Sequence record: ON184125
From: Escherichia phage PC3
Direction: 5' to 3' (one strand)
DNA length: 64,000 bases
The translations under genes were made by a program, and so were the position numbers. Positions 1 through 64,000 of the stretch are shown here, in pieces (within the stretch, counting starts at the first letter, position 1; each line of letters starts with the position of its first letter). The notes below the pieces were generated by a model that made no database searches, was not told where the DNA came from, and worked only from the letters and a program-made list of their open reading frames with translations.

Positions 1-218
1 GATCTGATGATTGCAAATGTAGAACACTGTCTGTTTGATGAGTCGGTTGATGCGTACTGCCAACCACGGTTCGCAAAAGTCGAGCTAACAAATTGTTGGC
101 CGCCGGAAATGGTTTTTCTATATTGACGTAGAAAGTTAATATTCACGCAAGTTCGCGCTCCGCTTGGTCGCGCACCTTATAACACTAAGGTGTTAACTTT
201 CTTTTCAATAAAAAGTAG

Positions 219-247
219 TTTACATCTATGAAAATGCAGTATATTAT
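219..247 (+). promoter_or_regulatory. sigma70-like early promoter candidate (TTTACA, 17-nt spacer, TATTAT)
   Basis: Hexamers with 17-nt spacing about 70 nt upstream of the first + strand gene; sequence reading only. Confidence 0.35.
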
Positions 248-315
248 GTTCTCACTACACAGTCAGAACAACAATATGCCGCGGATACGGTCTTAATAAC
301 GAAAGGGTTTTTATT

Positions 316-1152
316 ATGTCATATATTCTTCATGTGGAATCTGGAACCAAAATTGAAATTGAAGGCAAAGACGTTGCTGCTATTCAGGCTGAAATCAAAG
401 AAGCAGGTCTGATCATCGGAAACGTTACCCTGCGCCGTATGGTTGAAGGTGTTCTTCAGGCTGCCAACGGCTTCGAACTGATTGAAGGTCTGAGCGCCGA
501 AGAGAAGGAAGAAACCCAGCAGGCTCTGGCGCAAGCCCAAGAGCAAGCCCAAGCTGAAGTATCCCTGAAAGTCGCTGAAACCGTCGATGCTGAAGCACCG
601 ATCTCTGCCGATGCATGTGAAGTCCCAGTGTCCGACGCCCCGGTAGACGCGGTTGAAGATGCCGTCAACGCGGCGCTGGAAGAAGGCAATCAGCCGTCCG
701 ACGCGAAAATCGGTTCCTTGGCGTCTTCGATGCTGAAAGAAGCATCGAAGGGTAAGACCCTGACCCCGCAGGCAGCGCTGGTAGAGCGTAAACGCCGTCA
801 CACCAAACGTGAGGAAATGGTTGACTTGGCTCGCGCTTCTAATCACGGTCCGGTCTTGGCGGCGATTGAAGCTGGTGTTGTCCCCGGCGTGTTCCTGAGC
901 TACGTGAACCCAGACATGCGTTGGTTCCAGTTCCCGGTCACCGAACTGGCTAACCCTGAAAACCTTCACGCTCGCACCAATACGTATGTCGACGTTGCGC
1001 CTATCGTTTCCGGTGGCTGGGGCTTCAGTCTGTACGTGAACGGCAAGTCCTTCACCAAACGTCAGAAGATCAAAGAGTCTGATGCTGAGTCTCTGGTTAA
1101 GGCGATCAATGAATGGCTTCCACAGGCTCTGGCTGAAGCGAAAGCTGTGTAA
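316..1152 (+). CDS. hypothetical protein with acidic low-complexity central region
   Basis: 278-aa ORF; its antisense ORFs look spurious; no recognisable catalytic motif. Confidence 0.5.
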   Translation: MSYILHVESGTKIEIEGKDVAAIQAEIKEAGLIIGNVTLRRMVEGVLQAANGFELIEGLSAEEKEETQQALAQAQEQAQAEVSLKVAETVDAEAPISADACEVPVSDAPVDAVEDAVNAALEEGNQPSDAKIGSLASSMLKEASKGKTLTPQAALVERKRRHTKREEMVDLARASNHGPVLAAIEAGVVPGVFLSYVNPDMRWFQFPVTELANPENLHARTNTYVDVAPIVSGGWGFSLYVNGKSFTKRQKIKESDAESLVKAINEWLPQALAEAKAV

Positions 1153-1170
1153 ATTTAAGTTCAGAAACTG

Positions 1171-1198
1171 TTCAATAGATGAAGGGGTTGCTATAATA
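1171..1198 (+). promoter_or_regulatory. promoter candidate (TTCAAT, 16-nt spacer, TATAAT) followed by AGCAGC
   Basis: -10 TATAAT at 1193-1198; the 12-mer TATAATAGCAGC recurs at 10449-10460 upstream of the ligase gene. Confidence 0.35.
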
Positions 1199-1227
1199 GC
1201 AGCTCCTTTTGTTTATCGGAGCAGTTT

Positions 1228-1887
1228 ATGTCCTACTCCCTGAAGGGGCTGATGAAGCGCCCCGTCCACACATTCTTTAAACCACCCGTCGTAAAGGGGA
1301 TCTACCCAGCACGAGGGCAAATCTACTACGTCAAAGGCTCCAATGGTAGCGGTAAATCCACTGTGCCGTCTCAGCTGGCGGAGAGGGATCCTCAGGCGTA
1401 TGTCGTGACCCATAACGGCAAGGTAATGCTGACTGTCTGTCCTTCGTTCAACGTGGTCTGTATCGGTAAATATGACAAGTCGAAGTCCAAGGGGGTTGAT
1501 TCCCTGAAGGACACTGAGCAGATGTTGTTCGCGTTGTCTATTGCTGACCAACCAGAATACTTGAAATATGATGTGATTTTCGAAGGTATCATTCCATCCA
1601 CATTATTGAGTTCTTGGATCCCCCGCCTGACACGCCCACCACGTGAATTGGTTGTGCTCTTTATGGACACTCCCCTTGAAACGTGTATCTCCCGCGTTAA
1701 ATCACGTAACGGCGGTGTGGACTTCAATGAAAGTCTGGTGGTCGAGAAGTGGGAGAGAGTTCATGACCATCGTCAACGACATAAAGACTTGTTCCCTACG
1801 GTAGCTGCGGGTATGATGAAGTCTCACGGCCTAACGGTAGACCAGGCTGTGATGGCATTCCTCTGTCGTGATTTTGGGAGTATCTGA
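1228..1887 (+). CDS. P-loop NTPase / nucleotide or DNA kinase (candidate 5-hydroxymethylpyrimidine DNA kinase)
   Basis: Walker A GSNGSGKST; later IGKYDKSKSKG and IFEG motifs shared with the C-terminal domain of the 44142-45740 ORF; TGATG overlap with the downstream hydroxymethylase. Confidence 0.7.
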   Translation: MSYSLKGLMKRPVHTFFKPPVVKGIYPARGQIYYVKGSNGSGKSTVPSQLAERDPQAYVVTHNGKVMLTVCPSFNVVCIGKYDKSKSKGVDSLKDTEQMLFALSIADQPEYLKYDVIFEGIIPSTLLSSWIPRLTRPPRELVVLFMDTPLETCISRVKSRNGGVDFNESLVVEKWERVHDHRQRHKDLFPTVAAGMMKSHGLTVDQAVMAFLCRDFGSI

Positions 1888-2933
1888 TGGAAATCAAAGC
1901 AATTAACAACAATGACATGCTGAAGCAGGCTGTCTTGGCTATCCGTGAATTCGGGATCGAATCTGATCCTGGTAATGCTGAAATAAATACTGATAGCACC
2001 CGCTTCCTTGATGGCGTGACCATAACCGTCGCCGACATCCGTGACCGCTGGCTATCCGTTGAAGGTCGTAACTCATCGGCTATCGCTGCCATCGGCGAGA
2101 CCTTCTGGGTTCTGTCCGGGCGCGATGACGTTCGCTTCCTGTCCCGCGTATTACCTCGCGCTGCTAACTTTTCGGATGATGGGGTAACATGGCGAGCTGC
2201 TTATGGTCCGCGTCTGTACGCCCATGGCCAGCTGGATAGCGTTATCAACCGCCTGCGCAAGAACCCAAACACTCGCCAGGCGTACCTCACCATCTATGAC
2301 CCGGCTCTAGATTCGGATGCTGGTCTGGCGAAGTTCAGCGAGAGCGGCGAAGCAAAGACTAAGGACATGGTGTGTAACCTGGCTCTGTTGTTCGCCATCG
2401 TTGAAGGTCGTCTGAACCTGACGGTCATCAACCGCTCACAGGATGTTCTGTGGGGGATGAGTTCAATCAACTTCATTGAGTTCTCTATTCTTCAGGAAGT
2501 GATTGCTCGGGTGCTGGACGTTGACGTCGGTCAGTACAAGCTATTCTCTAACAATCTTCATTACTACAACAATGAAGTCAGCCAGAAGCAGCTTGGCAAG
2601 ATTACCAAAGACACAAAAGTCACTGGTGGTTTCATCAACTCCATGATTCACTTCACGAACGTGACCAACCAGAACCATATCCGCAATCTGTTCACTGGTG
2701 TGCTTCATCACTGTGATATCGGCAGCCCGTGGGAAACTGTGGTCGCCCACCTGAAGGAATATGATGCTGATCGTGGCCTGATTGTACAGATGGCGTACTG
2801 TCTGCACTGCAAACTGAACGAAAAGCTCATTAACCTGGACCTGATTCAGGATCATGGCTTGAACACCGCGCTCACCCATTCTCCGGTTGACCGCAAGATC
2901 GTTGATCCTAAGTTCCTGGAAGGTGTAGTATGA
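1887..2933 (+). CDS. thymidylate-synthase-family pyrimidine hydroxymethylase (dUMP/dCMP hydroxymethyltransferase-like)
   Basis: TS-fold motifs by eye: RQAYLTIYDP, candidate nucleophile Cys in MVCNLALLF, RSQDVLWGMSSINFIEFSIL resembling TS RSxD...FNI; substrate cannot be assigned. Confidence 0.7.
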   Translation: MEIKAINNNDMLKQAVLAIREFGIESDPGNAEINTDSTRFLDGVTITVADIRDRWLSVEGRNSSAIAAIGETFWVLSGRDDVRFLSRVLPRAANFSDDGVTWRAAYGPRLYAHGQLDSVINRLRKNPNTRQAYLTIYDPALDSDAGLAKFSESGEAKTKDMVCNLALLFAIVEGRLNLTVINRSQDVLWGMSSINFIEFSILQEVIARVLDVDVGQYKLFSNNLHYYNNEVSQKQLGKITKDTKVTGGFINSMIHFTNVTNQNHIRNLFTGVLHHCDIGSPWETVVAHLKEYDADRGLIVQMAYCLHCKLNEKLINLDLIQDHGLNTALTHSPVDRKIVDPKFLEGVV

Positions 2934-3499
2934 TGTACCCAAATCTTGAATTCTTTACGGGGCGCAAACGCTCCGGCAAGGACTTCTGTTTGGAGTCCCT
3001 GATCAGTTACCACCACTTACAGGGTGATATGGACATACAGCGCCTTTCTTTCTCTGATGAACTGCGCCGTGTAGCCAACTACATCTACCCATGGCTCCCA
3101 GCGGAGGTAGAGGATGCCGTGAAGGACGTTCCTTACGTGCACCCTGATAACCCCAAGGGCTTAACTCCACGGCAGATCTGGCTTCATCTAGGCAGCGATA
3201 CGGGCTTGCGTTATGTACAGCCTGATCTGTTCCTGGCATTCTTCAAGCGCTTCCAGCTTCCTCTGGTAGAGCAGAACCCCCACGTCCATTATATCGTGAG
3301 CGATCTGCGTACCCCTCAGGAATATGAATGGGCGCTGAGTACGAAATGTCCTATCACCCGTATTTCAAAGGCCGACCGTGCTGGTATCATAGAGGACGAT
3401 ATAGAGGCTTTCATTGACCAAATGAAAGTGGACTACGAATTCCTCAATCCATTTGATGGTTGGGAACCGTTCGTTAAATTCTACGGAGAACGTAAATGA
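2930..3499 (+). CDS. deoxynucleoside monophosphate kinase (T4 gp1-like)
   Basis: N-terminal FFTGRKRSGKD P-loop resembling T4 gp1 SGVKRSGKD; ATGA overlap with upstream gene. Confidence 0.65.
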   Translation: MMYPNLEFFTGRKRSGKDFCLESLISYHHLQGDMDIQRLSFSDELRRVANYIYPWLPAEVEDAVKDVPYVHPDNPKGLTPRQIWLHLGSDTGLRYVQPDLFLAFFKRFQLPLVEQNPHVHYIVSDLRTPQEYEWALSTKCPITRISKADRAGIIEDDIEAFIDQMKVDYEFLNPFDGWEPFVKFYGERK

Positions 3500-4050
3500 T
3501 CACAGCAGGGCATATCAAAAGCCTGCTCGAACTCCAAAAGGCCACCAACGTGGCCTACTTTGGGGAAGAGTGGAAGAATGTATGGAGTCAGAACGCAGTC
3601 ATCAACTCTATCTATCGTGAGTGGGCAGAGTTCCTTGATGAAACCACCCGTGACTGGAAGGTCTATGGCAACGACATCGGGTTTGACCATACGAACGCAG
3701 TTTATGAACTGGTGGACGTGGTACACTTCATGTTGTGCTTCATCCTTGTGGACCGCACCAAAGGTGAGATCGAAGAAGAATTTGAAGTCCTTAGTAATCG
3801 CGAATTCACCCCATCTGCTTTGGGTGTTGTAGGGCATCACAATGTTACGTACCGCCTTGGGCAATTCATGAACGATCCTTGCGTTGAGACTCTCATGTTC
3901 TTCCTGTCGTCTGCGTGTTCTTATATGGAGATCGACATTGAGACTTACATACTGGCACACAAACGCAAGAACGATCGCAATCGCCTGCGTGCTGCTGGTG
4001 GCGCGGATTACGATAAGTCTGCAGAAACCCCTCTGACCCTGGAGTTCTAA
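3496..4050 (+). CDS. all-alpha NTP pyrophosphatase (dCTPase/dUTPase-like, T4 gp56-type)
   Basis: EWAEFLDE and ELVDVVHFML motifs typical of MazG/dCTPase-type pyrophosphatases; located in the nucleotide-metabolism cluster. Confidence 0.5.
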   Translation: MITAGHIKSLLELQKATNVAYFGEEWKNVWSQNAVINSIYREWAEFLDETTRDWKVYGNDIGFDHTNAVYELVDVVHFMLCFILVDRTKGEIEEEFEVLSNREFTPSALGVVGHHNVTYRLGQFMNDPCVETLMFFLSSACSYMEIDIETYILAHKRKNDRNRLRAAGGADYDKSAETPLTLEF

Positions 4051-4592
4051 TGTTTACAGTCGTCGTTTCATATCATGCAGACAACGCGGCGAACGCATCC
4101 GCTAATTTCGCCGAGCACATCATCGGCGGCGGTCATAATGTATTCCTTACTGAATACACCAGGCCTGTTAAACCGGGCGACGGTCTTTCGGCGACTGTTA
4201 CGCATAAGATCGCCAGCGAGCAACCAGAGTCTCTGTTCAGGATGATCGAAGAGTATGCCGGTGGTGGCATCAAGATACCAGATGAACTGGTAGACGTCTA
4301 TTTTGAAGGCTCGATCTATTACATCCACGCTATGCCAAAGGATGTAACCATTGAACAGATGATGTATATCCTGAATATAGCACTGAACACTGCGTGCATC
4401 AACCGCACGAACTACAACAATCTGCGCAATATGTACCTAACCGACCGGCATAATGACGATGCGTCACTTGTTGAGACAATGTCCCTGAAGAGCATCCAAG
4501 AGGCGGTTAACATTTTGTCCCAGAAGGTTATGGGTGTAGACTTACTAACGACGATTAACAACAAAGAGGAAGTGAAATGGCCAGTTCATTAA
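4050..4592 (+). CDS. hypothetical protein
   Basis: 180-aa ORF, start overlaps upstream stop; no recognisable motif. Confidence 0.5.
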   Translation: MFTVVVSYHADNAANASANFAEHIIGGGHNVFLTEYTRPVKPGDGLSATVTHKIASEQPESLFRMIEEYAGGGIKIPDELVDVYFEGSIYYIHAMPKDVTIEQMMYILNIALNTACINRTNYNNLRNMYLTDRHNDDASLVETMSLKSIQEAVNILSQKVMGVDLLTTINNKEEVKWPVH

Positions 4593-5662
4593 TGGACCGC
4601 ATGCTGAAGGTTGCTAAGAAACACGATGACCAGGCTTCAGTGCTGTCCAAATCCGACGCTCTGGAACCGTCTATCATCTGTTCTACTGGTATTCCCCTGA
4701 TCGATATCGCATGGTCTGGGCGTATTGACGGTGGTCTGATCTCCGGTATCAAGATGATGGTGGGTGATTCCCGTACCTTCAAAACGATGTTCGGTCTGGT
4801 GGACGTCAAGGCGTACATGGACAAGTTCCCTGATGCTATCTGCGTCTTTGCGGACTCAGAAAAGGGTGCCAACGCCGATTACTGGACCTCTATGGGCATT
4901 GACATGGACCGCGTCCTGTACGTACCGATCGACAACGTTGAACAGACCAAGATCCGCTTGCTGCAGATCCTCCAGGAAGTCAAGAAAGGCGACCATGTTA
5001 TAATCTTCATCGACTCTATCAGCCAACTACCCTCCACCAAGGAAGTTGAAGATGCGATCAAAGGGAACGACACTCAAGACATGACCCGCGCCCGTGCCCT
5101 TAACAGCTTCTGGCGTGTCATGACTCCCGAAATCAACAGCAAAAATCTCGTGTGTGTTTGGATCAACTCCTATTACGATGAGATCGGCAACCAATATGCC
5201 GAGCCTAACATCAAAGGCGGCAAACAGGGCTTCTTATCCTCCAACTTGATCTGGTTTATCACCCGTTCTCAGGTGAAGGAAGACAAAGATCTGCTGGGTT
5301 GGAACTTCAACATAAGCATCATGAAAGGTCGCCATGTCAAAGAGAAAGCCAAGCTCCCTGTGACGGTACTGTACAACGGTGGTATTGATCGCTGGAGCGG
5401 CCTGCTTGAGATCGCTCGTGCTCTGGGTTATGTTGATATGCCGTCTTCCGGTTGGTATGTGCGTACAGCCAAGGGTGGTTTCGATCCTGAGAAGGAAAAG
5501 AAATATCAGAAGCGTCAGATGGATGATGATTTCTGGTATCCGCTGCTGGAGAATGTCAACTTCGCCGATGACGTGAAGAAAATGTTCGGTGTTTCTAACG
5601 GTACTGTTATGCCTGCTAACATGCTGGAGCAAATGGACCATGTTATCAACACAAGCGAATAA
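4577..5662 (+). CDS. uvsX: UvsX recombinase (RecA-like strand-exchange protein)
   Basis: Extended similarity to T4 UvsX from memory: FKTMFGL, FPDAICVFADSE, VIIFIDSISQLPSTKEVEDA, DMTRAR, GRHVKEKAKL, NGGIDRWSGLLEIARALGYV. Confidence 0.92.
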   Translation: MASSLMDRMLKVAKKHDDQASVLSKSDALEPSIICSTGIPLIDIAWSGRIDGGLISGIKMMVGDSRTFKTMFGLVDVKAYMDKFPDAICVFADSEKGANADYWTSMGIDMDRVLYVPIDNVEQTKIRLLQILQEVKKGDHVIIFIDSISQLPSTKEVEDAIKGNDTQDMTRARALNSFWRVMTPEINSKNLVCVWINSYYDEIGNQYAEPNIKGGKQGFLSSNLIWFITRSQVKEDKDLLGWNFNISIMKGRHVKEKAKLPVTVLYNGGIDRWSGLLEIARALGYVDMPSSGWYVRTAKGGFDPEKEKKYQKRQMDDDFWYPLLENVNFADDVKKMFGVSNGTVMPANMLEQMDHVINTSE

Positions 5663-5969
5663 CAGTGGAGGGGGAGGAGACTCCCCCAATAACTACACAA
5701 TCATCGACCCTGGTGCTGATCAGCTGGCGATCATCAAGATCACTTCTGGCAAATTCCGTGGTGTTCAATTCCGGTTCGGCAAGGTGGCCATCAACGAAGT
5801 GGACTGCGAACCCCGCCTGTCTTTCGTGACTGATATATTGAAGAAACCATTGCGTCTGATGTTTGTGAATTTGAAAGAAAATGACTTGTTCACTGAGGTG
5901 TCAGGGGATATCCTTGTAGACCTCATGCAGCGTAATGCTCAGGAATATAATAAATTTTTGGTGGGGTAA
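5640..5969 (+). CDS. hypothetical small protein (start uncertain)
   Basis: ORF between uvsX and the helicase; in-frame ATG at 5640 overlaps the uvsX 3' end; a GGGGGAG/CTCCCCC hairpin lies inside the 5' region. Confidence 0.3.
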   Translation: MLSTQANNSGGGGDSPNNYTIIDPGADQLAIIKITSGKFRGVQFRFGKVAINEVDCEPRLSFVTDILKKPLRLMFVNLKENDLFTEVSGDILVDLMQRNAQEYNKFLVG

Positions 5970-5976
5970 GTGGCCA

Positions 5977-7401
5977 ATGTTACTCGAATCTGTCGTGCTT
6001 TCACAGTTGATTTACAATGAAGATTACCAAAGAAAGATCCTGCCGTACCTGAAAGCCGATTATTTTGACAACGAAGGCGAAAAGGTCATCTTTGGTCTGA
6101 TTGACAGTTATACCTCAGAGTACAATGCCCGCCCGTCTGTCGAAGCACTATCTATAATTCTTGAACGGACAAAGCTGAACGAATATGTGTTTGACCAGGC
6201 GGTATCTGCCCTGGAGAACATCAACGACAACACCTTCAATGAAGAGTGGCTGGCGAAGGAAACCGAGGCTTGGGCGCGACAAAAGGCCGTACACAACGCA
6301 ATCAAGACCGCCGTTAACATCTACGGTGACGAGAAGCGCAAGGACGAGATGAACAACATCCCGACCATGTTGCAGGAAGCCCTGGCTATCCGGTTTGATT
6401 CATATCTCGGTCACATCTATTGGGAGATGGCGGCAGAGCAGTATGACCACATGAACTCCAACGAGGCCAAGATCCCGTTCGCAGTTGAGATCTTCAATAA
6501 GGCGACACGTGGTGGCGTTGGTAAGAAGACACTGAACATCGTAACAGGTGCGATCAACGCAGGTAAGACCACAACGCTGATTGACCTGACCGCAGGGTAC
6601 TCGGAGCAGGGGCTGAACGTCTTTGTCTTCACCCTTGAAGTGGCCGAGAACGTCTGGCGACACCGTCTTGATGCCCGTATCATGCGTCGCGACTTTGAGT
6701 CTTTAGAGAAACTCACAAGGCACGAGTATATTGCAACGATAGAGAAGCTCCGCAGTCGCCAAGATGGTGCGCCCAAGGGTGATATCGTCATCAAGGAATA
6801 TCCTTCCGGTACTGGACACACAGGTTTATTCCGCCGCGATATCCTTGAGTACATCCAGGCAACTGGTCGTGCTCCTGATGTTATCGTTATTGACTATCTT
6901 GGCGAAGCTGCTTCCTCGCGCCTGCCTGCCCACCTGATGCAGAACACGAACGTCTATTACACGTCTGTGGCTCGTGAGTTTCGTGCGCTGGGATTTGAGT
7001 TTGATGTCCCTGTATGGACTGGTATGCAGTTCAATCGTGAGAATCAGAATAGCACTGATGGTGGAATCAGTGATTTGGCAGATGCTATCGGTATTCCGAA
7101 GGTGGCCGACTTCATCATGGCATTCTATGCTCCTGACGAACTGGCGGCGGTCAAGAAAGCCCGAGCCTCAATACTCAAGAACCGTTATGCCAACAAGCAG
7201 AAGCTGAAATCATTCCTGTTTGGTATGGACCAAGACAAACAGATCCTGTTTGACCTGGACTGGAATGAAGTTAAGAAGGACCTGACTGAGGCTGAGGCCA
7301 AATATGTCGAAAACGTACACATCAAACATGACCTCAACAAGTCCGGAGCTGCTGCCAGCGATGAGCAGAAAGCCCAAACGGTCAATAATTGGAAATTCTA
7401 G
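5977..7401 (+). CDS. replicative DNA helicase (T4 gp41 / DnaB family)
   Basis: N-terminus resembles T4 gp41; Walker A TGAINAGKTT; start placed at MLLESVV giving 474 aa (T4 gp41 is about 475 aa). Confidence 0.85.
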   Translation: MLLESVVLSQLIYNEDYQRKILPYLKADYFDNEGEKVIFGLIDSYTSEYNARPSVEALSIILERTKLNEYVFDQAVSALENINDNTFNEEWLAKETEAWARQKAVHNAIKTAVNIYGDEKRKDEMNNIPTMLQEALAIRFDSYLGHIYWEMAAEQYDHMNSNEAKIPFAVEIFNKATRGGVGKKTLNIVTGAINAGKTTTLIDLTAGYSEQGLNVFVFTLEVAENVWRHRLDARIMRRDFESLEKLTRHEYIATIEKLRSRQDGAPKGDIVIKEYPSGTGHTGLFRRDILEYIQATGRAPDVIVIDYLGEAASSRLPAHLMQNTNVYYTSVAREFRALGFEFDVPVWTGMQFNRENQNSTDGGISDLADAIGIPKVADFIMAFYAPDELAAVKKARASILKNRYANKQKLKSFLFGMDQDKQILFDLDWNEVKKDLTEAEAKYVENVHIKHDLNKSGAAASDEQKAQTVNNWKF

Positions 7402-7465
7402 GCAATTCAATAAAGCGGGTCATAGGGTATAATTCTATGATCTGAATGTAAACCAGGAGCACATC

Positions 7466-7801
7466 ATGTCACACAATGATTTTATGGCTGGCCTGGTGCA
7501 GGCCGCCAAACAGGTGTGCCACACCAAACAAGCGATTGAGCTGAGTCCGGAGCAGACTCTGGAGTTCTTCAACAATCGTAAAATCTGGGAGGAATATGGA
7601 ATTGGTATGATATGCCAAGAGGGTGAACTCGTACAGCTGGATCTACCGTCATTTCCCCTTCCAGTGCGCACCAACACAGTGGAATGGTATACGACGGAAG
7701 ATGGTGTAGAGATCATCCCGAAGTTCCAGTATCACTCAATCGTAAACTTCTTTTTACGCCGTTGCGGGACTAATCTGATCCCACAAGGTATGAGATCTTA
7801 A
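7466..7801 (+). CDS. hypothetical protein
   Basis: 111-aa ORF preceded by TATAAT at 7428-7433 and RBS-like AGGAG. Confidence 0.45.
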   Translation: MSHNDFMAGLVQAAKQVCHTKQAIELSPEQTLEFFNNRKIWEEYGIGMICQEGELVQLDLPSFPLPVRTNTVEWYTTEDGVEIIPKFQYHSIVNFFLRRCGTNLIPQGMRS

Positions 7802-7816
7802 CAAGAGGAACACCAA

Positions 7817-8131
7817 ATGTCTGTAGAACAAATCGGCTTTTATGTACTACCATCTGATCCTGAATCCCGTCGCAAGCTGATAGGTGCAATTGAAAACTGT
7901 CGTGCCGCCCAGGTCCGCATCAAGTCGGAACAGACTTTCATTACTGAGACTCTGGCCGAGCTGGCGAAAGACACGGGTATCAAGGCCAGCGACTTGCGCA
8001 AGGTTGTATCCGACCGCGCCAATGGAACTTACCATAAGACGATCGAAACGAGCGAGAAATATCAAGACTTATACGAGTCTCTATTCCCGAACGCCAAGCC
8101 CGATCGAGACCCGAATGTCAGTGGCGAATAA
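7817..8131 (+). CDS. hypothetical protein
   Basis: 104-aa ORF with RBS-like AGAGGAA upstream. Confidence 0.45.
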   Translation: MSVEQIGFYVLPSDPESRRKLIGAIENCRAAQVRIKSEQTFITETLAELAKDTGIKASDLRKVVSDRANGTYHKTIETSEKYQDLYESLFPNAKPDRDPNVSGE

Positions 8132-8224
8132 GTCAATCGAACACCAAGAAGCCCAGTCAAGTACTGGGCTTTTTACTTCAATAACTTTACTTTCAAGAAA
8201 TAATCGCCTAATATTTAATCTGTA

Positions 8225-9451
8225 TTGAAGAGTTACAACTACATCATGAGGCTGGAAATGAACGTCAAAACATTCAATATTCCGATCGACAATGAAGGGT
8301 TGGTAGTTGAGCGACTGAAGAAGCTCGAGCGCACTGCCGAAAGGTTGGGTGTTCCGTTTCCGACTGTGACTTATGGTGAACCCTTCAAAACCCACACCCG
8401 CGACTTCACTGGTGAGATCATTACTCACTGGTGGAAACCTGTTACTCTTGAAGGCGAAGGCATTGACCGCCCCGTCTCTTATGGTGGCTGGAAGATCATC
8501 GGTCAGTTCAATCACGAATATCCAAAGGTTATTCTTAACCGCCTGTCCGACAACATCAATCCTGACTTCATCCGTCGCTTCGAGACAGAGAACGTCTCTT
8601 GGTGTCAGCATTGCAATCTAGCCATCCGTCGCAAGAACACGTATGTGATTGAAAATGAGGAAACGCATACCCAGATGCTGATTGGTAGCACCTGTATGCA
8701 TCATTATGTACCTCATCAGAAATCGCTTGACGCGATTATGTCTTACTATCTGGGGATCCAAGAGTTCTTCATGCCAGAAGAGGACGACCCAGAGGGTATA
8801 TATCGCGTCCAAAATGAGCGCTTCACCGATACCCACAGTTACCTGCGCGCATGCTTCCAGGTGATGCTGGCAGGCGTGGATATCAAGTCTGAACTGTTTG
8901 ACAAAGTACTGGGCTATGTCCGGTCTCACCAGAAACCAAAAGCAGGTTCCGATGAAGAGTATTTCGTAAACAAGGCACACGAATACCGTGAAGATGCCGA
9001 GTCGGAAATGTACCATATGAAGCTCTTCATCAGTGCGCTGTCCGAATCTAATGAGTTCAATGTTCGCCTGAAACGCATGTGTGAACCCGGCTATCACCTC
9101 ATCAAGGATAACAACACAGTCCGCTGGGGTGCCAAGAAGTATTACGATTACATCCATCGTCCTCGTACTGACCGCAAGGCGGAGAACAAATGGGTGGGTG
9201 AAGTCGGTGAAATGCTGGAAGTGCAAGTCAGGTTCGACAAGCGCACCTTTCTCTTCTCCAATGAATATGGTGATAGTTACCTGTTTACTTTCAAAACAGC
9301 AGAAGGCAATACAATTACCTGGAAGACCTCTTATATGGATACAGAGTTCTTGCAGGGCGATATGATCATCCGTGGTCGTGTCAAAGAACTGACTGAGTAC
9401 AACGGCGTTAAACAAACTCAGGTCACTAGAGCCAAATTGAGGAAATTATGA
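8225..9451 (+). CDS. hypothetical protein (Cys/His-rich central segment)
   Basis: 408-aa ORF; WCQHCNL...STCMHHY cluster may bind metal; no family assignment. Confidence 0.55.
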   Translation: MKSYNYIMRLEMNVKTFNIPIDNEGLVVERLKKLERTAERLGVPFPTVTYGEPFKTHTRDFTGEIITHWWKPVTLEGEGIDRPVSYGGWKIIGQFNHEYPKVILNRLSDNINPDFIRRFETENVSWCQHCNLAIRRKNTYVIENEETHTQMLIGSTCMHHYVPHQKSLDAIMSYYLGIQEFFMPEEDDPEGIYRVQNERFTDTHSYLRACFQVMLAGVDIKSELFDKVLGYVRSHQKPKAGSDEEYFVNKAHEYREDAESEMYHMKLFISALSESNEFNVRLKRMCEPGYHLIKDNNTVRWGAKKYYDYIHRPRTDRKAENKWVGEVGEMLEVQVRFDKRTFLFSNEYGDSYLFTFKTAEGNTITWKTSYMDTEFLQGDMIIRGRVKELTEYNGVKQTQVTRAKLRKL

Positions 9452-9564
9452 ATTTGATTGAGTTTGTTCTGAAGTCGTTCGCCTTTGGTCTGATAGCATG
9501 TGGGATGATTACAGCTATGCTTCTCATCATAGCCCTGGTCATCCCCTTTAAGAGGAAACGCTGA
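9448..9564 (+). CDS. small hydrophobic peptide (38 aa)
   Basis: ATGA-coupled to the upstream gene; translation is mostly hydrophobic (single TM helix). Confidence 0.25.
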   Translation: MNLIEFVLKSFAFGLIACGMITAMLLIIALVIPFKRKR

Positions 9565-9776
9565 TGGAATGTTCATGCGGAGGGCAGGGCACAAGTGCTT
9601 ACCTGCCATTCACCACTGTGAAGGAAGCCGAAGCCGCCGGATTTGCCGTAAGCAAGGCTCCCTGTGTAATCGCCACGAAGGATTGCCCGTGCTGTAAGAG
9701 GCACTCTCAGGACGTCTTCTACGCCCCTGATGCGCGTCCGGCTACGGTCAACCTACTCTCACTGATGAGGAAGTGA
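9564..9776 (+). CDS. small Cys-rich protein
   Basis: 70-aa ORF with CSCGG...CPCC motifs. Confidence 0.3.
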   Translation: MECSCGGQGTSAYLPFTTVKEAEAAGFAVSKAPCVIATKDCPCCKRHSQDVFYAPDARPATVNLLSLMRK

Positions 9777-10028
9777 CATGCGCAAGTATTTCAATTGGCT
9801 GTTGGCAAGCCCCTGATGCGCTGAGATCCGTTGTCTAATCGATGCCATTGACGCCAAGGCTGTTTACAAAGCCCTCTCCCGACATCACAAGCGCTAGATT
9901 AATCGCACAGAGGCTCAGGCCGAAATTAAAAATCGTGAAGAAGTCCACAAGGCTCTGGGTTTCATAACAAATAATTCAATAAACTATTCACCCATATAAT
10001 ACATGGGAACTTACAGAAGGAACAGACC

Positions 10029-10370
10029 ATGACTACACTCGTAGAAACATTATTCCCAGGCTGCGTGCTTGGGCGCGGCGGATCCGAAGCCAACGGGCTA
10101 CCGATTGACGTCGAACCTCAGAACTGTGTTATTGTTGACAAGTTTCACGACAACCATTATGTCCTGAACAATCGTCGTGACCACTATCTTGTTTCCGTAG
10201 GAGATTCTTTGGTCAGTCTGCGCATCTGCAAGGCTATGCCAGGATCCGGCTATGGAGCATTCGCCTATATTCACAGCGTGTCAAATGACGAGCTGGGTAA
10301 AGAAGCTCTGGTTGAAAAATTCAAGAGTTGGAAGGATTCTTTCACCTCAATTGAACCTCCGAAGAAATAA
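10029..10370 (+). CDS. hypothetical protein
   Basis: 113-aa ORF with RBS AGAAGGAA and upstream TATAAT at 9995-10000. Confidence 0.45.
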   Translation: MTTLVETLFPGCVLGRGGSEANGLPIDVEPQNCVIVDKFHDNHYVLNNRRDHYLVSVGDSLVSLRICKAMPGSGYGAFAYIHSVSNDELGKEALVEKFKSWKDSFTSIEPPKK

Positions 10371-10483
10371 CTGAGGACTACACACTGACCTCATTATCGG
10401 TCAGGCAAAATCTCACACCCGCCAATAATCTATTGAAGTCCCCAGGGTTATAATAGCAGCACATATAACCCTGGAGACACCAC

Positions 10484-11908
10484 ATGATCCCTATCCTTGA
10501 AATAGTCCACCGACTTCGCGAAACCAAAGGCAGCAATGCGAAGAAAGCTGTGCTGACCGAAGCATTCAAGAACAACCCAGACTTGGCAGACTTCCTGCAA
10601 TATGTCTATGACCCAATGACGTCGTTCTATCGGACTGAGTTGAAGCTCAGCGCGTACCCTCGCATGCTCGTCCGTGAGAAGACTGATGACATCAGCGAAG
10701 TCTATGACGTCCTCGACCAGATGGCACAGCGCCTTGTCGGTGGCCAAAAGGCTGATGCCCTGTTGGCCTCTGTCGCCCTGAAGATGGATCCCCAATACCA
10801 CGAACTCATTCAGATGATCCTAGACCGTGATATCAAGGCGGGTATCGCAGAGAAGGGCATCAACGCTGCATTCAACGCCGCCGGAGGCACTGGACGCCTG
10901 ATCAACATTCTTCCGTATCATCGTTATGACAACATGACGATTGACCTGCTGAAGAAGATGGACTTCAAGCGCGGCGTCTACAGCCAGCTGAAGTCAGACG
11001 GTATGTTCGCCAACATCATATGTCGGTACAATAAAGAGCCTGAGATTCGCTCTCGCTCCGGTTCCCTTATCGCAGGTGGTTCGGTTGATAACCTTTCACT
11101 GGTGTTCAAAGACCTGATCTACGATGCGGGGATTGGTGAGAGTGTGTTCCATGGTGAACTTCTCGTTGTTGACCTCAAGTCTAATACCATCCTGCCTCGT
11201 GCTGTCGGTAACGGTAAACTCAACAGCGTGATTCAGACAGGAGAACCCCTAGAAGATCGTTATCGGGTGATCTACCGGGTGTGGGATGTTGTGCCGTATG
11301 AACAATGGTTCAACGCCCAGCGCGTGGATACCCCGTATGAGCGCCGCTTCGATATTATCCAGCAACTGTTTGATGAAGACGACGGTCTGGTTCAGGTTCA
11401 AGAAACCCGCGTTGTTCACTCATTTGCCGAAGCCGTCGACCACTTCAAAGACGCGCTGGCTCGCAAAGAAGAAGGCACGATATGTAAGGCCGCCGACATG
11501 CCTTGGGAAGATGGGACTTCTTCTGAAGGTCTGAAGCTGAAGATGGAGGTTGAGTGTGACCTTGAAATCGTGGGCTTCAACGAGGCCGACAAGAAGGGTA
11601 AACACGCCAAGACTTTTGGCTCACTGATTTGTAAAACTTCCGATGGCTTGCTTGTTGTTGGTGTATCAGGGATCTCAGATGAGCTGAGACGCCATATGTG
11701 GGAGAACCAGGGCGACTACATTGGCAAGATCGCCGCAGTGCTCTCCAATGGCGTACAGGATAAGACAGATGATGCGATGAAGTCTTTGTTCCTACCTCGC
11801 CTTGTAGAAGTCCGCATTGACAAGAAAGTGGCCAACACACTGGATGAAGTCTATGCGATACAGAAAGCGTACATTGAAAACATCGCATTCCTGTTGGAGT
11901 CTGCATAA
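10484..11908 (+). CDS. ATP-dependent DNA ligase
   Basis: N-terminus resembles T4 DNA ligase; adenylation motif around LKSDGMF (KxDG). Confidence 0.88.
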   Translation: MIPILEIVHRLRETKGSNAKKAVLTEAFKNNPDLADFLQYVYDPMTSFYRTELKLSAYPRMLVREKTDDISEVYDVLDQMAQRLVGGQKADALLASVALKMDPQYHELIQMILDRDIKAGIAEKGINAAFNAAGGTGRLINILPYHRYDNMTIDLLKKMDFKRGVYSQLKSDGMFANIICRYNKEPEIRSRSGSLIAGGSVDNLSLVFKDLIYDAGIGESVFHGELLVVDLKSNTILPRAVGNGKLNSVIQTGEPLEDRYRVIYRVWDVVPYEQWFNAQRVDTPYERRFDIIQQLFDEDDGLVQVQETRVVHSFAEAVDHFKDALARKEEGTICKAADMPWEDGTSSEGLKLKMEVECDLEIVGFNEADKKGKHAKTFGSLICKTSDGLLVVGVSGISDELRRHMWENQGDYIGKIAAVLSNGVQDKTDDAMKSLFLPRLVEVRIDKKVANTLDEVYAIQKAYIENIAFLLESA

Positions 11909-12123
11909 TGAAAGTGTATTTGCTGCAGTATCATGATGGGTGTGACGGTCTACAGGTTCAATCCGTGTCCGGGACGCCAGAGGACGCCCAAAACTCCTTT
12001 CTTGAGAAAGCAGAGGCCTGGGGATTTACCCCAAAAGTGGCGACCCAGCATTTCAGTATTGAGATCTGGGACACAGAGACGGGTTGTTATGTTGATGACC
12101 TGAAAATCGAACTGAAGGGGTGA
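11908..12123 (+). CDS. hypothetical protein
   Basis: 71-aa ORF, start coupled to ligase stop. Confidence 0.4.
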   Translation: MKVYLLQYHDGCDGLQVQSVSGTPEDAQNSFLEKAEAWGFTPKVATQHFSIEIWDTETGCYVDDLKIELKG

Positions 12124-12127
12124 TCTG

Positions 12128-12385
12128 ATGGACGAGCTATTCGCATTGGTGATTGCATTAACGTTCTTACTGTCCTTGATTATCAGCTCGCTTGTGTTGT
12201 TGCTGGTGTGGATAGCTATTCCCGAGATCAATAACCACAAGGCGCTCGTTGTCGTGATTATCCTAGGTCTGAGTGCTTCCCTTACTCTTCACTATTCCAA
12301 ACAGGAGTATAATCCTAACAAATATTACAAGACATTAGCGGACAAGTATCATGAGTTTAAGAATGAAAGAACTTCCGGTAAATGA
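12128..12385 (+). CDS. small membrane protein (2 predicted TM helices)
   Basis: Hydrophobic stretches LVIALTFLLSLIISSLVLLLVWIAI and LVVVIILGLSASL. Confidence 0.4.
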   Translation: MDELFALVIALTFLLSLIISSLVLLLVWIAIPEINNHKALVVVIILGLSASLTLHYSKQEYNPNKYYKTLADKYHEFKNERTSGK

Positions 12386-12602
12386 CAAGAAGTACATGTA
12401 CAAGGTTCTGCTGAGCCTCGGGGTGTCACAATCTGGGCTGGCTCGTTTATTGGATTGTTCTAATGTTGTGAACTACTGGGCGAAGGGTTATCGTGTTGTC
12501 CCCCGCTCCTTCCGTCGCTTCATCCTGGTGTTACAGTTCATCAAGAAGAAAGGGCTGATGGAAGAGTTATTGCAATTTATTAAAGAAGAGGAACGCAAAT
12601 GA
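12351..12602 (+). CDS. HTH (XRE-like) DNA-binding protein
   Basis: LGVSQSGLARLLDCSNVVNYWAKG resembles a Cro/C1-type helix-turn-helix. Confidence 0.4.
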   Translation: MSLRMKELPVNDKKYMYKVLLSLGVSQSGLARLLDCSNVVNYWAKGYRVVPRSFRRFILVLQFIKKKGLMEELLQFIKEEERK

Positions 12603-13294
12603 ACTATACCCGAGCGTTGGTTTCTATCCTTGAAAGGTCTTATTCTCGCAATCTGATTGGGTATTCAGAAAGACACCATAAAGAACCCAGGAGCTTGGGA
12701 GGGACTGATACTGCGGAGAATATTGCTGTTCTAACTGCTCGGGAACATTTCATAGTTCACAAACTTTTGGCCAAGATATTCAGTATGTCTCCTGCATACG
12801 TGAAAATCTTTTCTTTGATGAGAAATATATCAAAATCACAAACTTCACGCCAATACGAAGAGTTCGCTCTCAGAAAATGGGAAAGGGTGAAGACAGCTAA
12901 CAGCACTCCAGAGTTTAAACAAAAATGCAGTGAAAGATTCAAGGGGGTGGCGTTATCCCGTGAACACAGATCGAAAATTTCCGATTCGCTGATGGGCAGA
13001 CCCAAATCAGATTCACAACGTTCCAAATTAAAACAAATCCATTCAAAGCCTTGGGAAAGTCCAAATGCGACACATACCCGCAAATATTGGGCTTTGGCAG
13101 GAATATTCTATGATTGGTGGGTAGCCGATGGTGCCAGGTTAGGCATATGTCGAAATGTAACGATGGTCAAGGAATTGGGGGTGGATCGCGCCGAAATGAC
13201 CGCCAAAAGTTGCATACAAAGATTTCAAAAAGGATGGGTGCCGTACAATGATGAGAATTGGGTTAAGTTTTTCGAGGAAATGAAAAATGCGTGA
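12599..13294 (+). CDS. HNH homing endonuclease
   Basis: HHKEPRSLGGTDTAENIAVLTAREHFIVH HNH motif; C-terminal FQKGWVPYND module shared with the two other endonuclease ORFs. Confidence 0.8.
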   Translation: MNYTRALVSILERSYSRNLIGYSERHHKEPRSLGGTDTAENIAVLTAREHFIVHKLLAKIFSMSPAYVKIFSLMRNISKSQTSRQYEEFALRKWERVKTANSTPEFKQKCSERFKGVALSREHRSKISDSLMGRPKSDSQRSKLKQIHSKPWESPNATHTRKYWALAGIFYDWWVADGARLGICRNVTMVKELGVDRAEMTAKSCIQRFQKGWVPYNDENWVKFFEEMKNA

Positions 13295-13952
13295 GTATAC
13301 CGATTGGGAAAAAATGCAGTTCGAGCGGGCGTTCAACGTTTACTGTGTCTTCATGGCGATCAAGCTGCACTTCACCACTAAGGACTTCGATTACAGCTTG
13401 TATGGACCGATGAATTACAAGTTCGAGACGTTCTTGGCGAAGGAGGCTGTGTGCAAACAGTTTGCTCGCCTTGCCCGTCGGTTCGAGTCATCACAGGGTG
13501 AAGTGGTAGAGAACTACATCATCGCCAACTTCATCAAATCACCCAAGACCTGGGTGACGACATTGCTTACACGCCAGGCTCAGGCCAATTATGATGAATA
13601 CCGTAAGCTGTACGAGAACTTCACATATAACTTCCTTGAGGAGTTCGAGCGGGAGATGATCCCTGCCATAAGGGAGCGCAACTGCACCTTCATTGAGTAC
13701 ATCAAGGGGACGGGTACAGGTCATCCACCGTTGCTGACAGACATCATCATCAAGAAGTTCCCGATTTGGTTCCTTGTCGGTCTGAACAAGATCGTTGGTT
13801 TCATTCATCTATACGATACGATTCTGCGTGATGACATCTACTGGAACTCAGAGGCGTTCTTGCTCAGGAAGACGAATGCTGTGGTTCCGGATGAGGATAC
13901 CACATATTCAAAACAGAGACTCCGTGAGCTAATACAAGCCCACGGAATCTGA
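13287..13952 (+). CDS. hypothetical protein
   Basis: 221-aa ORF. Confidence 0.5.
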   Translation: MREYTDWEKMQFERAFNVYCVFMAIKLHFTTKDFDYSLYGPMNYKFETFLAKEAVCKQFARLARRFESSQGEVVENYIIANFIKSPKTWVTTLLTRQAQANYDEYRKLYENFTYNFLEEFEREMIPAIRERNCTFIEYIKGTGTGHPPLLTDIIIKKFPIWFLVGLNKIVGFIHLYDTILRDDIYWNSEAFLLRKTNAVVPDEDTTYSKQRLRELIQAHGI

Positions 13953-15899
13953 TTACCATTCCCACAGGATGCGGGAATTATCTGTTTTGTTCTCAGGCTC
14001 AAGATATGAGCTGTTGAAGTTATTGGTCGTGTTGATCCTCTTAGAAGCATCCACATTCTGCTGTACTGGCATCACGACGCTGGCCGGAGGCGGTGAATAG
14101 CCGCCTTGTACTTGCTCAATATTAGACAGCGCCCTCCCTTGTGATGGCATGGCCCCGCCCAGAGTACCACCCCCGATAGAACCATACGCAGCTTTCAGCT
14201 GAGAGGTGCGGTCATTAGTCATATTCTTGTAATCTGAAGACGCACCAGAAGGTATTGGAGTCAGCGTTTGTGGATCGATGTTCGGTTGTGCTGGCGTCTG
14301 TGGCTGCTGGGTCTCTGTCACATCAGGAGACGGATTCTCATCAGTGTCAATCAGCATAGACTGGCGAGCCTCATCCATCTTCTGCTTCGCAGCCTGTCCA
14401 CCCAGAGCGTCAGGGATGATGCTGACGAACTTGTCAACGATATCGAACATCGCATTGGTGATTGTGTTCAGCATGTTGAAGAAAGGTTTCTTCACATTTT
14501 CGGCAAATCCCTTCTTGATTTCGTCAATAACCTTGTTGGCCACACCCATGCCCTCGTCGATCACACTACTGATACCCCCTGTGATCCAGTCTACCAGCTT
14601 CATCAACTCGGACTGTAGGTTGTCTGCTAACTTGCCAGGGATATCCGTAAGAGACGTGTCTCTCCCGATCCCTGCAAACAAGTCGTTGCTAATCCAGTCG
14701 ATAATACCATTCAGCCAACGAGCGGGAGCCTCAGTGATCATGAGGGTGTATTTGCGCAGGGTTTCACCCGCCTCGGTATCAAAGCCAAAGATCTTGGACA
14801 CCCAGTCAAATAGATCACCAAATCCACCAACCAGTTCTGATATCCCCGCCCGTACTCGGTCAACTATCGTGACAGCACCTTTACCCAGGATCTCCTTCGC
14901 ATCAATGAAGCCTTTACCGAAGTCCCAGATCATAGACAGGAGAGCCAGTGGGCCGACTTTCAGGAACTTGAACACCTTCCCAAATGGGCCCAGAAGTTTG
15001 GTGATACCTTCTCCCAGCTTGGAGAACATGCCGAGGAAAGTCCCGACAACACCACCGATGATCTTGAACGGCTTGAGCAAGAAGCCCTTCAGTGCATTCA
15101 GGCCAAGCATGGCCGCCACCGCCGCCCCGATACCGGAGGAATCGTCTTTCTGGTCATCGTCTTTGGGTATAACAGAACCCGCCTGAGGATGACCACCCGT
15201 TTCTTTGTCGGTTTCCCCACGGCGCATCTCGTCCTTCTCACGCCACTTCTGGTCTTCATCAAAGATGCGTGTCAACACTCCAACGATATGACCGCCCGTG
15301 CGCCCAATCTTGTTTTCAATGCTATACAAGCGAGTAAGGGTGTCATCGGAGTTCTTTTTCAGTTCAGCAACATCGTCACGAACCTCGATCATCACTCCGT
15401 CGATCATGTTCAAGAATGATCCCACGCGGACCAGAGACACACTCTGCTCGTCCATGCGCTTGAGGGTGTCATCATTGGCAGACTTCAGCTGGTCTGAGAT
15501 CAGGTTAAGATACTCCAGGGACGTGTCATCTGTTGGCATGCGGGTGATCTCACCGAGGCGGTCAATCTTGCCTGCGATATTCTCCAGTTCCCGATTGCCT
15601 TCGTTACCCACATCGACAGTATCCTTCATCCATACGCTGAAGTCGCGGGTGAAGATCGGAGACATGCGAGCGAATCCCATGACGATCTCATTGACTGTCG
15701 GGATACGGATTTCAAATGGCTTGGACTCGGCCTTGGTGCCCTGTTTAGTGGCAGATTCCAGCTTGGCCAGATTCTTGTTCATCCGGTCAAGCTGTCTGTT
15801 GGTTTCATTCTGAGCGCGGAGTTGTTTGCGCTGCATCATCTCCGCCTTGATCTTGTCTAGAACTTTGACAACATCATTGTTCGTTGCTTCCTGTGCCAT
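13953..15899 (-). CDS. virion structural protein, tape-measure/hub-like (coiled-coil N-terminus, Gly-rich hydrophobic core)
   Basis: 648 aa; N-terminal heptad-like region; GIGAAVAAMLGLNALKGFLLKPFKIIGGVVGTFLGMF segment typical of tape-measure or baseplate-hub proteins. Confidence 0.5.
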   Translation of the reverse strand: MAQEATNNDVVKVLDKIKAEMMQRKQLRAQNETNRQLDRMNKNLAKLESATKQGTKAESKPFEIRIPTVNEIVMGFARMSPIFTRDFSVWMKDTVDVGNEGNRELENIAGKIDRLGEITRMPTDDTSLEYLNLISDQLKSANDDTLKRMDEQSVSLVRVGSFLNMIDGVMIEVRDDVAELKKNSDDTLTRLYSIENKIGRTGGHIVGVLTRIFDEDQKWREKDEMRRGETDKETGGHPQAGSVIPKDDDQKDDSSGIGAAVAAMLGLNALKGFLLKPFKIIGGVVGTFLGMFSKLGEGITKLLGPFGKVFKFLKVGPLALLSMIWDFGKGFIDAKEILGKGAVTIVDRVRAGISELVGGFGDLFDWVSKIFGFDTEAGETLRKYTLMITEAPARWLNGIIDWISNDLFAGIGRDTSLTDIPGKLADNLQSELMKLVDWITGGISSVIDEGMGVANKVIDEIKKGFAENVKKPFFNMLNTITNAMFDIVDKFVSIIPDALGGQAAKQKMDEARQSMLIDTDENPSPDVTETQQPQTPAQPNIDPQTLTPIPSGASSDYKNMTNDRTSQLKAAYGSIGGGTLGGAMPSQGRALSNIEQVQGGYSPPPASVVMPVQQNVDASKRINTTNNFNSSYLEPENKTDNSRILWEW

Positions 15900-15910
15900 G
15901 GGTCACCTCG

Positions 15911-17299
15911 TTAAACCTTCTGTGCTTGGCCTTTCTCAATCGCCTGAGGAGTAGTGGTGGAAGCAGTTGTCTGATTGGTCTGAGGTGGAAGCACCTGCTC
16001 CAGCAAACTGTCCTTGGCAATCTCAGCGATGCACTGATAATCTTTGGTCAGGCGGGAAATCTTGTGACGCACTTTGGTCACGATATAGTGGCCTGTCGAT
16101 AGCTTACTTAACTCTGCCAGCTTTTCGTTCTTCTTAGGACGGTTGGACTGGTCTTCGACGTAGAACACCTGACCGACGTTCAGGCGGTTATCACCAACGA
16201 GCAACACGCGCATCACAGTGCTGGCAAGACTGAAGTTGATAACACGACGAGCATAATCAATCTGCTCTGCTCCATCCGGCTGGGCTTCAATGTAACGGAC
16301 GTTCTGACGATTGAATTCATCTGAGAACATCGGGAACGGATCAAGGTGAGCCGTCTCTGCAAACCACTCAGTATAGATGCGCTGTGTTGGGGTGACTGTC
16401 TTGGTCTCAAAGTCGTAGACGCGCTCGTTCACCGCCAGGACATCGCGGTAGTTTGCCATGAACTGGTCACGCGCCAGCTTCTTCTCTGCCTTGATGATCG
16501 TGCGCATAAAGCGCTCAGAGTTGAAGTTGTTATCCTGCATGAGCGGCGCGTCCTGAGGATCACGGAACAACTTGTTCTGCTGAGCTAGTTCCTGCTTCTC
16601 TTCTGCTGTCAATGACTGGCTACCCTGGTTGAACAACGTCGTCAGGCTCTTGAAGTGATAGCCATTGAAGTCTTCATAGAAAACGAATGGCATGAACAAT
16701 TCGTCATAAGAACGGCTCGCCATATAATCAATAGATCGCAGCACAGGCCAGAGCGGGGTGGCGAACCGCTCTTGAATTCCATATGACGGGTCGATGTCTT
16801 CGAACTTGGTGCGCGACTCCAGCTGATTGAAGATTGTCTTCGCCATGTCAGAATACGAACCGTCAAGACCGAGGGAGCATCGGATCATGCTGTCCTTATA
16901 GGCATCGGTGGTCACCATGTGCAACCAGAATGCTTTCTTGGACGAGCTGTTGGACTCATCAGCTACGCGCCCAACACGCGCTACGCGCAGGGAGAGAGTG
17001 GTGTATTCCGAGGCCGCCGGACTCTTGAATGACACCACAACTTCTTCACCACCCAAGATAGGCATTGTGTCAAGAATGTCCCACCCTTCTTTTATCAAGA
17101 CATTGGCTGTAAGTGATGGAGATGACTTCCCTTCAAGACCCAGATCCTGGAAGACGTTGAACTCCTCAAACAACGCCGTCAGGTCATATGGCGTTGGTGA
17201 TCCACCCTGGGGTGTATGAGGGAGGATCGCCATATACTTCAGGTCAAATGTTGTTGACGGTGTTACAATACCGTCTTGGGTCTCTCTGTTTTCGATCAT
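15911..17299 (-). CDS. hypothetical protein (probable tail/baseplate component)
   Basis: 462-aa ORF in the same minus-strand operon as the neighbouring structural-looking genes. Confidence 0.5.
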   Translation of the reverse strand: MIENRETQDGIVTPSTTFDLKYMAILPHTPQGGSPTPYDLTALFEEFNVFQDLGLEGKSSPSLTANVLIKEGWDILDTMPILGGEEVVVSFKSPAASEYTTLSLRVARVGRVADESNSSSKKAFWLHMVTTDAYKDSMIRCSLGLDGSYSDMAKTIFNQLESRTKFEDIDPSYGIQERFATPLWPVLRSIDYMASRSYDELFMPFVFYEDFNGYHFKSLTTLFNQGSQSLTAEEKQELAQQNKLFRDPQDAPLMQDNNFNSERFMRTIIKAEKKLARDQFMANYRDVLAVNERVYDFETKTVTPTQRIYTEWFAETAHLDPFPMFSDEFNRQNVRYIEAQPDGAEQIDYARRVINFSLASTVMRVLLVGDNRLNVGQVFYVEDQSNRPKKNEKLAELSKLSTGHYIVTKVRHKISRLTKDYQCIAEIAKDSLLEQVLPPQTNQTTASTTTPQAIEKGQAQKV

Positions 17300-17850
17300 T
17301 TCGCCAACTCCTGCTCCAGCTGATTGACAAACGAAGACACATAATCTGGGTCGAGTACTTGGATGTTCCGTTTGGCTTCATTCTTACTGATTGCATCATC
17401 ATGGTATGAAACTGCCGTCAGACCATAGTTAGCAATTATGGACGGCTCATCTAGGTCTAGGTTATATGCAAATTTGATAGCACGGGCGTCGGTCACATTG
17501 TTGAACTGGTCGACATAATAGGCTGTATCCCACATACCATCGATGCCGTAATCTGCAGTCAGTTCTTCAATAATACGGCGTTCCGGTTTCGGCCAGTCCT
17601 TATTGATGTCCATGATGCCGTTTATCAGACAAGGTATCCAAAACAACTCGAAGGATCCGTAAACGCGTTCTGCGAAAGACCTTGGGGTTTCCCCCTCTTG
17701 GATCGTATACGGCAGGAGAAGCCCTTCGATGTCCTTAATTTTCTGTAAGATCATCACCCGGCGCGTTAAGTTCTGTAACAACACCTGATCATTCTCTTGG
17801 ACATCTTGCAATTGATGCCAAACAAGTGGAAACTTCTCAAAATATTTCAT
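17296..17850 (-). CDS. hypothetical protein
   Basis: 184-aa ORF with 4-nt overlap to the downstream gene. Confidence 0.5.
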   Translation of the reverse strand: MKYFEKFPLVWHQLQDVQENDQVLLQNLTRRVMILQKIKDIEGLLLPYTIQEGETPRSFAERVYGSFELFWIPCLINGIMDINKDWPKPERRIIEELTADYGIDGMWDTAYYVDQFNNVTDARAIKFAYNLDLDEPSIIANYGLTAVSYHDDAISKNEAKRNIQVLDPDYVSSFVNQLEQELAK

Positions 17851-17861
17851 GGCATCCTCTC

Positions 17862-18830
17862 TTAGAAGCTATCGCCTTCGGTTTCAAAGCGCCCTTTGTG
17901 TAGAGGCTCCAGTTCGATGAAGGTCATGTCAACCTGCGTGGACACGATACCATCATCTTTGTGAACCGCGTATGAACTGTCCGGCGTCTCGTTGACGAAC
18001 ATGTTGGAAAGTACACAAGTGGAGATGCGGTGCAGCCACTGGTTACGCTCCCCATTGACCATGAACGTAATGTCGAATGTTGAAGGATGCAAGTAAAACG
18101 CGCTGGAATTCTTGTTGTACTTGTACTCTGGGTACATGTGCATCTTGAACATGCGGATGATCTCACGGACCATCTTGGCTTCCTTCTGAGATCGCGGCGT
18201 GAATTTGAATGTAAATGGAATCTCACGGTTGCGAACACCCTGGAAGATCATCTCCACATATGGGTTGGTCATGGTGCCTGTGAACAACTCAAGGGTGTCA
18301 TGGGCGTTAATGCTCGGCAGGAATGGAATAGCCTCCGACGCAGATTGGATAGCCTTGGTGGCAGCGAATCGCCCCATCTCCTTCCCGACGTTGAGCGCAT
18401 CACCCAGTTTAAACTGAGTCATGTCTTGGGCGGCGCGGGAAAGGAACTGTGCTCCCATACCAGCCAACCCCAGCTCGCTACCGTTCCAGCCAACACCATA
18501 GTTGGTTGTAATGTACTCGGGCATACAAAGTACGATAGACTCGTTTGAACGAACGTGACGCGCCCATGCATATTTGGTGATGGAACCAGACTTGGACCCA
18601 TAGACCACAGGAGTATTCCCCAGAGGGTTCTGTATTGGGTTCTCGATAGTCTGAGTAGCCGTGTTGCCATAAGATGAACCGGAGATACGGTTGATGTTGA
18701 ATAGGACATAGTGTCCTAAAGTCTTACCCCCAGTAACGTCTAGGGGATAAGACAATTGCTTCTGAGCCTGGGACAATCCCTTCGTGTTCAGAACCTTGAT
18801 CTTATCGATTGTCTTCTTGAAGTCGGCCAT
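17862..18830 (-). CDS. hypothetical structural protein
   Basis: 322-aa ORF divergent from the gp4-like gene. Confidence 0.5.
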   Translation of the reverse strand: MADFKKTIDKIKVLNTKGLSQAQKQLSYPLDVTGGKTLGHYVLFNINRISGSSYGNTATQTIENPIQNPLGNTPVVYGSKSGSITKYAWARHVRSNESIVLCMPEYITTNYGVGWNGSELGLAGMGAQFLSRAAQDMTQFKLGDALNVGKEMGRFAATKAIQSASEAIPFLPSINAHDTLELFTGTMTNPYVEMIFQGVRNREIPFTFKFTPRSQKEAKMVREIIRMFKMHMYPEYKYNKNSSAFYLHPSTFDITFMVNGERNQWLHRISTCVLSNMFVNETPDSSYAVHKDDGIVSTQVDMTFIELEPLHKGRFETEGDSF

Positions 18831-18880
18831 GGTCTCAGCCCTTAAATAGATAGAGTGTTATGGCTATTTAGGACTAGATT

Positions 18881-19495
18881 ATGAGCAACTATCTTCAGGG
18901 GAAGTACACCCCAGTTAATCCCAAGAAGTATCAGGGGAATGTGAATAACATCATCTTCCGCTCTTCGCTGGAGTTGGTGGCTTTCAAGTTCTGTGATATG
19001 AACTCCGCGATAGTGAAGTGGTCTAGTGAGGAGACCGTAATCCCTTACATTTCCCCAGTCGACGGGCGCACCCATCGTTACTTCATGGACCTCAAAGTCT
19101 GGACGCGCCGTGAAGGGCAAGAGGAACTACAGGTCACCCTCATTGAGATCAAGCCCAAAGACCAGATCAAGCAGCCGAAGAAGACTCCGAACATGAAGGA
19201 GTCGACATTCAACAATGCGATGCGAACCTGGTTGGTCAATTCTGCCAAGTGGGAGGCCACCCGCGAACTGTGTGCCAAGAAGAACTGGAAGTTCATTATA
19301 TGGACTGAAGAGCATCTTGTTCCGGGTGAAGATCCGGATGTTCGTAAACAGTTTGAGCTGAAGTCGAAAAAGAAACGGGATATGGAGATGCAAGATCGCC
19401 GACATGCCGAACGTGTCAGGGTGCTGAAGGAACAGATGCGGAAGGAGATTAAACCCGCCCCAACGGAGCGGGATGATGGACTGCTCTTACCTTAA
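18881..19495 (+). CDS. head completion nuclease-like protein (T4 gp4-like, PD-(D/E)XK fold)
   Basis: YQGNVNNIIFRSSLELVAFKFCD...WSSEETVIPY...FMDLKV...LIEIKP pattern recalled from gp4-type proteins. Confidence 0.45.
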   Translation: MSNYLQGKYTPVNPKKYQGNVNNIIFRSSLELVAFKFCDMNSAIVKWSSEETVIPYISPVDGRTHRYFMDLKVWTRREGQEELQVTLIEIKPKDQIKQPKKTPNMKESTFNNAMRTWLVNSAKWEATRELCAKKNWKFIIWTEEHLVPGEDPDVRKQFELKSKKKRDMEMQDRRHAERVRVLKEQMRKEIKPAPTERDDGLLLP

Positions 19496-19704
19496 CTTCT
19501 CTTGTGGCCAGGGGCGTAACAGGTATGCCTGTCGCGCCCAATTTGCCAGCCGTCTGATCGCGCCTGTTTGACACACTCACCCCAAGTCTCACCAGTGTAT
19601 TGTTTGAACCCGCACTTGGGGTGATGCTCTTCCCAAGCCCAACTGCATGCCTTGCAATCTGAGCATTCACAATAAAGATCGATGGTGTAACCTGAAATGA
19701 TCAT
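19492..19704 (-). CDS. small Cys-rich protein (zinc-ribbon-like)
   Basis: 70-aa ORF containing CECSDCKAC and later Cys/His residues. Confidence 0.3.
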   Translation of the reverse strand: MIISGYTIDLYCECSDCKACSWAWEEHHPKCGFKQYTGETWGECVKQARSDGWQIGRDRHTCYAPGHKRS

Positions 19705-19706
19705 GA

Positions 19707-20114
19707 TCAGTCTTCTAGGTGATCGTAGATCTTCTGGCGGAACGCATTACCACCAGCACAACCCTTGGCCAGCAGGTGGGTGCCGCCCGTACCGATCACG
19801 CTGATTGTTGAGAAGCCCAGGATGCGACCTGTGATGGACTGATCAACCTTCACTGTCTCCACCTTACCGATGCGCAACTCATCAGCATCACGACGGATGA
19901 AACCACGTTTGACGATGACGCGCTTGTTAGTCACAGCGAATTCAGTTGTCAATACATTTAAAATTGTTGGTATCAGAAATAACAAGCTGAATCCAAATGT
20001 TGGGATAAACGTTAAAATAACCAGAACGTAAATCCAAAAACCGCTCCACCAAGTCGGGCGGGTGAAGGCAATAACGTGCTCGTCTTTGCCGAGCATACGA
20101 TCTACATAACGCAT
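19707..20114 (-). CDS. membrane protein with bacterial PH-like domain
   Basis: Two predicted TM helices followed by VTNKRVIVKRGFIRRD... region. Confidence 0.4.
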   Translation of the reverse strand: MRYVDRMLGKDEHVIAFTRPTWWSGFWIYVLVILTFIPTFGFSLLFLIPTILNVLTTEFAVTNKRVIVKRGFIRRDADELRIGKVETVKVDQSITGRILGFSTISVIGTGGTHLLAKGCAGGNAFRQKIYDHLED

Positions 20115-20124
20115 GATAAATTCC

Positions 20125-20634
20125 TTATTTGTCAGGGTTCACTAAAACAGGGGTGGATACCAGTTCGCCGCTCTTCACAGAATGCTGGACTACAACAATC
20201 TGATCGACCATGCGATATACTTCAATCCCAGCAGCCAGCATTTCAATAATGCCGTCTATGATACGATATGGTCGGTCATAGAACACTTTAGCGATCTTGC
20301 CACTGTCGATAATACGACGGGTGCACTCTGGGCATGGACTATGAGTGACAAACATCACCAGGCCACAACAGTCTTCAGTGTGCTGGGGGAGTTTGCTCAG
20401 AGCATTCTCCTCGGCGTGGATAACACCCACCGATACCAGTTGACCGTCTACTTCCTTCTCACAGACATTAGGAGCGCCAGGAGCAGTCCCGTTCCAACCG
20501 ATAGACAGGGGCTGGTCAACACGCGGGTCAACGATAACACAGCCGACCTTCAGGCGCTGGGCATAGCTGGACAGAGCGTATGCATGAGCCGATCGCATAT
20601 GCGCAAACAACATACGGGGTTTGATAGTCATCAC
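20125..20634 (-). CDS. deoxycytidylate (dCMP) deaminase
   Basis: Zinc-binding deaminase motifs HAEENAL and HSPCPECTRRII. Confidence 0.85.
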   Translation of the reverse strand: MMTIKPRMLFAHMRSAHAYALSSYAQRLKVGCVIVDPRVDQPLSIGWNGTAPGAPNVCEKEVDGQLVSVGVIHAEENALSKLPQHTEDCCGLVMFVTHSPCPECTRRIIDSGKIAKVFYDRPYRIIDGIIEMLAAGIEVYRMVDQIVVVQHSVKSGELVSTPVLVNPDK

Positions 20635-20945
20635 ATCACCAGTTTCTTTTCAAGGAGGAAGATCATGTCGTCTTGGTCTGCACGACCAAAGATCTGACCC
20701 ATGGCGACCATCTGGTGGACTTCCCTGACAATGATTTCTTTGCCAGGAGTAACTTCATCCAGGTCCATGATAGTGCTGACGCGGTCTACCATGCGCGGCG
20801 GGTGATTAATGTAGCGCTGCAGGTACTTCTCGCGAGTGGCAATCAGGTTGTTCAGCTCGGCGATTTCAGACTCTTCTTCTGAGAAGCGCTTTTCCTTCGC
20901 CTGTAGTTCAGCCAGACGCTCATACATTTCTTTTAATGGGGTCAT
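20631..20945 (-). CDS. hypothetical protein
   Basis: 104-aa ORF, 4-nt overlap with dCMP deaminase. Confidence 0.45.
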   Translation of the reverse strand: MTPLKEMYERLAELQAKEKRFSEEESEIAELNNLIATREKYLQRYINHPPRMVDRVSTIMDLDEVTPGKEIIVREVHQMVAMGQIFGRADQDDMIFLLEKKLVM

Positions 20946-21014
20946 TTCCGGTTCCTCTTAATAAACGAAGGGAAGTATATACTCCCCCTTCTTCAATAAC
21001 CGCTGAATCTTTAT

Positions 21015-21353
21015 TCAGAGATAAGATTTACCGAGTTCGGTCAGGCGATAGAACGTCACCTCAGTGTTCGGCCAGTTCACGTAAGAACCGTCATGAACCA
21101 TTGAGCCAGCTGGTTCGATCAACCCCTTGGCGAGCAGGGAAGCCCCTGTGCGGGTGTCCCATGGGTCGCCTTTGACGGAGGTGAAACCACCAGTGTTCGG
21201 GCATACCTGGAACGTCCAGGCGGTGTTGCCCTTGTCATTGGTCCAGGATTTGGGATGCAAGTACCATTCACCATAACGGCAATGACCTTTCTCAAAGTTC
21301 TCCATCCCGTAGAGAACCAAGAGTTGGTGTCCTGTAATACGCGGCTTTTTCAT
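21015..21353 (-). CDS. hypothetical protein
   Basis: ORF trimmed to internal Met (MKKPRITGH) that is ATGA-coupled to the upstream gene. Confidence 0.4.
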   Translation of the reverse strand: MKKPRITGHQLLVLYGMENFEKGHCRYGEWYLHPKSWTNDKGNTAWTFQVCPNTGGFTSVKGDPWDTRTGASLLAKGLIEPAGSMVHDGSYVNWPNTEVTFYRLTELGKSYL

Positions 21354-21667
21354 GACAATACTCCTTTCAGAGCTAAAACGGAAAGCACACCAATAATCAA
21401 CCATGTCGGGATAATCGGCTTGCAGTTCATGTGGGTTTCTCCACCTTCGATGTTTGGACTTCCTTGTATAAGAACGTGTTCACAGGAAGCTCTGAACGTC
21501 ATTACACAGCCCATCAACACAATCGGCCTGATATAATAACCCGTTTTAGTTTGCTTCACGATACATGGAGAGGAGAAGCGCAGATATGGATCCCCTTTCC
21601 GGTAGCCTGTGATTGTGACCTTCTGCACTTCAGAAGGCACCTTTTGGCCAGGAAAATAAATTTTCAT
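21350..21667 (-). CDS. hypothetical protein with C-terminal TM helix
   Basis: 105-aa ORF. Confidence 0.4.
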
Positions 21668-22242
21668 ATTTCAATCCCCAGATTGGTGTATAACAACTCA
21701 GACAGGGTTACAGGACGCTTGAATTGTTCCCAACTACAGTTCAGGTATTCACGTTCTTCACGCATTTCACTGTGAAGATGACCATGGATATTATACGCCC
21801 AGCGGTCCAATTGATAAGGAACGTGAGTGGTCAGCACACGACCAACCGGAGTATCACGCTCATACATCGCACCAAAGGAGCTAATCCATCCCTCTTGATA
21901 CAGCTGCATCAACATCTTGAATCTGTCATGGTTGCCTTGCGCCACCCTGATGATAAAGTTCGGTCGCCAGTCATCGGGAACCGGGCGGCGCTTGAACTCA
22001 TCAATATTCCTCTTGGCACCCTCGCGCATCAGGCGAATGAACCCCTCAGCCCCGATGAAGCAGATGTCCCCAGCCAGTTCAAGGACGTCTCGGGACTTCA
22101 GCCCCTGAAAGATACTGTCGATAACTGCAGCATCATGCGCCTCTTGGGTATCGAACCCACGGGGCTTGAAGACCTTCTTGTGTCCGAGGTGGGTGTCGCC
22201 CAGATATTTTACAATTCCTGCCATTATGGTCTCCTCAACCAT
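21664..22242 (-). CDS. calcineurin-like metallophosphoesterase
   Basis: GDTHLGH, GNHD and GHLH motifs. Confidence 0.7.
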
Positions 22243-22652
22243 TCTAAAATCGATACGTTCACAAACCCCTTATGCCAGCGATGGGGTTTATGGCCTCTGT
22301 TGTGTTCGAGCAAACACGTGTCCGGTGGGACACTGAAGTGGATGCCGTCGATGTCGTAGTAATGCCCATCAATCAGAGTATACACATGACCTTCGGTCTG
22401 ACTGTAATGGATCTCTGCTTGGGGATACACGTGCTTCAGAAGTAGAGCAACCTGGTAACACTTCCCGTTCTTCCCCACGTACTCGACATCCACCTGTTGT
22501 GGAAACACATCTTTGACAAGGTTTATCAATCTCGTGATGTCATTTACAACAACCGAACGTTTCATATCGCCTCTCCCGAGGATTCGTTGGTGAACCAATG
22601 ATACTCTATCCCGGATATAGAAAAGCCCCTCACGGGGCTTGATCGTCTTCAT
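22224..22652 (-). CDS. hypothetical protein
   Basis: 142-aa ORF. Confidence 0.45.
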
Positions 22653-22932
22653 CAGGGAATATACGCCATCGACTTATTCCATACCACTCACCGATAGAGT
22701 TCCATGTCCTTTCCCCAGGCCAGCCACCGACCGTGTAGTAATGCGCTACCAGCCGCCAGTAAGGAAGAGAGGCCATGTTCACGCCGCCGTCGGCCTTTAG
22801 GCAGGCCAAGTACCAATTCGTGAGACTGAACGCCTGAAATAACGGATGAAGGAACATGAAGTATAGGTAGCCCAATATGGCTGCGAACACCCCAGCTATT
22901 ACGATAGCGCCAATAACTGTGAAGAATATCAT
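22630..22932 (-). CDS. small membrane protein
   Basis: Hydrophobic N-terminus FFTVIGAIVIAGVFAAILGYLYFMF. Confidence 0.4.
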   Translation of the reverse strand: MIFFTVIGAIVIAGVFAAILGYLYFMFLHPLFQAFSLTNWYLACLKADGGVNMASLPYWRLVAHYYTVGGWPGERTWNSIGEWYGISRWRIFPDEDDQAP

Positions 22933-23561
22933 TCTTTCACCTCCAGCCCCATCAGATCTTCCATGGTCTTCTGAATACGCAGCCAGTCAAGCGCAGCGTC
23001 ATAACGAGGGTCATGATAGACCATACCTTCCAGTTCCCAAGCCTTGATGCCAGCGTAGCGATCCTGTTGACCAACACCCTTCAGCCAGCTCACGATGTCG
23101 AAGGTGTGGTGGTAGTCCCAAGGTTCGTTGGAGTCCTGCTTACATGTCACCTCAATGATGTGCTGAGCCTTGCGCAGATCGAACAAGTTACGGTCACACC
23201 AGTCAACCGAGCGCGGGTCTACCCCAAGACGATGACAACCCTTGCGGATTTCATCGGCCAGCTGGAAGATAGAGATGTCCTGCTCAGTCGGGTACAGACT
23301 GACGGCGCGAGCCGCATCACACGGGTTGCGCTTGCCCGTGCCCAGCCACCATTCAACTGTCCCAGCGTCCTTCACGCGACCAAGTTCGAGCTGCTCTTTG
23401 ACATTCAGCTTAATGAACGTCGTGCGCTCCTCAACCAGCTGCTGAAGAGTATAACGCTTGGTCAGGTCAGCGATGGTGTGCGCCCAGGACAACATGACTG
23501 CATCATCCCAGCGCCCCAGGGTTTCGCTGTCGGCAACTGCAAGGAAATTAGACTTGTACAT
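22929..23561 (-). CDS. DEDD-family 3'-5' exonuclease (DexA-like)
   Basis: Exo I LAVADSETLG, Exo II NLFDL, Exo III YHHTFDIVSW. Confidence 0.6.
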   Translation of the reverse strand: MYKSNFLAVADSETLGRWDDAVMLSWAHTIADLTKRYTLQQLVEERTTFIKLNVKEQLELGRVKDAGTVEWWLGTGKRNPCDAARAVSLYPTEQDISIFQLADEIRKGCHRLGVDPRSVDWCDRNLFDLRKAQHIIEVTCKQDSNEPWDYHHTFDIVSWLKGVGQQDRYAGIKAWELEGMVYHDPRYDAALDWLRIQKTMEDLMGLEVKE

Positions 23562-24176
23562 TTACGCCTCCTCGTCGATGATTTCTTGCTCATCTTCGAC
23601 AATCATGATACCTTCTGTGTCCAGATGAGAAAGTTCCATCAGATCATCATCGAATCCGTCTCCTTCCCTGATATAGAAGACTGGGACGACACGACGGCGG
23701 GTCTCTTCATACACGCTTTCAGAGATTCGATTGATATGGCGCACTACACTGTAGAGGTTCAGGCCACCAATGCCACAGCCGATAGCAGGCAGGCCGACAT
23801 AGACAGTTTCGTCTTTAGTTGCTTCCACAATTTCATGCACCTGCTCAAACAGGGTCTGAACAGAACTGATGACTGACGGCATTCGAGCGTTCGGACCTGG
23901 ATAAAACTGAGTGTAGAGGTTCGCGCCCCAAACGCCCTTGCTGTGGTCAAATGCATAGGACATACCACCCAGGCGTTGCTCTGGACCACGAGGGTCGTTA
24001 GCATCGACTTCACGCAGGGCTGGGAAGTTGTTACCGATGTGCAGGGCAATACCCGCGCCCATGGTAGACCAACAGTTGGCACCGTGGGCAAAGATGTCGA
24101 TCAGATTGAAGCTACAGGCGGCTTTCAGTAGATCGCCACCATTGATTACATATGTGGTCATGCGTACTGTCTCCAT
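23562..24176 (-). CDS. macro-domain-like protein (ADP-ribose binding/processing candidate)
   Basis: HGANCWSTMGAGIA and LPAIGCGIGGL resemble macro-domain Gly-rich motifs. Confidence 0.45.
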   Translation of the reverse strand: METVRMTTYVINGGDLLKAACSFNLIDIFAHGANCWSTMGAGIALHIGNNFPALREVDANDPRGPEQRLGGMSYAFDHSKGVWGANLYTQFYPGPNARMPSVISSVQTLFEQVHEIVEATKDETVYVGLPAIGCGIGGLNLYSVVRHINRISESVYEETRRRVVPVFYIREGDGFDDDLMELSHLDTEGIMIVEDEQEIIDEEA

Positions 24177-24400
24177 TCAATAATGCTGTTGTCAACACAT
24201 GACACCTGGATGATGCCTGTGCGGTGGTGATAATCAGTCATCTGCATGATAAAGTTGTTCCCATTGCGGATAATGGTGTTGACAACGATACCCTTGGCAG
24301 CAAGGCGTATTACAATGGCAGTGCAAAGGCGGTCCATGTAACCGGACACAGAACCTGGTTCGAAGCATCGCTCGAACAGATTTTCAAATTCTGGGCTCAT
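24158..24400 (-). CDS. hypothetical protein
   Basis: 80-aa ORF. Confidence 0.35.
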   Translation of the reverse strand: MSPEFENLFERCFEPGSVSGYMDRLCTAIVIRLAAKGIVVNTIIRNGNNFIMQMTDYHHRTGIIQVSCVDNSIIEWRQYA

Positions 24401-24425
24401 TTGATGTTACCAAACAAGAGGTCGA

Positions 24426-24448
24426 GGCGGTAATAATACCGCCTTTTT
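24426..24448 (+). terminator. hairpin with TAATAATA loop followed by T-run
   Basis: GGCGG-TAATAATA-CCGCC then TTTTT; loop sequence shared with hairpins at 39256 and 42094. Confidence 0.4.
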
Positions 24449-24450
24449 CT

Positions 24451-24861
24451 TCAATAGAGGTCTTCGGAAAAGAGTTCGCGGAAAGGGGTTGTCTTCAGGC
24501 GCACCTGATTGATCTGTCCAGCTTCACGGGCTACGATGCACGCCTCTTCACGAGTGAGGAAGTTGCCCTGGTTGTCGATGAATCCCTGTTCGCGGGTATG
24601 GGTGGATTTAATGACGCCTGCTTCTTTCAGGATCTTGAGCTGGCTGTTCATGAATCGGCTGTGGTGACGGTCAGCAACGACGATTACATCACCATATTTG
24701 TTGGCGGCAGCGACCACACGGCGCTCCCAGGCACCTTCGACAGGAAGGTCACGGGTGTACAATGGAATCATCGTATCACCGATGTCATCCCCCTTCACCT
24801 GTGAGAACAACTTGCCTTCAGTGCCCGTTGGGAGTTCACGAAAATATCCCAGTAATTTCAT
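24451..24861 (-). CDS. hypothetical protein
   Basis: 136-aa ORF. Confidence 0.45.
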   Translation of the reverse strand: MKLLGYFRELPTGTEGKLFSQVKGDDIGDTMIPLYTRDLPVEGAWERRVVAAANKYGDVIVVADRHHSRFMNSQLKILKEAGVIKSTHTREQGFIDNQGNFLTREEACIVAREAGQINQVRLKTTPFRELFSEDLY

Positions 24862-25177
24862 AATCTATTCAATCCAAATTTCAGGTTCAGAGATGTCGAC
24901 CATATCCACTGTCTGGTTCTTCAGATCACGGAAACAGTCGCCGAGGAATTGTATTTTGCCGTCGGTCAGGAACAGATGGCAAATGATGCTGGATCAGTTT
25001 CATTCACCAGCAGGCTCGGTGTGAACGTAGGCTCAATAACATTGTTGTTCCACGACCACATCGGACCTTGGGCATCACCCTTTACGCGATATGGGTGAAG
25101 TATATCACACCCAGGACAATGAAAATACAAGGAATCATCCGTAGACAGAAGTTTAGGGCTCAGAAGCTATGTTATGA

Positions 25178-25465
25178 TCAACCATCTACAGTGGCTTCAG
25201 GAACGTAGGGGCGCAGTTCACCAACCAGTTTCGGAAAGAGTGCAAGCCCAAACAGATTGAAAGAACGCATGGTGCCTACCATTGCAACATCTTCCCCTTC
25301 CTCGATATCTTTCAGGGCGCACATTGGGTAATATTCATCGACCTCTGGGTCTTCCGTCTCACCATAGAGACCAAACGCTACCTCTTCTTTGATAAAGCGA
25401 GGAACCAGGAAATCAAATAGGAAAATGATGAATACCACAGGTGCTGCAGAACGGAGATAGAACAT
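25178..25465 (-). CDS. small membrane protein
   Basis: Hydrophobic stretch AAPVVFIIFLFDFLV. Confidence 0.3.
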   Translation of the reverse strand: MFYLRSAAPVVFIIFLFDFLVPRFIKEEVAFGLYGETEDPEVDEYYPMCALKDIEEGEDVAMVGTMRSFNLFGLALFPKLVGELRPYVPEATVDG

Positions 25466-25507
25466 AGCACAACCCTCGCAGGTGAGGAGGGGCGAACCCC
25501 TCCGATG

Positions 25508-26839
25508 TTATAGGCCAAGAGCCTTTTCAAGGTCATCAAGGTCTTCAGTGTAAAGATCGATGTCCTCTTTCTTACTTAATTCCTTATATTGTGCTTCAAG
25601 GTTCTCAATCTGCTTGAGTAGGCGCTCACGGGCGTCCAGAGTAATAGACGACAGAGGCATCTTGAACAACTCGTCAAGATCACCACCAAAGTCCGGGTAG
25701 TCCTGCATGAACAGAGACTTCAGCACGTCAATCTTTTGGCGGAGATCAACACGCGTCGCCCATTCAATGAACACCGCCCGGTCACCCAGCTTGCGGATCC
25801 TGTCTGCCATGTCCTTCAACAGATACTGGCGACGGTCTTCGTACCGTGACAGGCGATAATTGAAGAACGGCAGCAACATGTCCCGCCAACCAGAATAACG
25901 ATGAATAACACCGTCTTCATCCCAGGCTGTCCAAACAGGCTTGGTGGCTGAATACAGTTTGAACATCTGCTCAACCTGCTCGTCACTCAGCTTAGAGAGT
26001 TCGCCGCGCTTAAACACAACCGTGATATCCCAGCCATCTTCGGTCGTGTCGTTGGCGTACTCGGTGAGGATACCTGCCTTGTACAGAGGCAGCAACACCT
26101 TGGTCTCATAGGTTTTGGCAAACCAGCCCACTGGGACTTCGGTGATATGCAGGGTCGTGGCATTGACCCGACGGAAGATACCACGACTGTATGCTCTTCC
26201 TTCCTCAGTATAGCCTGTCTCTCCTTTGAAGCCGTTCCAGTACGGTTTTAAGTCTTTCGGGTCTTCGCCACGGAGAAGCGCTCTCAGGGCATTCAGCACG
26301 GACTTAACGCAATGACACGGGGTGTCGGTGGAATATCCGGTGCCGATACCATTGATCCCATTCACCAGGAACATGGGTAGGATGGGCAGAAAGAACTTCG
26401 GCTCCAGCCTTTCTTCACCAAGGTAGTTGTATTCCAAGATACCCTCATCCTCCTTGCGGAAGATCTTGCGGATAACGTCAGATACAGCGACGGATATGTA
26501 TCGGGCAGATGAAGCATCACGCCCCATGATAGAACCAAACTGGCCATCGCGGTCAAAGTACGGGATGTTGTTCGTGCCTGGGAACCCCTGAGCCATGTTC
26601 ACGATAGTGCCGCTCATGTTCTCACCACCAGACTTGTAGTTGGTGCGAGCGGCGGCGAACATACCAAGGCGGTCAACAATCTCCTCCTTGTTGTACTCAA
26701 GAGCAGCGAAAAGGATCTTGCGCTGGCTTGGCTTGAGGCTGTCAATCAGCTGAGGGATTTGACGGATGCTGTTGACCACAGAAAACTGTTTATGGTCAGT
26801 GTTGACAAAGTCCGTTACAGTAATGCTCTTAGCAACCAT
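25508..26839 (-). CDS. DNA topoisomerase II medium subunit (T4 gp52-like, GyrA-type)
   Basis: N-terminal region resembles T4 gp52 (PSQRKILFAALE); start moved to internal Met at 26839 with GAGG RBS, giving 443 aa (T4 gp52 is 442 aa). Confidence 0.85.
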   Translation of the reverse strand: MVAKSITVTDFVNTDHKQFSVVNSIRQIPQLIDSLKPSQRKILFAALEYNKEEIVDRLGMFAAARTNYKSGGENMSGTIVNMAQGFPGTNNIPYFDRDGQFGSIMGRDASSARYISVAVSDVIRKIFRKEDEGILEYNYLGEERLEPKFFLPILPMFLVNGINGIGTGYSTDTPCHCVKSVLNALRALLRGEDPKDLKPYWNGFKGETGYTEEGRAYSRGIFRRVNATTLHITEVPVGWFAKTYETKVLLPLYKAGILTEYANDTTEDGWDITVVFKRGELSKLSDEQVEQMFKLYSATKPVWTAWDEDGVIHRYSGWRDMLLPFFNYRLSRYEDRRQYLLKDMADRIRKLGDRAVFIEWATRVDLRQKIDVLKSLFMQDYPDFGGDLDELFKMPLSSITLDARERLLKQIENLEAQYKELSKKEDIDLYTEDLDDLEKALGL

Positions 26840-26840
26840 C

Positions 26841-28739
26841 TTATTCATCCTCAGTTTCAAATAGGCAAACATCGCTAAACCAGGTTTTGCGGTAATCGGC
26901 GGCCTCGTCACCGAAGCCATTCTTCAGTGACTGTTGATAGCCATCGTCCAGCGTGACCGTCGTAGTATACGCATCCAGGTTGTTTAGAATACGTTTGAAG
27001 TCTTCAGTGCTGTTACCACCCAGACCTTTCAGATATTTCTTCTTCGTGATCTTCTTGGCATCAGGCGTCTTCAGGAACTCCTCATACTCTGCGTTGTTCA
27101 TGAACTCATGCATCACCTTGCCACACCACACACGCATGTAAGGGGTGCGCAGGAGCTTCAGCCTGCCCTGACGGACGTACTCCGGCCAGTAGGTGCAATA
27201 CAGGGTGATCAACAACCCACGGATGTGAATGCCGTCATCGTCCGCATCGGTAGCCACAACAGTCTGTGGGTAACGGGTGATGTCAAGGGGCTGGCCTGGT
27301 ACTGCACCGCCGTGGATCGTACACAGGTTCTTGAACTCTTCATTGTTCATCACCTTTGAGCGCGGGGCGTTCAGGCAGTTGATGAACTTACCACGAAGCG
27401 GGAACAACCCGATCTTCTTGGTGTCGCGGGCGTTCAGGATAGGATTGGAGGCACTATCACCCTCTGTCAGCAACAGGGAGCATCCGCTGCGGTCACCACG
27501 GGCGGTCGCCGGGTAATACTTCTCAATCTCACGATAATCCCGCTTGCTGATGTCCTTCTTGGCCTTTTCAAACTCAGCATCATCCTGCTCATTGCGCAGG
27601 GAAGCCAGTTCTTTGCTCAGACCAGCCGTAACGAACTCAAGCGCCTTGCGGATCAGTTTATCGCTGGGCTTGTACGACGTACCGAACTGGCTTACAGGAG
27701 TGGTCATGCGCTCCTTGGTCTGGCTGTCAAAGCGCGGGTTGTTGATGTCGGCGGCGATGAACAAGGACATGTGGTTCTTGATCATTGCTGGCTTCAGTTC
27801 GGTCTTGAACTTCTTCACCAGCTGGGGACGAATCGCTGCCACGATCTGGTCAGCAACATAATCAACGTGAGGACCACCGATGTGGGTGGCAATAGAGTTC
27901 ACGTATGATGCGTGCATGAACGTACCGGATGAAGGGGCTACAGCAACAGACCAATCCCCGGTTTCGTCAACAGCCGAACCAGCATGGAAGTAATCAACGA
28001 AGTGGCCAAAGCGGTCAATCCGGATTTGCTTCCCATTGAGAACAATCTTCAGGCGCGGGTTACACGCAGCCACTTCAAACGCGCGGCGATAGATCATCAG
28101 CAGGTTGTTCTGGTCAAGTCCTTTGACGCCCAGACGAGCATAGTCAGGGATCCAGGCGATGGATGTGCCGGGACTGTTCACGTTGCTGATGACTGGGTTA
28201 GATTTCTTGCTCATGTTGTCTTCAAACGTCTGAGTATAAGACTTCTTGCCGTCATTAGTCGTGACGCGGAACCATTTGGAGAACACGTTGACGAGGGACG
28301 CCCCTTCGCCATTCTGACCACCGGACTTCTGGTTGTTGTACTCTTCGTCTTCGTCGTTGAAGTTCGATCCTGCAAACAATTCTGAAAATAACATTTCTGG
28401 CAACCACATACCAGATTCATGCTTGACCACAGGGATACCCCCGTTGTCAGCAACGATGATTTGACCGTTCATCGGGGAAACTGTGACGGTGATTTCCGTC
28501 AGGGATTTACCCTCAGGGGTCTTGCTGTGGTCAACACAGTTGGTGATGATTTCATCAAACTGTTTGATAAGAGCGGGGTTATATTCAAAATTGTCTTTAA
28601 ACACAACTTTGTCTTTGCTGAGATCATATACCCAAGCCATCCCGACAGAAGAACGGATACTCCCTAGATGGCGCTCTGGGCGAAGGAGTATATGCTCGAT
28701 GTGTGAGAGCTTTTTGTATTTTCTGTTTACATCAACCAT
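26841..28739 (-). CDS. DNA topoisomerase II large subunit (gp39/gp60-type, GyrB-like ATPase plus Toprim)
   Basis: GHKL ATPase N-terminus and Toprim LLLTEGDSA motif; uninterrupted 632 aa. Confidence 0.9.
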   Translation of the reverse strand: MVDVNRKYKKLSHIEHILLRPERHLGSIRSSVGMAWVYDLSKDKVVFKDNFEYNPALIKQFDEIITNCVDHSKTPEGKSLTEITVTVSPMNGQIIVADNGGIPVVKHESGMWLPEMLFSELFAGSNFNDEDEEYNNQKSGGQNGEGASLVNVFSKWFRVTTNDGKKSYTQTFEDNMSKKSNPVISNVNSPGTSIAWIPDYARLGVKGLDQNNLLMIYRRAFEVAACNPRLKIVLNGKQIRIDRFGHFVDYFHAGSAVDETGDWSVAVAPSSGTFMHASYVNSIATHIGGPHVDYVADQIVAAIRPQLVKKFKTELKPAMIKNHMSLFIAADINNPRFDSQTKERMTTPVSQFGTSYKPSDKLIRKALEFVTAGLSKELASLRNEQDDAEFEKAKKDISKRDYREIEKYYPATARGDRSGCSLLLTEGDSASNPILNARDTKKIGLFPLRGKFINCLNAPRSKVMNNEEFKNLCTIHGGAVPGQPLDITRYPQTVVATDADDDGIHIRGLLITLYCTYWPEYVRQGRLKLLRTPYMRVWCGKVMHEFMNNAEYEEFLKTPDAKKITKKKYLKGLGGNSTEDFKRILNNLDAYTTTVTLDDGYQQSLKNGFGDEAADYRKTWFSDVCLFETEDE

Positions 28740-29562
28740 TATTATCTCCGTAAAATTTCAACCAGGCGGGATCTTCTTTTGGTATCCAACCTTTCTGAAA
28801 TTTAGATATACAAGTTTGAGCTGTGGCCTTAGAACAAACAGAGCTTAACCCGGTTTCTTTCAACATTAAACAATAACGGTTCTTCACTTTGTCTTCACCG
28901 TTACTATACCACCATTCAAAGAATTCACCAGCCAAGAGCCATTGTCGGGATTTACCCGTCTTTACGACAGTCGGGTGTTCCCAAGGTTGTATGTTATTCA
29001 TGGGATTGTTCTGGCGCCACATAGCAGAATACCTCTCCCTTTCTTCTGGTCGCCTCATCCGTTCGGTGACTGATTTGGTAAGATTGGCTTTGTGTGCTTC
29101 GGAGTGTGGTATCCCTTTCCTGGATTTTGACAACCTGCGCCTTGATTCGTCATTCCAAGTGTAACCTCTCAAACTATCCGCACGTTTCTTCTGTACTTCT
29201 GGGTTCAATGAGTTTTTCTTGGATTGCTTACGACAACGTTCCTTTTGTTCATCAGATGACATCACTTCTTTCATTCTGGTGGAATTATTTCTCCTCAATT
29301 CCCCAAACTCTTTGTTGTTCCTAGACATGTTGTTCATCCCAGTCCATGCCTTCCTGATACCGGGGTTGAGTGGTTTTGTTCTCCAAAGTAAGTGATGTAC
29401 GACATAATGTTCTTCTGGTGTCAACCATACAAGATTAGAGAAGTGGTTAGTGCCACCCAAGCACACAGGGATTATATGGTGGCGTTCTTGATAAACGCCA
29501 TCCATTTTACCTCTCTGTATTGCTCTCTGTATGAGAGCGTCTAAGATGATTTCGTATTTCAT
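28732..29562 (-). CDS. HNH homing endonuclease
   Basis: HHIIPVCLGGTNHFSNLVWLTPEEHYVVHH motif; C-terminal FQKGWIPKED module. Confidence 0.8.
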   Translation of the reverse strand: MKYEIILDALIQRAIQRGKMDGVYQERHHIIPVCLGGTNHFSNLVWLTPEEHYVVHHLLWRTKPLNPGIRKAWTGMNNMSRNNKEFGELRRNNSTRMKEVMSSDEQKERCRKQSKKNSLNPEVQKKRADSLRGYTWNDESRRRLSKSRKGIPHSEAHKANLTKSVTERMRRPEERERYSAMWRQNNPMNNIQPWEHPTVVKTGKSRQWLLAGEFFEWWYSNGEDKVKNRYCLMLKETGLSSVCSKATAQTCISKFQKGWIPKEDPAWLKFYGDNNG

Positions 29563-30140
29563 AAGCCAAATTTGCTACGCCACTTTTCAACCTTGTGTTC
29601 AATAGCGTGCTCCACTTTAATGCGAGTGGCCATCAAAGAGGATCCACGGATCGCCCCTTCCCCACACCCCATGCGCGCAACATGCTTGATTAGGTCATTG
29701 ACGAGTTGATCCAATCTGTCTTGACTGCGATAAGGCTGGTTACACAATCGGATAATCCGGCCATGATAATGATGGATAAGATTCAGATGCTTTTGAGGAT
29801 CACGATCAATCAGACGGAACCAGTCTTCTTCCAACAGATTAGAAGAAATATCGTTCACTATCGCCATGTGGTTGATGACAGAGTCGATCATTTCGGCCTT
29901 GTTCATAGAGCCGCGCATTTGGACGTCGTCATAATCCATGACGTACAGAAGGTCAATAGCAGAGATAATGACATCAGCAACTTCGCCATTCAACGGCTCG
30001 GAAGATACTATGCCATGAAACACATCAGACAGTTCACAGATCTCTTCACCTAGTTTGTTCAGAACAAACACAGGCGAACGGTCTGGGGTATGAGCAGTGC
30101 AGTCATAAGAAGTGTCGACGATAGTGTGTAGAAATTTCAT
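29559..30140 (-). CDS. MazG-like all-alpha NTP pyrophosphatase (candidate)
   Basis: LGEEICELSD and EVADVIISAIDL resemble the MazG EExxE/ExxD pattern. Confidence 0.4.
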   Translation of the reverse strand: MKFLHTIVDTSYDCTAHTPDRSPVFVLNKLGEEICELSDVFHGIVSSEPLNGEVADVIISAIDLLYVMDYDDVQMRGSMNKAEMIDSVINHMAIVNDISSNLLEEDWFRLIDRDPQKHLNLIHHYHGRIIRLCNQPYRSQDRLDQLVNDLIKHVARMGCGEGAIRGSSLMATRIKVEHAIEHKVEKWRSKFGL

Positions 30141-30640
30141 TTCAAAGTTCCTTGTATGCGGAGACGATTAATGTGGGCAATGATATAGTCCATAGAGTTT
30201 TGAAAACTGTATTTCCCGTTCTGAACATATGCATGGATCAGGGGTAGGCGACTGTACGCCAATCTGATTTTCAGACGTTCAGGCATTGTCTGGAGTTTCA
30301 TACTAGTTGCAAATAGGATATCGCGCTTGAATTCTTCGGTGGACGGGTCCAGGACAATGACGCGAGAAGCCGCCAATCCCTGTCCATATTGCTTGGCCTC
30401 ATAACCGTCGAGCAGGCGCAGGTTGTCATCCCTATACTTCAGCCAATACCAGTACCCCTCCATGGAGTTGAACACACCATGTTCATGGGTAGTCATTGGA
30501 TGATGGGTAAAATGCGAGAGGAAGCGCCCGAGTTCCGTCTGGCTCCGGCTATAGATGTTGAAGTGATTCTTACCCTCTGTTGCAGGGGTCATCTTGTTCT
30601 GTGGAACGTTCATTAACAGCATCATGATGTAGTTTCTCAA
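30137..30640 (-). CDS. hypothetical protein
   Basis: 167-aa ORF. Confidence 0.5.
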   Translation of the reverse strand: MRNYIMMLLMNVPQNKMTPATEGKNHFNIYSRSQTELGRFLSHFTHHPMTTHEHGVFNSMEGYWYWLKYRDDNLRLLDGYEAKQYGQGLAASRVIVLDPSTEEFKRDILFATSMKLQTMPERLKIRLAYSRLPLIHAYVQNGKYSFQNSMDYIIAHINRLRIQGTLK

Positions 30641-30667
30641 ATCAAAGTATTGCTGTGTGTAGTGAAA

Positions 30668-30865
30668 TTACTTCTTCATGCAGCCCATATAACTACAGGC
30701 CAAGCCGATAGCGGCGAATACGATAGCCAGGACAAATCGGGTTATCTGCATTTGTGGTATTGTGAGCAGCCCGATCACGTTTTCGATCGTCAGGAAGAAA
30801 CACACCCCAGCGACGACACCGAATTTGAACGAGTTTCGTTCTTTGTAGATCTTGAACCTGAACAT
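30668..30865 (-). CDS. small membrane protein
   Basis: 65-aa ORF, two hydrophobic helices. Confidence 0.3.
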   Translation of the reverse strand: MFRFKIYKERNSFKFGVVAGVCFFLTIENVIGLLTIPQMQITRFVLAIVFAAIGLACSYMGCMKK

Positions 30866-30910
30866 ATGCGCCTCCTGATTGAAGCGGGGAGTTTCCTCCC
30901 CTGTAACTAT

Positions 30911-31411
30911 CTAGCCCAGAAACACTACTAAAGTCAAATTAGTGAGGGCGCTGCGACCTTCCCGCAGCATTTCATGCGCAGATGCAAGGCGCTTGGGGTC
31001 ATGCAACGTATCAGAGAACACGATGATGTTTGCTTTATCGATGTCCGTGCCCATGTAATGGGAGATGGTTGTCGTGTGCTGTTTCTTGTCTACATCGGGC
31101 AATGATACATCCGCGCCTGCTCGGGAGCGGAAGAAAGAATCGCGTTCACTAACGCTATGGAAGACACCCATGATGTTGAGGTTGTTCTCTGTCTGGAAAT
31201 CATAGGACAGAATCTTCTTCAGCGCGGCGGTGTGCCCAGTCTGGCGCAGCATGCGATAGTACAGTATGTTTCCAGGACAGGTGGGGTCCGTCACACCTCC
31301 CCTCGATTGGCGATCTTTCTGGATTTCATACGCATCCAGGATAAGTTGTTGGACCATTTCAATATGGGCAGTCAGGGAGATTTCGACTTTACGTTTGACC
31401 ATGGATTTCAT
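30911..31411 (-). CDS. hypothetical protein
   Basis: 166-aa ORF. Confidence 0.5.
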   Translation of the reverse strand: MKSMVKRKVEISLTAHIEMVQQLILDAYEIQKDRQSRGGVTDPTCPGNILYYRMLRQTGHTAALKKILSYDFQTENNLNIMGVFHSVSERDSFFRSRAGADVSLPDVDKKQHTTTISHYMGTDIDKANIIVFSDTLHDPKRLASAHEMLREGRSALTNLTLVVFLG

Positions 31412-31479
31412 TTGGTGTATCCTCAGTTAGGTTCCGCTCATGGGGAACGGGTCCATTATACACCAAATGCTGGAAATGA

Positions 31480-31501
31480 AAAAGAGGCCGGAGCCTCTTT
31501 T
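31480..31501 (-). terminator. rho-independent terminator (AAAAGAGGC-CGGA-GCCTCTTTT)
   Basis: 9-bp GC-rich stem, tetraloop, T-run on the minus strand; core GAGGCCGGAGCCTC shared with 33557-33578. Confidence 0.6.
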
Positions 31502-31754
31502 AGTCTTCATATTTGCCTGTCCTGAAGTTCCACTTTCGCGCATTCTTCAGGTCCAGGTCTTTGAAGATGTTTCCAAAGATCTTTTGGAAGGAGGTCTGCT
31601 CTTGTTCTTCCTCAAGATCCTTGGGCTTCTTGACAGGCTCTTTCACCATACCGCCTTCGGGTTTCCCCACATCGGCGGTCGTGGTTCCAGGGGCTGTCGA
31701 GTCTTCAAGGAAGTCCTGGAAGCCTTTCATGATTAGATCGCAGCCATTTCGCAA
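31500..31754 (-). CDS. hypothetical protein
   Basis: 84-aa ORF. Confidence 0.35.
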   Translation of the reverse strand: MRNGCDLIMKGFQDFLEDSTAPGTTTADVGKPEGGMVKEPVKKPKDLEEEQEQTSFQKIFGNIFKDLDLKNARKWNFRTGKYED

Positions 31755-32554
31755 CGAGTAGAGGTCACAGAGTGGCCGTCAGCGTCTTCAACAACACACC
31801 AGTACTCACCCTCGTTTTCGGCAGCAACTGCAGTGATAACCAGGCTCGCAGTTGCAGCAGTGGGGTTAGTGCCAGCATCGATCACCTCACCTTCACCACC
31901 AGGGACATCAGAGAAGTACCAAGTATGTGTGTATGGGGTAGTGCCGCCTGTAGCAGCGATGGTGAAGGTTGCGGATTCACCTGTTGTTACATCCTGAGAA
32001 GCGGCCAGATCGGTAGATAGAGACAGAGCGCCAGCCACTGTGATGACGGTAGAGTCGGTGTGGTCACCTTCGATGGTTACACCGTAAACAGTCACTGAAC
32101 CCGGCGCCAGCAGCTTGAATTTACCACCACCGATGTGCACAGCTTTGGTCAGATCGCCAGAGTACCAGTTGACACCCTGGTAGGTCGCGTTCTCCGGAGC
32201 GACGACCGCCTTCAGTTCAACAACCTGACCGACTTCACCATTAGCAGTTTCAGGGGTGATGGTCAGGCCAGTGGTCAGCACAGCGCTTGGGTCGTGGATT
32301 TCATAAGACAGCTGGAAGCCAACGGGCTTGGTTGGATCCACTTTGGTGACGCCATCGGCCTGCAAATTGCTCTTGGTCAGCAGTGCATCCAGACCTTTAC
32401 ACTCAGTCAGGATCTCGTCTGGGTCTTGGTTAAGACTGGTCTTTTCCCAACCCCGAGCAGTACCTGTTACAGTGTGAAGACGCTCAGTTTCCGGTTTGTT
32501 GCGAACAACTTCCGGTGCTACTAATACAGTGATCGTTGGCATGGTTTCCTCCAC
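31733..32554 (-). CDS. Ig-like domain protein (possible capsid or tail decoration)
   Basis: Ig-fold signatures ATFTIAATGGTTPYTHTWYF and GEYWCVVEDADG. Confidence 0.5.
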   Translation of the reverse strand: MEETMPTITVLVAPEVVRNKPETERLHTVTGTARGWEKTSLNQDPDEILTECKGLDALLTKSNLQADGVTKVDPTKPVGFQLSYEIHDPSAVLTTGLTITPETANGEVGQVVELKAVVAPENATYQGVNWYSGDLTKAVHIGGGKFKLLAPGSVTVYGVTIEGDHTDSTVITVAGALSLSTDLAASQDVTTGESATFTIAATGGTTPYTHTWYFSDVPGGEGEVIDAGTNPTAATASLVITAVAAENEGEYWCVVEDADGHSVTSTRCEMAAI

Positions 32555-32913
32555 TCATCCAAATCGTTGTTCAGAGCCATCATCAGCTCATTATCTGGTT
32601 CGTATGAACCGGAACATAAATCATCGCGCCATACGCCTAATGTCAACAAAGCAGCCTTGAGGCGTGGCAACTGGGGCTTATCCACCTTCAAAACGAGCAT
32701 GTGGCAAGCGGCCTCTGTTTCGAACGTATTGAAGACAGTAATCAATTGATTGAGAATCAACCGAGGACTCTTACCAGGGACAAATCTCTTCAATGATTGA
32801 TTAATTAGCGAAATCCGCTGAATGTCTACCAGCAGTTCATCCCACGAGACAGAATCTACAATATAATGCCTCAGTGCATAATCCATCAAGTTGCTTTCGT
32901 CAACGATAGGCAT
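32521..32913 (-). CDS. hypothetical protein
   Basis: 130-aa ORF. Confidence 0.45.
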   Translation of the reverse strand: MPIVDESNLMDYALRHYIVDSVSWDELLVDIQRISLINQSLKRFVPGKSPRLILNQLITVFNTFETEAACHMLVLKVDKPQLPRLKAALLTLGVWRDDLCSGSYEPDNELMMALNNDLDEWRKPCQRSLY

Positions 32914-32943
32914 ATTGAATAAGTTCAGCTGTTGTACACCGGC

Positions 32944-33369
32944 TTATTTAATCTGCAATTTTTCGATCAGCTTCGCAATCAGCTGAATGCGATCTTCTTC
33001 TGTGATACCCAGCGGCGCAGCCAACAACTTGAGATCGTCAACCCCCAACAGGTTCAGAGTCTCGACTGTGATGTTGGTTTCAATCACAGCCCCGGTTTCA
33101 AACGGCTTGCCGAACTTGTCGCGACCATAACGCTTGAGGGTCGCAGCCAGCCCTGGAAGCTCCTGGAGGAGTTCCTTCGTGCCGTCTTGGTATTCGCACA
33201 CCCAACCGTACCCGCCAGCGTAGACGACGCCTCCGTCTCCCCCTGGAGGGATGTTATCGATGGCGCGTTGTAGGTAGGTAGGCAACACACCTTCCTCCTT
33301 CGCCTGGATGTCATCGACTGGGGCTTCAGTTTTAATTTCAACTTTCTTGACTTCAGGTTTCTTCGCCAT
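32944..33369 (-). CDS. hypothetical protein
   Basis: 141-aa ORF. Confidence 0.45.
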   Translation of the reverse strand: MAKKPEVKKVEIKTEAPVDDIQAKEEGVLPTYLQRAIDNIPPGGDGGVVYAGGYGWVCEYQDGTKELLQELPGLAATLKRYGRDKFGKPFETGAVIETNITVETLNLLGVDDLKLLAAPLGITEEDRIQLIAKLIEKLQIK

Positions 33370-33556
33370 GTTTGGTTCTCCTATAGACTGTTACGTATTT
33401 ACCACAGCAATTGCAGCAGTATACGTGCATCGCGTATCCTTCGTCTGTGAAGTCGCAACCACCACAGCGACAGAACAATTTCACGAACTGTTGGTCATGA
33501 ACTTCACGGGGAGGAAAGTTCTTGTGGGAGTATTCCCTGGTCTCGCCTTCGAACTG

Positions 33557-33578
33557 AAAAGGAGGCCGGAGCCTCCTT
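33557..33578 (-). terminator. rho-independent terminator (AAAAGGAGGC-CGGA-GCCTCCTT)
   Basis: GC-rich stem, T-run on the minus strand directly downstream of the 33594 gene end. Confidence 0.6.
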
Positions 33579-33593
33579 GGTGGATGGGTTTGG

Positions 33594-35156
33594 TTACTTG
33601 TACAGACCTGTCACGTCAATAGACTTGTGCTGGCGGTTGTACTCAGCAGTGTAGTCATCCAACACCAGGTATTCACAGCAGCGGATCTTGCTGGAGCCAT
33701 AGTCGTTGGTAATAGACACGATGTCTTTCGGGTTCAGCTTACAGCGAACAACGCGCTGGCCAACAGAACCGAAGCACTGTTTCAGATAGGCCAGGGAGCA
33801 AACGTGCAAACCGTATGAACACAGGTCAGAGTTGTTGTCGTTCACGAATGAGCGAGCCATCCGCACGATAGTGCCTGGGGCGTTGCTGATCGTGTTGCTG
33901 TGCTTGTCCATGTAGTTGCCGCGCACCGATTTGTAGAGGATGATGTCACCATCGTCGTCAATTTCGATGTCAGAGTACGCCATGAACTCATAGATGCGCC
34001 CAGACTGAACCAGAGAAGCTGACGGGTTCTGGAACATTTTGTCCATAAACTTCGCCATGCGGTCCAGGTTGTGGAAGTCACCCTTCAGCATCAGCGCCAG
34101 TACACGCTTGGCGATGGATGTGCCTGTGATGTCATGACCGGACCAGCGGACACGGTTGTCAGACACGTCTACCAGACCAGCAGCGTACTTCGCGATGGCT
34201 TCACGAGGGCGCATCAGCGAGTATGCCAGCTTCACGTCTTTGTCTTTGATCGCCTGTACGATGCGGTCATAGGCCGGGTGTGAAGTGGTGATCGTTTCCG
34301 GCTTGCCGTCAATCGCGATAACAACGCTGTCAGGCAGAATCAGGATCTGGTGTTCGTTCAGGAACACGTCCAGGTCTTTCGCTCCGAAGTCCTGCTTGGT
34401 CTTCTTGTCATCAGCCACTTCTTCAACATCTTTGATGGCGACGGTGAATTCTACAGAAGACAGAGCCAGACGCAGGGTGCGACCGAGGATGCCATCAAAG
34501 TAACCAACACGGCGACGGGCATCCAAGGATCCACGAATAGGATAGGTTTCCCCGTCAACCACAACGCTGATTTCAACGTTGCTCGGAACTTTGTCCGCAC
34601 CTTCTGACAACGCCACAGAAATTTCTGCCATCTTGCCGATATCTTCAACATCGAAAGCGCGACTATCACCTTCCACAGGAGTCAATTCAGACTTTTCAAA
34701 GAAAGCCCCTTTGAAATTGTCGTCGTTAGTGAGACACAGATACTTGTTGTGGTTCGGCAGATATGCCCCAACATACCATTCTGTGCCATCTTTGTCTTTG
34801 GCCGTGCCGCCCGGTTGGACCTCGAACACTTCTTGTTCTTCCGGCTTGATAGGAGAGATCACAGTTACCTTGTTTTTCTCCTCGGTAATCCGGACCAACA
34901 GGGCACGGGCGATCGTCTTGGCGCTTACAGCAAAGAACTCAGCCAGGGCACGGTTGCTTTCACCAGCCTTGCTCTTCATCTGAATCTGCTGAATCTCTTC
35001 AGTGGTAAGAGATTTCAGCGATAACGGGTTGACACCGAGTTCCGTGTCTGCAACACGTTGTACAGTCGAGCGGGGTATGCCCAACAGAGTAGCAATTGCG
35101 CTCTGGCTTTTGCCTTCCTTCAAATGCTTCAGGATCTTTTCTTCAATCTTGTTCAT
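33594..35156 (-). CDS. rIIB-like protein (candidate) with N-terminal HTH
   Basis: Immediately downstream of the rIIA-like gene on the same strand; start moved to MNKIEEKILKH; HTH-like SQSAIATLLGIPRSTVQRV. Confidence 0.35.
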   Translation of the reverse strand: MNKIEEKILKHLKEGKSQSAIATLLGIPRSTVQRVADTELGVNPLSLKSLTTEEIQQIQMKSKAGESNRALAEFFAVSAKTIARALLVRITEEKNKVTVISPIKPEEQEVFEVQPGGTAKDKDGTEWYVGAYLPNHNKYLCLTNDDNFKGAFFEKSELTPVEGDSRAFDVEDIGKMAEISVALSEGADKVPSNVEISVVVDGETYPIRGSLDARRRVGYFDGILGRTLRLALSSVEFTVAIKDVEEVADDKKTKQDFGAKDLDVFLNEHQILILPDSVVIAIDGKPETITTSHPAYDRIVQAIKDKDVKLAYSLMRPREAIAKYAAGLVDVSDNRVRWSGHDITGTSIAKRVLALMLKGDFHNLDRMAKFMDKMFQNPSASLVQSGRIYEFMAYSDIEIDDDGDIILYKSVRGNYMDKHSNTISNAPGTIVRMARSFVNDNNSDLCSYGLHVCSLAYLKQCFGSVGQRVVRCKLNPKDIVSITNDYGSSKIRCCEYLVLDDYTAEYNRQHKSIDVTGLYK

Positions 35157-35187
35157 CTTGTAGTTCCCACGTTGGTTAACAGGACTA

Positions 35188-37944
35188 TTATGCCCTGATA
35201 ATGGAATTTGAAATAACGTCCAAGTAATCCGAAGAATTTTCAATCGGGTTCAGGGCGCTTGGTTTGTAATTCTCTTTCAAGAACCGGACAACACGATGAC
35301 GTTCTACGGTCATGCGGTTCGCCTTTTTCGCGTTCCGTGTTGGCGTCTTCAGTAAATCAAACGGCACGAATCCATGAATCCTCAGAACTTCCGATGCGTG
35401 ACTGAAGATTTGCAACATGCGTTGTTCAGCGCGGAACACCCTTTCATCCCGCTCATTGGTGTACAGATTCAGATTCAGAGTGCTGATCGTATCCTGGAAA
35501 TGTTTGAAGCGGCGAACCTCATGAAGGGAAACACTACGCTTCGACATCGCCTGATAATGGCGGATAGTTTGTTCGTCCAAGATATCGTCAACATAATCCA
35601 GCATTTGGTTATACCGATTAACCAGCTGATTATAACGCCCGTCTTCCCCTTCACCGAACGCCTGTTTTACCAGATGACACCCGTATTTCAGGCGATTAGA
35701 ACCAAGGTGAAGTCTCTGATGAGATTTCAGCAACCGTATCGCGTTGTGGCGTTCCAGCATCGGCCTGGCATTCTCCAACATAATCTTCAGAATCTCATCA
35801 ATCGGTATGAAGACCTCTGGGAACTTCTTCATCATTGGCACGGATTTACGGCGAGCCAGGAAGATCCTCTTGTGAACGTTCAGCATGTCGCTGATATACA
35901 CTGGCTTGCCATCTTCATCCGCGTGAACGGCATGTTTGTAGAGAGACTCGCGAATACCCCGCGCCGCATCTGTGGTCAACGTTCTGCCCATCACCTGGTG
36001 GATACACTCATAGCCAGACACCTCAATATAGACGATGCGCTCGCCCTTGTTGATGATATCTGAGATCTGGTCGCCCGTCAGTTCTTCTTGCAGGCAGATA
36101 TCGAAGTTTCTGGACGTGAACGGAAACAGGCCAGGGTCTTTGGTGACCGGGGGCGTGACATACGTCAGTTCGTTCATGAACTTAACTTCAGCAGGCTCCA
36201 GCACCGCACTCAGCCAATCGACGAACTTGTCAGCGAAGCACAGATAATCAACCGTCGTTTCTTCTTTGCCAATCCAAGTTTCAAAGAAATCATAGAGAGC
36301 CTGAGAATTCTTGAACGCAGGGTTATCCTTAGATTGGTTGCGCTTGGTGACATAGGATGTGTTCGGCTTGGCCACGATGACTATCGTCCCTGTATCTTTC
36401 AGCTGCTTGATCTTCAGGTTACGAGCACGAACACTATCTTCGATCACCACAGTAACATGCTGGCCGCGATCAATCCAATTCTGGATTTCTGAGATAGTCA
36501 AAGTACTGGACTCACCCCAGTCATAGAAGATCTCCATAGAGAACGGCGACGACAATTCATTGAACGGCGCGGTGTGGTCATAGTCACGGTCGATCTCAAC
36601 AGGCAGCGGGTAACGGTAATATGAATCATGAAAGCGCTTGTCTGCTGGGTATTCCTTTTCAACCATCTTACGGAACCCACTGCCGAACATTTCACTCAGT
36701 TTTACCTTCTCCATATACAGGGCAAGAGGACCGCGCTTACACGCCAGCTCCAGGTCACGCATCTTTTCTGTCAAGATTGCATTGGCGGTGCCCTTAAACT
36801 CCTCAGAGAGCGTCTCACGCGTGAATTCGTCATATGAAAGGTCTTCACGCGACGGTGGTACGTTCAGCGAGCCAAGTTCGAAGAACGTATAGGACGATGG
36901 AAACTTGCTCATGATGGAAGCAGTGTCCGGGTCCAGCTGGTCCAGGTCAATCGGGTACGACACACCACCCATTACAGCGTAGTGGGTGTTCCCCTGGCCT
37001 TTCGGCTGGATGTACGTGTTGTTGACCTTGAATTCATAACTGATATCTTCCCAGCTGAAGCGGTATGAAGCGTTCTCAACAATTGGACGTTGTTCAGGGC
37101 GCATAACACGACCAAGGCGAACCAGTTCATCAGAGAATGCGGAGAAGCGAGCGTTCTTCACCGGGATCTTCACCGTCATGCCGTTGAACTCATCGGTGTC
37201 TTCCGGCTTAGGATCACGGGTTTCAAGATCTTTGGTGATCAGATCAACAGTCGGGATGCGCTTGGCATTCAGGTACATCAGGAAGCGATGGAGTTTACCG
37301 TCCATGCGGCTTTCCACAGTGAACGAATCCGATACCGCAAATGGTGATTTGGAGCCAAGACCGAATGCCCCAATCTGATCATCATCTTCTTCCTTCGTAC
37401 TGTGGAAAAGAGTGGTATACAACCCAGGCGTACGAATGATTTCACCATCTTCGCGACGGAACACTAGACCACCATTATAGAACGCAGGCACGCCGATGAC
37501 CTCAGCTGAGTCAGGGATCTCGTCTTCCTTGACCACCATGTTGCCTTCCAGCAACACTTCATCTTCCTGCGCTGGGATAGGCTCGCCAATGATCTTCTCG
37601 AGTGGCAGACCGATGCCGTAATCACGGATTTCCAGCCATGGTTCAAAGTCGTCAGGCAGATGGACGATGACTGGTGTACCCTTCGGTGCCAGGAACTTAC
37701 TATGGCGCTGTGGAGGGGGAGTGAGAGGCGCGTAGTGGGATGCTACCATACGGTGCATACGATCACGCATGCCATGGGAGTCGATGGCGTTACAGACGGT
37801 TTCGCGCAGGGCTGCAGCCTCTTTGTAACGATACAATGATGAGAACAGAGTCTCAAACATCTTATCGTTCATCTTCACGTTGAACGCCTGCCCCTGAATG
37901 GAAGACGACGAGCGGATAAAGTGCTCGGACTTGCGCATTTTCAT
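35188..37944 (-). CDS. rIIA-like protein with GHKL-type ATPase N-terminus
   Basis: ETVCNAIDSH, DYGIGLP and GAFGLGSKS motifs resembling Bergerat-fold ATPase boxes; 918 aa. Confidence 0.5.
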   Translation of the reverse strand: MKMRKSEHFIRSSSSIQGQAFNVKMNDKMFETLFSSLYRYKEAAALRETVCNAIDSHGMRDRMHRMVASHYAPLTPPPQRHSKFLAPKGTPVIVHLPDDFEPWLEIRDYGIGLPLEKIIGEPIPAQEDEVLLEGNMVVKEDEIPDSAEVIGVPAFYNGGLVFRREDGEIIRTPGLYTTLFHSTKEEDDDQIGAFGLGSKSPFAVSDSFTVESRMDGKLHRFLMYLNAKRIPTVDLITKDLETRDPKPEDTDEFNGMTVKIPVKNARFSAFSDELVRLGRVMRPEQRPIVENASYRFSWEDISYEFKVNNTYIQPKGQGNTHYAVMGGVSYPIDLDQLDPDTASIMSKFPSSYTFFELGSLNVPPSREDLSYDEFTRETLSEEFKGTANAILTEKMRDLELACKRGPLALYMEKVKLSEMFGSGFRKMVEKEYPADKRFHDSYYRYPLPVEIDRDYDHTAPFNELSSPFSMEIFYDWGESSTLTISEIQNWIDRGQHVTVVIEDSVRARNLKIKQLKDTGTIVIVAKPNTSYVTKRNQSKDNPAFKNSQALYDFFETWIGKEETTVDYLCFADKFVDWLSAVLEPAEVKFMNELTYVTPPVTKDPGLFPFTSRNFDICLQEELTGDQISDIINKGERIVYIEVSGYECIHQVMGRTLTTDAARGIRESLYKHAVHADEDGKPVYISDMLNVHKRIFLARRKSVPMMKKFPEVFIPIDEILKIMLENARPMLERHNAIRLLKSHQRLHLGSNRLKYGCHLVKQAFGEGEDGRYNQLVNRYNQMLDYVDDILDEQTIRHYQAMSKRSVSLHEVRRFKHFQDTISTLNLNLYTNERDERVFRAEQRMLQIFSHASEVLRIHGFVPFDLLKTPTRNAKKANRMTVERHRVVRFLKENYKPSALNPIENSSDYLDVISNSIIRA

Positions 37945-38020
37945 AGTATAGAAATCCTATCAATGTCAAAGGGGAACATATTGGTTGAGTGGGTATAATA
38001 CGGTGGGTGTCTTCAATTGA

Positions 38021-38043
38021 AAAAGCCCTCGGCTGAGGGCTTT
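38021..38043 (-). terminator. rho-independent terminator (AAAAGCCCTC-GGCT-GAGGGCTTT)
   Basis: GC-rich hairpin with T-run on the minus strand downstream of the 38051 gene end. Confidence 0.55.
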
Positions 38044-38050
38044 GTTCAGA

Positions 38051-38479
38051 TCAATCTTCGGTGGCGAATCGCGCCTGGAAGTCGAATGTTGGGCGCTGGG
38101 CACCAGGTTCCAACTTCTCTTCCAGATAGCCGATGATGGTGCGAGTGACCGACACAGGCTCTTTGCGTGGGTTGACTGGAGTAGCCAGCGCGATGATAGA
38201 GGACTGCTGCTCTTCTACACGCGTGTATTCCACATTAAAGTGATAGCGAGAACCAAAGGCCGCCACTTCGACTTTAACGATTTGTAGATCTTTCAGGTCA
38301 GTGCTGCTCAGGGTTCCCACGTTCAACTGTGAGCGCAGGTGCTCAACAATGTTGGAGTACACATACTGTGGGGTGATCAGCTGTTCAATAGAACTCATAA
38401 CATATCCTCTACTTTTGGGTTCGGTTTTACTTAATCGAGCGACCTCTGCTCGAAGGAAGATTATCTCGTCGGTCATCAA
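38051..38479 (-). CDS. hypothetical protein
   Basis: 142-aa ORF. Confidence 0.45.
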   Translation of the reverse strand: MMTDEIIFLRAEVARLSKTEPKSRGYVMSSIEQLITPQYVYSNIVEHLRSQLNVGTLSSTDLKDLQIVKVEVAAFGSRYHFNVEYTRVEEQQSSIIALATPVNPRKEPVSVTRTIIGYLEEKLEPGAQRPTFDFQARFATED

Positions 38480-38736
38480 ACATCACCCATGATCTGGCCA
38501 ACTTTGGAGTGTCTGTAGAAAGATCCTTCAGACACTCCTCACTTACGTTTGCGCTTGTTCTTTCCATGAGTCTTCGCCTTCTTCTTGCGGGTTACAGATG
38601 GACGACCATGTCCCGGTTCGCCGGGTGTGCCACCCTGAGTGTAACGACGCCCCCACATGTCATCACCACGATGCGCGGCGACGATTTCCATTTCTGACAG
38701 CGCTAGCATAGCAGCAACAGCCCGCAGATGATTTCT

Positions 38737-39273
38737 TCATTTCGTTTCCCCCTTGGCAGCATAGGACAGTGCCTGAACAATCATTACAGCCAGATCGATC
38801 GGCGAGTAGGTGCTGTTCAGATCTTCTCGAACACTCTGCTCGATTTCTTCATCAGACTGGACCACAGGACAGTTCTTTCCCTGGCGACGGCGTTCTGTGT
38901 TGATCATATCACGCAGGAGCAGATTGGTGAAGGAGTACTCGTCAAAGTTCTCCAGGTATTTCTGAATCCCAGTGGATACAGGGGTTGGCTCCGGCTCCTT
39001 TGCCCCAGGATCTTTCAGGGCAGCAACAGTGGCATCAATATCCCACAGAGGGTTCATCAGTAACAGAAGATTAACTGTTTCTCCTGACTCTGAAGTCGGG
39101 TTATTTCCCAGCACCTTGTAAAGATTCTTCAGGGTGCTGTCAAAGGTCAGAACGGTCTGTGCCAGTTCTTCATAAGTTGGTTTGGTAGTCATCAGCGTTT
39201 GCTCCGGCGTTTGTTCTTCATCTTTCTTGGCTTGTCTGTCATGTTCCTGTCCACGAAAAAGGGGATAGAGCAA
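38737..39273 (-). CDS. hypothetical protein
   Basis: 178-aa ORF. Confidence 0.45.
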   Translation of the reverse strand: MLYPLFRGQEHDRQAKKDEEQTPEQTLMTTKPTYEELAQTVLTFDSTLKNLYKVLGNNPTSESGETVNLLLLMNPLWDIDATVAALKDPGAKEPEPTPVSTGIQKYLENFDEYSFTNLLLRDMINTERRRQGKNCPVVQSDEEIEQSVREDLNSTYSPIDLAVMIVQALSYAAKGETK

Positions 39274-39292
39274 TAATACCCTATCCCCTTTT
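39256..39292 (-). terminator. long hairpin (AAAAAGGGGATAG...CTATCCCCTTTT) with CAATAATACC loop
   Basis: 13-bp stem flanked by A/T runs on both sides; sits between two minus-strand genes. Confidence 0.5.
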
Positions 39293-39304
39293 ATTGAAGA
39301 ACGA

Positions 39305-39718
39305 TTAGTCTTCAGATTCTACTTTGCCGCCTCGTAGATCCCGAACTGGTTTACCGTCCGGTGTCATCACATAAATGGTGTTGATTGTCTCAAACCAAGA
39401 CAGCTGGTCAACACCCTCGGTGTATGGGGTCACCGGAACAGAAGTCTTGACCTCTTTGCCTTTCGTGTTCGGATGTTCAACCACATCCAAGAACGCACAT
39501 TTCCCGCTCGGAAGGATCACACCATCAGTAAACAGCACGATCTTCTTGCGAGGGTTGCTGGCCTCACCCAGGCACACCACCAGATGATGGATCATCTCGG
39601 GGCGGTCAATCAACATGTCGTCTTTGATAATCCCTTGCTTGATAGCAGAGATCACCACTTCATCCAACAGAGCCTGCTGTTGGTCCAGTGTCAGGGATTC
39701 AGTGAGTTTCACGCTCAT
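39305..39718 (-). CDS. hypothetical protein
   Basis: 137-aa ORF. Confidence 0.45.
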   Translation of the reverse strand: MSVKLTESLTLDQQQALLDEVVISAIKQGIIKDDMLIDRPEMIHHLVVCLGEASNPRKKIVLFTDGVILPSGKCAFLDVVEHPNTKGKEVKTSVPVTPYTEGVDQLSWFETINTIYVMTPDGKPVRDLRGGKVESED

Positions 39719-39722
39719 GACA

Positions 39723-40292
39723 TCAGCCTTTGAAGTTAATCGGTTTCTGAATACCAGCGTCGAACGCGGCCTGGGTACGGGTATCGCTCACCACCTGGCA
39801 GGTCTTGTCAAGGTCGATGCGCGGGTAGCCGAACACACCAGCAATCAACGAACCAGGGAACTGAGCCAGCTTGGTTTCGTATATTGCGCAGATATCCAGC
39901 TTCTTGGTCTGGCTGATGCGGAATTCATCACGCCCAGAACTGATCACCACCTGGATCTCTTTGTACAGGCTGGAATCGAACTGAATATTCTGCTCTTGGA
40001 TCCACTGCATGACGGCCTTGGAACCATCAGCGCCATAACGCCCTTCGAACGTGCCTTTGATCACTTCCTTCAGACCGTCTTTATACATGTCAGGAATCTG
40101 CGCCGTCTCTTGAACTTTGAGCGTGTAGTTGCTCAGGTAGTTCTCGGAGTCTTTGTTGAACTTCTTGACCTGCTGCTCAGTGCGGTTGAAGTCGTTGAAG
40201 TAGCTGATGACTGTACCGATGCCGAGAATCACTACACCCAGCAAAGCCAAACCAATTATCCAACCTGTTGCAATACCCTTAGATTGAGACAT
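39723..40292 (-). CDS. LemA-like membrane protein (candidate)
   Basis: N-terminal TM helix followed by a soluble domain with LemA-like composition; weak assignment. Confidence 0.35.
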   Translation of the reverse strand: MSQSKGIATGWIIGLALLGVVILGIGTVISYFNDFNRTEQQVKKFNKDSENYLSNYTLKVQETAQIPDMYKDGLKEVIKGTFEGRYGADGSKAVMQWIQEQNIQFDSSLYKEIQVVISSGRDEFRISQTKKLDICAIYETKLAQFPGSLIAGVFGYPRIDLDKTCQVVSDTRTQAAFDAGIQKPINFKG

Positions 40293-40310
40293 TCTTACTT
40301 CCTCTTTTGA

Positions 40311-41426
40311 TTAAAAATTAAACGGATAACGACGACGGCCACCATTGTACTCCATTCGCTGCAATATGAAAATTGCGGTGAATGGTAAGCAGCCCAGCAG
40401 AACAACAACCACAACTTCCCAGGTCTTGAGTTCCCGCCACTTCAGGTACTCCATTTCCTTCATCTCAACGCGGTTGTAGCCTTTGGTGATGTTAGCGACA
40501 ACATCAGCCATGACACCGACGCCCATGTCGTGGCCTGTGAGAGTCATGCCATTGCGAGAGTGTAGTTCACGGTTATGCATACCATCAGCGAACGAAGTGC
40601 TCTTACCCCAGTTGATCTTCAGATCTTTGCTGATGTCGGTCACGACGATAACGTCGTTCTTTTTACCACCATCCCAAGCATAGACCAAGCCCTGGAAGTA
40701 TTCAACTGGCTGACCGGATGTCACAACCCAGACGATATTGACCTGACGTGAAGCACCTAATGTTTTCAGAGTATTGTTCAGATAGTCGTTCCAGTATGTG
40801 GTCGGTAACGCCAGGCCGGACACATTCAACACACGAGTGACACGATAGTAGTCATAGACCTCAGGGTACTTGGGAATCTTGTCTTTGAAGCGTTCAGCAA
40901 ACTGCTGGTCTGAGCGGGAGAACAGAGAGTCTTTGTTACCCAGTACATAGTTCATGTAGGAATGCTCACGGGCTGCGGGTTCGCCGATCTGAACCTGCGC
41001 CCAGCGCGGGGGCTGACCAAGACCGCGACGATCAATGCGGTCAATCGTCAGATTACCGACAGTCGTCAACACATCCCAGTCCACGTCATATGAATGCTCA
41101 TAACATGTACTGCAATGACGCGTTTTTGTACAAGATCGGTTATTTCCTGAACCTGTACAAGATGTGGTGTAGTAGCAGTTGCATTCATATGAATGCTCAC
41201 AGCTCACCTTATTCCGCTCCTTTGCAGTGACGTACCCGTTCAGGATCTCAACATCCCCTGAACTGCCAAGGGAGAACGCAGCATAAGCCCCCGCCTGAAT
41301 CAGACAGGATAGCACCACTACAATCGCGGTCGCTATCAGAGTCTCTTTCGGCTCATGGGTCTTGCGGTGGTAGATCACAAACAAGATAGCCAGTACCAAT
41401 GGCACACCAAACAGGAGGTAGATCAT
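40311..41426 (-). CDS. membrane protein with Cys-rich extracytoplasmic domain
   Basis: N- and C-terminal TM helices; CEHSYECNCYYTTSCTG...CSTC cluster. Confidence 0.45.
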   Translation of the reverse strand: MIYLLFGVPLVLAILFVIYHRKTHEPKETLIATAIVVVLSCLIQAGAYAAFSLGSSGDVEILNGYVTAKERNKVSCEHSYECNCYYTTSCTGSGNNRSCTKTRHCSTCYEHSYDVDWDVLTTVGNLTIDRIDRRGLGQPPRWAQVQIGEPAAREHSYMNYVLGNKDSLFSRSDQQFAERFKDKIPKYPEVYDYYRVTRVLNVSGLALPTTYWNDYLNNTLKTLGASRQVNIVWVVTSGQPVEYFQGLVYAWDGGKKNDVIVVTDISKDLKINWGKSTSFADGMHNRELHSRNGMTLTGHDMGVGVMADVVANITKGYNRVEMKEMEYLKWRELKTWEVVVVVLLGCLPFTAIFILQRMEYNGGRRRYPFNF

Positions 41427-41662
41427 TTGGATTCACCGACGAGCTGCGCCTTGGTCATCCCAAGGAGTTGATCTTTATGCTCAGGATTGGCACCGTTCTT
41501 TAACAACAAATCCCAACGCTCTTCATGGTACTGTGGGTCCAGTGCTTCATCAAATGTGATGTGGTGGCGGAACATAATAGTTGCCACTGAATGGACACAG
41601 TGAGCGATTGCGCGCTTCATTGTTCGAGTATTCTTGTTCATCTTGTACACCCTCCGACACAA
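41423..41662 (-). CDS. hypothetical protein
   Basis: 79-aa ORF. Confidence 0.35.
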   Translation of the reverse strand: MCRRVYKMNKNTRTMKRAIAHCVHSVATIMFRHHITFDEALDPQYHEERWDLLLKNGANPEHKDQLLGMTKAQLVGESK

Positions 41663-41862
41663 ATGATATTCAGTTCGCCACGGACAAACCCATTCTTACC
41701 GGAGGATTTGTTGCCGTTCAGCATTTTCCACAGCCCATCAGCGTCGCCCAATTCCGGCATCTGATACTGTACCACAGGGGTCTTGCGATCTTCTTCGAGC
41801 ATTACAGACACCATAGATTCGATATCCAGGGAGTCCATATCTTCAATTCGTTGCATTGCCAT
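41638..41862 (-). CDS. hypothetical protein
   Basis: 74-aa ORF. Confidence 0.35.
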   Translation of the reverse strand: MAMQRIEDMDSLDIESMVSVMLEEDRKTPVVQYQMPELGDADGLWKMLNGNKSSGKNGFVRGELNIICVGGCTR

Positions 41863-41874
41863 AGTGAAATCCTC

Positions 41875-42072
41875 TTAATAGAGTTTGGTGTATGTTTGTT
41901 TGACACGCATAAAAGTGCTCATATATTTTTGTGATCCCACCAAATGAGCAAACGCAATTTCTGCCGAACTCTTGTCCTTGAACTCCAGAACGGAAGTGTC
42001 TACTGCAATAGATTGATTCTTCCCGTCGAAGCCAACGGTTGTCACTAAGATCTTATAATCTTGGGTTTCCAT
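41875..42072 (-). CDS. hypothetical protein
   Basis: 65-aa ORF with RBS-like AAGGA upstream. Confidence 0.35.
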   Translation of the reverse strand: METQDYKILVTTVGFDGKNQSIAVDTSVLEFKDKSSAEIAFAHLVGSQKYMSTFMRVKQTYTKLY

Positions 42073-42093
42073 GATGTATATCCTTGCAAAAGA

Positions 42094-42128
42094 AAGGGGA
42101 ACGGGCTAATAATAACCCATTCCCCTTT
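42094..42128 (-). terminator. hairpin (AGGGGAACGGG...CCCATTCCCCT) with TAATAATAA loop plus T-run
   Basis: Downstream of small ORF 42154-42321; followed on the minus strand by TTTCTTTT. Confidence 0.45.
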
Positions 42129-42153
42129 ATTGAAGGAAGCAACCCCAGTCAGA

Positions 42154-42321
42154 TTACTTTTTCTTCAGCTCGTCCAGTTTGGCTTCGATCTGGTCCAGAA
42201 TCTCTTTGCCTTTCTGAACAATCACTTCACCATCTTGCGCGTGTTTACGGAAGACCAGAGCACCAGCGATGAAGCCGACAACCGCGCCAGGAAGCGCATA
42301 AACCAGCAGATCTTGTAACAT
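42154..42321 (-). CDS. small protein (55 aa), below the ORF-track size cut-off
   Basis: GAGG RBS 8 nt upstream of ATG; hydrophobic N-terminal half, charged C-terminus. Confidence 0.35.
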   Translation of the reverse strand: MLQDLLVYALPGAVVGFIAGALVFRKHAQDGEVIVQKGKEILDQIEAKLDELKKK

Positions 42322-42357
42322 GATAATATCCTCGCTTTATAGGCGAGGATATTTATA

Positions 42358-43584
42358 TCAGCGTTTCAAGAGTGTCATGAGGTTGACGCTGCTGGACTTC
42401 GGTTTATCAATCTTCGGTTTACCCAATTCTCGATACACCTGGTCAGGCTCCCAGCGCGTACCCTTTTGCAGGTGCCAGATATGCAGAGGAACACCAGTCT
42501 CAAAGAACACAGGCATCTTCCACTTCTGGACGCCTGGAACGTGCCCTGCAGGAGCCTTTTCGCACAACAGGGTATCTGGCAGCCAGAGCGAACGGGCTTC
42601 CCAGAGCGCTGCGCAGGAGTATTCAGGCCAGACGCGTTCCATGTAGTCTATCTCATCCCAGGTACGCTCTGCGTCCCACCCGATGTAACGAGTATTCTTC
42701 AGTCGGAAGAATTTCTTCAGCCAACAAGCACCGGAGGTTTCAAAGTTCAGGCGGTTGATGAACGTCAGGTGCCCGAACTCAGCCACACAATCCTGGAACG
42801 CCTGCTCAAGGTCGGCCTCAAGGATGTCACACTCTTCATCCGTGATAGGGCAACTGTTGATCTTTTTCTTCCCGTGTTTAGTCACCCAATCGTCACGGTT
42901 GGACAAGAACGCCGCGCCATTACGGTTGGACTCGCTTCCATCACGATCACGCAACATGAAGCCAGGGACGTCAATGGTGTATTCGTTCCCGAAGACCATG
43001 TTCAGGGCTTCCAGGAAGTTCCAGGCGCTCAGGCGACCGAAGTATTTCCAGGACATCGCCGTGTCCCACAGCTGGGTGAATTGTTCTGTCTTATCGATGC
43101 ACACCAACATCCCACGGAAAGCGTCATATTGAGTACGGCCAGCCAGCCAGTCAATATAGGACTGAACACACGGAATCATCTTGGACTTGCGGTAGCGACA
43201 GTCGGTATCGAATCGCATGCGATCAAAGTTCAGATTATACCAATCAGAGAAGCGCTGCATCTCTTCCTTAGACTGAGGCGGCACAGGGAACTCACTGTAG
43301 ATCGTCCACGGCCCGACGGCGTTATAGCAACAACCCCACAGGAATGCCATCCAGATCTTGCGCTCGACTTTCTGTTCGAGGCTGATGCCTTCAGTGACTT
43401 CGATCGCATAGTCCATCAGACGCATCTGCTGGTTGTGCTCTTCTGTGTAGGACAGCGCCTCCACCCAAGCCTTGAGCAAGTACATGCGATTCTCAGGCTT
43501 GCGATAATCAACAGCCAGGTCAATCGGGTACTTCCATTCAGCCGGAGGCGTATAGCCCGTCGGCATTTTAGATAAATGATGCAT
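42358..43584 (-). CDS. hypothetical protein (408 aa)
   Basis: Long ORF with no motif recognisable by eye; candidate accessory enzyme. Confidence 0.55.
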   Translation of the reverse strand: MHHLSKMPTGYTPPAEWKYPIDLAVDYRKPENRMYLLKAWVEALSYTEEHNQQMRLMDYAIEVTEGISLEQKVERKIWMAFLWGCCYNAVGPWTIYSEFPVPPQSKEEMQRFSDWYNLNFDRMRFDTDCRYRKSKMIPCVQSYIDWLAGRTQYDAFRGMLVCIDKTEQFTQLWDTAMSWKYFGRLSAWNFLEALNMVFGNEYTIDVPGFMLRDRDGSESNRNGAAFLSNRDDWVTKHGKKKINSCPITDEECDILEADLEQAFQDCVAEFGHLTFINRLNFETSGACWLKKFFRLKNTRYIGWDAERTWDEIDYMERVWPEYSCAALWEARSLWLPDTLLCEKAPAGHVPGVQKWKMPVFFETGVPLHIWHLQKGTRWEPDQVYRELGKPKIDKPKSSSVNLMTLLKR

Positions 43585-43945
43585 CTTTCGCTTCCTCTTC
43601 AGGAGCCACAGCTTCAGGCTCAGGAGCCAGCTGAATATCTTCCGGCTTCACGAACCCCATCGGACGTTCCCACATATCGATAAAACGACGGTCAGCGGTC
43701 ACGAACCACAGACGGGCTGCAGTGTGGGTCTTACCCGAGATGAACATCTGAGCGTTCGTCTGGGTACGGAACGGAGCAGCCTGCAACCACTTTCCGAAGT
43801 CTTTGGACGACGGATTGGCATTCAGCTGGAACTGAGGGATGACGCAGTTCTTTTCAGGAATCAGGCGCACGGCAGTAATGTGCTTGGCGTTTCCGGTGTA
43901 GTCGATCGCAACAGCCACAGCATCGCGAGGGATTTGAATTTTCAT
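43568..43945 (-). CDS. hypothetical protein
   Basis: Start moved to internal Met that is ATGA-coupled to the upstream small gene. Confidence 0.4.
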   Translation of the reverse strand: MKIQIPRDAVAVAIDYTGNAKHITAVRLIPEKNCVIPQFQLNANPSSKDFGKWLQAAPFRTQTNAQMFISGKTHTAARLWFVTADRRFIDMWERPMGFVKPEDIQLAPEPEAVAPEEEAKDASFI

Positions 43946-44145
43946 TTTGGTTCCTTGAATATTTTGTAACCAGCAGCGCCGATAGACATCACCGCGCCAA
44001 TACAGTACATCACAGTCACGTTCAACTTCTCTGAGGTTGTTAAGTCCAGAGGGGTGAAATGATAGGCTAGGGCAGTACACATTGAAACGGCTGCCATAAC
44101 CAGACCAATGAACAACAGATAATTAGACAACCGTTTCATGATCAC
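43942..44145 (-). CDS. small membrane protein
   Basis: 67-aa ORF, two hydrophobic helices. Confidence 0.35.
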   Translation of the reverse strand: MIMKRLSNYLLFIGLVMAAVSMCTALAYHFTPLDLTTSEKLNVTVMYCIGAVMSIGAAGYKIFKEPK

Positions 44146-45740
44146 CCCTTCTTCATCAGGTCAAGGAGAGAGCGCGACGCTGCCTTCGTTGCTTCTGGCT
44201 GGGCGCTCGCCTTGGTTTTAGTTTTGGATGCCTTCTGCGGCTTCTCAGGCACTCTGTGCGCCAAAGGGTTGCTACCCTTAATCTTGCGCAACATTGGTGT
44301 GGTGTCGCAATATTTTTGAAACTCTTCTTTGGACAACCCTCTCAATCCAACAAAATCTATAATAAAACTACCAATAAAGTGGAGAGGGGCATCGAAGAAT
44401 TTCAGTATATTCCAACCAACTGCCTTTACACCATTTTCATTCGCTGCCTTTGCAATGAACAACTCATTCTGAGAGTCTGGTTCAAGTTCGTATCCGATGG
44501 CAGCGTACTCACTCATGATCTTGACGTGATCCTTGGTGTATTGTTCATTTCTTCCCCAGCCAGTGTCCTTCGCCGCCTTACCAGAACGACCGATGATACG
44601 TTTGTCGTAATCTTCCCGCGCTTGGTAAATAAAGGAGATGAATGCCATGTTGTTGAACCCCAAGTCCTGGTGTACGAACTCGGGACGCCATCGATGGCTC
44701 TGCATCATAGGTTCCCCCTCCAAGATGATAGTTGCATCTTTGAACTTTATTTTGAGATACTTCAACAACGAATTGGCCATCTCAGAAGACTTGAGAGTGG
44801 AGTGTATGAAATCCATAGAAGTCCATGATGCTAGACCTGATTTGTTGGACACTGTATACTTGCCGATGAACACCAGATTGATTTCCTTGAACCAAAACCC
44901 AACCTGGATCATCTTCTTGTCGAATTCGTATTCTATGAGTTCTGGCTCATATTTGGTTCTCAACCACTCAAGGAATTGAACGACACGAGTCCCCTTTCCC
45001 GTTCCACTTGTCCCGCGAATAACGACAATACCCGGCGTCACGCTAGAATTTATCATAGTCATAAAACGTTTGTCCTCTTTGGGAATCCAACCATCTTTAA
45101 ACATGGCGATCATATTACGAAAGACGCTCTCATCGCCCTTTAGATTACGATACTCTGTGTCCAGTAGTTTAGAATACCACAATCCGATAGATTTGTAACC
45201 ACATCCTCGTTTTGGTATACAGGTAGGATTCACAGTACCACCGTTATTCACCCATCTATCATAGATCCTACGGGCGTCCTTCCAAACCCACCAATAACCA
45301 TTTGAAACCATGAATGGGTAGGGAGAATTACCCCTGTTCTCCTTTATTGATTTTATTACACGCTCCCGGTATTCTGGATCATCCCAAGGATTTATACCAG
45401 ATTTGTATTTCTTGCCAGTCCTGGCCAACGCCGCCTTAAATTGGTTTGGTATGATAGAATTGTCTCCTCCCAATTTCAGGTTCAGACATAATGGGTCCAA
45501 CAGTAACTCTTCCGTAACAATAATAGACTCCAGGTCGGATGCCTCCAACCTGGTTTCAAACTTTTCTATTATCGTCTTTAAGAATTCAGAAGCGGGGTGA
45601 GATTCCAACAACCTTTTGATGATAACACCAGAACCCATATAGGGGTCTTGTTCGGGGGCGCATGAACAAGACCGAATCCCGACGTAGAATCTCCCAGTTG
45701 GGACATGGGTTATCCTATATGTGTAATGGTAGCGAGCCAT
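44142..45740 (-). CDS. GIY-YIG homing-endonuclease domain fused in frame to a P-loop kinase domain
   Basis: N-terminus YTYRITHVPTGRFYVGIRS...YMGSGVII (GIY-YIG); FKDGWIPKEDKRF module at about aa 215; C-terminal half has Walker A GTSGTGKGT, IGKYTVSNKSG and ILEG, paralogous to the 1228-1887 kinase. Confidence 0.7.
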   Translation of the reverse strand: MARYHYTYRITHVPTGRFYVGIRSCSCAPEQDPYMGSGVIIKRLLESHPASEFLKTIIEKFETRLEASDLESIIVTEELLLDPLCLNLKLGGDNSIIPNQFKAALARTGKKYKSGINPWDDPEYRERVIKSIKENRGNSPYPFMVSNGYWWVWKDARRIYDRWVNNGGTVNPTCIPKRGCGYKSIGLWYSKLLDTEYRNLKGDESVFRNMIAMFKDGWIPKEDKRFMTMINSSVTPGIVVIRGTSGTGKGTRVVQFLEWLRTKYEPELIEYEFDKKMIQVGFWFKEINLVFIGKYTVSNKSGLASWTSMDFIHSTLKSSEMANSLLKYLKIKFKDATIILEGEPMMQSHRWRPEFVHQDLGFNNMAFISFIYQAREDYDKRIIGRSGKAAKDTGWGRNEQYTKDHVKIMSEYAAIGYELEPDSQNELFIAKAANENGVKAVGWNILKFFDAPLHFIGSFIIDFVGLRGLSKEEFQKYCDTTPMLRKIKGSNPLAHRVPEKPQKASKTKTKASAQPEATKAASRSLLDLMKKG

Positions 45741-46045
45741 TACACAGCATCCTCAATACGCCAGCTCACGCCGCCCAGCCAAGGTGCCCAGAACACAGCA
45801 ACCTGTGGGCAGCCATTCTCTTCAAACTTAACTTTATACTGGTCGTCGAAGTTATAGAAGATTTCATCCGCTTCAGAGCGCTGGCCGATCTTCACCAGTA
45901 CATCATGAAGAGCCTTGGCTGCACCGATAGGAGTTGGAGTCTCCTGCTGGCGAATGAAGTTGTTCACATGGTTAATCACGCTATCCATGTCGCTATCACC
46001 GGAACGCTTGTCTGGGGTTTCCCCAAACTTGGATTGTTCTTGCAC
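45740..46045 (-). CDS. hypothetical protein
   Basis: 101-aa ORF. Confidence 0.4.
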   Translation of the reverse strand: MQEQSKFGETPDKRSGDSDMDSVINHVNNFIRQQETPTPIGAAKALHDVLVKIGQRSEADEIFYNFDDQYKVKFEENGCPQVAVFWAPWLGGVSWRIEDAV

Positions 46046-46054
46046 GATGTCCTC

Positions 46055-46834
46055 CTATCGGACGTATTGATAATGACTAATCAGGCGGTTAACCACTTCA
46101 ACAATATTGTAATTCAGGAAGTCGAAGTGATTCTGGCCTTCTACTGGTTTAATATAAAGCATGTCTTCCGAATTCGAAAGATCCAGTTTTTCATAATTGC
46201 CCTGAGGAACAAAGATGACAAAGATGTTGTTCAGGCCGCACGGCTCGACATACTTCGGATTGTCATCAATCAGGACATCGCCAGCCAGCAGATGCTTTTC
46301 GTCGGTGCTGACAAATCCGTTGAAGATACCAGGGAACTTGTCGTAGACAAACTGGCGCTTGCTGCGCTCGTGTTCCGGCTCACACTTGGACACTGCGATG
46401 AATTCAACATTGTCGAAATCTTCGAGCAAGATATCCTTCAGATTTACCAGGAACTCGTAAGCGCCGGGGAGCGGGTTCATCTTGGCGTACAAGTCAGGGC
46501 GACGCCACCAGTCCATAGGATCGTTACCGCTTGGCACACGTTGTTTGTGCATCCCCAATTGTACTTCATGGTATAGCCACGCCGGATGCGCACGTTCACG
46601 CATCAGAATAGCCAGGTCGCCAGCATGGGACATATAACACTCTTTGGTAATCGGCTGGAACTGGTATGACTTATGTTCCCCCGTAGCGATAGCAGCGGCG
46701 GCGATGTTCTCTTCGTTAAACCACTGCACCCAAGGGGAGAGGCTGTCGACCAACGTCAGGTCAACATCCACGAGGACGCGATACAGGCCACCGACCTTTG
46801 ATTTCATATCATAGATACAAACCAGGTTGTTCAT
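46055..46834 (-). CDS. HAD-superfamily phosphatase (5'/3'-deoxyribonucleotidase-like)
   Basis: HAD motif I VLVDVDLTLVD (DxDxT/V). Confidence 0.55.
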   Translation of the reverse strand: MNNLVCIYDMKSKVGGLYRVLVDVDLTLVDSLSPWVQWFNEENIAAAAIATGEHKSYQFQPITKECYMSHAGDLAILMRERAHPAWLYHEVQLGMHKQRVPSGNDPMDWWRRPDLYAKMNPLPGAYEFLVNLKDILLEDFDNVEFIAVSKCEPEHERSKRQFVYDKFPGIFNGFVSTDEKHLLAGDVLIDDNPKYVEPCGLNNIFVIFVPQGNYEKLDLSNSEDMLYIKPVEGQNHFDFLNYNIVEVVNRLISHYQYVR

Positions 46835-47181
46835 TTGTCTTCCTCAACTTTATCGTAGCCTGTAGCAACACACTGTTCTTCGGTACAATCTGCATACAGA
46901 ACGACGGAGGCCTGCTTCACGTAGGTGATGCAGTGGTAAGTTTCGTCTTCCTGGATGGAATCGTCATAATTGCAGACAGTTTGGAGCGGACCCGGAGTAG
47001 TGTTGTCCAGTGCTGCATGCGCCTTGATGGTGTCTTCCATCTTGGACACGGCCTGCTCATTGGTGAACGTCGGCGTGTCAAGGTCTACAGTAGAAGCAAC
47101 GCCCAGAAGGGTGGAACACGCAGTGGTAGAGAAAGCCAGAGCACACACCAGAAGAATCTTATTGAGTTTCATTTCAATCAC
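46831..47181 (-). CDS. putative lipoprotein
   Basis: Signal-peptide-like N-terminus with lipobox-like FSTTAC; several Cys in the mature part. Confidence 0.4.
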   Translation of the reverse strand: MIEMKLNKILLVCALAFSTTACSTLLGVASTVDLDTPTFTNEQAVSKMEDTIKAHAALDNTTPGPLQTVCNYDDSIQEDETYHCITYVKQASVVLYADCTEEQCVATGYDKVEEDK

Positions 47182-47202
47182 CTGTTTGTCAAAGGGTTAA
47201 CA

Positions 47203-47220
47203 GGGGGAATTATATCCCCC
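47203..47220 (-). terminator. hairpin GGGGGAAT-TATA-TCCCCC downstream of the DNA polymerase
   Basis: Perfect 7-8-bp stem between the polymerase stop (47235) and the next gene start (47181). Confidence 0.4.
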
Positions 47221-47234
47221 TTTGGTTTATTGAA

Positions 47235-48816
47235 TCAACCTTTCTTCTTTTGCATCATGGCAAGAAGGTTCACACGGCGCTTGTGTGACCAGCCGACCAC
47301 GTCGAGGATAGACTGAATCGGATCAATGAAGGACTTCTCAAAGGCCGCCTGATAATCCACCCATTTGCCCAGACCAAGCTCCTCGGGGAAGAACTCAGGA
47401 TATGCAAAGTAGTTCTGCCCAAACGGGTTGCCCGGCTTCAATAACACCATCTGTACCTTATCACCCGACTCGATCATCGGTAGACCCAGATCTTCGTTCT
47501 TCTCAACCAGACGGTTGTAGCCCACACACGCCTTGGCAGCAAAATGAGCACCAGATATAAACGAGCCGTCAGCAGCCACACACTTCTCTATGTCGGACAC
47601 GCCTGACGCCTTGGCGATATCGTCTACAGAGAGTTTCATGTACTCCTCTTTGTACTGGGAGATGAGCGTCTGTACTTCCTCTTCGGTGCCGAGTAGGATC
47701 TTCTCATAACACTTGACAAGACGCTCACGACACCATTCCGGCGTGGTGGACTTGCGGGCTTCCAGACCTTTGAACTTGATCTTCGGCTTCTCATACTTGA
47801 TACCCTCACTGTCGTACACGGCCATGGCATACATCTTCTTGGCTCGCCAGACAGCGGCTGACGCAATGACCTCACGCTCCCATACCATACGCTGTTCAAA
47901 TCCGTTCATGGTGTTACACAGAAGCTGTGCCCACTCATTGGTCTTCGGCTGGTAGTTGTCTTTGATCCATTGGTCGATATTATCAACCATAGCATGATGG
48001 TCAGTAACATCAGGCCACAACTGCTTGACAAGACGCTCAATGCAGATGTAGTTGGAGTCGGTATCACCTGCGATGACGAAGTCCTGGCCTGTTGTACCAC
48101 ACAGCTTGTTCAGATAGTCATCAGTGTAACGCTTGTTCCACTTGTTGATCAGCTGACCGGATGTGGTGATGGCTTCGGCAATGTTGAGGTTGAAGTACTC
48201 TTTGAACCAGACGTTCGAGATCGCGCCATAACCTGCGTTCATCAAGATCTTCAGACCTTGCTGTAGGGTATCTTGAGCGACGCCCAGGTCTTCCCACTTC
48301 TTCATCACTTCGGTCAGGGCATCAAGATCAATGTTCTTGTGCTCTTCATACCACTCTGGGTCATAGTAGCGAGACTTCATGGCAGACTCAAGATGGAAGT
48401 CGCCCTTCGACATCTCTTTACACCAGCCAGCCCACTGCTCATACTTCAGACCCTTGGCCTTCTCTACTTTACGGTCGCTGTAGATACCACGCATGATTTC
48501 AGACAGGAACGACATCTTCTCGTTGCTGAAGAATTGAACGTTCGGTGTGAACGACACGTTGTAGCGGCGCAGGGTTTCAAAGTGGAACTCACCCAGGGCA
48601 ACCAACTCATCAACAACCTGCAGGCGTTCGTCAACCGCACGCAACAGCTTGTCGTGAAGGGCTTTCATCAACCGACGTTTGTGCATCGGCGTTGCCATGT
48701 TATTCATCTGAGCAGCCAGCTCTTCACACATAGCCTCAATAATCTCGCGGCGCTGGTGTTTGTCGCCAACGATAGTCTCAGGACCGAGGTTGTACTGCTG
48801 AATGATGTGTGGATAT
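47235..48816 (-). CDS. DNA polymerase (family B) exon 2: second half of motif A through C-terminus
   Basis: Starts with YPHIIQQYNLGPETI matching T4 gp43 YPSIIRQVNISPETI; contains motif C VIAGDTDSNYICIE; both exons together are 3000 nt in frame. Confidence 0.85.
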
Positions 48817-49281
48817 CGCTTGTGTTCAGGGATGCTCGCTATTTCATCCCCCGTGTTCGTCATTCAGTTTACCGAACACTGCTGTATGTCACCATACAGG
48901 CCAGACTATATCACAATCTCCAGAACTGTCTAGAGATTCTCTCCATTTCGAGGCGCTTGCCCCTACTCTACTCGCTTCAGATCAGACGCTTAGTCGTCGG
49001 TCTTGCTTTCGATAGTCGTTGAACCTTGTCGCCCACTACTTCAAGGAAATCATCTGGGTTTAACCCAGCGTAACCAAAGAGTCGTTTGAAGTTTCTTGCC
49101 AACTTGCCCCACTCATTCTGGCAAACATTTCCTTCATGACCTTACTCCTTCACCGAGGTTACAGAGTATTTAGATCTTCGTGGCCGACCTTGGCTGCTGA
49201 TTATCTCTAAAGAGACTTCCCAGCAATTAAGAGAGTTATTCGATGGTTGTCGCCAACCAAAGCCCCTATGCTGCTAACTTA
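48817..49281 (-). mobile_element. group I self-splicing intron, ORF-less (~465 nt), inside the DNA polymerase gene
   Basis: Interrupts motif A between DLNSL and YPHII; 5' exon ends in U that can pair (U-G) with intronic GGGG guide; intron ends in G; GGGTTAAACCCAGATGA, ACGACTAAGCG and GATATAGTCTGGCC resemble T4 td intron P3 and P7 elements from memory. Confidence 0.7.
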
Positions 49282-50699
49282 AGGGAGTTCAAATCTTCCG
49301 AGAAGACCCAGAAGTAGATTCCTGGTGTCACATCCATGACGTATGCACCCTCAAAGTCGGTCGGACCATCGTATACACGCTGGATCTTAGGCACTATCCC
49401 CTTCTCGTACAGGCGATAGTAGCACATGGCCAGCCACGGAGCCACAGTGCCCAGACCGTCTTCATAGTTGGACTTGGTGCGGTAGGCCAGGACGAACATC
49501 AGTTGGAGCAGGCGCAGCTTCTGTTCAAGTCGCCATACCAGCTTAACGTCTTTGATACCATATCGGGTGTGTTTGCAGTAGTCGTTGAAGTACAGATCAA
49601 AGAGCGACTTGCTCTCACTGTAGTCCATCTTCTTCTCACCCAGCTCACAATACGCAATCCAGTCAAGAGAGTAGCGTTCACGGGTGGTGTACGTGTGTTT
49701 CTTGTAGATCTGCATATAATCGAGCATAGGGCAACCCACGAACTGATACGTCGTGATATCGCCCTTCTTATCGCGAATGATACGCTTCTTAATGATACCC
49801 CAAGGACTGAGGCGCGACGTTTCAGCCTCACCCAGAACCTGATTCATGCGCTCAACAAGATAAGGGCTATCAAACGTCTCAATGTTCCAGCCTGTCCAGC
49901 CGTCGAACTGACGCTGTGACCAGAAGTCAAGGAAAGATCGCAGCAGATCCTGCTCGGTGACAAACTCCTTGTACTCCACCTCAAGTCCACCGATCTCCGC
50001 GTCTTCTGGATCGTATCTGAACTTCGCACGATCCTTCGCGCACGGCATACCCCACACCATGAACTTATTGGTCGCCATGTCCTGAAGCTGGATCAGGGTA
50101 ATGGGGAACGCCGCATTCATGTCTTGGGTGATCTTACCGTTGCTGTCAATGATAGGGAACTGATCAGTGACGTTGTTGCTGATAAAGGAACTGGGAAAGT
50201 GCTCACGGATGAAGTCATGGTTGGCCAGTACCTGCTGATGGAAGCGGCGAATGCGCGCCTCATTCCCTTTGAACGTCTGCTGCTCAATGGTTGGGTGAGG
50301 GAATGGACCTTTGGTCATCTTTCCATCTTTCCACCCGGCGGAGAACACTTCGATATCGAGGTTAGCAATATGGATGTTGGAGTAATCCGGCTCAATCTTT
50401 CCAGGAAAGCTATGGGCGATGAACTGGTATGCATAATCGGTCTGCCCGTAAATGGCTGCACCCTGGACTTCCTTGTACTCTTCAAGGTAGTTGTCAGCAG
50501 TGCGCATGTCAGGGAACTTCTTGGAGACCAGGGGTTCGTTGAGCAGGCCGACCTTTTCAACATTTGAATAATCAGCCGTGGGTAAATAGAGAGTGGGTTC
50601 GAATTTCTTTTTCAACAGACGGCGATTACCCATGTCATCTGCAATTCGAATCAACAGGTCATTGCCCCTGCGGGCAACGTTCGTATAGAAAACGGTCAT
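49282..50699 (-). CDS. DNA polymerase (family B) exon 1: N-terminal and 3'-5' exonuclease domains through first half of motif A
   Basis: N-terminus resembles T4 gp43; Exo I HIANLDIEV; ends ...GAYVMDVTPGIYFWVFSEDLNSL then stop in the unspliced frame. Confidence 0.85.
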
Positions 50700-50778
50700 G
50701 TAATTCTCCAGGTTATCCGTGCCGTTAGCACGTGGGTATATTTAACCATAGAGCCATTCATTGACCAAGGAGTTTATT

Positions 50779-51351
50779 ATGGCAATCCCCCTCGTTGGTA
50801 TGATCCCAGGGGCGCTCAAGCAACTCTGGAACCTCGGGACTGATTTGATCCAATATAAGCGGGAAGTTGTACAGGCCAAACACGACGTCAAGCTGGAGGC
50901 CATCAAGTCCTCCTCAGATTGGGAGCTGTCTAAGATTACCGAAGTCGGCGGGTCTTGGAAAGACGAATTCTGGACTATCGTGTTGGCCATACCCGCCATC
51001 CTCGTCATGACTGCTCCGGTTGTGGAACTGATTCTGTTCCCTGGTGAGTATCATAAAGGGGATTTCATCAAAGCAGTAATCGGTGGCCTTCAGGCACTAG
51101 ATACCGCACCTGAATGGTATACCTATTCGTTATTGACAGCAATTAGTGCATCATTCGGTATCAAAGGCTACAACCACTACAAAAGCAACAGGCGAAAAGC
51201 CCAAGCTATGGATGCTCTCAAGCAATTTGGGGTTCGGGTCGTACAGAAAGATCCCACTGTTGTTACTCAGTCGGGTTCTCCCGATCTTGAGTCTGCTCCC
51301 CCAGCTGGGTCTACTGCGACCTCTGGTGCGTGGCCTGATCTGAAGAAATAA
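50779..51351 (+). CDS. membrane protein (holin-like candidate)
   Basis: Start placed at ATG 50779 after AAGGAG RBS; hydrophobic helices near both ends. Confidence 0.4.
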   Translation: MAIPLVGMIPGALKQLWNLGTDLIQYKREVVQAKHDVKLEAIKSSSDWELSKITEVGGSWKDEFWTIVLAIPAILVMTAPVVELILFPGEYHKGDFIKAVIGGLQALDTAPEWYTYSLLTAISASFGIKGYNHYKSNRRKAQAMDALKQFGVRVVQKDPTVVTQSGSPDLESAPPAGSTATSGAWPDLKK

Positions 51352-51357
51352 GTTCAA

Positions 51358-51381
51358 GGGGAGGAAACTCCCCTTTCTTTT
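51358..51381 (+). terminator. rho-independent terminator (GGGGAG-GAAA-CTCCCC then TTTCTTTT)
   Basis: Perfect 6-bp GC stem, GAAA tetraloop and T-run immediately after the 51351 stop. Confidence 0.7.
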
Positions 51382-51393
51382 GGTGTTTAGGGA

Positions 51394-51606
51394 ATGAATG
51401 TGGTAAACAAGAGATTGCTCGTCACCCAAGGCGGGGCGACGATAGTGCGCGGAAGGATCTATGAACAAACACAGCTGGGTGATCACAAGACACGCCTGAC
51501 TATTAAGGCTCCCGATGGTGGTTGGCCAACAAAGGTGATTGTCCCAGACGGTCTCATAGAACGAGGGTCGGCGGTGTATAAAGGAGCGGAGTTCAAAATT
51601 TATTAA
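51394..51606 (+). CDS. hypothetical protein
   Basis: 70-aa ORF. Confidence 0.4.
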   Translation: MNVVNKRLLVTQGGATIVRGRIYEQTQLGDHKTRLTIKAPDGGWPTKVIVPDGLIERGSAVYKGAEFKIY

Positions 51607-51692
51607 AATATTTATTGAATAAAGTTTACTTCTTCAATAACTGGCGTATACTTCTAATTGTAGTACGAACAAACAACAATCTGAAGAGAAGG

Positions 51693-52010
51693 AAATACAT
51701 CATGGCAATCACAAAAGAACAATTTGAAGCACAACTGGCTAAATCTAACAAAGAAACCGTTGTTGCTACCTTTAAGTTCCACGCAGTGAGAAACGCAGAA
51801 GCGCTTATGATTGCCCAGTCTTGTACTCCAGACTCAACTTTCAACTCTGTCGTCTCTTCGGCTTTGTTTGACAACCCAGCGTGTGGGCTGGTTCCGGCTT
51901 CCTTCCTGAAAGCCCTACACAAAGCATTCAACGATTTTATGGTGGTTGACGCGGTTGAAGAAGTTTGCTCCCGCTTGACATTCAAAGATTCTAAATTCAT
52001 CTTTGTCTAA
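51693..52010 (+). CDS. hypothetical protein
   Basis: Start placed at MAITKEQ with GAAGGAAA RBS. Confidence 0.45.
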   Translation, partial: KYIMAITKEQFEAQLAKSNKETVVATFKFHAVRNAEALMIAQSCTPDSTFNSVVSSALFDNPACGLVPASFLKALHKAFNDFMVVDAVEEVCSRLTFKDSKFIFV

Positions 52011-52053
52011 TTACAAAGCCCCTCCGGGGGCTTACTTTGAACTGAAGGGCTAT

Positions 52054-52608
52054 ATCATGACAATACCAAAAACTGCTGTCCGTATCGCTGTTGAGCCTCT
52101 GTTATCACAGGCTGAAGAAGCTGCCGAGCAGTACGCGAACAAAATCATCAAGAACGTGATGGACGACCTGGCCGCCAACGGCTGGGATCTTCAGAAGTGC
52201 GCCCCTTGGCCGTCAACTGTCGGCGTCCGGATGGGTCACCACGATTACCACCGCATGAAGGCAAAACAGTCCTTGTATATGAGCCTGACTACCGACAATA
52301 ACCCGCCAAACCGCTCTTATCAGGTCGGTGCGCCGAACATCGTCAAGGCCGATCCAGAGCGCCAACGTCTGTTCATCAAGGAAGCCCGTCGCAACGCTGC
52401 CTATCAGTATGAGTCTTTCATCTGTAAACTGGAAGACAAGATTGGCGGTCATAGCGCGGCTGTCCTCGACGGTTCCCACATTTGGGGACATTCAATCCTG
52501 ATCGTGACTACTCCGGAAGGGGTTCAGCGCTGGAAGACTCAGACGATCATCAATGTGTCTAAGCTGGGCAAACTCTTTAACCAATATCCAACTCGCAAGG
52601 TGAAATAA
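52054..52608 (+). CDS. hypothetical protein
   Basis: Start placed at MTIPKTAV; 184 aa. Confidence 0.45.
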   Translation: MMTIPKTAVRIAVEPLLSQAEEAAEQYANKIIKNVMDDLAANGWDLQKCAPWPSTVGVRMGHHDYHRMKAKQSLYMSLTTDNNPPNRSYQVGAPNIVKADPERQRLFIKEARRNAAYQYESFICKLEDKIGGHSAAVLDGSHIWGHSILIVTTPEGVQRWKTQTIINVSKLGKLFNQYPTRKVK

Positions 52609-52967
52609 TGGAAAACAAAATCAAATTGACCTGGCGCGTCGCCCCTGAACCAACGGGGCGCTATCGCTCCTTTGAGCGCCGCGCATGGCCGTCAGCCGAG
52701 TACAAGAACGGCGCTTGTGCGGCCTATATGTCTCACGAAGAAAGCTATGAACCATCTGTTCACCGAAACGCGACTGATCTCGTCATTAAACTTCACATCG
52801 CCAAATGGGATCAGAAAGAAGACGGGCGCTGGGGATTCAAATGGCGTGTGTTGAACAAGCGCGCTTCTTCCATTGCAGAAGCCAAACAAATCGTGGAAGA
52901 GTTCCTGAATGGTCAGGCGAAGAACTCTGTGGTGCACCCGGACTACCGTGGAGGGGAAGTGAAATGA
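52608..52967 (+). CDS. hypothetical protein
   Basis: 119-aa ORF coupled to the upstream stop. Confidence 0.45.
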   Translation: MENKIKLTWRVAPEPTGRYRSFERRAWPSAEYKNGACAAYMSHEESYEPSVHRNATDLVIKLHIAKWDQKEDGRWGFKWRVLNKRASSIAEAKQIVEEFLNGQAKNSVVHPDYRGGEVK

Positions 52968-52992
52968 AGAAAGGGGCTTAATGCCCCTTTTG

Positions 52993-53451
52993 TTATTCTT
53001 CCCAGAAGTCGTCATCGTCACCGACGGCGGCCAGTTCCGTGTCCAGGTCTTCATCACTGAATGGTGGCAGCACGCCATTCTGGATCAGATAATCCATCTC
53101 ATCGTCTTCCAGCTGCAGGTCAGTGGCAATATACAGCGCTCCACTGCCCTCTTCGTCCGTCTCGATGCTATACGAAGTGTATGGCACCCCATTCACCGTG
53201 ATGATGATAGACGTTGGATCCTCGGGATCTACGTGAGCCTCGAACGGTACGCCGTCAATCGGTGCATCTTCCAGGAAGGTGGCAAGGGCTACGGCGGCGC
53301 GGACAACATCAGTGCCTTCAACGCCTGCATAGATCTCTTCCGCGCCCGTCTCTTCACGATCAAACAGCTCAATCGTGATACCGTCTTGAACACCAGTCCA
53401 TACAGGGATGTCATTGGTGTATTCTGATTCAAACAATTTGGAGGTTGGCAT
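52993..53451 (-). CDS. hypothetical acidic protein
   Basis: 152-aa ORF with strongly acidic C-terminus. Confidence 0.45.
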   Translation of the reverse strand: MPTSKLFESEYTNDIPVWTGVQDGITIELFDREETGAEEIYAGVEGTDVVRAAVALATFLEDAPIDGVPFEAHVDPEDPTSIIITVNGVPYTSYSIETDEEGSGALYIATDLQLEDDEMDYLIQNGVLPPFSDEDLDTELAAVGDDDDFWEE

Positions 53452-53595
53452 GTTGGGTTCCTCAGTGGGTTAGCCATATGGGGTATTTAGGCTTCCCGCT
53501 TGGCGAGGCCTGGTTTGTACAGGACGCCTCTCGGAAATATTGGAGGAAGGTTTTCATAGATACCCCACACGGATTGTATGGGGTATTCAGGAGGG

Positions 53596-54870
53596 TCAGG
53601 AAGGGGTGAAGTCGTTTACAGGAACTGTTTCAGGGATAGCCAGCTCAGGGCATGCTGCCTTCATCGGCTCTATGTATGGCTTGCTACCCACAATCCAGAA
53701 CAGAGTGTTCTCATTGAGCACCTCTGGCTTGTTCTGCTGGATCCAGGTCATGACCTTGCCTTCATAGCGAGGATGCAATTCGATATCACCCCACTGATAT
53801 TCCATCAGGTCATTGTAACGAACCCAATTAGTGGTGTGAAGATCCCAATGGTGTACCTCAAAGCGAGGAAGCACGACCTCTGGCTCTTCCTTCTGCCTGA
53901 TACCACTTAGGAGGCCAGCCAGAGAAACGCTCTTAGAGGCATGCTGAAGCTCCTTCTTGCCGTGTACATAGTCTGGGTTGTCGTGATAGCGACGGGTGAA
54001 GTCGACAATGTGCGGCAGATTGGCATGTTTGCCGATGATACGCAGACGGCTCTCAATGAAGTCCAGGCGGTTCGGACCGATGCCAATCAGATACACACGC
54101 TTCAGATTAGGCTTCGGATGCATTGCCAGCCCGGTCAGAATGCTTGTGCAAGAGTTGCACGATCCGGCTGGGATAATCAGATCGGTAATATGGTCAGGGA
54201 TGTTGGCAACCTGCTCGCCACCCAGCATATGGAAGCCAGCGATGCGCTCAGGAGAATGCGCTGTATGGTCGAGGGTGATACCATATTCCAGATAATACGC
54301 CTTTGGATTCTGTTGTTCGATCAACTTCTTACAGCGCGGCTGGATCGTGCTGTTGTAACCCGAGCCGACGAAGTTGAACTCACTACCAAACCAGGCTGAC
54401 ATTGCCACCATGTCGTGGTTCATACAGGTGGTGGGTTTGGTCGCTCCGAGTACAGTGGTTGTCTTGCCGCCGAAGTGCCGAGAGACTGCCGTCGCCATAG
54501 GGGACTGCGGACTACCAACGACAGTACCATGGATGATGTCAGGGGAGCCTCCAGTCTTCAGGTGCTCAACCATCAACCAGATGGCCTGGCGCAACTTACT
54601 GCCATTGATGCCCTGCTTGCCATTCATATAACAAGATAGCGGCGCGAAGTAATCTTCACGCTTGAACCAGACCTGCTGGTTAGTTTCGGGGTTGGCGACG
54701 AGTTCACACGGAGTGTGTTTGTAGAGGTAGTCTTCCCAGTGAATATGTTCACGATGAAGAGAGAGGACATCAAAAATCGTTTTGTATGGACCTTTCCCTA
54801 ACGTGTGGAACGGGATATACGTGCGGAACGGGATATATGGAGCGAGGGGTTGTGCAGCGAATTTGTTCAT
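53596..54870 (-). CDS. PLP-dependent fold-type-II enzyme (ACC deaminase / D-cysteine desulfhydrase-like family)
   Basis: KREDYF...NGSKLRQ (candidate PLP-lysine motif like KRED...GGNKxRKLE), SPQSPMATAVSRHFGGK, DLIIPAGSCNSCTSILTG, LFWIVGSKP align by eye with ACC deaminase motifs. Confidence 0.65.
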   Translation of the reverse strand: MNKFAAQPLAPYIPFRTYIPFHTLGKGPYKTIFDVLSLHREHIHWEDYLYKHTPCELVANPETNQQVWFKREDYFAPLSCYMNGKQGINGSKLRQAIWLMVEHLKTGGSPDIIHGTVVGSPQSPMATAVSRHFGGKTTTVLGATKPTTCMNHDMVAMSAWFGSEFNFVGSGYNSTIQPRCKKLIEQQNPKAYYLEYGITLDHTAHSPERIAGFHMLGGEQVANIPDHITDLIIPAGSCNSCTSILTGLAMHPKPNLKRVYLIGIGPNRLDFIESRLRIIGKHANLPHIVDFTRRYHDNPDYVHGKKELQHASKSVSLAGLLSGIRQKEEPEVVLPRFEVHHWDLHTTNWVRYNDLMEYQWGDIELHPRYEGKVMTWIQQNKPEVLNENTLFWIVGSKPYIEPMKAACPELAIPETVPVNDFTPS

Positions 54871-54939
54871 TCTATTTCTCCTGTAGACATTGGCTTATCA
54901 TAGCGTATCTACAGGAGTATAGAAAAGGAGAATCTCGGC

Positions 54940-55584
54940 TTATTTCTTGAATAAACGAAGGAACTTCATCATGTTTTCCATGAAAGTCGGCTTCTTGACC
55001 TTTTGTTTTACCGGAGCGCCCTGATCATTCAGAACACGATTGGCCGGAGGAGTTGGATTCAAAGATTTAATTGCCTGATTCAAATCGGAATTATCCACGA
55101 CACCCACTTCTTCACCGACCGTAACGCATGGTTTGATTAGAACGGATTTCTTAGACTGCTCATACTGATGAGCGATATCCAGATATTTCTTGCGCTCTGC
55201 GTAGAAATCAACAGACTTGACCTTGCGACGACGCCAATTGGCGCTTTCTTCGCCATAGAAATCATATCCGTTTCTGATCAGCCAGTGCACGGCTTGTTCA
55301 AACGAACCGAAGACCATAAGTGGAGCGCCCTGGCCTTTCTCAGATTGTTCCAGGCTACCATAACCCATCAGCACAACCTGGCCTTTGATACTCAAATCAA
55401 ACGTCATACCAAGGTTCGGGATGTTTTTATCGCGGCGGAAGAACCCGCCATCACGGTAGACGTAAACAGGCGACAGGAACTCATTCAGAGTGCGCTTGAC
55501 ACCCTTGTATTGGAAGAGTCTGACAATTGGAGGGGTGTCATGGGAAATCACTTCGTTCAATTCCCAGATAGAAACATTACGCAT
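54940..55584 (-). CDS. hypothetical protein
   Basis: 214-aa ORF. Confidence 0.5.
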   Translation of the reverse strand: MRNVSIWELNEVISHDTPPIVRLFQYKGVKRTLNEFLSPVYVYRDGGFFRRDKNIPNLGMTFDLSIKGQVVLMGYGSLEQSEKGQGAPLMVFGSFEQAVHWLIRNGYDFYGEESANWRRRKVKSVDFYAERKKYLDIAHQYEQSKKSVLIKPCVTVGEEVGVVDNSDLNQAIKSLNPTPPANRVLNDQGAPVKQKVKKPTFMENMMKFLRLFKK

Positions 55585-55606
55585 TAGTGTATCCTCAAAT
55601 CTATGA

Positions 55607-55636
55607 TAGGGGGTTAACGGTTAAATTTTAAACCCC
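55607..55636 (-). terminator. hairpin GGGGGTT...AACCCCC with AT-rich loop
   Basis: 7-bp G/C stem followed by TTTG on the plus strand; lies between the tRNA region and the 55584 gene start. Confidence 0.4.
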
Positions 55637-55954
55637 CTTTGTATCATTGAACAAACTATGATAAAGGAGGACATGCTTGGGCCGATAAGAAGATAATAAG
55701 ACAGGGATAAAAAGAAAGCCGGATAGGATATCCGGCTATACCACATCGATGGGATGGGTTGAAAGACTACACGCTTGCACTGGTACTACCCTATGGGAGA
55801 GCGCGTCAGGAGTCGAACCTGAAGTCGTCGACGTAGAGAAAGCTATTTGCATTTCACTATCCTCGCCTCGATTTTCTTAACTTCCTAAACACCCCGATTA
55901 CGAGAGAGTCGACATGCACATCTTCTAACTCTTCAGGAAGTCACGCCCGTAATT

Positions 55955-56043
55955 TGGCGGAAGGTGAAGGATTCGAACCTTCGGGGGCTAAAAGCCCCAC
56001 TCGATTAGCAGTCGAGTCCCTTAAACCTCTCGGGCAACCTTCC
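55955..56043 (-). tRNA. tRNA-Ser (anticodon GCU), type II with long variable arm, CCA encoded
   Basis: Manually folded cloverleaf: acceptor GGAAGGT/ACCTTCC, anticodon stem CTCGA/TCGAG with loop CTGCTAA, variable-arm stem GGGC/GCCC, T-arm GAAGG-TTCGAAT-CCTTC. Confidence 0.8.
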
Positions 56044-56296
56044 AATTTGGACGGGCTTCACACCCGATTGAGCATTTGATCTGCCGTAGCCCAACTCCCC
56101 GCGCTTCTCAGCGCCGATTGGTTAACTGGCGACCAGTGCCTTCTGGTTCGATCTCCTGGAACTTTACAGGCTTTGCGCCCGACCATTTCTGGAAGTTGGG
56201 GCATCGTTTCCGATGCGGAGTCATCCCCATTTTATACACAGCTGGCTGCAACGCTTACTGTGTTTGTCGGAGTGTTATGTTTCACACCCCTTAACA

Positions 56297-56373
56297 TGGT
56301 GATCCTGATTGGGTTTGAACCAATGACCAATGAATTATGAGTTCACTGCTCTAACCGACTGAGCTACAGGACC
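56297..56373 (-). tRNA. tRNA with CAU anticodon (Met or lysidine-modified Ile), CCA encoded
   Basis: Acceptor GGTCCTG/CAGGATC (one G-U), D-arm GCTC-AGTCGGTTA-GAGC, anticodon loop CTCATAA, T-arm ATTGG-TTCAAAC-CCAAT. Confidence 0.75.
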
Positions 56374-58395
56374 AAATTATTGTGTACCAACCAAGGACTG
56401 TCAACCCTTTATCCCGTTTGTGTATGATCAGTTCATGCATGCCTGTTTGTGCGCCTCACGGCATGCGCTTCTGTGGGTCTTTGGCTTGCACCATAGCCTC
56501 GCCACAGGCGTTTATTTTTCCAGGGCTTTCCACTTACAAGTCTTAACCAGACCGGGATACGGGCTTGTAAGATCGGGTTGGACACAACTTTGATAGCTCT
56601 GGTACTAAAGATCCCGCGTCACCCATAGACATGGTTTATAAAATCCAGAGCCATCAAAGTTGCAACCAAATGTTACAACTCGCAGCTTCCATGTAGAAGC
56701 AACTTGTCCTCTAACGCTCGGACCAAACTAGGCTGGCTGGTTGATTCAGAGCCGCTGGTTGCTCCAGCAAGCATGGGTTGATAGCCCGGCAACATAGAAT
56801 CACCCAAAGATGAAGAACATTCATGACTCACATCACACCACGAATGGCCTGAAAGAGAATCGAACTCTTTAAATGCTCTTCATTTTGTGAACTTGAGAAT
56901 ACTACGCCTGTCTCGGGTTTCCCCTTAGTTCGGCCTCCCAGTCCTCGCCGCGCCGGGTAGCTAACCCTGATGGCTCGTCTGCTACTGAGTTCTTCTTGGT
57001 GCCCACCAGTGTCCGGAATGTGTAGGCATCGCAATCTGCAAGGCATGGTCTATTTCACCCAATGCTCTCTCAAGTTCACAAATCGAAGTGCCCTGACTCA
57101 ACAGTATGGCCCAATATGCTGTTATCGTCCACCGGATTGGCCGTCCAATTTGTAGATCAACCTTTGGGTTTAAGATAAATTGTCAAGGCACTTCGATTTG
57201 TGTGCCCTTCACCTGCCAGGGGTCAGGGCTGATGGCAAGACTTCGCTCACATCTTTCAAGATACTCGTGAGAATATCCTCAAAGATGTGGGCCGTTTTAG
57301 GGAGTCGAACCCAAATGTTCAGCCAGCGCTGACCTTACATCCCATCTGACTCAGGCAACCCGCCTCTGCTTACTCAGGAGCTTATCCCCTTTGTGCAGTC
57401 AGATGTAACGGCATTTTATTTAACAATTCATTCAACTGATAACTTCAGGGGACCACTCTCATCTCCCCACATTTCGACCGCCCGGGACGGTTTAGTGGTA
57501 CGTCACTTGGTCTGTTACATGGTAGGAGCCGATTCTCCCTCGAATTACCTCTTGTTCGTATGCCTACAAACAATTTCACAGATTGCTGACAAGTTATCAT
57601 GTGAATGAATTGTCATTGTATGCCCTGACTTATTAATCACATCTCAGGGCCGCGATGCGCCAGATTCTGTTACAGGGAACTGGAATACCCCGCTGACTTA
57701 TAGGCTATTACGCCGCCATCAGAACTTCCGAATCATTAGCATTTATTTGCTTGGTCAGTTTCTAAAAACCCGCAAAGTCACGCACAACGAAAACGAAAAC
57801 CTGTTTGAGTCCTAAACGTACCTGTCTTAGTCTCACAACGCTATGAGTGGCCAGGACTCAAACAGCTTGCCGTTCAGTGGGTTAACTATACTTTGTAACC
57901 CGTTATTGATAAACCTTTTATTTTTGTTGGTGAGGGTGTCACCATCGATTTACCGGAACTTACGCATCCGGCCTCGCCTGTTGGTGATCCTTCGAATCCG
58001 GGAAGATCAGTAGGAACTATGAATCAAGTTAATTCAACCAACAGGAACCTTGTTGCCCTTTGACGCAACATTATGAACCCTCTATGGAAGACTCATAATG
58101 TTGTGGCGTGATGGAGATTAGCGCCCCCGACCTCCCCTTATATGTTGGTGTCGACTTGCCAACGGGGTGCTCTCTATTTCTGAGCTAATCACGCTACAAC
58201 AGGGAGTTTCGTTCTCCGACGGTCAAGTGCGTCCACTGACACCATGCAAGGTGGATATTGACTTATGGAGTCGGAGTCCTCGTCCTAGGACTGTGCTCGG
58301 CCTCAACCTTTACACCGCTGGTAGCCCGACCCTTTACACCATAAAATTTACTATACTACAGCCCAGCTAATTTGAAAAGTCCTCTCCTCTTTGAG

Positions 58396-58542
58396 CTACA
58401 CTGCCCACAGCAGTGCGGACGAACCTTCACTCAAAACCGGATGCGCCGAAGTGGGCGTCTGTTTACCGGACTGATCGGGTAGACCCAGGAGAGTAAAGGT
58501 AATCCCGATCAGGAGGATGAGGAGTAACATCATGTAAAACAT
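58396..58542 (-). CDS. small hydrophobic peptide (48 aa), below the ORF-track size cut-off
   Basis: Strong SD GGAGGG 6-8 nt upstream of ATG; MFYMMLLLILLIGITFTLLGL predicted TM helix. Confidence 0.35.
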   Translation of the reverse strand: MFYMMLLLILLIGITFTLLGLPDQSGKQTPTSAHPVLSEGSSALLWAV

Positions 58543-58599
58543 AGTGTTCCCTCCCTTCCATGCAACTAACTTTACTGCAATTATTTATTGAATAAAGCG

Positions 58600-59169
58600 T
58601 TATTTTAACACTTCTAACTTCACAATACGACGCAGAAGGTAAACATATTCGCCAGCAGCTTCATGCGTCATATAATGGGTAGAAGGTGTGGAATGAGTGT
58701 TCTGGGTTTCTTTTAATCCAACGCGTTCAGCCCAACCATTAATAGAGTTCCCATAGAAACCGATAATCGCGCCAAAATAAATGCGCCCGCTTTCTGGCTC
58801 TAAAACGTAGTTGACAGTGAAGCAAATGTCAGAACGAATAGACTCCAGTTTCATACCAACACGACCTTCAGAGAATTCGTTACGAACATATAAATGACGG
58901 AAGCGATCGCGCCGTGCTTGTGATGATTCTTCCAATTCTTGTCGAAGTGAAGAAGTTATGTCAATATTAAATGAAAATGTTGGATTTCGTAAATCAGAAC
59001 GGGCCAACTCTAACGCAGATTCAATAACGCGACGGAAATTGATACTTTTACCTGTCAGGCGTTTCACTTCATCGGTGATTGTTTCAAAAGGGATTTTCGT
59101 GGCGCGTTCCCCTTCGTATTTTGCTAACAAAGGAACAATGTGTTTCATGATTGCTGTGTTAATGTGCAT
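58600..59169 (-). CDS. hypothetical protein
   Basis: 189-aa ORF. Confidence 0.5.
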   Translation of the reverse strand: MHINTAIMKHIVPLLAKYEGERATKIPFETITDEVKRLTGKSINFRRVIESALELARSDLRNPTFSFNIDITSSLRQELEESSQARRDRFRHLYVRNEFSEGRVGMKLESIRSDICFTVNYVLEPESGRIYFGAIIGFYGNSINGWAERVGLKETQNTHSTPSTHYMTHEAAGEYVYLLRRIVKLEVLK

Positions 59170-59534
59170 TCCGGAGCCTCACTGGATTGATTAAATGTCT
59201 CCGTTATTATATTGGGAGTATGTTTATTGAATATAAACACAGGAATGACCAATAAAATAATGACAGTGATTATTAATAGGTAAAAACTACTTTTCTATAA
59301 CATCAAGAAACTGTATCCTAACGCAGTGCCCTTCGAGTTGTGAGTGTTAACGAACAACGAGAAGCAGCCTCCATGGCTGTGGAATGGTGCTGCCCGCACA
59401 GGGCGGTGTTACGAGCGAGGGCGTCAGCCCCCTCGCGAGTTATATTCGAATAAATTAAACGCGCGCGAGCGTTTTGATTCCCGTTGGCTAAATATCTTCA
59501 ACACCATATTCAAACTCAGGTGATGGAGATTATC

Positions 59535-61313
59535 ATGGCCACGCAAACAGTCCCTTCACTCGATGTCAGGGCTTTCGAGTATCTTATCAAGAAGCGCATG
59601 AAAGCTGATCCAACTTTCAAGGATTATGACTTTGAAGGTTCTGGTCTCAGTGCAATCGTGCGTATCTTGGCCTCGGATGCCAACTCTATCGGGTTCATGC
59701 AGAACATGCTGAATGGCGAAAGCCATCTTCACTCTGCTCAACAGCGTTCTAATGTCGGTCTGGCGGCGGGGTTCTTGTCTTACACCCCTCACAACTACCA
59801 GGCAGCGTTCCTGTACGCAAACGTCACAGTCACTCCATATGACGCCAGCACGGCTCCAGACACGATTGTAATGGATCGCCGCGCGATGTTCATTGGGGTG
59901 AAAGATGGCAAATCCTATAACTTCACGGTTGACCAACCTGTGAGCGCCTCTCTTGTAGACGGCTCTTACAAGTTCGAGAACATCAAACTCATACAGGGTA
60001 ACTGGCTGTACAAGTCCTATGATGTGGAAGGCAGCGCGATCTCTACCTATGTGATCCCATCTTCTTCCGTGGACATCGACCATATGGTGGTGCAGGTGCA
60101 GGAATCTGAGACATCTGACGTGCGGTCTACCTTCTCACGATATGTCAGCCCGTTCGATTTGAGCCAGTATGCGCAACTCTACTTCGTTGAGCTGGGGTTG
60201 GACGGGTTGTACACGTTCGAATTCGGTGATGGGTATATCTGTAAGCGAGTAGAAGACGGGAACGTCGTGTACCTCCAGTATCTGGAGACAGCTGGTGCAG
60301 ACGGCAATGACATCACTGCCTTGTCCTCCGCGTCTTCCATCGGGGGATTCAACCTTGTAGATGTTGAGCTGGTGTCAGAACGTTCTTCTGGTGGTAAGGA
60401 CCCAGAGAGCATTGAGGACATCAAGCGCCTTGCTCCGCTGGCTTATCAGGCTGAGGGTGCGGCGGTGGCCGAAGTCGATTATGCTGTGTTGACCGAGCGT
60501 CTGTTCTCCAACGTCTCCCGCGCCAAAGCATATGGCGGCGACACGCTCTCTCCGCCCGACTCCGGATACGTTTACATTGCTGTGATACCTTCTGTTGGTG
60601 AGGCGCTCTCGGACGCTGAGAAGGCAGATATCGTGGCGACGTTAGACAAGTACAATGTGGGCACGATCACACCCAAGATTGTCGACGCTGAACTGACTTA
60701 TGTTGATGTCACCACCCGCGTGTTCTGGGATCCGACTTCCACGTCCTATACCGAAGAGCAGTTGAAGACAGTCGTGAAGAACGGTGTTGTCAACTGGGGC
60801 TTGGGGAACCTAGAAGGATTCGACGAACTGTTCGATAAAGAGCAGTTACAGTCGGCCATCACCGACATGGACAGATCGATAGTGTCAAACATCACTTCTG
60901 TGAAGTACAAGCGCCATTTCAAGCCAGACTATGGGGTACTGGACAGCTTCACGTTCGATTATGGGCGCTCGATTGCGTCTGGTTCTGTGCGTATCAGTGG
61001 GTTTAAGCCGCTTCCGGCCGAGGTCGACTTCACTTACTACATGCGCGACGTCAGTGGTGTCCTGAATATGTACAAGGTGAGTACAACAGACACGACCAAG
61101 GAATATCTGGTACAAGCTGTTGGAACAGTTGATTATATGACTGGCGTTGTTGAACTCCAGCGTATCATAGTATCCAACTACAACACTGAGGGTATGACAA
61201 TAATTGTGTCTCCAGACGGTCTTGACCAGAACATTCAGGCCACACAGAATCAGGTGCTCCGCATCGGTGCTGTAACTGTGGAGCCGGAGGTGCGTTATGT
61301 CCAAAGATCTTAA
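59535..61313 (+). CDS. baseplate wedge protein (gp6 / baseplate J-like candidate)
   Basis: 592 aa from ATG 59535 with GGAG RBS; size and position before tail-fibre genes fit a myovirus baseplate wedge subunit; family call by context. Confidence 0.45.
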   Translation: MATQTVPSLDVRAFEYLIKKRMKADPTFKDYDFEGSGLSAIVRILASDANSIGFMQNMLNGESHLHSAQQRSNVGLAAGFLSYTPHNYQAAFLYANVTVTPYDASTAPDTIVMDRRAMFIGVKDGKSYNFTVDQPVSASLVDGSYKFENIKLIQGNWLYKSYDVEGSAISTYVIPSSSVDIDHMVVQVQESETSDVRSTFSRYVSPFDLSQYAQLYFVELGLDGLYTFEFGDGYICKRVEDGNVVYLQYLETAGADGNDITALSSASSIGGFNLVDVELVSERSSGGKDPESIEDIKRLAPLAYQAEGAAVAEVDYAVLTERLFSNVSRAKAYGGDTLSPPDSGYVYIAVIPSVGEALSDAEKADIVATLDKYNVGTITPKIVDAELTYVDVTTRVFWDPTSTSYTEEQLKTVVKNGVVNWGLGNLEGFDELFDKEQLQSAITDMDRSIVSNITSVKYKRHFKPDYGVLDSFTFDYGRSIASGSVRISGFKPLPAEVDFTYYMRDVSGVLNMYKVSTTDTTKEYLVQAVGTVDYMTGVVELQRIIVSNYNTEGMTIIVSPDGLDQNIQATQNQVLRIGAVTVEPEVRYVQRS

Positions 61314-62151
61314 TAACGGACACAATGGGGTGAAATATGAAACCCCATTGTTTTACCAGAATGAATTCCCAGTATTCATCGAGTTTATGGATACGTTCTT
61401 CAACTGGTTGTATCGCCAGCAGGGATTCACCGAAGAGGAGATCTTGGCGTATCTGGCAGACACTGGTGGTTGGGTGAACCCAAATACGGATCAGTCTCCT
61501 ATTGAGCAGTTGATTGACATCAAGAAGCGCAAGACGCCAGGTACTGAGGCCAAAGACTTCTTGGAAGACAAGTTCCTGAAGCGCACGTTTGAGAACATGA
61601 TGGCGCTAGATTTCGAAGATTTGCTGGACGTGGACGGTCGGCTATTAATCTCAATGGAAGACAAGAACGAACGCATCGACGATTGGTATGCTGATTTTGG
61701 ATTCCAGAGAACGGTTGATAAGTCCTTCCTGGAGTTCGGGAAGTTTGTGCCAGTTGGTTCGGACAGTTTAGTGACTTCAGACGGAGACACACTCTCTGTA
61801 TATGTCGAGGGAACTGAACGCCGGACACTGGACCATGTACGCTGGTTGAAGTTGCTTAAACACATTTATCGCATTCGCGGGACGAAGAAAGCGATTGAAT
61901 TGTTCTTCTGGATTTACTTTGGTTGCCCAGTGAGTGTGTATTATCCCAAGGAAGCAATTGGTGGCCTAGATGACAACTTTGAATGTGACGGCGCGACAGG
62001 AATGCGTGACGATTACTACTATGATGAATTCACGTATGTGATAAGAGTTCCTGGCAACGTATCTGATTTTGAAGGTGTGTTTGATCGCGTCTTCCGTCAG
62101 CATTTCCATCCTGCTGGGTTTACTGTATTCCTAGAAAGTTCAAGGAGTTAA
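61297..62151 (+). CDS. baseplate/tail-associated protein (hypothetical)
   Basis: 284-aa ORF overlapping the upstream gene end within a structural operon. Confidence 0.45.
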   Translation: MSKDLNNGHNGVKYETPLFYQNEFPVFIEFMDTFFNWLYRQQGFTEEEILAYLADTGGWVNPNTDQSPIEQLIDIKKRKTPGTEAKDFLEDKFLKRTFENMMALDFEDLLDVDGRLLISMEDKNERIDDWYADFGFQRTVDKSFLEFGKFVPVGSDSLVTSDGDTLSVYVEGTERRTLDHVRWLKLLKHIYRIRGTKKAIELFFWIYFGCPVSVYYPKEAIGGLDDNFECDGATGMRDDYYYDEFTYVIRVPGNVSDFEGVFDRVFRQHFHPAGFTVFLESSRS

Positions 62152-62153
62152 AA

Positions 62154-63344
62154 ATGGCCGATTTTCTGAGTCGATACACAGGTCAGCAGATTGATGCAAT
62201 CCTTTCTTCTGTTGACGATAAGATAAGCAAGACTGATGTTATCAACGATTTCGCTGTTGATGATCCGTTGTTCCCTCCTTCGGCTCATTTGACATACGAG
62301 CTGAAGCGTTCTGTGGATAATATCTACGACACACTGGAAAACAAAGTGATCCGTACCGACGGTGGTGAACAAACGATCAACGGGAACAAGACTTTTGCTG
62401 CGTTGTTGACCGCCAACGGCGGCCTGACTGTTCCGGCTGGAAAGAAACTGTCTATCATGGATGAACCTATGGTAGCGACAGATGGTGTTAACCTGAGCAT
62501 GTTGAGAAAGCATGGTGTCAGTGAAGACACTACCCCACCTGGTTCTGGTTTGGCTGGGGAGTTGTTGGCATCCGGATATTACAAATTCAATTTGGATTTC
62601 ACCAGATTGTCTGCGTATACCGGATCAACGATGCCGACTTCAATTCCAGTACAAACAGATTCTGGAGCGCGTTATTGGACAATGACTGCATTTTTTGATG
62701 CGTTGTTTGCAGATAACCGATTTAATGGATATGTGACAACGACAGCGTATGACGCAGATATGCTGAGTCTAGAGTCCCAGATTAATAACATCAACACGTC
62801 GTTGAACGGGAAAGTCAACACATCGACTTACAACACGAAGATGGCGTCGTTGGATTTGAGCATCTCCAATATCAATACGTCTCTGGGTAATAAAGTCGAG
62901 GTCAGCACGTACAACACGAAGATGGCATCTCTGGATAACAGCATCAGTTCTCTTTCCAGTGATAAAGTTAATGTATCAACGTATAATGCCAAGATGACCT
63001 CTGTCGACAATAGTTTAGGGAACGCCGTTTATCGTACCAAAACGAATTTGTCTTCTTACACGGTTTCGGCTTCTGGGACGACGGCTCTTCCAGATTTTGA
63101 TTTGGTGAACCTTTGTCAAATACTGGTGACCGCGCAATGGGGAACAGGTAACGTTGTTGATACATATCGAGTAACCATAACTCGCGACGGAACGATCAAA
63201 TCGGAGTTGTTAGTTCAGAAGTCCACTTCTGGTACAGTGACGTTCACAGGGGCTGTGGTGGGTGGTAAATTGAGAATTTCCGTTGTTAATGCGAATACGA
63301 CGACTGCGTGCTCCGTTGACTACAATCTAGTCGCTTCTTTCTAA
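62154..63344 (+). CDS. tail fibre protein with internal tandem repeats
   Basis: N-terminal YTGQQIDAIL typical of tail-fibre N-termini; three ~28-aa repeats INTSLNGKV..STYNTKMASLD. Confidence 0.55.
   Translation: MADFLSRYTGQQIDAILSSVDDKISKTDVINDFAVDDPLFPPSAHLTYELKRSVDNIYDTLENKVIRTDGGEQTINGNKTFAALLTANGGLTVPAGKKLSIMDEPMVATDGVNLSMLRKHGVSEDTTPPGSGLAGELLASGYYKFNLDFTRLSAYTGSTMPTSIPVQTDSGARYWTMTAFFDALFADNRFNGYVTTTAYDADMLSLESQINNINTSLNGKVNTSTYNTKMASLDLSISNINTSLGNKVEVSTYNTKMASLDNSISSLSSDKVNVSTYNAKMTSVDNSLGNAVYRTKTNLSSYTVSASGTTALPDFDLVNLCQILVTAQWGTGNVVDTYRVTITRDGTIKSELLVQKSTSGTVTFTGAVVGGKLRISVVNANTTTACSVDYNLVASF
62781..63010 (+). repeat. ~84-bp imperfect tandem repeats (about 3 copies) inside the tail-fibre gene
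   Basis: Near-identical DNA blocks ...ATCAA(C/T)ACGTC...ACAACACGAAGATGGC(G/A)TC...TGGAT at 62787 and 62871, with a third degenerate copy. Confidence 0.6.
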
Positions 63345-63396
63345 AGTGAAAACTAAATACCCCTAGATGAAACGAACACATTTAGGGGTATTTGAA

Positions 63397-64000
63397 ATGG
63401 CTAATAAACCAACACAGCCTGTTTTCCCTCTCGGTCTGGTGGCTGAAGAGCAGTCTACTTTGGCTGGTGTCGTCAACACGGGTACGATTGAGCATGGACC
63501 AGATGCTGTCCTGACTTTACCCGAGGGTAATGCCAGCGCAGGACTCCCGTCTTCCGTTCGCTACAATGCCGACTCCGACGAATTTGAGGGCTTCTATGAA
63601 AATGGTGGATGGTTGCCGCTGGGTGGCGGTGGTATCCGCTGGGAAGTCCTTCCGCATGCCTCTACGGTAACGCTCACTGAAGGGCGAGGCTATCTCATTA
63701 ATAATACCACAGGGGCATCTACAGTGGTTCTCCCTTCCCCTACGCGTATTGGGGATTCCGTTACTATTTGTGATGCTTATGGGAAATTTGCCACTTACCC
63801 ATTGACTGTGTCTCCTTCTGGAAATAATTTGTATGGCTCCACTGAAGACATGGCTATAACAACTGATAACGTATCAGCAACGTTCACTTGGTCTGGACCT
63901 GAACAAGGTTGGATTATTACATCCGGCGTCGGTCTTGGCCAAGGTCGCGTCTACAGTCGTGAAATCTTTACAAAAATTTTGGCGTCTGAAACAAGTTCTG
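63397..64000 (+). CDS. tailspike/tail-fibre protein, N-terminal anchor domain (partial, runs off window end)
   Basis: Open frame from ATG 63397 to the window end; SSVRYNADSDEFEGFYENGGWLPLGGGGIRWE resembles the conserved N-terminal domain of tailspikes in ViI-like phages, from memory. Confidence 0.6.
   Translation, partial: MANKPTQPVFPLGLVAEEQSTLAGVVNTGTIEHGPDAVLTLPEGNASAGLPSSVRYNADSDEFEGFYENGGWLPLGGGGIRWEVLPHASTVTLTEGRGYLINNTTGASTVVLPSPTRIGDSVTICDAYGKFATYPLTVSPSGNNLYGSTEDMAITTDNVSATFTWSGPEQGWIITSGVGLGQGRVYSREIFTKILASETSS

Follow-up and report, generated by a model that had tools for sequence, protein, structure and literature searches.

Our analysis covered a window of 64,000 nucleotides from Escherichia phage PC3, a member of the Ackermannviridae. 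In a six-frame scan, positions 55588-58599 (3012 nt) contain no open reading frame (ORF) of 80 amino acids or more. The next-largest gaps of this type, in the 64-kb window, are far shorter at 656 and 577 nt. The original prediction placed an ORF desert at 55640-58560, with nothing above about 70 amino acids, and the longest ORF there is indeed 72 amino acids. The gap is real but its limits must be redrawn. Note that the upper edge contains a 48-amino acid ORF (58396-58542, minus strand), with a hydrophobic N-terminus and a strong Shine-Dalgarno sequence (GGAGGG), annotated as a CDS in relatives. The predicted product has no match in Pfam. This is probably a real small gene, outside the RNA island described below. 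Since relatives annotate it as a gene, the non-coding stretch proper spans approximately 55590-58395.

We conclude that this non-coding stretch forms a conserved island of stable-RNA genes, on the minus strand, and not decaying spacer. The island contains two tRNAs, four tRNA-like RNAs (E1 to E4), several covarying hairpins, and one apparently tmRNA-derived RNA (57804-57607). All features described from here on are in the minus orientation. Every genus of the Ackermannviridae has the island, which is kept in Agtrevirus, Kuttervirus, Taipeivirus, Limestonevirus-like phages, Miltonvirus, and Nezavisimistyvirus. Its position in relatives, between tRNAs and a 190-amino acid gene adjoining baseplate gp6, is constant. 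Pfam searches with the flanking 189- and 214-amino acid proteins gave no match, and an SmpB-like partner was not found beside the island.

Promoter-like sites bounding the island are at 58378, 57912, 57442, and 56404. Motif scans identified the first (TTTTCA-17-TATAGT; 58350-58378) at the upstream end, and the second (TTATCA-16-TATAGT; 57885-57912) upstream of the tmRNA-like RNA. Conservation of the latter block extends to Dickeya phage phiDP23.1, although that RNA is absent there. The third site (TTATCA-18-TAAAAT; 57442-57413) belongs to a leader module (57413-57519) common to the tRNA-array leader of Salmonella phage As2. The fourth (TTGACA-17-AATAAT; 56376-56404) is sigma70-like, with 11 of 12 consensus matches, and sits directly upstream of the tRNA-CAU gene. 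A single intrinsic terminator (55717-55737), consisting of a 9-bp GC-rich stem and then a T-run, marks the end of the island. This is the sole terminator-like site in 55500-58700.

Annotations of some relatives offer a different reading, in which the region encodes a series of very small proteins. In Magnus, SeKF_19, and others, 'hypothetical proteins' of 30-65 amino acids are annotated here, and the 48-amino acid ORF has a good ribosome-binding site. However, the positions and strands of annotated ORFs disagree between close relatives, the tmRNA-like RNA spans no ORF of 30 amino acids or more, and conservation tracks helices rather than reading frames. We consider a cluster of small genes highly improbable.

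tRNAs, tRNA-like RNAs and hairpins

As predicted, there are two clean tRNA genes, called by both ARAGORN and Rfam. These are tRNA-Ser(GCU) (55955-56043; Rfam tRNA score 56 bits) and a tRNA with a CAU anticodon (56297-56373; 70.6 bits), assigned to Met, with Ile2 identity possible. Three T-arm-like hairpins noted previously are genuine T-arm motifs, starting at 55822, 56869, and 57314. Each has a 5-bp stem and a TTCGAYT loop, with a U-U in the 57314 stem. Scanning both strands of the region for 5-bp stems, with one mismatch tolerated, revealed seven T-arm motifs, all of them minus-strand. Five of the seven, namely the three hairpins and the two tRNAs, have TTC loops.

A further hairpin in the original prediction, at 56534-56572, is also real; pairing is held through double-sided changes in 13 relatives. 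This module is common to tRNA arrays of unrelated phages; in Klebsiella phage KP13-26, the spacer between tRNA-Thr and tRNA-Asn matches it at 96% identity over 49 nt. Next to it is a long hairpin of approximately 19 bp (56567-56676), with four double-sided changes in alifold. The same hairpin gives spurious palindromic microRNA matches, on both strands, in Rfam. At 57077-57202, a 16-nt inverted repeat (57077-57092 with 57187-57202, an exact reverse-complement match) encloses approximately 95 nt. Identity to Klebsiella phage Magnus is 97% in this block but only approximately 75% in its flanks. Finally, sequence comparison and alifold identified a 13-bp hairpin (57801-57865), specific to Ackermannviridae, lying ahead of the tmRNA-like RNA and running into its first bases.

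The tRNA-like RNAs E1 to E4 are specific to Ackermannviridae. E1 (55794-55948; T-arm scan, MFE fold, and alifold) is a large RNA right after tRNA-Ser. It has a 7-bp acceptor stem (GGGCGUG/CGCGCUC), then a long helix, a T-arm (55822-55806), and a 3' end of UCCCA. Over seven relatives, alifold detected four double-sided changes. The counterpart in SeKF_19 is labelled 'tRNA-OTHER', the sole annotation of E1 among relatives. E2 (56845-56935; T-arm scan, fold, and alifold) is a weak element with a perfect T-arm (56869-56853) and just 4-5 acceptor pairs. E3 (57288-57412; T-arm scan and fold) is a 125-nt RNA with acceptor GCCGUU/AACGGC and an encoded CCA; its arms are a long arm of 9 bp, an extra arm, and a T-arm (57314-57298). 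It is kept in 10 relatives (Agtrevirus, Kuttervirus, and Taipeivirus), with one-sided changes only. In both E1 and E3, long helices replace the anticodon arm. E4 (58105-58194; Rfam, fold, and alignment) is a conserved cloverleaf with acceptor GCGUGAU/AUCACGC, a normal D-arm, an atypical T-loop, and the sequences GUUGU and ACAAC at its flanks. The 'anticodon' loop has 10 nt, reading CAAGUCGACA in most relatives and GAGUCGACA in two. Alignment of 10 relatives shows compensatory changes in two arms, and BLAST finds matches in MAM1 and Bue1.

None of the four is called as a canonical tRNA by ARAGORN, and only E4 scores with the Rfam tRNA model RF00005 (24.2 bits, under the 29-bit threshold). The G3:U70 alanine identity pair is absent from all four. 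At the positions of E2 to E4, ARAGORN called no tRNA in any relative scanned. Since E1 to E4 are nonetheless conserved, they are stable non-canonical forms rather than recent wrecks. Hence, the suggestion that the desert holds additional structured RNAs, or unusual tRNA-like genes, stands, while that of degenerate tRNA genes does not, given conservation of E1 to E4 in related genera. These elements are probably RNase P/CCA-type processing signals, or stable RNAs. The tRNA cluster of phage T4 encodes stable RNAs, species 1 and 2 (rnaC/rnaD). In general description, E1 to E4 resemble these in sitting within a phage tRNA cluster, as RNAs of 90-155 nt with acceptor/T-arm-like ends. GOLLD and ROOL, large phage non-coding RNAs found near tRNAs, had no Rfam match even at E-values up to 10.

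Does any part of the island represent decay? On such a reading, the two tRNAs are functional and the remainder is wreckage of a tRNA array, or neutral spacer. Losses are certainly apparent. A deletion junction at 56266-56289 was located using a BLAST map and tRNA positions in L002, the closest relative with more tRNAs. Here, L002 has approximately 418 nt encoding tRNA-Tyr, tRNA-Asn, and tRNA-Trp. Similarly, comparison with SeKF_19 identified a relic (GGTGACACCCTCACCA; 57928-57943) of a 67-nt tRNA-like gene, half of which is lost in PC3. Kuttervirus retains the complete gene, under the annotation 'tRNA-Ala'. The tRNA content also differs among relatives. However, from these comparisons, real loss amounts to two events only: a clean deletion of approximately 400 nt, removing the Tyr-Asn-Trp cassette, and the internal deletion leaving the relic (57943-57928). 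Moreover, elements are 75-97% identical across genera, with compensatory changes, and single island modules are 72-96% identical to those of unrelated phage families. Strand bias is strict, and a reading frame described below shows purifying selection. The decay reading is largely refuted and we give it very little credence. Our data show that ORF deserts adjoining the tRNA genes of phages are built, in mosaic fashion, from exchangeable RNA modules, and annotators currently fill these deserts with spurious small ORFs.

An RNA related to the coding piece of two-piece tmRNA

The covariance-model search, proposed with the original prediction, gave sub-threshold tmRNA matches on one further RNA of the island. 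We refer to this RNA, at 57607-57804, as the 'head'. It comprises an antisense arm, a linker, a tag reading frame, and two pseudoknots. The head, the most important part of the island, was missed initially; it has no T-arm and is invisible to a cloverleaf search. The tmRNA families compared were RF00023 and the permuted forms RF01849, RF01850, and RF04321. In the window, the best Rfam scores were 21.3 bits for tmRNA_permuted (threshold 47) and 18.2 bits for alpha_tmRNA (threshold 50). Weak permuted, alpha, and beta tmRNA matches, on the same strand, occur in both the window and unrelated phages. In other phages these reach 29.4 bits, and every score is under the gathering threshold.

A covariance model (R1), built from phage copies only, scores 194 bits on the head and, in each of 38 loci, detects a single copy. 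R1 also matches genuine tmRNAs, verified by ARAGORN, at the tag region. The best is L066 (30.6 bits, E=4e-7), followed by L083 (22.8 bits), a phage-like contig carrying a complete two-piece tmRNA; others score 18-22 bits. Within a 901-nt locus, R1 picks out nt 57-198 of E. coli ssrA.

These similarities indicate that the head derives from the coding piece of a two-piece tmRNA. The motif CAGAUAG(G/U)UUUCG..GCGAC, the tag region, and the first pseudoknot all align with real two-piece coding pieces, and covariance-model similarity is reciprocal. Like coding pieces of the beta-proteobacterial type, the head has an AUAAAU-GCA resume context, a start-less 10-codon AND...AA tag, a first post-tag pseudoknot of the same stem and loop layout, and a terminal hairpin with a UGAUAAUGA-like loop. 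Across copies, the tmRNA features kept are the upstream AUAAAU context, a GCN resume codon, the start-less 10-codon tag, which is of the proteolysis type, and two H-type pseudoknots. The head differs in starting approximately 30 nt later. Hence, it has no 5' acceptor strand, D-loop analogue, or helix P2a. An acceptor piece is also missing, including upstream. These parts are replaced by an arm antisense to a different tmRNA, the one-piece tmRNA of the host. It then continues into long helices with hypervariable tips. In PC3, this post-head module (ACAAUGACAAUU...AAUUGUUUGU; 57563-57620) was recognized by inspection, with the helix hand-paired only, and corresponds to CACAACAGGUAAGAGC...GCUCUUUCCGUUGUG modules, with hypervariable tips, in other phages.

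Covariation supports both pseudoknots. In PK2 (57660-57692), the stem is CGGGG/CCCUG and the loop sequence CCAG pairs with a downstream CUGG. Across 39 sequences, pairing is 100% in the stem and 96% for the loop bases, with many double-sided changes. PK3 (57622-57657) consists of CAUC/GAUG and a stem, GGCCCUGA/UCAGGGC. The helices are 95% and 84% paired, again with double-sided changes, and the loop UGAUUAAUAA is near-invariant. Together, PK2 and PK3 have 18 pairs changed on both sides, and slid controls are 40-52% paired. Two more helices are candidates. One, of 4 bp around the stop codon, may be a helix 5 analogue and is weakly supported (72% paired, two pairs with double-sided changes). The other, towards the 5' side of the head, is 78% paired and would be in competition with the arm. 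When all alignment columns were scanned against each other for covariation, phylogenetic signal dominated and no PK1-like fold was resolved in the 5' part.

A tRNA-like domain (G3:U70 acceptor, T-arm, and 3' CCA) was not found. ARAGORN, which detects one-piece and permuted tmRNA, and did so at control loci, called no tmRNA in the window or in 152 loci. Similarly, T-arm scans, inspection for 'CCACCA', and inspection of promoter-to-terminator units in Schitoviridae and Drexler-like phages gave only ordinary tRNAs or self-contained tRNA-like elements. These results bear on the idea of a complete multi-piece tmRNA, with a tRNA-like domain from E3, E4, or the Kuttervirus 'tRNA-Ala'-like gene, joined via GUUGU/ACAAC boxes. 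In Ackermannviridae, tRNA-like elements with acceptor stems, T-arms, and an encoded CCA do flank the head. Furthermore, real acceptor pieces begin UUGUUGU, coding pieces carry CACAAC, and CACAAC boxes come after heads. However, for 108 of the 146 copies there is no tRNA on the same strand closer than 1 kb, and none is present in the Schitoviridae units inspected. In addition, E1 to E4 lack G3:U70, no permuted tmRNA was called, and the upstream tRNA-like gene is deleted in PC3 itself. We think such an assembly quite unlikely. In Drexler-like phages, a promoter (TTGACA-17-TAnnnT) abuts the first conserved base of the head. In Schitoviridae, a terminator is located approximately 100 nt after the head, and inspected copies are promoter-to-terminator units.

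The tag reading frame and the antisense arm

In PC3, the tag frame (57705-57740) has a GCU resume codon at 57740 and 10 codons, encoding ANDSEVLMAA, followed by UAA UAG. There is no start codon. We found 22 distinct tags in 141 copies. All have 10 codons, fit the pattern AN(D/E)xxxxx(A/V)A, and end at UAA, UAG, or UGA. Of single-base codon changes in this frame, 32 of 52 are synonymous (23% expected, p=2e-9). The equivalent counts for the other two frames are 9 of 64 and 13 of 60, so the excess is confined to the tag frame. By this pattern, the tag is under purifying selection at the peptide level. A micro-ORF with its own start codon was considered and rejected. The AUG overlapping the resume codon is replaced by CUG, ACG, and UCG in Kuttervirus, and there are in-frame stops upstream.

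The first 43 nt or so of the head (57762-57804) form the arm, which is antisense to nt 67-109 of enterobacterial tmRNA, with the complementarity falling into three blocks. The target comprises the 3' strand of tmRNA PK1, the linker, the resume codon, and codons 1-6. Full-length folding of head and ssrA produced giant meaningless duplexes (z about 0), and was replaced by 14-mer matching and arm-only folding. The PC3 arm duplex has an energy of -40.9 kcal/mol, compared to -31.4 for shuffles (z -3.4; none of 40 shuffles as low), in a calculation that ignores intramolecular structure, such that the host PK1 would need to open and, in Ackermannviridae, the arm start lies in a hairpin. For 70 unique arms, the mean energy on E. 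coli tmRNA is -35.6 kcal/mol; controls with E. coli tmRNA in reverse, and with four unrelated tmRNAs, gave -26 to -30 kcal/mol. The best site starts at nt 62-69 for 60 of the 70. The arm is not complementary to the tag frame of the head itself (-19.9 for its own tag window vs -35.0 for that of the host), and genuine tmRNAs have no such self-complementarity (z about 0). Hence, complementarity to tmRNA is statistically supported and position-specific, and matches no described family of antisense RNAs against tmRNA. Note that the base opposite tmRNA G74, in the centre of the arm, is usually mismatched or bulged and that, for L028, L037, and Yersinia phage copies, the E. coli tmRNA match is no better than shuffles. 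In ssrA of Rosenbergiella and Hafnia, found via SmpB genes, the target site is as in E. coli apart from one extra A. Because the target is near-invariant in these hosts, arm-host co-variation is uninformative.

The arm could also make the head a pure antisense inhibitor or decoy. Here, the RNA would bind tmRNA, or titrate factors that bind it (S1, RNase R, or SmpB, for example), to stop trans-translation, and the tag would never be decoded. Arm complementarity fits this reading too. There is also a precedent for an inhibitory partial tmRNA, since mycobacteriophage DS6A has a mini-tmRNA with only a tRNA-like domain and no tag frame (PMC4131195, PMC11915505). Both are phage-borne tmRNA halves, presumably acting on host trans-translation and not as independent tmRNAs. 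They are, however, opposite halves; the head keeps the tag frame and pseudoknots without the tRNA-like domain. A decoy has no need of a strong excess of synonymous and conservative changes confined to the tag frame, a fixed 10-codon length, or conserved stop codons. Also set against it, the third base of the last codon tends to co-change with the facing base of the stop hairpin (itself weakly supported). Overall, a decoy seems unlikely.

Occurrence and a possible role in ribosome rescue

The head element was found at 146 loci, including Drexler-like, Schitoviridae, Chaseviridae, and Sashavirus phages, P1, and lambdoid prophages. All named hosts of the phages are Enterobacterales. Searches with the element and its downstream modules gave matches in 718 of 5426 complete E. 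coli genomes. Recent capture of host ssrA was dismissed as an origin; in BLASTN searches of the 5426 genomes, the element never matches ssrA, only prophages and P1-like plasmids. A first pattern search of genome contigs gave no match among 185,579 species representatives.

tmRNA is nearly universal in bacteria and a drug target. Phage tmRNAs known so far are complete or, rarely, the tRNA-like half alone. From sequence evidence, we infer that the head may dock on host tmRNA, substituting or blocking the host tag template. On balance we lean towards the view that the conserved island includes an RNA, derived from a tmRNA coding piece, that pairs with host tmRNA and supplies a phage tag. Briefly, during infection, the head would pair with host tmRNA via the arm and mask the host tag template. 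It would then offer its own template beside the alanyl-tRNA-like domain and SmpB of the host. As a result, ribosomes rescued by trans-translation would append the phage-specified tag. In this scheme, the head would act as a 'third piece' bound non-covalently, by analogy with the two-piece tmRNAs found in nature. We know of no precedent for a ribosome moving onto a template held by such a duplex alone. Complete two-piece (circularly permuted) tmRNA also occurs in phages, such as OM43 phage Melnitz (PMC9004378). Prophage trans-acting small RNAs, and RNA sponges, share with the head a short arm complementary to host RNA and phage promoters (predicted for the head). In contrast, the target here would be tmRNA, rather than mRNA or small RNA, and the effector part a translatable tmRNA-type template.

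The data suggest that many enterobacterial phages may tamper with ribosome rescue. More tentatively, and with considerable doubt, at least six phage lineages, P1, and lambdoid prophages could carry a 'tag-swap' RNA that pairs over the resume codon to make a chimeric multi-piece tmRNA. If true, it would mark the first known case of trans-translation being reprogrammed by a natural RNA, and ribosome rescue in infected cells would write a peptide tag chosen by the phage. A widespread form with the message half only, peptide-level selection, and an anti-tmRNA arm would be a new viral route into ribosome rescue and protein quality control. Given the 718 matched E. coli genomes, the idea is directly testable in existing strains.

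A literature search found no earlier description of such an element. It is never annotated in well-studied genomes, including the P1 ban operon, lambdoid prophages, and Vi1-like therapeutic phages. Lambdoid prophage copies are downstream of pR'/tR', in the late leader. The P1 copy is under the C1-repressed promoter Pban, in the leader of the ban operon, and the sole annotation here in the P1 record is a 'dicF-like region' just upstream of the element.

A conserved RNA-gene island

A six-frame scan places the longest stretch of the window without an ORF of at least 80 aa at 55588-58599. At 3012 nt, this far exceeds the next two such gaps (656 and 577 nt), and so bears out the ORF desert originally noted at 55640-58560. 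Within the latter interval, the longest ORF is 72 aa. GC content is unremarkable (0.484 vs 0.491 window-wide). The upper edge of the ORF-free region needs amending, as a 48-aa ORF lies inside it at 58396-58542 (-). This has a hydrophobic N-terminus and no match in Pfam. A GGAGGG Shine-Dalgarno sequence precedes the ORF, and relatives list it as a hypothetical protein. On these grounds, a genuine small gene at the desert edge is likely. Note that Escherichia phage PH4 (ON184126.1; Ackermannviridae, Aglimvirinae) is 100% identical to positions 55600-58600, and its record is without annotation over this segment. We use the name PH4 for the phage studied here.

ORF-poor DNA, of 1.5-2.5 kb, is kept at the same place in all Ackermannviridae genera sampled: Agtrevirus, Kuttervirus, Taipeivirus, a Dickeya phage, Miltonvirus, and Nezavisimistyvirus. 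In these relatives, it sits between a variable tRNA gene set and a 190-aa gene adjoining baseplate gp6. The position and strand of short ORFs annotated within it vary, even among close relatives. In PH4, ARAGORN and Rfam agree on the two intact minus-strand tRNAs expected, tRNA-Ser(gct) at 55955-56043 and tRNA-Met(cat) at 56297-56373, and find no others in the stretch. Promoter-like sites occur on the same strand at 58378, 57912, 57442, and 56404, the last being TTGACA-17-AATAAT, with a single intrinsic terminator at 55737-55717 (-). The hairpin originally noted at 56534-56572 (-) is conserved, and pairing is kept via double-sided changes. The same is true of a 19-bp hairpin at 56567-56676 (-). 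We conclude that the desert is a conserved RNA-gene island and not decaying spacer.

Compared with the nearest tRNA-rich relative (L002), PH4 has only about 22 nt, at 56266-56289, in clean replacement of some 418 nt that carry tRNA-Tyr, tRNA-Asn, and tRNA-Trp in L002. A further difference from L002 is ~200 nt inserted between 57415 and 57676. Two blocks, 56682-57204 and 57271-57618, share ~97% identity with Klebsiella phage Magnus (Taipeivirus), whereas the flanks share 74-77%. These alignments indicate that RNA modules have been exchanged recently between genera. The 56534-56572 hairpin is 96% identical to a spacer within the tRNA array of Klebsiella phage KP13-26, and the leader of the Salmonella phage As2 tRNA array matches 57426-57519. 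Separately, 81 nt at 56727-56807 are 84% identical to Klebsiella phage K17alpha62 (Schitoviridae), within what is annotated there as a "virion RNA polymerase", partial or pseudo.

The tmRNA-like head and its relatives

Sensitive BLASTN, with 56380-58600 as the query, was used to search for shared elements. Positions 57616-57794 match unannotated intergenic DNA, with 72-81% identity, in several unrelated phage groups. These are siphoviruses of ~47 kb (Caminolopintovirus and Drexler-like), Schitoviridae of ~71 kb, Sashavirus, and Chaseviridae. In all of these groups, Rfam gives weak same-strand matches to permuted, alpha or beta tmRNA. The element, which we call the head, occupies 57804-57607 (-) in PH4. 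A covariance model built from 36 phage copies (R1) detects exactly one copy per locus in 38 loci, scoring 106-219 bits, and none in the Dickeya phage. A second scan, of IMG/VR, brought the total to 146 copies. Every phage with the element and a named host infects Enterobacterales. P1 and P7 carry the element between dmt and tRNA-Asn, as part of the leader of the ban operon, which C1 represses; in the P1 record (NC_005856), a "dicF-like region" at 715-816 is directly upstream of the unannotated element (~814-1005). In lambdoid prophages, it is found between the Q antiterminator/tR' terminator and the holin gene. A 484-nt query, comprising the element and downstream modules, matches 718 of 5426 complete E. 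coli genomes, at 554 plasmid and 220 chromosomal sites, with some matches covering the downstream modules only. The query never matches ssrA itself in these genomes. The element appears to be a tmRNA variant that is widespread and previously undescribed.

Although built from phage copies alone, R1 matches real tmRNAs at the tag region. The best scores were 30.6 bits (E=4e-7) for locus L066 and 22.8 bits for locus L083, with others at 18-22 bits. In a 901-nt locus, R1 selects nt 57-198 of E. coli ssrA. A pattern drawn from the tag region recovered ~90 bacterial loci, and those checked were standard or permuted tmRNAs confirmed by ARAGORN. Such matches show that the element is derived from tmRNA. 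Locus L083, one of those recovered, is a phage-like contig. At 2502-2983, its phage-like tRNA array (Gln, Met, Asn, Met, Gly) includes a complete two-piece tmRNA, which encodes the tag ANDSIFAMAA and has both G3:U70 and an ACCA end. The archaeal assignment of this locus (a Methanoregula MAG bin) is almost certainly mis-binning.

The coding pieces of real two-piece tmRNAs run GGGGnnG-ACCnGGUUUCGAC-...-CAGAUAGGUUUCGGGGCGAC. In contrast, phage copies start only at CAGAUAGUUUUCGUGAGCGAC. A TTGACA-17-TAnnnT promoter lies just ahead of this point in Drexler-like phages and Sashavirus, ending a few bases short of it. Schitoviridae copies have an intrinsic terminator ~100 nt beyond the second pseudoknot. 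Hence, the element is a coding piece without the 5' acceptor strand, D-loop analogue, or P2a, and there is no acceptor piece. Consistent with this, ARAGORN calls no tmRNA across 152 loci, and a same-strand tRNA within 1 kb is absent for 108 of the 146 copies. The element is thus without a tRNA-like domain. The tmRNA surveys consulted describe complete phage tmRNAs, and a form with the tRNA-like domain only (DS6A), but the converse form, a coding piece without this domain, is absent from them (PMC4131195, PMC11915505, PMC9004378). The head RNA would be expected as a discrete transcript starting near GAUAGUUUUCG (in PH4, downstream of 57885).

Two H-type pseudoknots, PK2 and PK3, lie 3' of the tag. 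PK2 has a CNNGG/CCNNG stem, with a CCNN loop that pairs with downstream NNGG. In PK3, CAN pairs with NUG across a variable stem, and the loop has a near-invariant UGAUUAAUAA. In the Infernal alignment, the four pseudoknot helices are paired in 100%, 96%, 95%, and 84% of cases, with 18 pairs altered on both sides. As a control, the 3' partners were shifted by 1-3 columns, which reduced pairing to 40-52%. A candidate stop-codon hairpin is only 72% paired. Further 3', many phages have long helices of the pattern CACAACAGGUAAGAGC...GCUCUUUCCGUUGUG. Stems are conserved, tips of 35-85 nt are hypervariable, and the helices are joined by CACAAC/GUUGUG boxes. Between one and three, with CACAACAGGUAAGAGCAUUG ... 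CAGUGCUCUUUCCGUUGUGGUG, occur in loci L005, L008, L012, L016, L017, L024, L029, L043, and L044, and at 57620-57563 in the window. Pseudoknot-like hairpins follow 3' of these helices.

Tag frame, antisense arm, and host tmRNA

The minus strand tag region reads AUAAAU GCU AAU GAU UCG GAA GUU CUG AUG GCG GCG UAA UAG, and so encodes ANDSEVLMAA. Tags in other phages include ANDDVVLMAA, ANEERFLMAA, and ANDSEMRVAA; that of E. coli tmRNA is ANDENYALAA. Among the 146 copies are 39 distinct tag-frame sequences and 22 distinct tags. All have 10 codons, start AN(D/E) and end A-A or V-A. The tags thereby keep the N-D and C-terminal alanine features of degradation tags. Single-base codon changes were counted along a minimum spanning tree. 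In the tag frame, 32 of 52 are synonymous, compared to 23% expected (binomial p=2e-9). Equivalent counts for the remaining frames are 9/64 and 13/60. Non-synonymous changes are conservative (D/E, M/V/L/I, Y/F, and A/V). We conclude that the tag frame is constrained at the codon level, with selection on the peptide.

Conventional initiation, at an AUG overlapping the resume codon, was considered and rejected: the AUG is not conserved and there are in-frame stops upstream. Start-codon-free decoding is a hallmark of trans-translation. Hence, the tRNA-like partner must come from elsewhere.

Over its first ~43 nt, the element is antisense to nt 67-109 of E. coli tmRNA, as three reverse-complementary blocks. 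First, UAGUUUUCGU pairs with ACGAAAACUA (tmRNA codons 3-6). Second, GCGACU pairs with AGUCGC (the resume codon). Third, UUGCGGnUUUUUA pairs with UAAAAAGCCGCAA (the PK1 3' strand and linker). With intramolecular structure ignored throughout, the duplex energy for the PH4 arm, at 57804-57762 (-), is -40.9 kcal/mol, compared to -31.4 for shuffles (z -3.4; 0/40 shuffles as low). The mean for 70 unique arms against E. coli tmRNA is -35.6 kcal/mol, and the best site starts at tmRNA nt 62-69 for 60 of them. Controls, namely reversed E. coli tmRNA and four unrelated tmRNAs, gave -26 to -30. The arms pair with the host window and not with their own tag windows (-35.0 vs -19.9), and the equivalent segment of genuine tmRNAs has no self-complementarity (z about 0). 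Where arms vary, the usual substitutions are C to U facing G and A to G facing U, both of which retain pairing as wobbles. The central position is usually mismatched. Arms of L028, L037, and a Yersinia phage match E. coli tmRNA no better than shuffles. The target site is near-invariant, with a single extra A across E. coli, Hafnia, and Rosenbergiella. These calculations show that the arm is complementary to host tmRNA.

We infer that the head RNA may dock on host tmRNA, over the resume region, and then either replace or block the host template. In the first case, the docked head would act as a non-covalent extra "piece", comparable to those of natural two-piece tmRNAs. In the second, it would merely occlude the host template. 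Template replacement is our preferred reading, because the tag frame is constrained at the codon level.

Non-canonical tRNA-like elements and other features

The T-arm-like hairpins originally noted were recovered, on the minus strand, at 55822-55806, 56869-56853, and 57314-57298. Our scan, for a 5-bp stem (one mismatch allowed) closing a T-loop-like 7-nt loop, found seven sites in 55500-58700. All are on the minus strand and five have a TTC loop. The T-arms first noted are parts of larger folds. The suggestion of structured RNAs was right, and that of degenerate tRNA genes mostly was not.

We distinguish four tRNA-like elements, E1 to E4. E1, at 55948-55794 (-), directly follows tRNA-Ser and combines an acceptor stem of 7 bp with a long helix and a T-arm. 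Its counterpart in SeKF_19 carries the annotation "tRNA-OTHER". E2, at ~56935-56845 (-), has a perfect T-arm and a poor acceptor stem. E3, at 57412-57288 (-), is a four-way junction with a GCCGUU/AACGGC acceptor, an encoded CCA, and a 9-bp arm. E4, at 58194-58105 (-), was overlooked originally. It folds as a cloverleaf, in which the D-arm is normal and a loop of 10 nt reads CAAGUCGACA in most relatives. Two arms have compensatory changes across ten relatives, and the score against the tRNA model is 24.2 bits, under the threshold of 29. In the relatives scanned, ARAGORN calls none of the counterparts of E2-E4 a tRNA. Hence, E1-E4 are stable non-canonical forms and not fresh pseudogenes.

There is one true relic, GGTGACACCCTCACCA at 57943-57928 (-). 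This is the remnant of a 67-nt tRNA-like gene, the middle of which PH4 has lost. Kuttervirus phages retain the whole gene, immediately upstream of the head (L003 4446-4512 (-), and also L009). In this intact form, the acceptor is GGUGAGG/CCUCGCC, with U3:G70 and A73, the T-arm is good, and the anticodon region is truncated; some records label the gene "tRNA-Ala". In Serratia phage MAM1, a "tRNA-Cys(aca)" is called at 4641-4732 (-), with the head promoter block on one side and the E4 homologue on the other. At 92 nt, it is of unusual length, which suggests another non-canonical tRNA-like gene.

Elsewhere in the window, a family-B DNA polymerase gene is interrupted by a group I intron at 48882-49269 (-) (Rfam RF00028, 58.6 bits). 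The exonuclease domain is in the upstream ORF (50699-49266) and the polymerase domain in the downstream ORF (48863-47235). Downstream of the island, a 424-aa protein, encoded at 53596-54870 (-), has a weak match to PLP-dependent enzymes (PALP), below the Pfam cut-off, and its counterpart in relatives is annotated as threonine dehydratase.

Follow-up and report, generated by a model that had tools for sequence, protein, structure and literature searches.

The window, by which we mean the whole 64,000-nt stretch of DNA analysed here, ends in the host-recognition locus of a published E. coli phage, PH4, an ordinary locus that is already in the databases. It lies where the late baseplate operon of this Agtrevirus phage meets the tailspike cluster. 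One gene at the junction encodes a 396-aa protein with four tandem repeat units, five in a sibling isolate; the next encodes the tailspike TSP4; and the two genes together form a mosaic of domains related to two different genera. We consider it probable that, as a whole, the locus is explained by a baseplate-anchored fibre encoded next to TSP4, the putative anchor of a tailspike complex.

Results

The window ends at the junction of baseplate and tailspike genes

The window matches Escherichia phage PH4 (ON184126.1) at 100% identity and corresponds to the last 64 kb of that record, whose lineage is Ackermannviridae; Aglimvirinae. PH4 is given the genus Agtrevirus in PMC10791037. Given this identity, the ViI-like (Ackermannviridae) placement guessed in a preliminary description of the window proves right, and both genes described there lie where it put them: the plus-strand ORF of 396 aa at 62154-63344, and an ATG at 63397 that opens an ORF leaving the window. 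In the circular record, which continues past the end of the window, the genes are a gp6-like gene, a wedge gene, the fibre gene, TSP4, TSP3, TSP2, TSP1, and then the gene for a 1612-aa DUF4815 protein. This order agrees with the layout in PMC11721090, where the tsp cluster sits between baseplate wedge genes and the gene in the vriC position, and TSP4 heads the cluster. The gene order of the locus recurs in 179 records, each covering at least 80% of the query. The wedge gene has a 17-nt overlap with the gp6-like gene and ends with a stop codon 2 nt ahead of the fibre ATG; a PHROG-based annotation names it 'head closure Hc2'.

Table 1 Features at the end of the window, with positions in the window, strand, and basis for the assignment.
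Feature	Position	Strand	Basis
Baseplate wedge subunit gene, 284 aa	61297-62151	+	Pfam PF23786 Baseplate_wedge, E 8e-146; ORF table
Fibre gene PH4_000191, 396 aa, conserved in Ackermannviridae	62154-63344	+	ORF table
N-terminal module, aa 1-115: helices and helix-neck motif (aa 64-96, KVIRTDGGEQTINGNKTF...)	62154-62498	+	Family alignment
Variable beta domain, aa 126-196	62529-62741	+	Beta strands in both AlphaFold models; lowest column conservation
Repeat region, four units of 81/81/72/72 nt (27/27/24/24 aa), predicted segmented coiled-coil shaft	62742-63047	+	Self-comparison
Repeat unit 1, aa 197-223, degenerate	62742-62822	+	
Repeat unit 2, aa 224-250	62823-62903	+	
Repeat unit 3, aa 251-274	62904-62975	+	
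Repeat unit 4, aa 275-298, degenerate	62976-63047	+	
C-terminal beta-sandwich domain, aa 299-396, conserved	63048-63341	+	pLDDT 82-91 over residues 301-390
CTAAATACCCC, regulatory motif described for Ackermannviridae genomes	63353-63363	+	Motif scan
Stem-loop, 16-bp stem, 9-nt loop	63354-63394	+	-21 kcal/mol, z -6.3
TSP4 anchor domain (AD), aa 1-75	63397-63621	+	7REJ match; limits from PMC8825819
GGGG linker, aa 76-79	63622-63633	+	Translation
TSP4 XD1, aa 80-178, T4 gp9/gp10-like beta sandwich	63634-63930	+	7REJ match; PMC8825819
XD1-XD2 linker, aa 179-188, GLGQGRVYSR, and first XD2 residues	63931-64000	+	7REJ match; PMC8825819

Parts of the fibre protein

The fibre gene is annotated 'hypothetical protein' in the PH4 record; its product falls in phrog_3838 (E 1e-211), whose function is listed as unknown in PHROGs. 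Scans of the protein gave 0 matches in NCBIfam and sub-threshold matches only in Pfam, and searches of the PDB returned nothing meaningful by sequence and only matches of E 0.1 or worse by profile. Reviews count the gene among three 'baseplate proteins' without giving it a fibre role, and one database record annotates the product as 'baseplate wedge tail fiber protein connector'. Gp135 of Sajous1, a 396-aa homologue, yielded 74 spectra in CsCl-purified virions; by analogy with such published homologues, the PH4 protein would be located in the virion as well. Antisense or overlapping ORFs of 40-121 aa also occur within the fibre gene, which is itself conserved in the plus frame.

An AlphaFold model of the full-length monomer has moderate confidence only (mean pLDDT 67.5, pTM 0.30). 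A second run, which was limited to residues 1-200 and included remote homologues, reached a mean pLDDT of 70.5, and Foldseek found no PDB match for it at E < 1. The N-terminal module, which we propose to be the baseplate-proximal end, is conserved across the family and is reused on proteins of 316-673 aa that carry other distal parts; together with the repeat motif it also occurs in long fibre-like proteins of up to ~2500 aa. The variable beta domain is the most divergent part of the protein (93-94% identical to Kuttervirus, 34-45% to other Agtrevirus). The C-terminal knob, by contrast, is highly conserved across genera; one would not usually expect this of a receptor binder that confers host specificity, and a contact with another protein would account for it as well.

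The repeats vary in number by whole units

The preliminary description had counted about three imperfect 84-bp (28-aa) repeats in this gene. The repeats exist, but both their period and their number were given wrongly: there are four units, of 81/81/72/72 bp. In a protein self-comparison with a 54-aa window, an offset of 27 aa gives 31 identities and an offset of 24 aa gives 17; an offset of 28 aa gives 7, within the background of 6-10. Likewise, the DNA offset scan gives 87/160 matches at 81 and 75/160 at 72, and the 53/160 at 84 are background. A repeat search found a start-to-start spacing of 81. Pairwise DNA identity of the units is 48-63%, and Tandem Repeats Finder (TRF), run on 60000-64000 with a minimum score of 30, returned 0 rows. 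Helices predicted in the AlphaFold monomer at residues 196-220, 223-247, 250-267, and 274-288 coincide with the repeat units.

The repeats had also been flagged as a likely hot-spot for length variation, and this idea is borne out. The fibre of Escherichia phage A221 (ON862890.1) has 423 aa, is 93% identical overall to that of PH4, and carries one surplus 81-bp (27-aa) unit, a perfect copy of unit 2 (TRF period 81, 2.2 copies, 100% matches); the DNA flanking the repeats is identical at 360/361 positions. Indeed, every indel in the family alignment lies inside the repeat region. By our reading of the A221 alignment, an identical 17-nt stretch, TACAACACGAAGATGGC, stands at every unit start. Members of the family have 1-6 units of 20, 24, 27, 31, or 34 aa in proteins of 335-440 aa, and the 396-aa layout of 27/27/24 is common to 62/120 cluster representatives from two subfamilies.

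A fold match to T4 gp9

In a Foldseek search with the fibre model, the top PDB match is T4 gp9 (1QEX; E 9e-6, probability 1.00, rmsd 3.8, 107 columns). This match most likely arises through the C-terminal domain. The knob fold is also found at the C-termini of many unrelated phage fibres; the fibre model does show an eight-stranded beta-sandwich, but this is non-specific because the fold is common to so many fibre tips. The Pfam gp9 families PF07880 and PF23618 have no match in the fibre at E up to 0.1, and a model search with the middle domain (taken from the N-terminal model, mean pLDDT 70.5) found no match to gp9 or XD1. In hhalign comparisons, the fibre family scored a probability of 0.7% against T4 gp9 and 0.8% against a 29-member gp9 alignment. 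Given that these comparisons and the one with T4 gp12 gave no signal, we rejected gp9 as a name for the fibre.

TSP4 and the element upstream of it

TSP4 is the product of the ORF that begins at 63397. Of this protein the window encodes residues 1-201 (AD, XD1, and the start of XD2); the gene resumes at position 1 of the circular record and encodes 1053 aa in total. As had been claimed, it opens with a tailspike N-terminal anchor: residues 1-338 match CBA120 TSP4-N (7REJ/7RFO/7RFV; phmmer E 1.6e-194), for which the crystal structure of the anchor/assembly module provides the domain limits (Chao et al, 2022; PMC8825819), and the linkers GGGG (76-79) and GLGQGRVYSR (179-188) are conserved in PH4. 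Residues 344-499, taken from the public record past the end of the window, match 5W6H/4OJ5, with Pfam Tail_spike_N at 417-482. The 566 aa at the distal end share 98.8% identity with a tail protein of nithesis, a 72.6-kb phage that is unrelated, and are weakly BNR/sialidase-like (BNR_2 at 27.1 bits, below the cut-off; sialidase PDB matches at E 2e-4 to 8e-3). Extension past 64000 and homology searches, the checks suggested in the preliminary description, thus find a distal receptor-binding module and place the N-terminal domain in the expected family. They also bring out the several interchangeable spikes anticipated past the window: TSP4 is followed by TSP3, TSP2, and TSP1, whose N-termini match their CBA120 counterparts and whose distal modules differ. 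The CBA120 TSP4 trimer binds the baseplate, TSP1, and TSP2, as ultracentrifugation has revealed for CBA120 only; by analogy, TSP4-N of PH4 would serve as an anchor and hub.

Upstream of TSP4 lies the motif CTAAATACCCC, reported in PMC7283392; allowing at most one mismatch, it has 4 sites in the window compared to 0.52 expected. The intergenic stem-loop, which is unique in the window, includes in its 3' arm the AGGGG Shine-Dalgarno-like sequence of TSP4. Its stem core is the same in Kuttervirus Mansal and Agtrevirus MK-13, and its loop varies. Both the family motif CTAAATAcCcc and the TSP4 ribosome-binding site would lie in this conserved stem-loop. A promoter and terminator scan gave counts close to the shuffled expectation; the hairpin, which has a 9-nt loop and no T-run, was not called a terminator.

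The locus is a mosaic of Agtrevirus and Kuttervirus domains

Judged by percent identity, PH4 is a chimera. The middle-to-C-terminal part of the fibre and XD1-XD3 of TSP4 are of Kuttervirus type, and the AD that lies between them is of Agtrevirus type, as are the baseplate genes. Identity to Agtrevirus loci is 97-99% for the gp6-like protein, the wedge protein, and the AD, and identity to Kuttervirus loci is mostly 87-97% for the middle and C-terminal domains of the fibre and for XD1-XD3. The AD (aa 1-75) shares 97% of its residues with Agtrevirus MK-13 and 68-70% with Kuttervirus, XD1 is 87-92% identical to most Kuttervirus loci vs 70-75% to other Agtrevirus, and XD1-XD3 are 87-95% identical to most of the Kuttervirus loci sampled. 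Fibre aa 1-115 are not clearly of Agtrevirus type (83-86% vs 77-79%), so their co-inheritance with the baseplate is weak. The domain-wise chimerism fits an AD that needs to match its own baseplate. Given that the exchange breakpoints lie roughly at domain boundaries and that the AD agrees in type with the baseplate genes, it lends independent comparative support to the proposed anchor role.

We also tested co-variation, using distance matrices for nine protein segments from 22 loci in partial Mantel tests. The fibre middle domain and XD1-3 show a partial r of ~0.8; with PH4 removed and near-identical genomes collapsed, however, the values are 0.33 and 0.10. This loss points to one or two exchange events rather than general co-evolution of these parts, which we rejected. 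Distances of the AD and the fibre C-terminus, controlling for the wedge protein, correlate with a partial r of 0.61 without PH4, a value that is inseparable from physical linkage because the two segments are only 52 nt apart.

Discussion

The product of gene 62154-63344 is most likely a homotrimeric fibre whose N-terminus is fixed to the baseplate; we infer its trimeric state, its orientation, and its receptor-side role. From the baseplate outwards, such a fibre would begin with a helix, then a helix-neck motif like those in TP901-1 BppL and T4 gp12, followed by the variable beta domain. The shaft would consist of four units of 27/27/24/24 residues, in which short coiled-coil helices are separated by a KV(D/N/E)xSTYNxK element, and the tip would be the conserved C-terminal beta-sandwich knob. 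Shaft length would be set by the number of units and changed through unequal recombination between them, as may have happened in A221. By homology with CBA120, the AD trimer would plug a four-tailspike complex into the baseplate; XD2 would bind TSP2, XD3 would bind TSP1, and TSP2 would carry TSP3, leaving the distal tailspike modules to bind and cut surface polysaccharide. More tentatively, the protein of 396 aa might serve Ackermannviridae as their projecting 'prong' or secondary-contact fibre, with the shaft as a ruler in which gain or loss of 20-27-residue units tunes the reach of the knob relative to the tailspike layer, and with a distal half swapped between subfamilies together with XD1-XD3 while the AD is kept matched to the resident baseplate.

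It is rather unlikely that the 396-aa protein is instead the counterpart of T4 gp9, an adaptor at the baseplate periphery that offers a C-terminal socket to the TSP4 AD trimer and is not a receptor-binding fibre. Such an adaptor would account for gp9 being the best PDB fold match, for a gene immediately 5' of the gp10-like TSP4, as T4 gene 9 is to gene 10, and for the connector annotation in one record; knob conservation across genera is what one expects of a protein-protein interface, and the AD and fibre C-terminus distances correlate. That correlation is predicted by physical adjacency (52 nt) too, however, and many unrelated phage fibres have the knob fold at their tips. Neither Pfam nor the profile-profile comparison (<1% probability) links the protein to gp9; in PH4 the knob is of Kuttervirus type and the AD of Agtrevirus type, so they were not co-inherited; and TSP4 has a gp9-like XD1 of its own.

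Two further readings concern the repeats. If they formed a DNA tandem array prone to slippage, as a VNTR-like contingency locus whose length changes at high frequency within a phage population, then a sibling isolate such as A221 might well differ by exactly one perfect 81-bp unit, and the 17-nt identical stretch that links units 2 and 3 would fit as well. We nevertheless think this very unlikely: TRF found no array among the divergent units of PH4, and a layout common to 62/120 representatives, combined with low unit identity, suggests that change is occasional and on an evolutionary scale rather than rapid. The repeats might also be a spacer inside the baseplate, in a protein that is an internal wedge component with nothing projecting. 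This is highly improbable, even though the gp6-like, wedge, and fibre genes sit close together in a single operon and the literature labels the three as 'baseplate proteins', because ~100 residues of predicted serial helices in 1-6 units are hard to fit into a wedge of fixed geometry, because the N-terminal module and repeat motif recur in much longer fibre-like proteins, and because the knob fold is typical of fibre tips. A fibre anchored to the baseplate is the reading that we prefer.

The locus decides which O-antigens are open to attack and so matters for phage typing, therapy, and tailspike engineering. For this family the role of tailspikes and O-antigens is well understood, and this exact sequence is publicly available. 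We did not find in the papers that we consulted the repeat anatomy of the fibre, the natural +1-unit allele of A221, the finding that the fibre model has its best PDB fold match in T4 gp9, or the PH4 exchange breakpoints, roughly at domain boundaries, with an AD that agrees in type with the baseplate genes.

Several parts of the locus resemble known systems. The core of the PH4 repeat unit, KVEVSTYNTKMASLD, parallels KADKETVYTKAESKQE in residues 69-99 of HylP1 (2C3F), a tail-fibre hyaluronidase of a Streptococcus prophage, where this segment forms two beta-layers in hexad spacing and then a helix (alpha/beta coiled coils; Hartmann et al, 2016; PMC4786415). Units of 27 (21+6) and 20 (14+6) residues equal a heptad multiple plus 6, the insertion that yields beta-layers; units of 24, 31, and 34 would need hendecads. 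The likeness is one of motif, by eye, and of periodicity only, and the AlphaFold model of the PH4 monomer has plain helices with short breaks. Similarly, residues 18-65 of TP901-1 BppL align with the PH4 motif NKVIRTDGGEQTINGNKTF...NGGLTVP, and residues 284-298 of T4 gp12, 'DVIHQRGGQTING', resemble the PH4 neck motif; both segments are beta-layer or neck elements of trimeric fibres. All PH4 matches to BppL and gp12 are sub-threshold (E 0.02-1.9), including the PDB profile match to BppL (E 0.11) and PF18338 (BppL_N; 14.9 bits, gathering cut-off 25.8), and the remainder of the fibre protein is unrelated; the remote homologue P0134, at 31.4 bits, exceeds the Pfam cut-off for PF18338.

T4 has the gene order 7-8-9-10 and PH4 has wedge, fibre, and then TSP4 with its gp10-like XD1-3, so that T4 gp9 and the PH4 fibre share a position directly 5' of a gp10-like gene. 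Reviews state that Ackermannviridae are without gp9-11, and gp9 as the best fold match sits awkwardly with that; the PH4 fibre is 108 aa longer than gp9, which lacks its neck motif and its helical shaft of four units. A further comparison is with CBA120. The distal module of PH4 TSP4 is unrelated to that of CBA120 TSP4, but the two proteins are collinear over residues 1-338, with the same linkers and the same D1/D2 head domains next, and both head a TSP4-TSP3-TSP2-TSP1 cluster.

The locus and its tailspike in PH4

A megablast search with 61200-64000 returned Escherichia phage PH4 (ON184126.1), which is 100% identical along the full length of the query, and the match ends exactly at the final base of PH4's 155,895-bp circular record. 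Adding 91,895 converts a window coordinate into a PH4 record coordinate, placing the fibre gene (62154-63344) at 154049-155239 and the next start codon, 63397, at 155292. The taxonomy of the PH4 record is Ackermannviridae; Aglimvirinae, bearing out the ViI-like placement ventured in a preliminary description; a comparative study handles PH4 as an Agtrevirus and reports tsp clusters common to PH4, PC3, and RPN242 (PMC10791037). A further 220 phage records matched, mostly Kuttervirus at ~83% identity, and their genes run in the same order. Some records bear unexpected host names (OR844942.1 and others): those called Enterococcus phage Efm 3-10 (111 kb), one Pseudomonas-named record, and one Yersinia-named record carry a Kuttervirus-type locus at ~83% identity; wrong host labels or contamination likely lie behind them. 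The locus as a whole is public and well studied.

The ORF that starts at ATG 63397 has 201 codons within the window; joined to PH4 record positions 1-2558, it encodes TSP4, a tailspike of 1053 aa. Over residues 1-338 it matches the crystal structures of CBA120 TSP4-N (E 1.6e-194), confirming the conserved N-terminal anchor that had been proposed for this gene. We took domain limits from PMC8825819; past the window, TSP4 continues through XD2 and XD3 into the D1/D2 head domains. Residues 344-499 match 5W6H and 4OJ5, with Pfam Tail_spike_N at 417-482. The genes 3' of TSP4 encode TSP3, TSP2, and TSP1, whose N-termini match CBA120 TSP3 (5W6F), TSP2 (6W4Q), and TSP1 (4OJ5) and whose distal parts differ from theirs; several spikes in a locus continuing past the window had indeed been predicted. 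After TSP1, in the vriC position, lies a 1612-aa protein (PH4 record 10902-15740) with matches to Pfam DUF4815 (E 5e-61) and, weakly, Phage_spike_2; in reviews, the protein in this position is speculated to make up the prong-like projections.

The preliminary description had proposed looking beyond 64000 for a distal spike module. Such a module is present (about 550 residues). It differs from that of CBA120 TSP4 and looks weakly BNR/sialidase-like, not beta-helical: BNR_2 scores 27.1 bits, below cut-off, and GH33 structures match at E 2e-4 to 8e-3. The distal 566 aa (PH4 record 858-2555) share 98.8% identity with a tail protein from phage nithesis (72.6 kb); the module is 83% identical to a Sashavirus BDX09P1 record and ~30% identical to Kuttervirus 'exo-alpha-sialidase' spikes. 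These matches suggest that this receptor-binding module may have been exchanged between phage families, as is usual for such modules.

Coordinates of features (window positions; closest relative from sliding DNA identity)
Feature	Position	Strand	Details
Repeat unit 1	62742-62822		aa 197-223; 81 nt / 27 aa; TAYDADMLSLESQINNINTSLNGKVNT
Repeat unit 2	62823-62903		aa 224-250; 81 nt / 27 aa; STYNTKMASLDLSISNINTSLGNKVEV
Repeat unit 3	62904-62975		aa 251-274; 72 nt / 24 aa; STYNTKMASLDNSISSLSSDKVNV
Repeat unit 4	62976-63047		aa 275-298; 72 nt / 24 aa; STYNAKMTSVDNSLGNAVYRTKTN
TSP4 anchor domain (AD)	63397-63621		aa 1-75
TSP4 GGGG linker	63622-63633		aa 76-79
TSP4 XD1	63634-63930		aa 80-178
TSP4 GLGQGRVYSR linker	63931-63960		aa 179-188
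TSP4 XD2 start	63961-64000		aa 189 onwards
gp6-like, wedge, fibre N-terminus	59500-62400		Agtrevirus MK-13 closest, mostly 89-100%, down to 85% at 3' end
Fibre middle domain, repeats, knob	62500-63300		Kuttervirus Mansal closest, 88-99%
Fibre end, intergenic, AD	63300-63700		Agtrevirus MK-13 closest, 93-98%
XD1 onwards	63700-64000		Kuttervirus Mansal closest, 93-98%
Motif copy, 0-1 mismatch	53480-53490	-	
Motif copy, 0-1 mismatch	53580-53590	-	
Motif copy, 0-1 mismatch	55885-55895	+	
Motif copy (fourth)	63353		
tRNA-Ser(GCT)	55955-56043	-	
tRNA-Met(CAT)	56297-56373	-	

Anatomy and copy number of the fibre repeats

About three imperfect 84-bp (28-aa) repeats had been described in the 396-aa fibre ORF. 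The repeats exist, but their period and number are different. Scanning the protein by offset gave 31 identities per 54-aa window at 27 aa and 17 at 24 aa; an offset of 28 aa gave 7, at background (6-10). The DNA scan agrees, with 87/160 matches at 81 nt, 75/160 at 72 nt, and only the background level (44-57) at 84 nt (53/160). An independent repeat search found one pair spaced 81 nt. Anchoring the borders on the motif [ST][AT]Y[ND]x[KD]M yielded four units of 81, 81, 72, and 72 nt. Tandem Repeats Finder (TRF) reported no array here even at score 30, because the units share only 48-63% nucleotide identity. The top sigma-70-like promoter match of the region (10/12; 62959-62987, plus strand) lies within unit 3 and is probably due to chance, since the total of such matches is close to the shuffled expectation.

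The suspected hot-spot for length variation is supported by comparison with relatives. Apart from a few truncated entries, 125 database relatives are 335-440 aa long, and aligning 21 of the sequences places all large indels between the conserved N-terminal 200 and C-terminal 100 residues. Relatives carry 1 to 6 units by motif count, spaced 20, 24, 27, 31, or 34 aa and never 28; the 396-aa 27/27/24 layout occurs in 62/120 cluster representatives, across two subfamilies. The closest copy-number case is phage A221 (ON862890.1), with a fibre of 423 aa: its DNA is identical to PH4 at 360/361 positions across the region, apart from one additional 81-bp unit, and TRF detects its repeat (period 81, 2.2 copies, 100% matches). 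As we read the A221/PH4 alignment, units 2 and 3 open with the same 17 nt, TACAACACGAAGATGGC, which suggests that unequal recombination took place there. These data support occasional changes in unit number on an evolutionary scale, not a hypermutable array. The repeat anatomy and the natural +1-unit allele are a small new point.

Chimerism of the PH4 locus

Sliding identity in 100-nt windows against Agtrevirus MK-13 and Kuttervirus Mansal revealed that PH4 switches between two parents along the locus; protein identities were also taken domain by domain.

Protein identity of PH4 domains to Agtrevirus loci (L004/L017/L018) and to most Kuttervirus loci
Domain	Agtrevirus	Kuttervirus
gp6-like and wedge	97-99%	77-83%
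Fibre middle domain	38%	93-94%
Fibre knob	81-85%	96-97%
TSP4 anchor domain	97%	68-70%
TSP4 XD1	72-75%	87-92%
TSP4 XD2-3	52-63%	92-95%

Between its two Kuttervirus-type flanks the AD is Agtrevirus-type and so stays with the resident baseplate, as expected if it has to fit that baseplate. The chimerism lends independent, circumstantial support to the anchoring role that had been proposed on the basis of the CBA120 structure, and this domain-wise pattern, with the AD kept beside its own baseplate, is a second small new point. Further upstream, 59000-59500 is 92-98% identical to Mansal versus 57-83% to MK-13; the divergent gene 58600-59169 has its 5' end in this stretch, which also takes in the intergenic region.

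We also considered whether the fibre middle domain is linked to XD1-3 in general. Partial Mantel tests on a set of 22 loci did not uphold this; the link mostly disappears when PH4 is removed and near-identical genomes are collapsed.

The intergenic stem-loop and neighboring annotation

The 52 nt separating the fibre gene from TSP4 fold into a hairpin (63354-63394; -21 kcal/mol, z -6.3) with 16 bp in the stem and 9 nt in the loop. Mansal and MK-13 have the same stem core but different loops. The hairpin may act as a promoter, a processing or stability element, or a brake on translation. The 3' arm carries AGGGG, the likely ribosome-binding site of TSP4; the Mansal record has an RBS annotated at the equivalent place. 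The 5' arm carries CTAAATACCCC; for the Ackermannviridae phage EspM4VN, this is reported as one of the genome's two 'unique regulatory motifs' (PMC7283392). Allowing one mismatch, the window holds 4 sites versus 0.52 expected. A minus-strand ORF (52993-53451) starts ~30 nt downstream of the copy at 53480; the inverted-repeat partner seen at 63354 is absent at the copies at 53480, 53580, and 55885.

Pfam PF23786, 'Phage baseplate wedge subunit', matches the 284-aa product of 61297-62151 over the full length (E 8e-146). PHROG-based pipelines and several relatives' RefSeq records label it 'head closure Hc2' (phrog_3465), probably a propagated misannotation. Between 55585 and 58599 (~3 kb), the GenBank record has no annotated CDS; besides two tRNA genes, this stretch contains only ORFs of <=72 aa.

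Nature and fold of the fibre protein

The fibre is a virion protein: its Sajous1 homologue, gp135 (1191 nt, same gene position), gave 74 spectra from CsCl-purified virions (PMC10892097). The gene is counted among 'three baseplate proteins' that flank the tsp cluster in a review that gives the make-up of the prong-like baseplate projections as unknown (PMC11721090). In PHROGs it is phrog_3838, function listed as unknown; Pfam yielded sub-threshold matches only, NCBIfam zero matches, and a PDB sequence search no solved structure. An AlphaFold2 monomer model built from the family alignment is moderately confident (mean pLDDT 67.5, pTM 0.30), with one helix for each repeat unit (196-220, 223-247, 250-267, 274-288) followed by a confident beta sandwich, the knob (residues 301-390, pLDDT 82-91).

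Among 1.8 billion representative proteins, the family is small when counted over the full length. Proteins of 316-673 aa whose distal parts are unrelated share the N-terminal 130-180 residues, and the repeat motif is found many times in long fibre-like proteins (KVDQTEYNxKIxxxESxI occurs ~twelve times, counted by eye, in the 1190-aa protein P0129). This reuse supports a three-part build: N-terminal attachment module, shaft, and distal knob.

Three weak signals from residues 50-96 (…NKVIRTDGGEQTINGNKTFAALLTANGGLTVP) point in one direction: Pfam BppL_N (E 0.02), residues 18-65 of TP901-1 BppL in a PDB profile search (E 0.11), and the non-significant top Foldseek match of a second model, of residues 1-200, again toward BppL. 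A remote homologue (P0134) scores above the Pfam cut-off for BppL_N. Fibre residues 50-96 also resemble T4 gp12 284-298, NADVIHQRGGQTING, listed among the beta-layer elements of trimeric fibres (PMC4786415). A parallel to the repeat core, KVEVSTYNTKMASLD, is KADKETVYTKAESKQE in the tail fibre HylP1, a segment that forms two beta-layers in hexad spacing and then a helix; unit lengths of 27 and 20 are heptad multiples + 6. [quoted passage not shown] We assign it to the C-terminal domain because this is the model's sole confident beta domain, and an hhalign fragment (fibre 302-328, gp9 179-207) indicates the same place. Among predicted viral structures, many fibres of cyanophages and uncultured phages give the same ~100-column match at their C-termini, and so do gp9 and gp9+10 proteins from Aeromonas phage; the fold is therefore typical of fibre tips, not specific to gp9. 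Membership in the gp9 family was rejected at the sequence level: Pfam PF07880 and PF23618 do not match the fibre, and hhalign gives a probability <1% against both T4 gp9 and a 29-member gp9 alignment. As a small new point, gp9 is the best PDB match of the predicted fold. The fibre gene also lies directly 5' of the gp10-like TSP4, as T4 gene 9 precedes gene 10, and we regard gp9 as an analogue of the fibre in structure and position, without assigning the fibre to its family.
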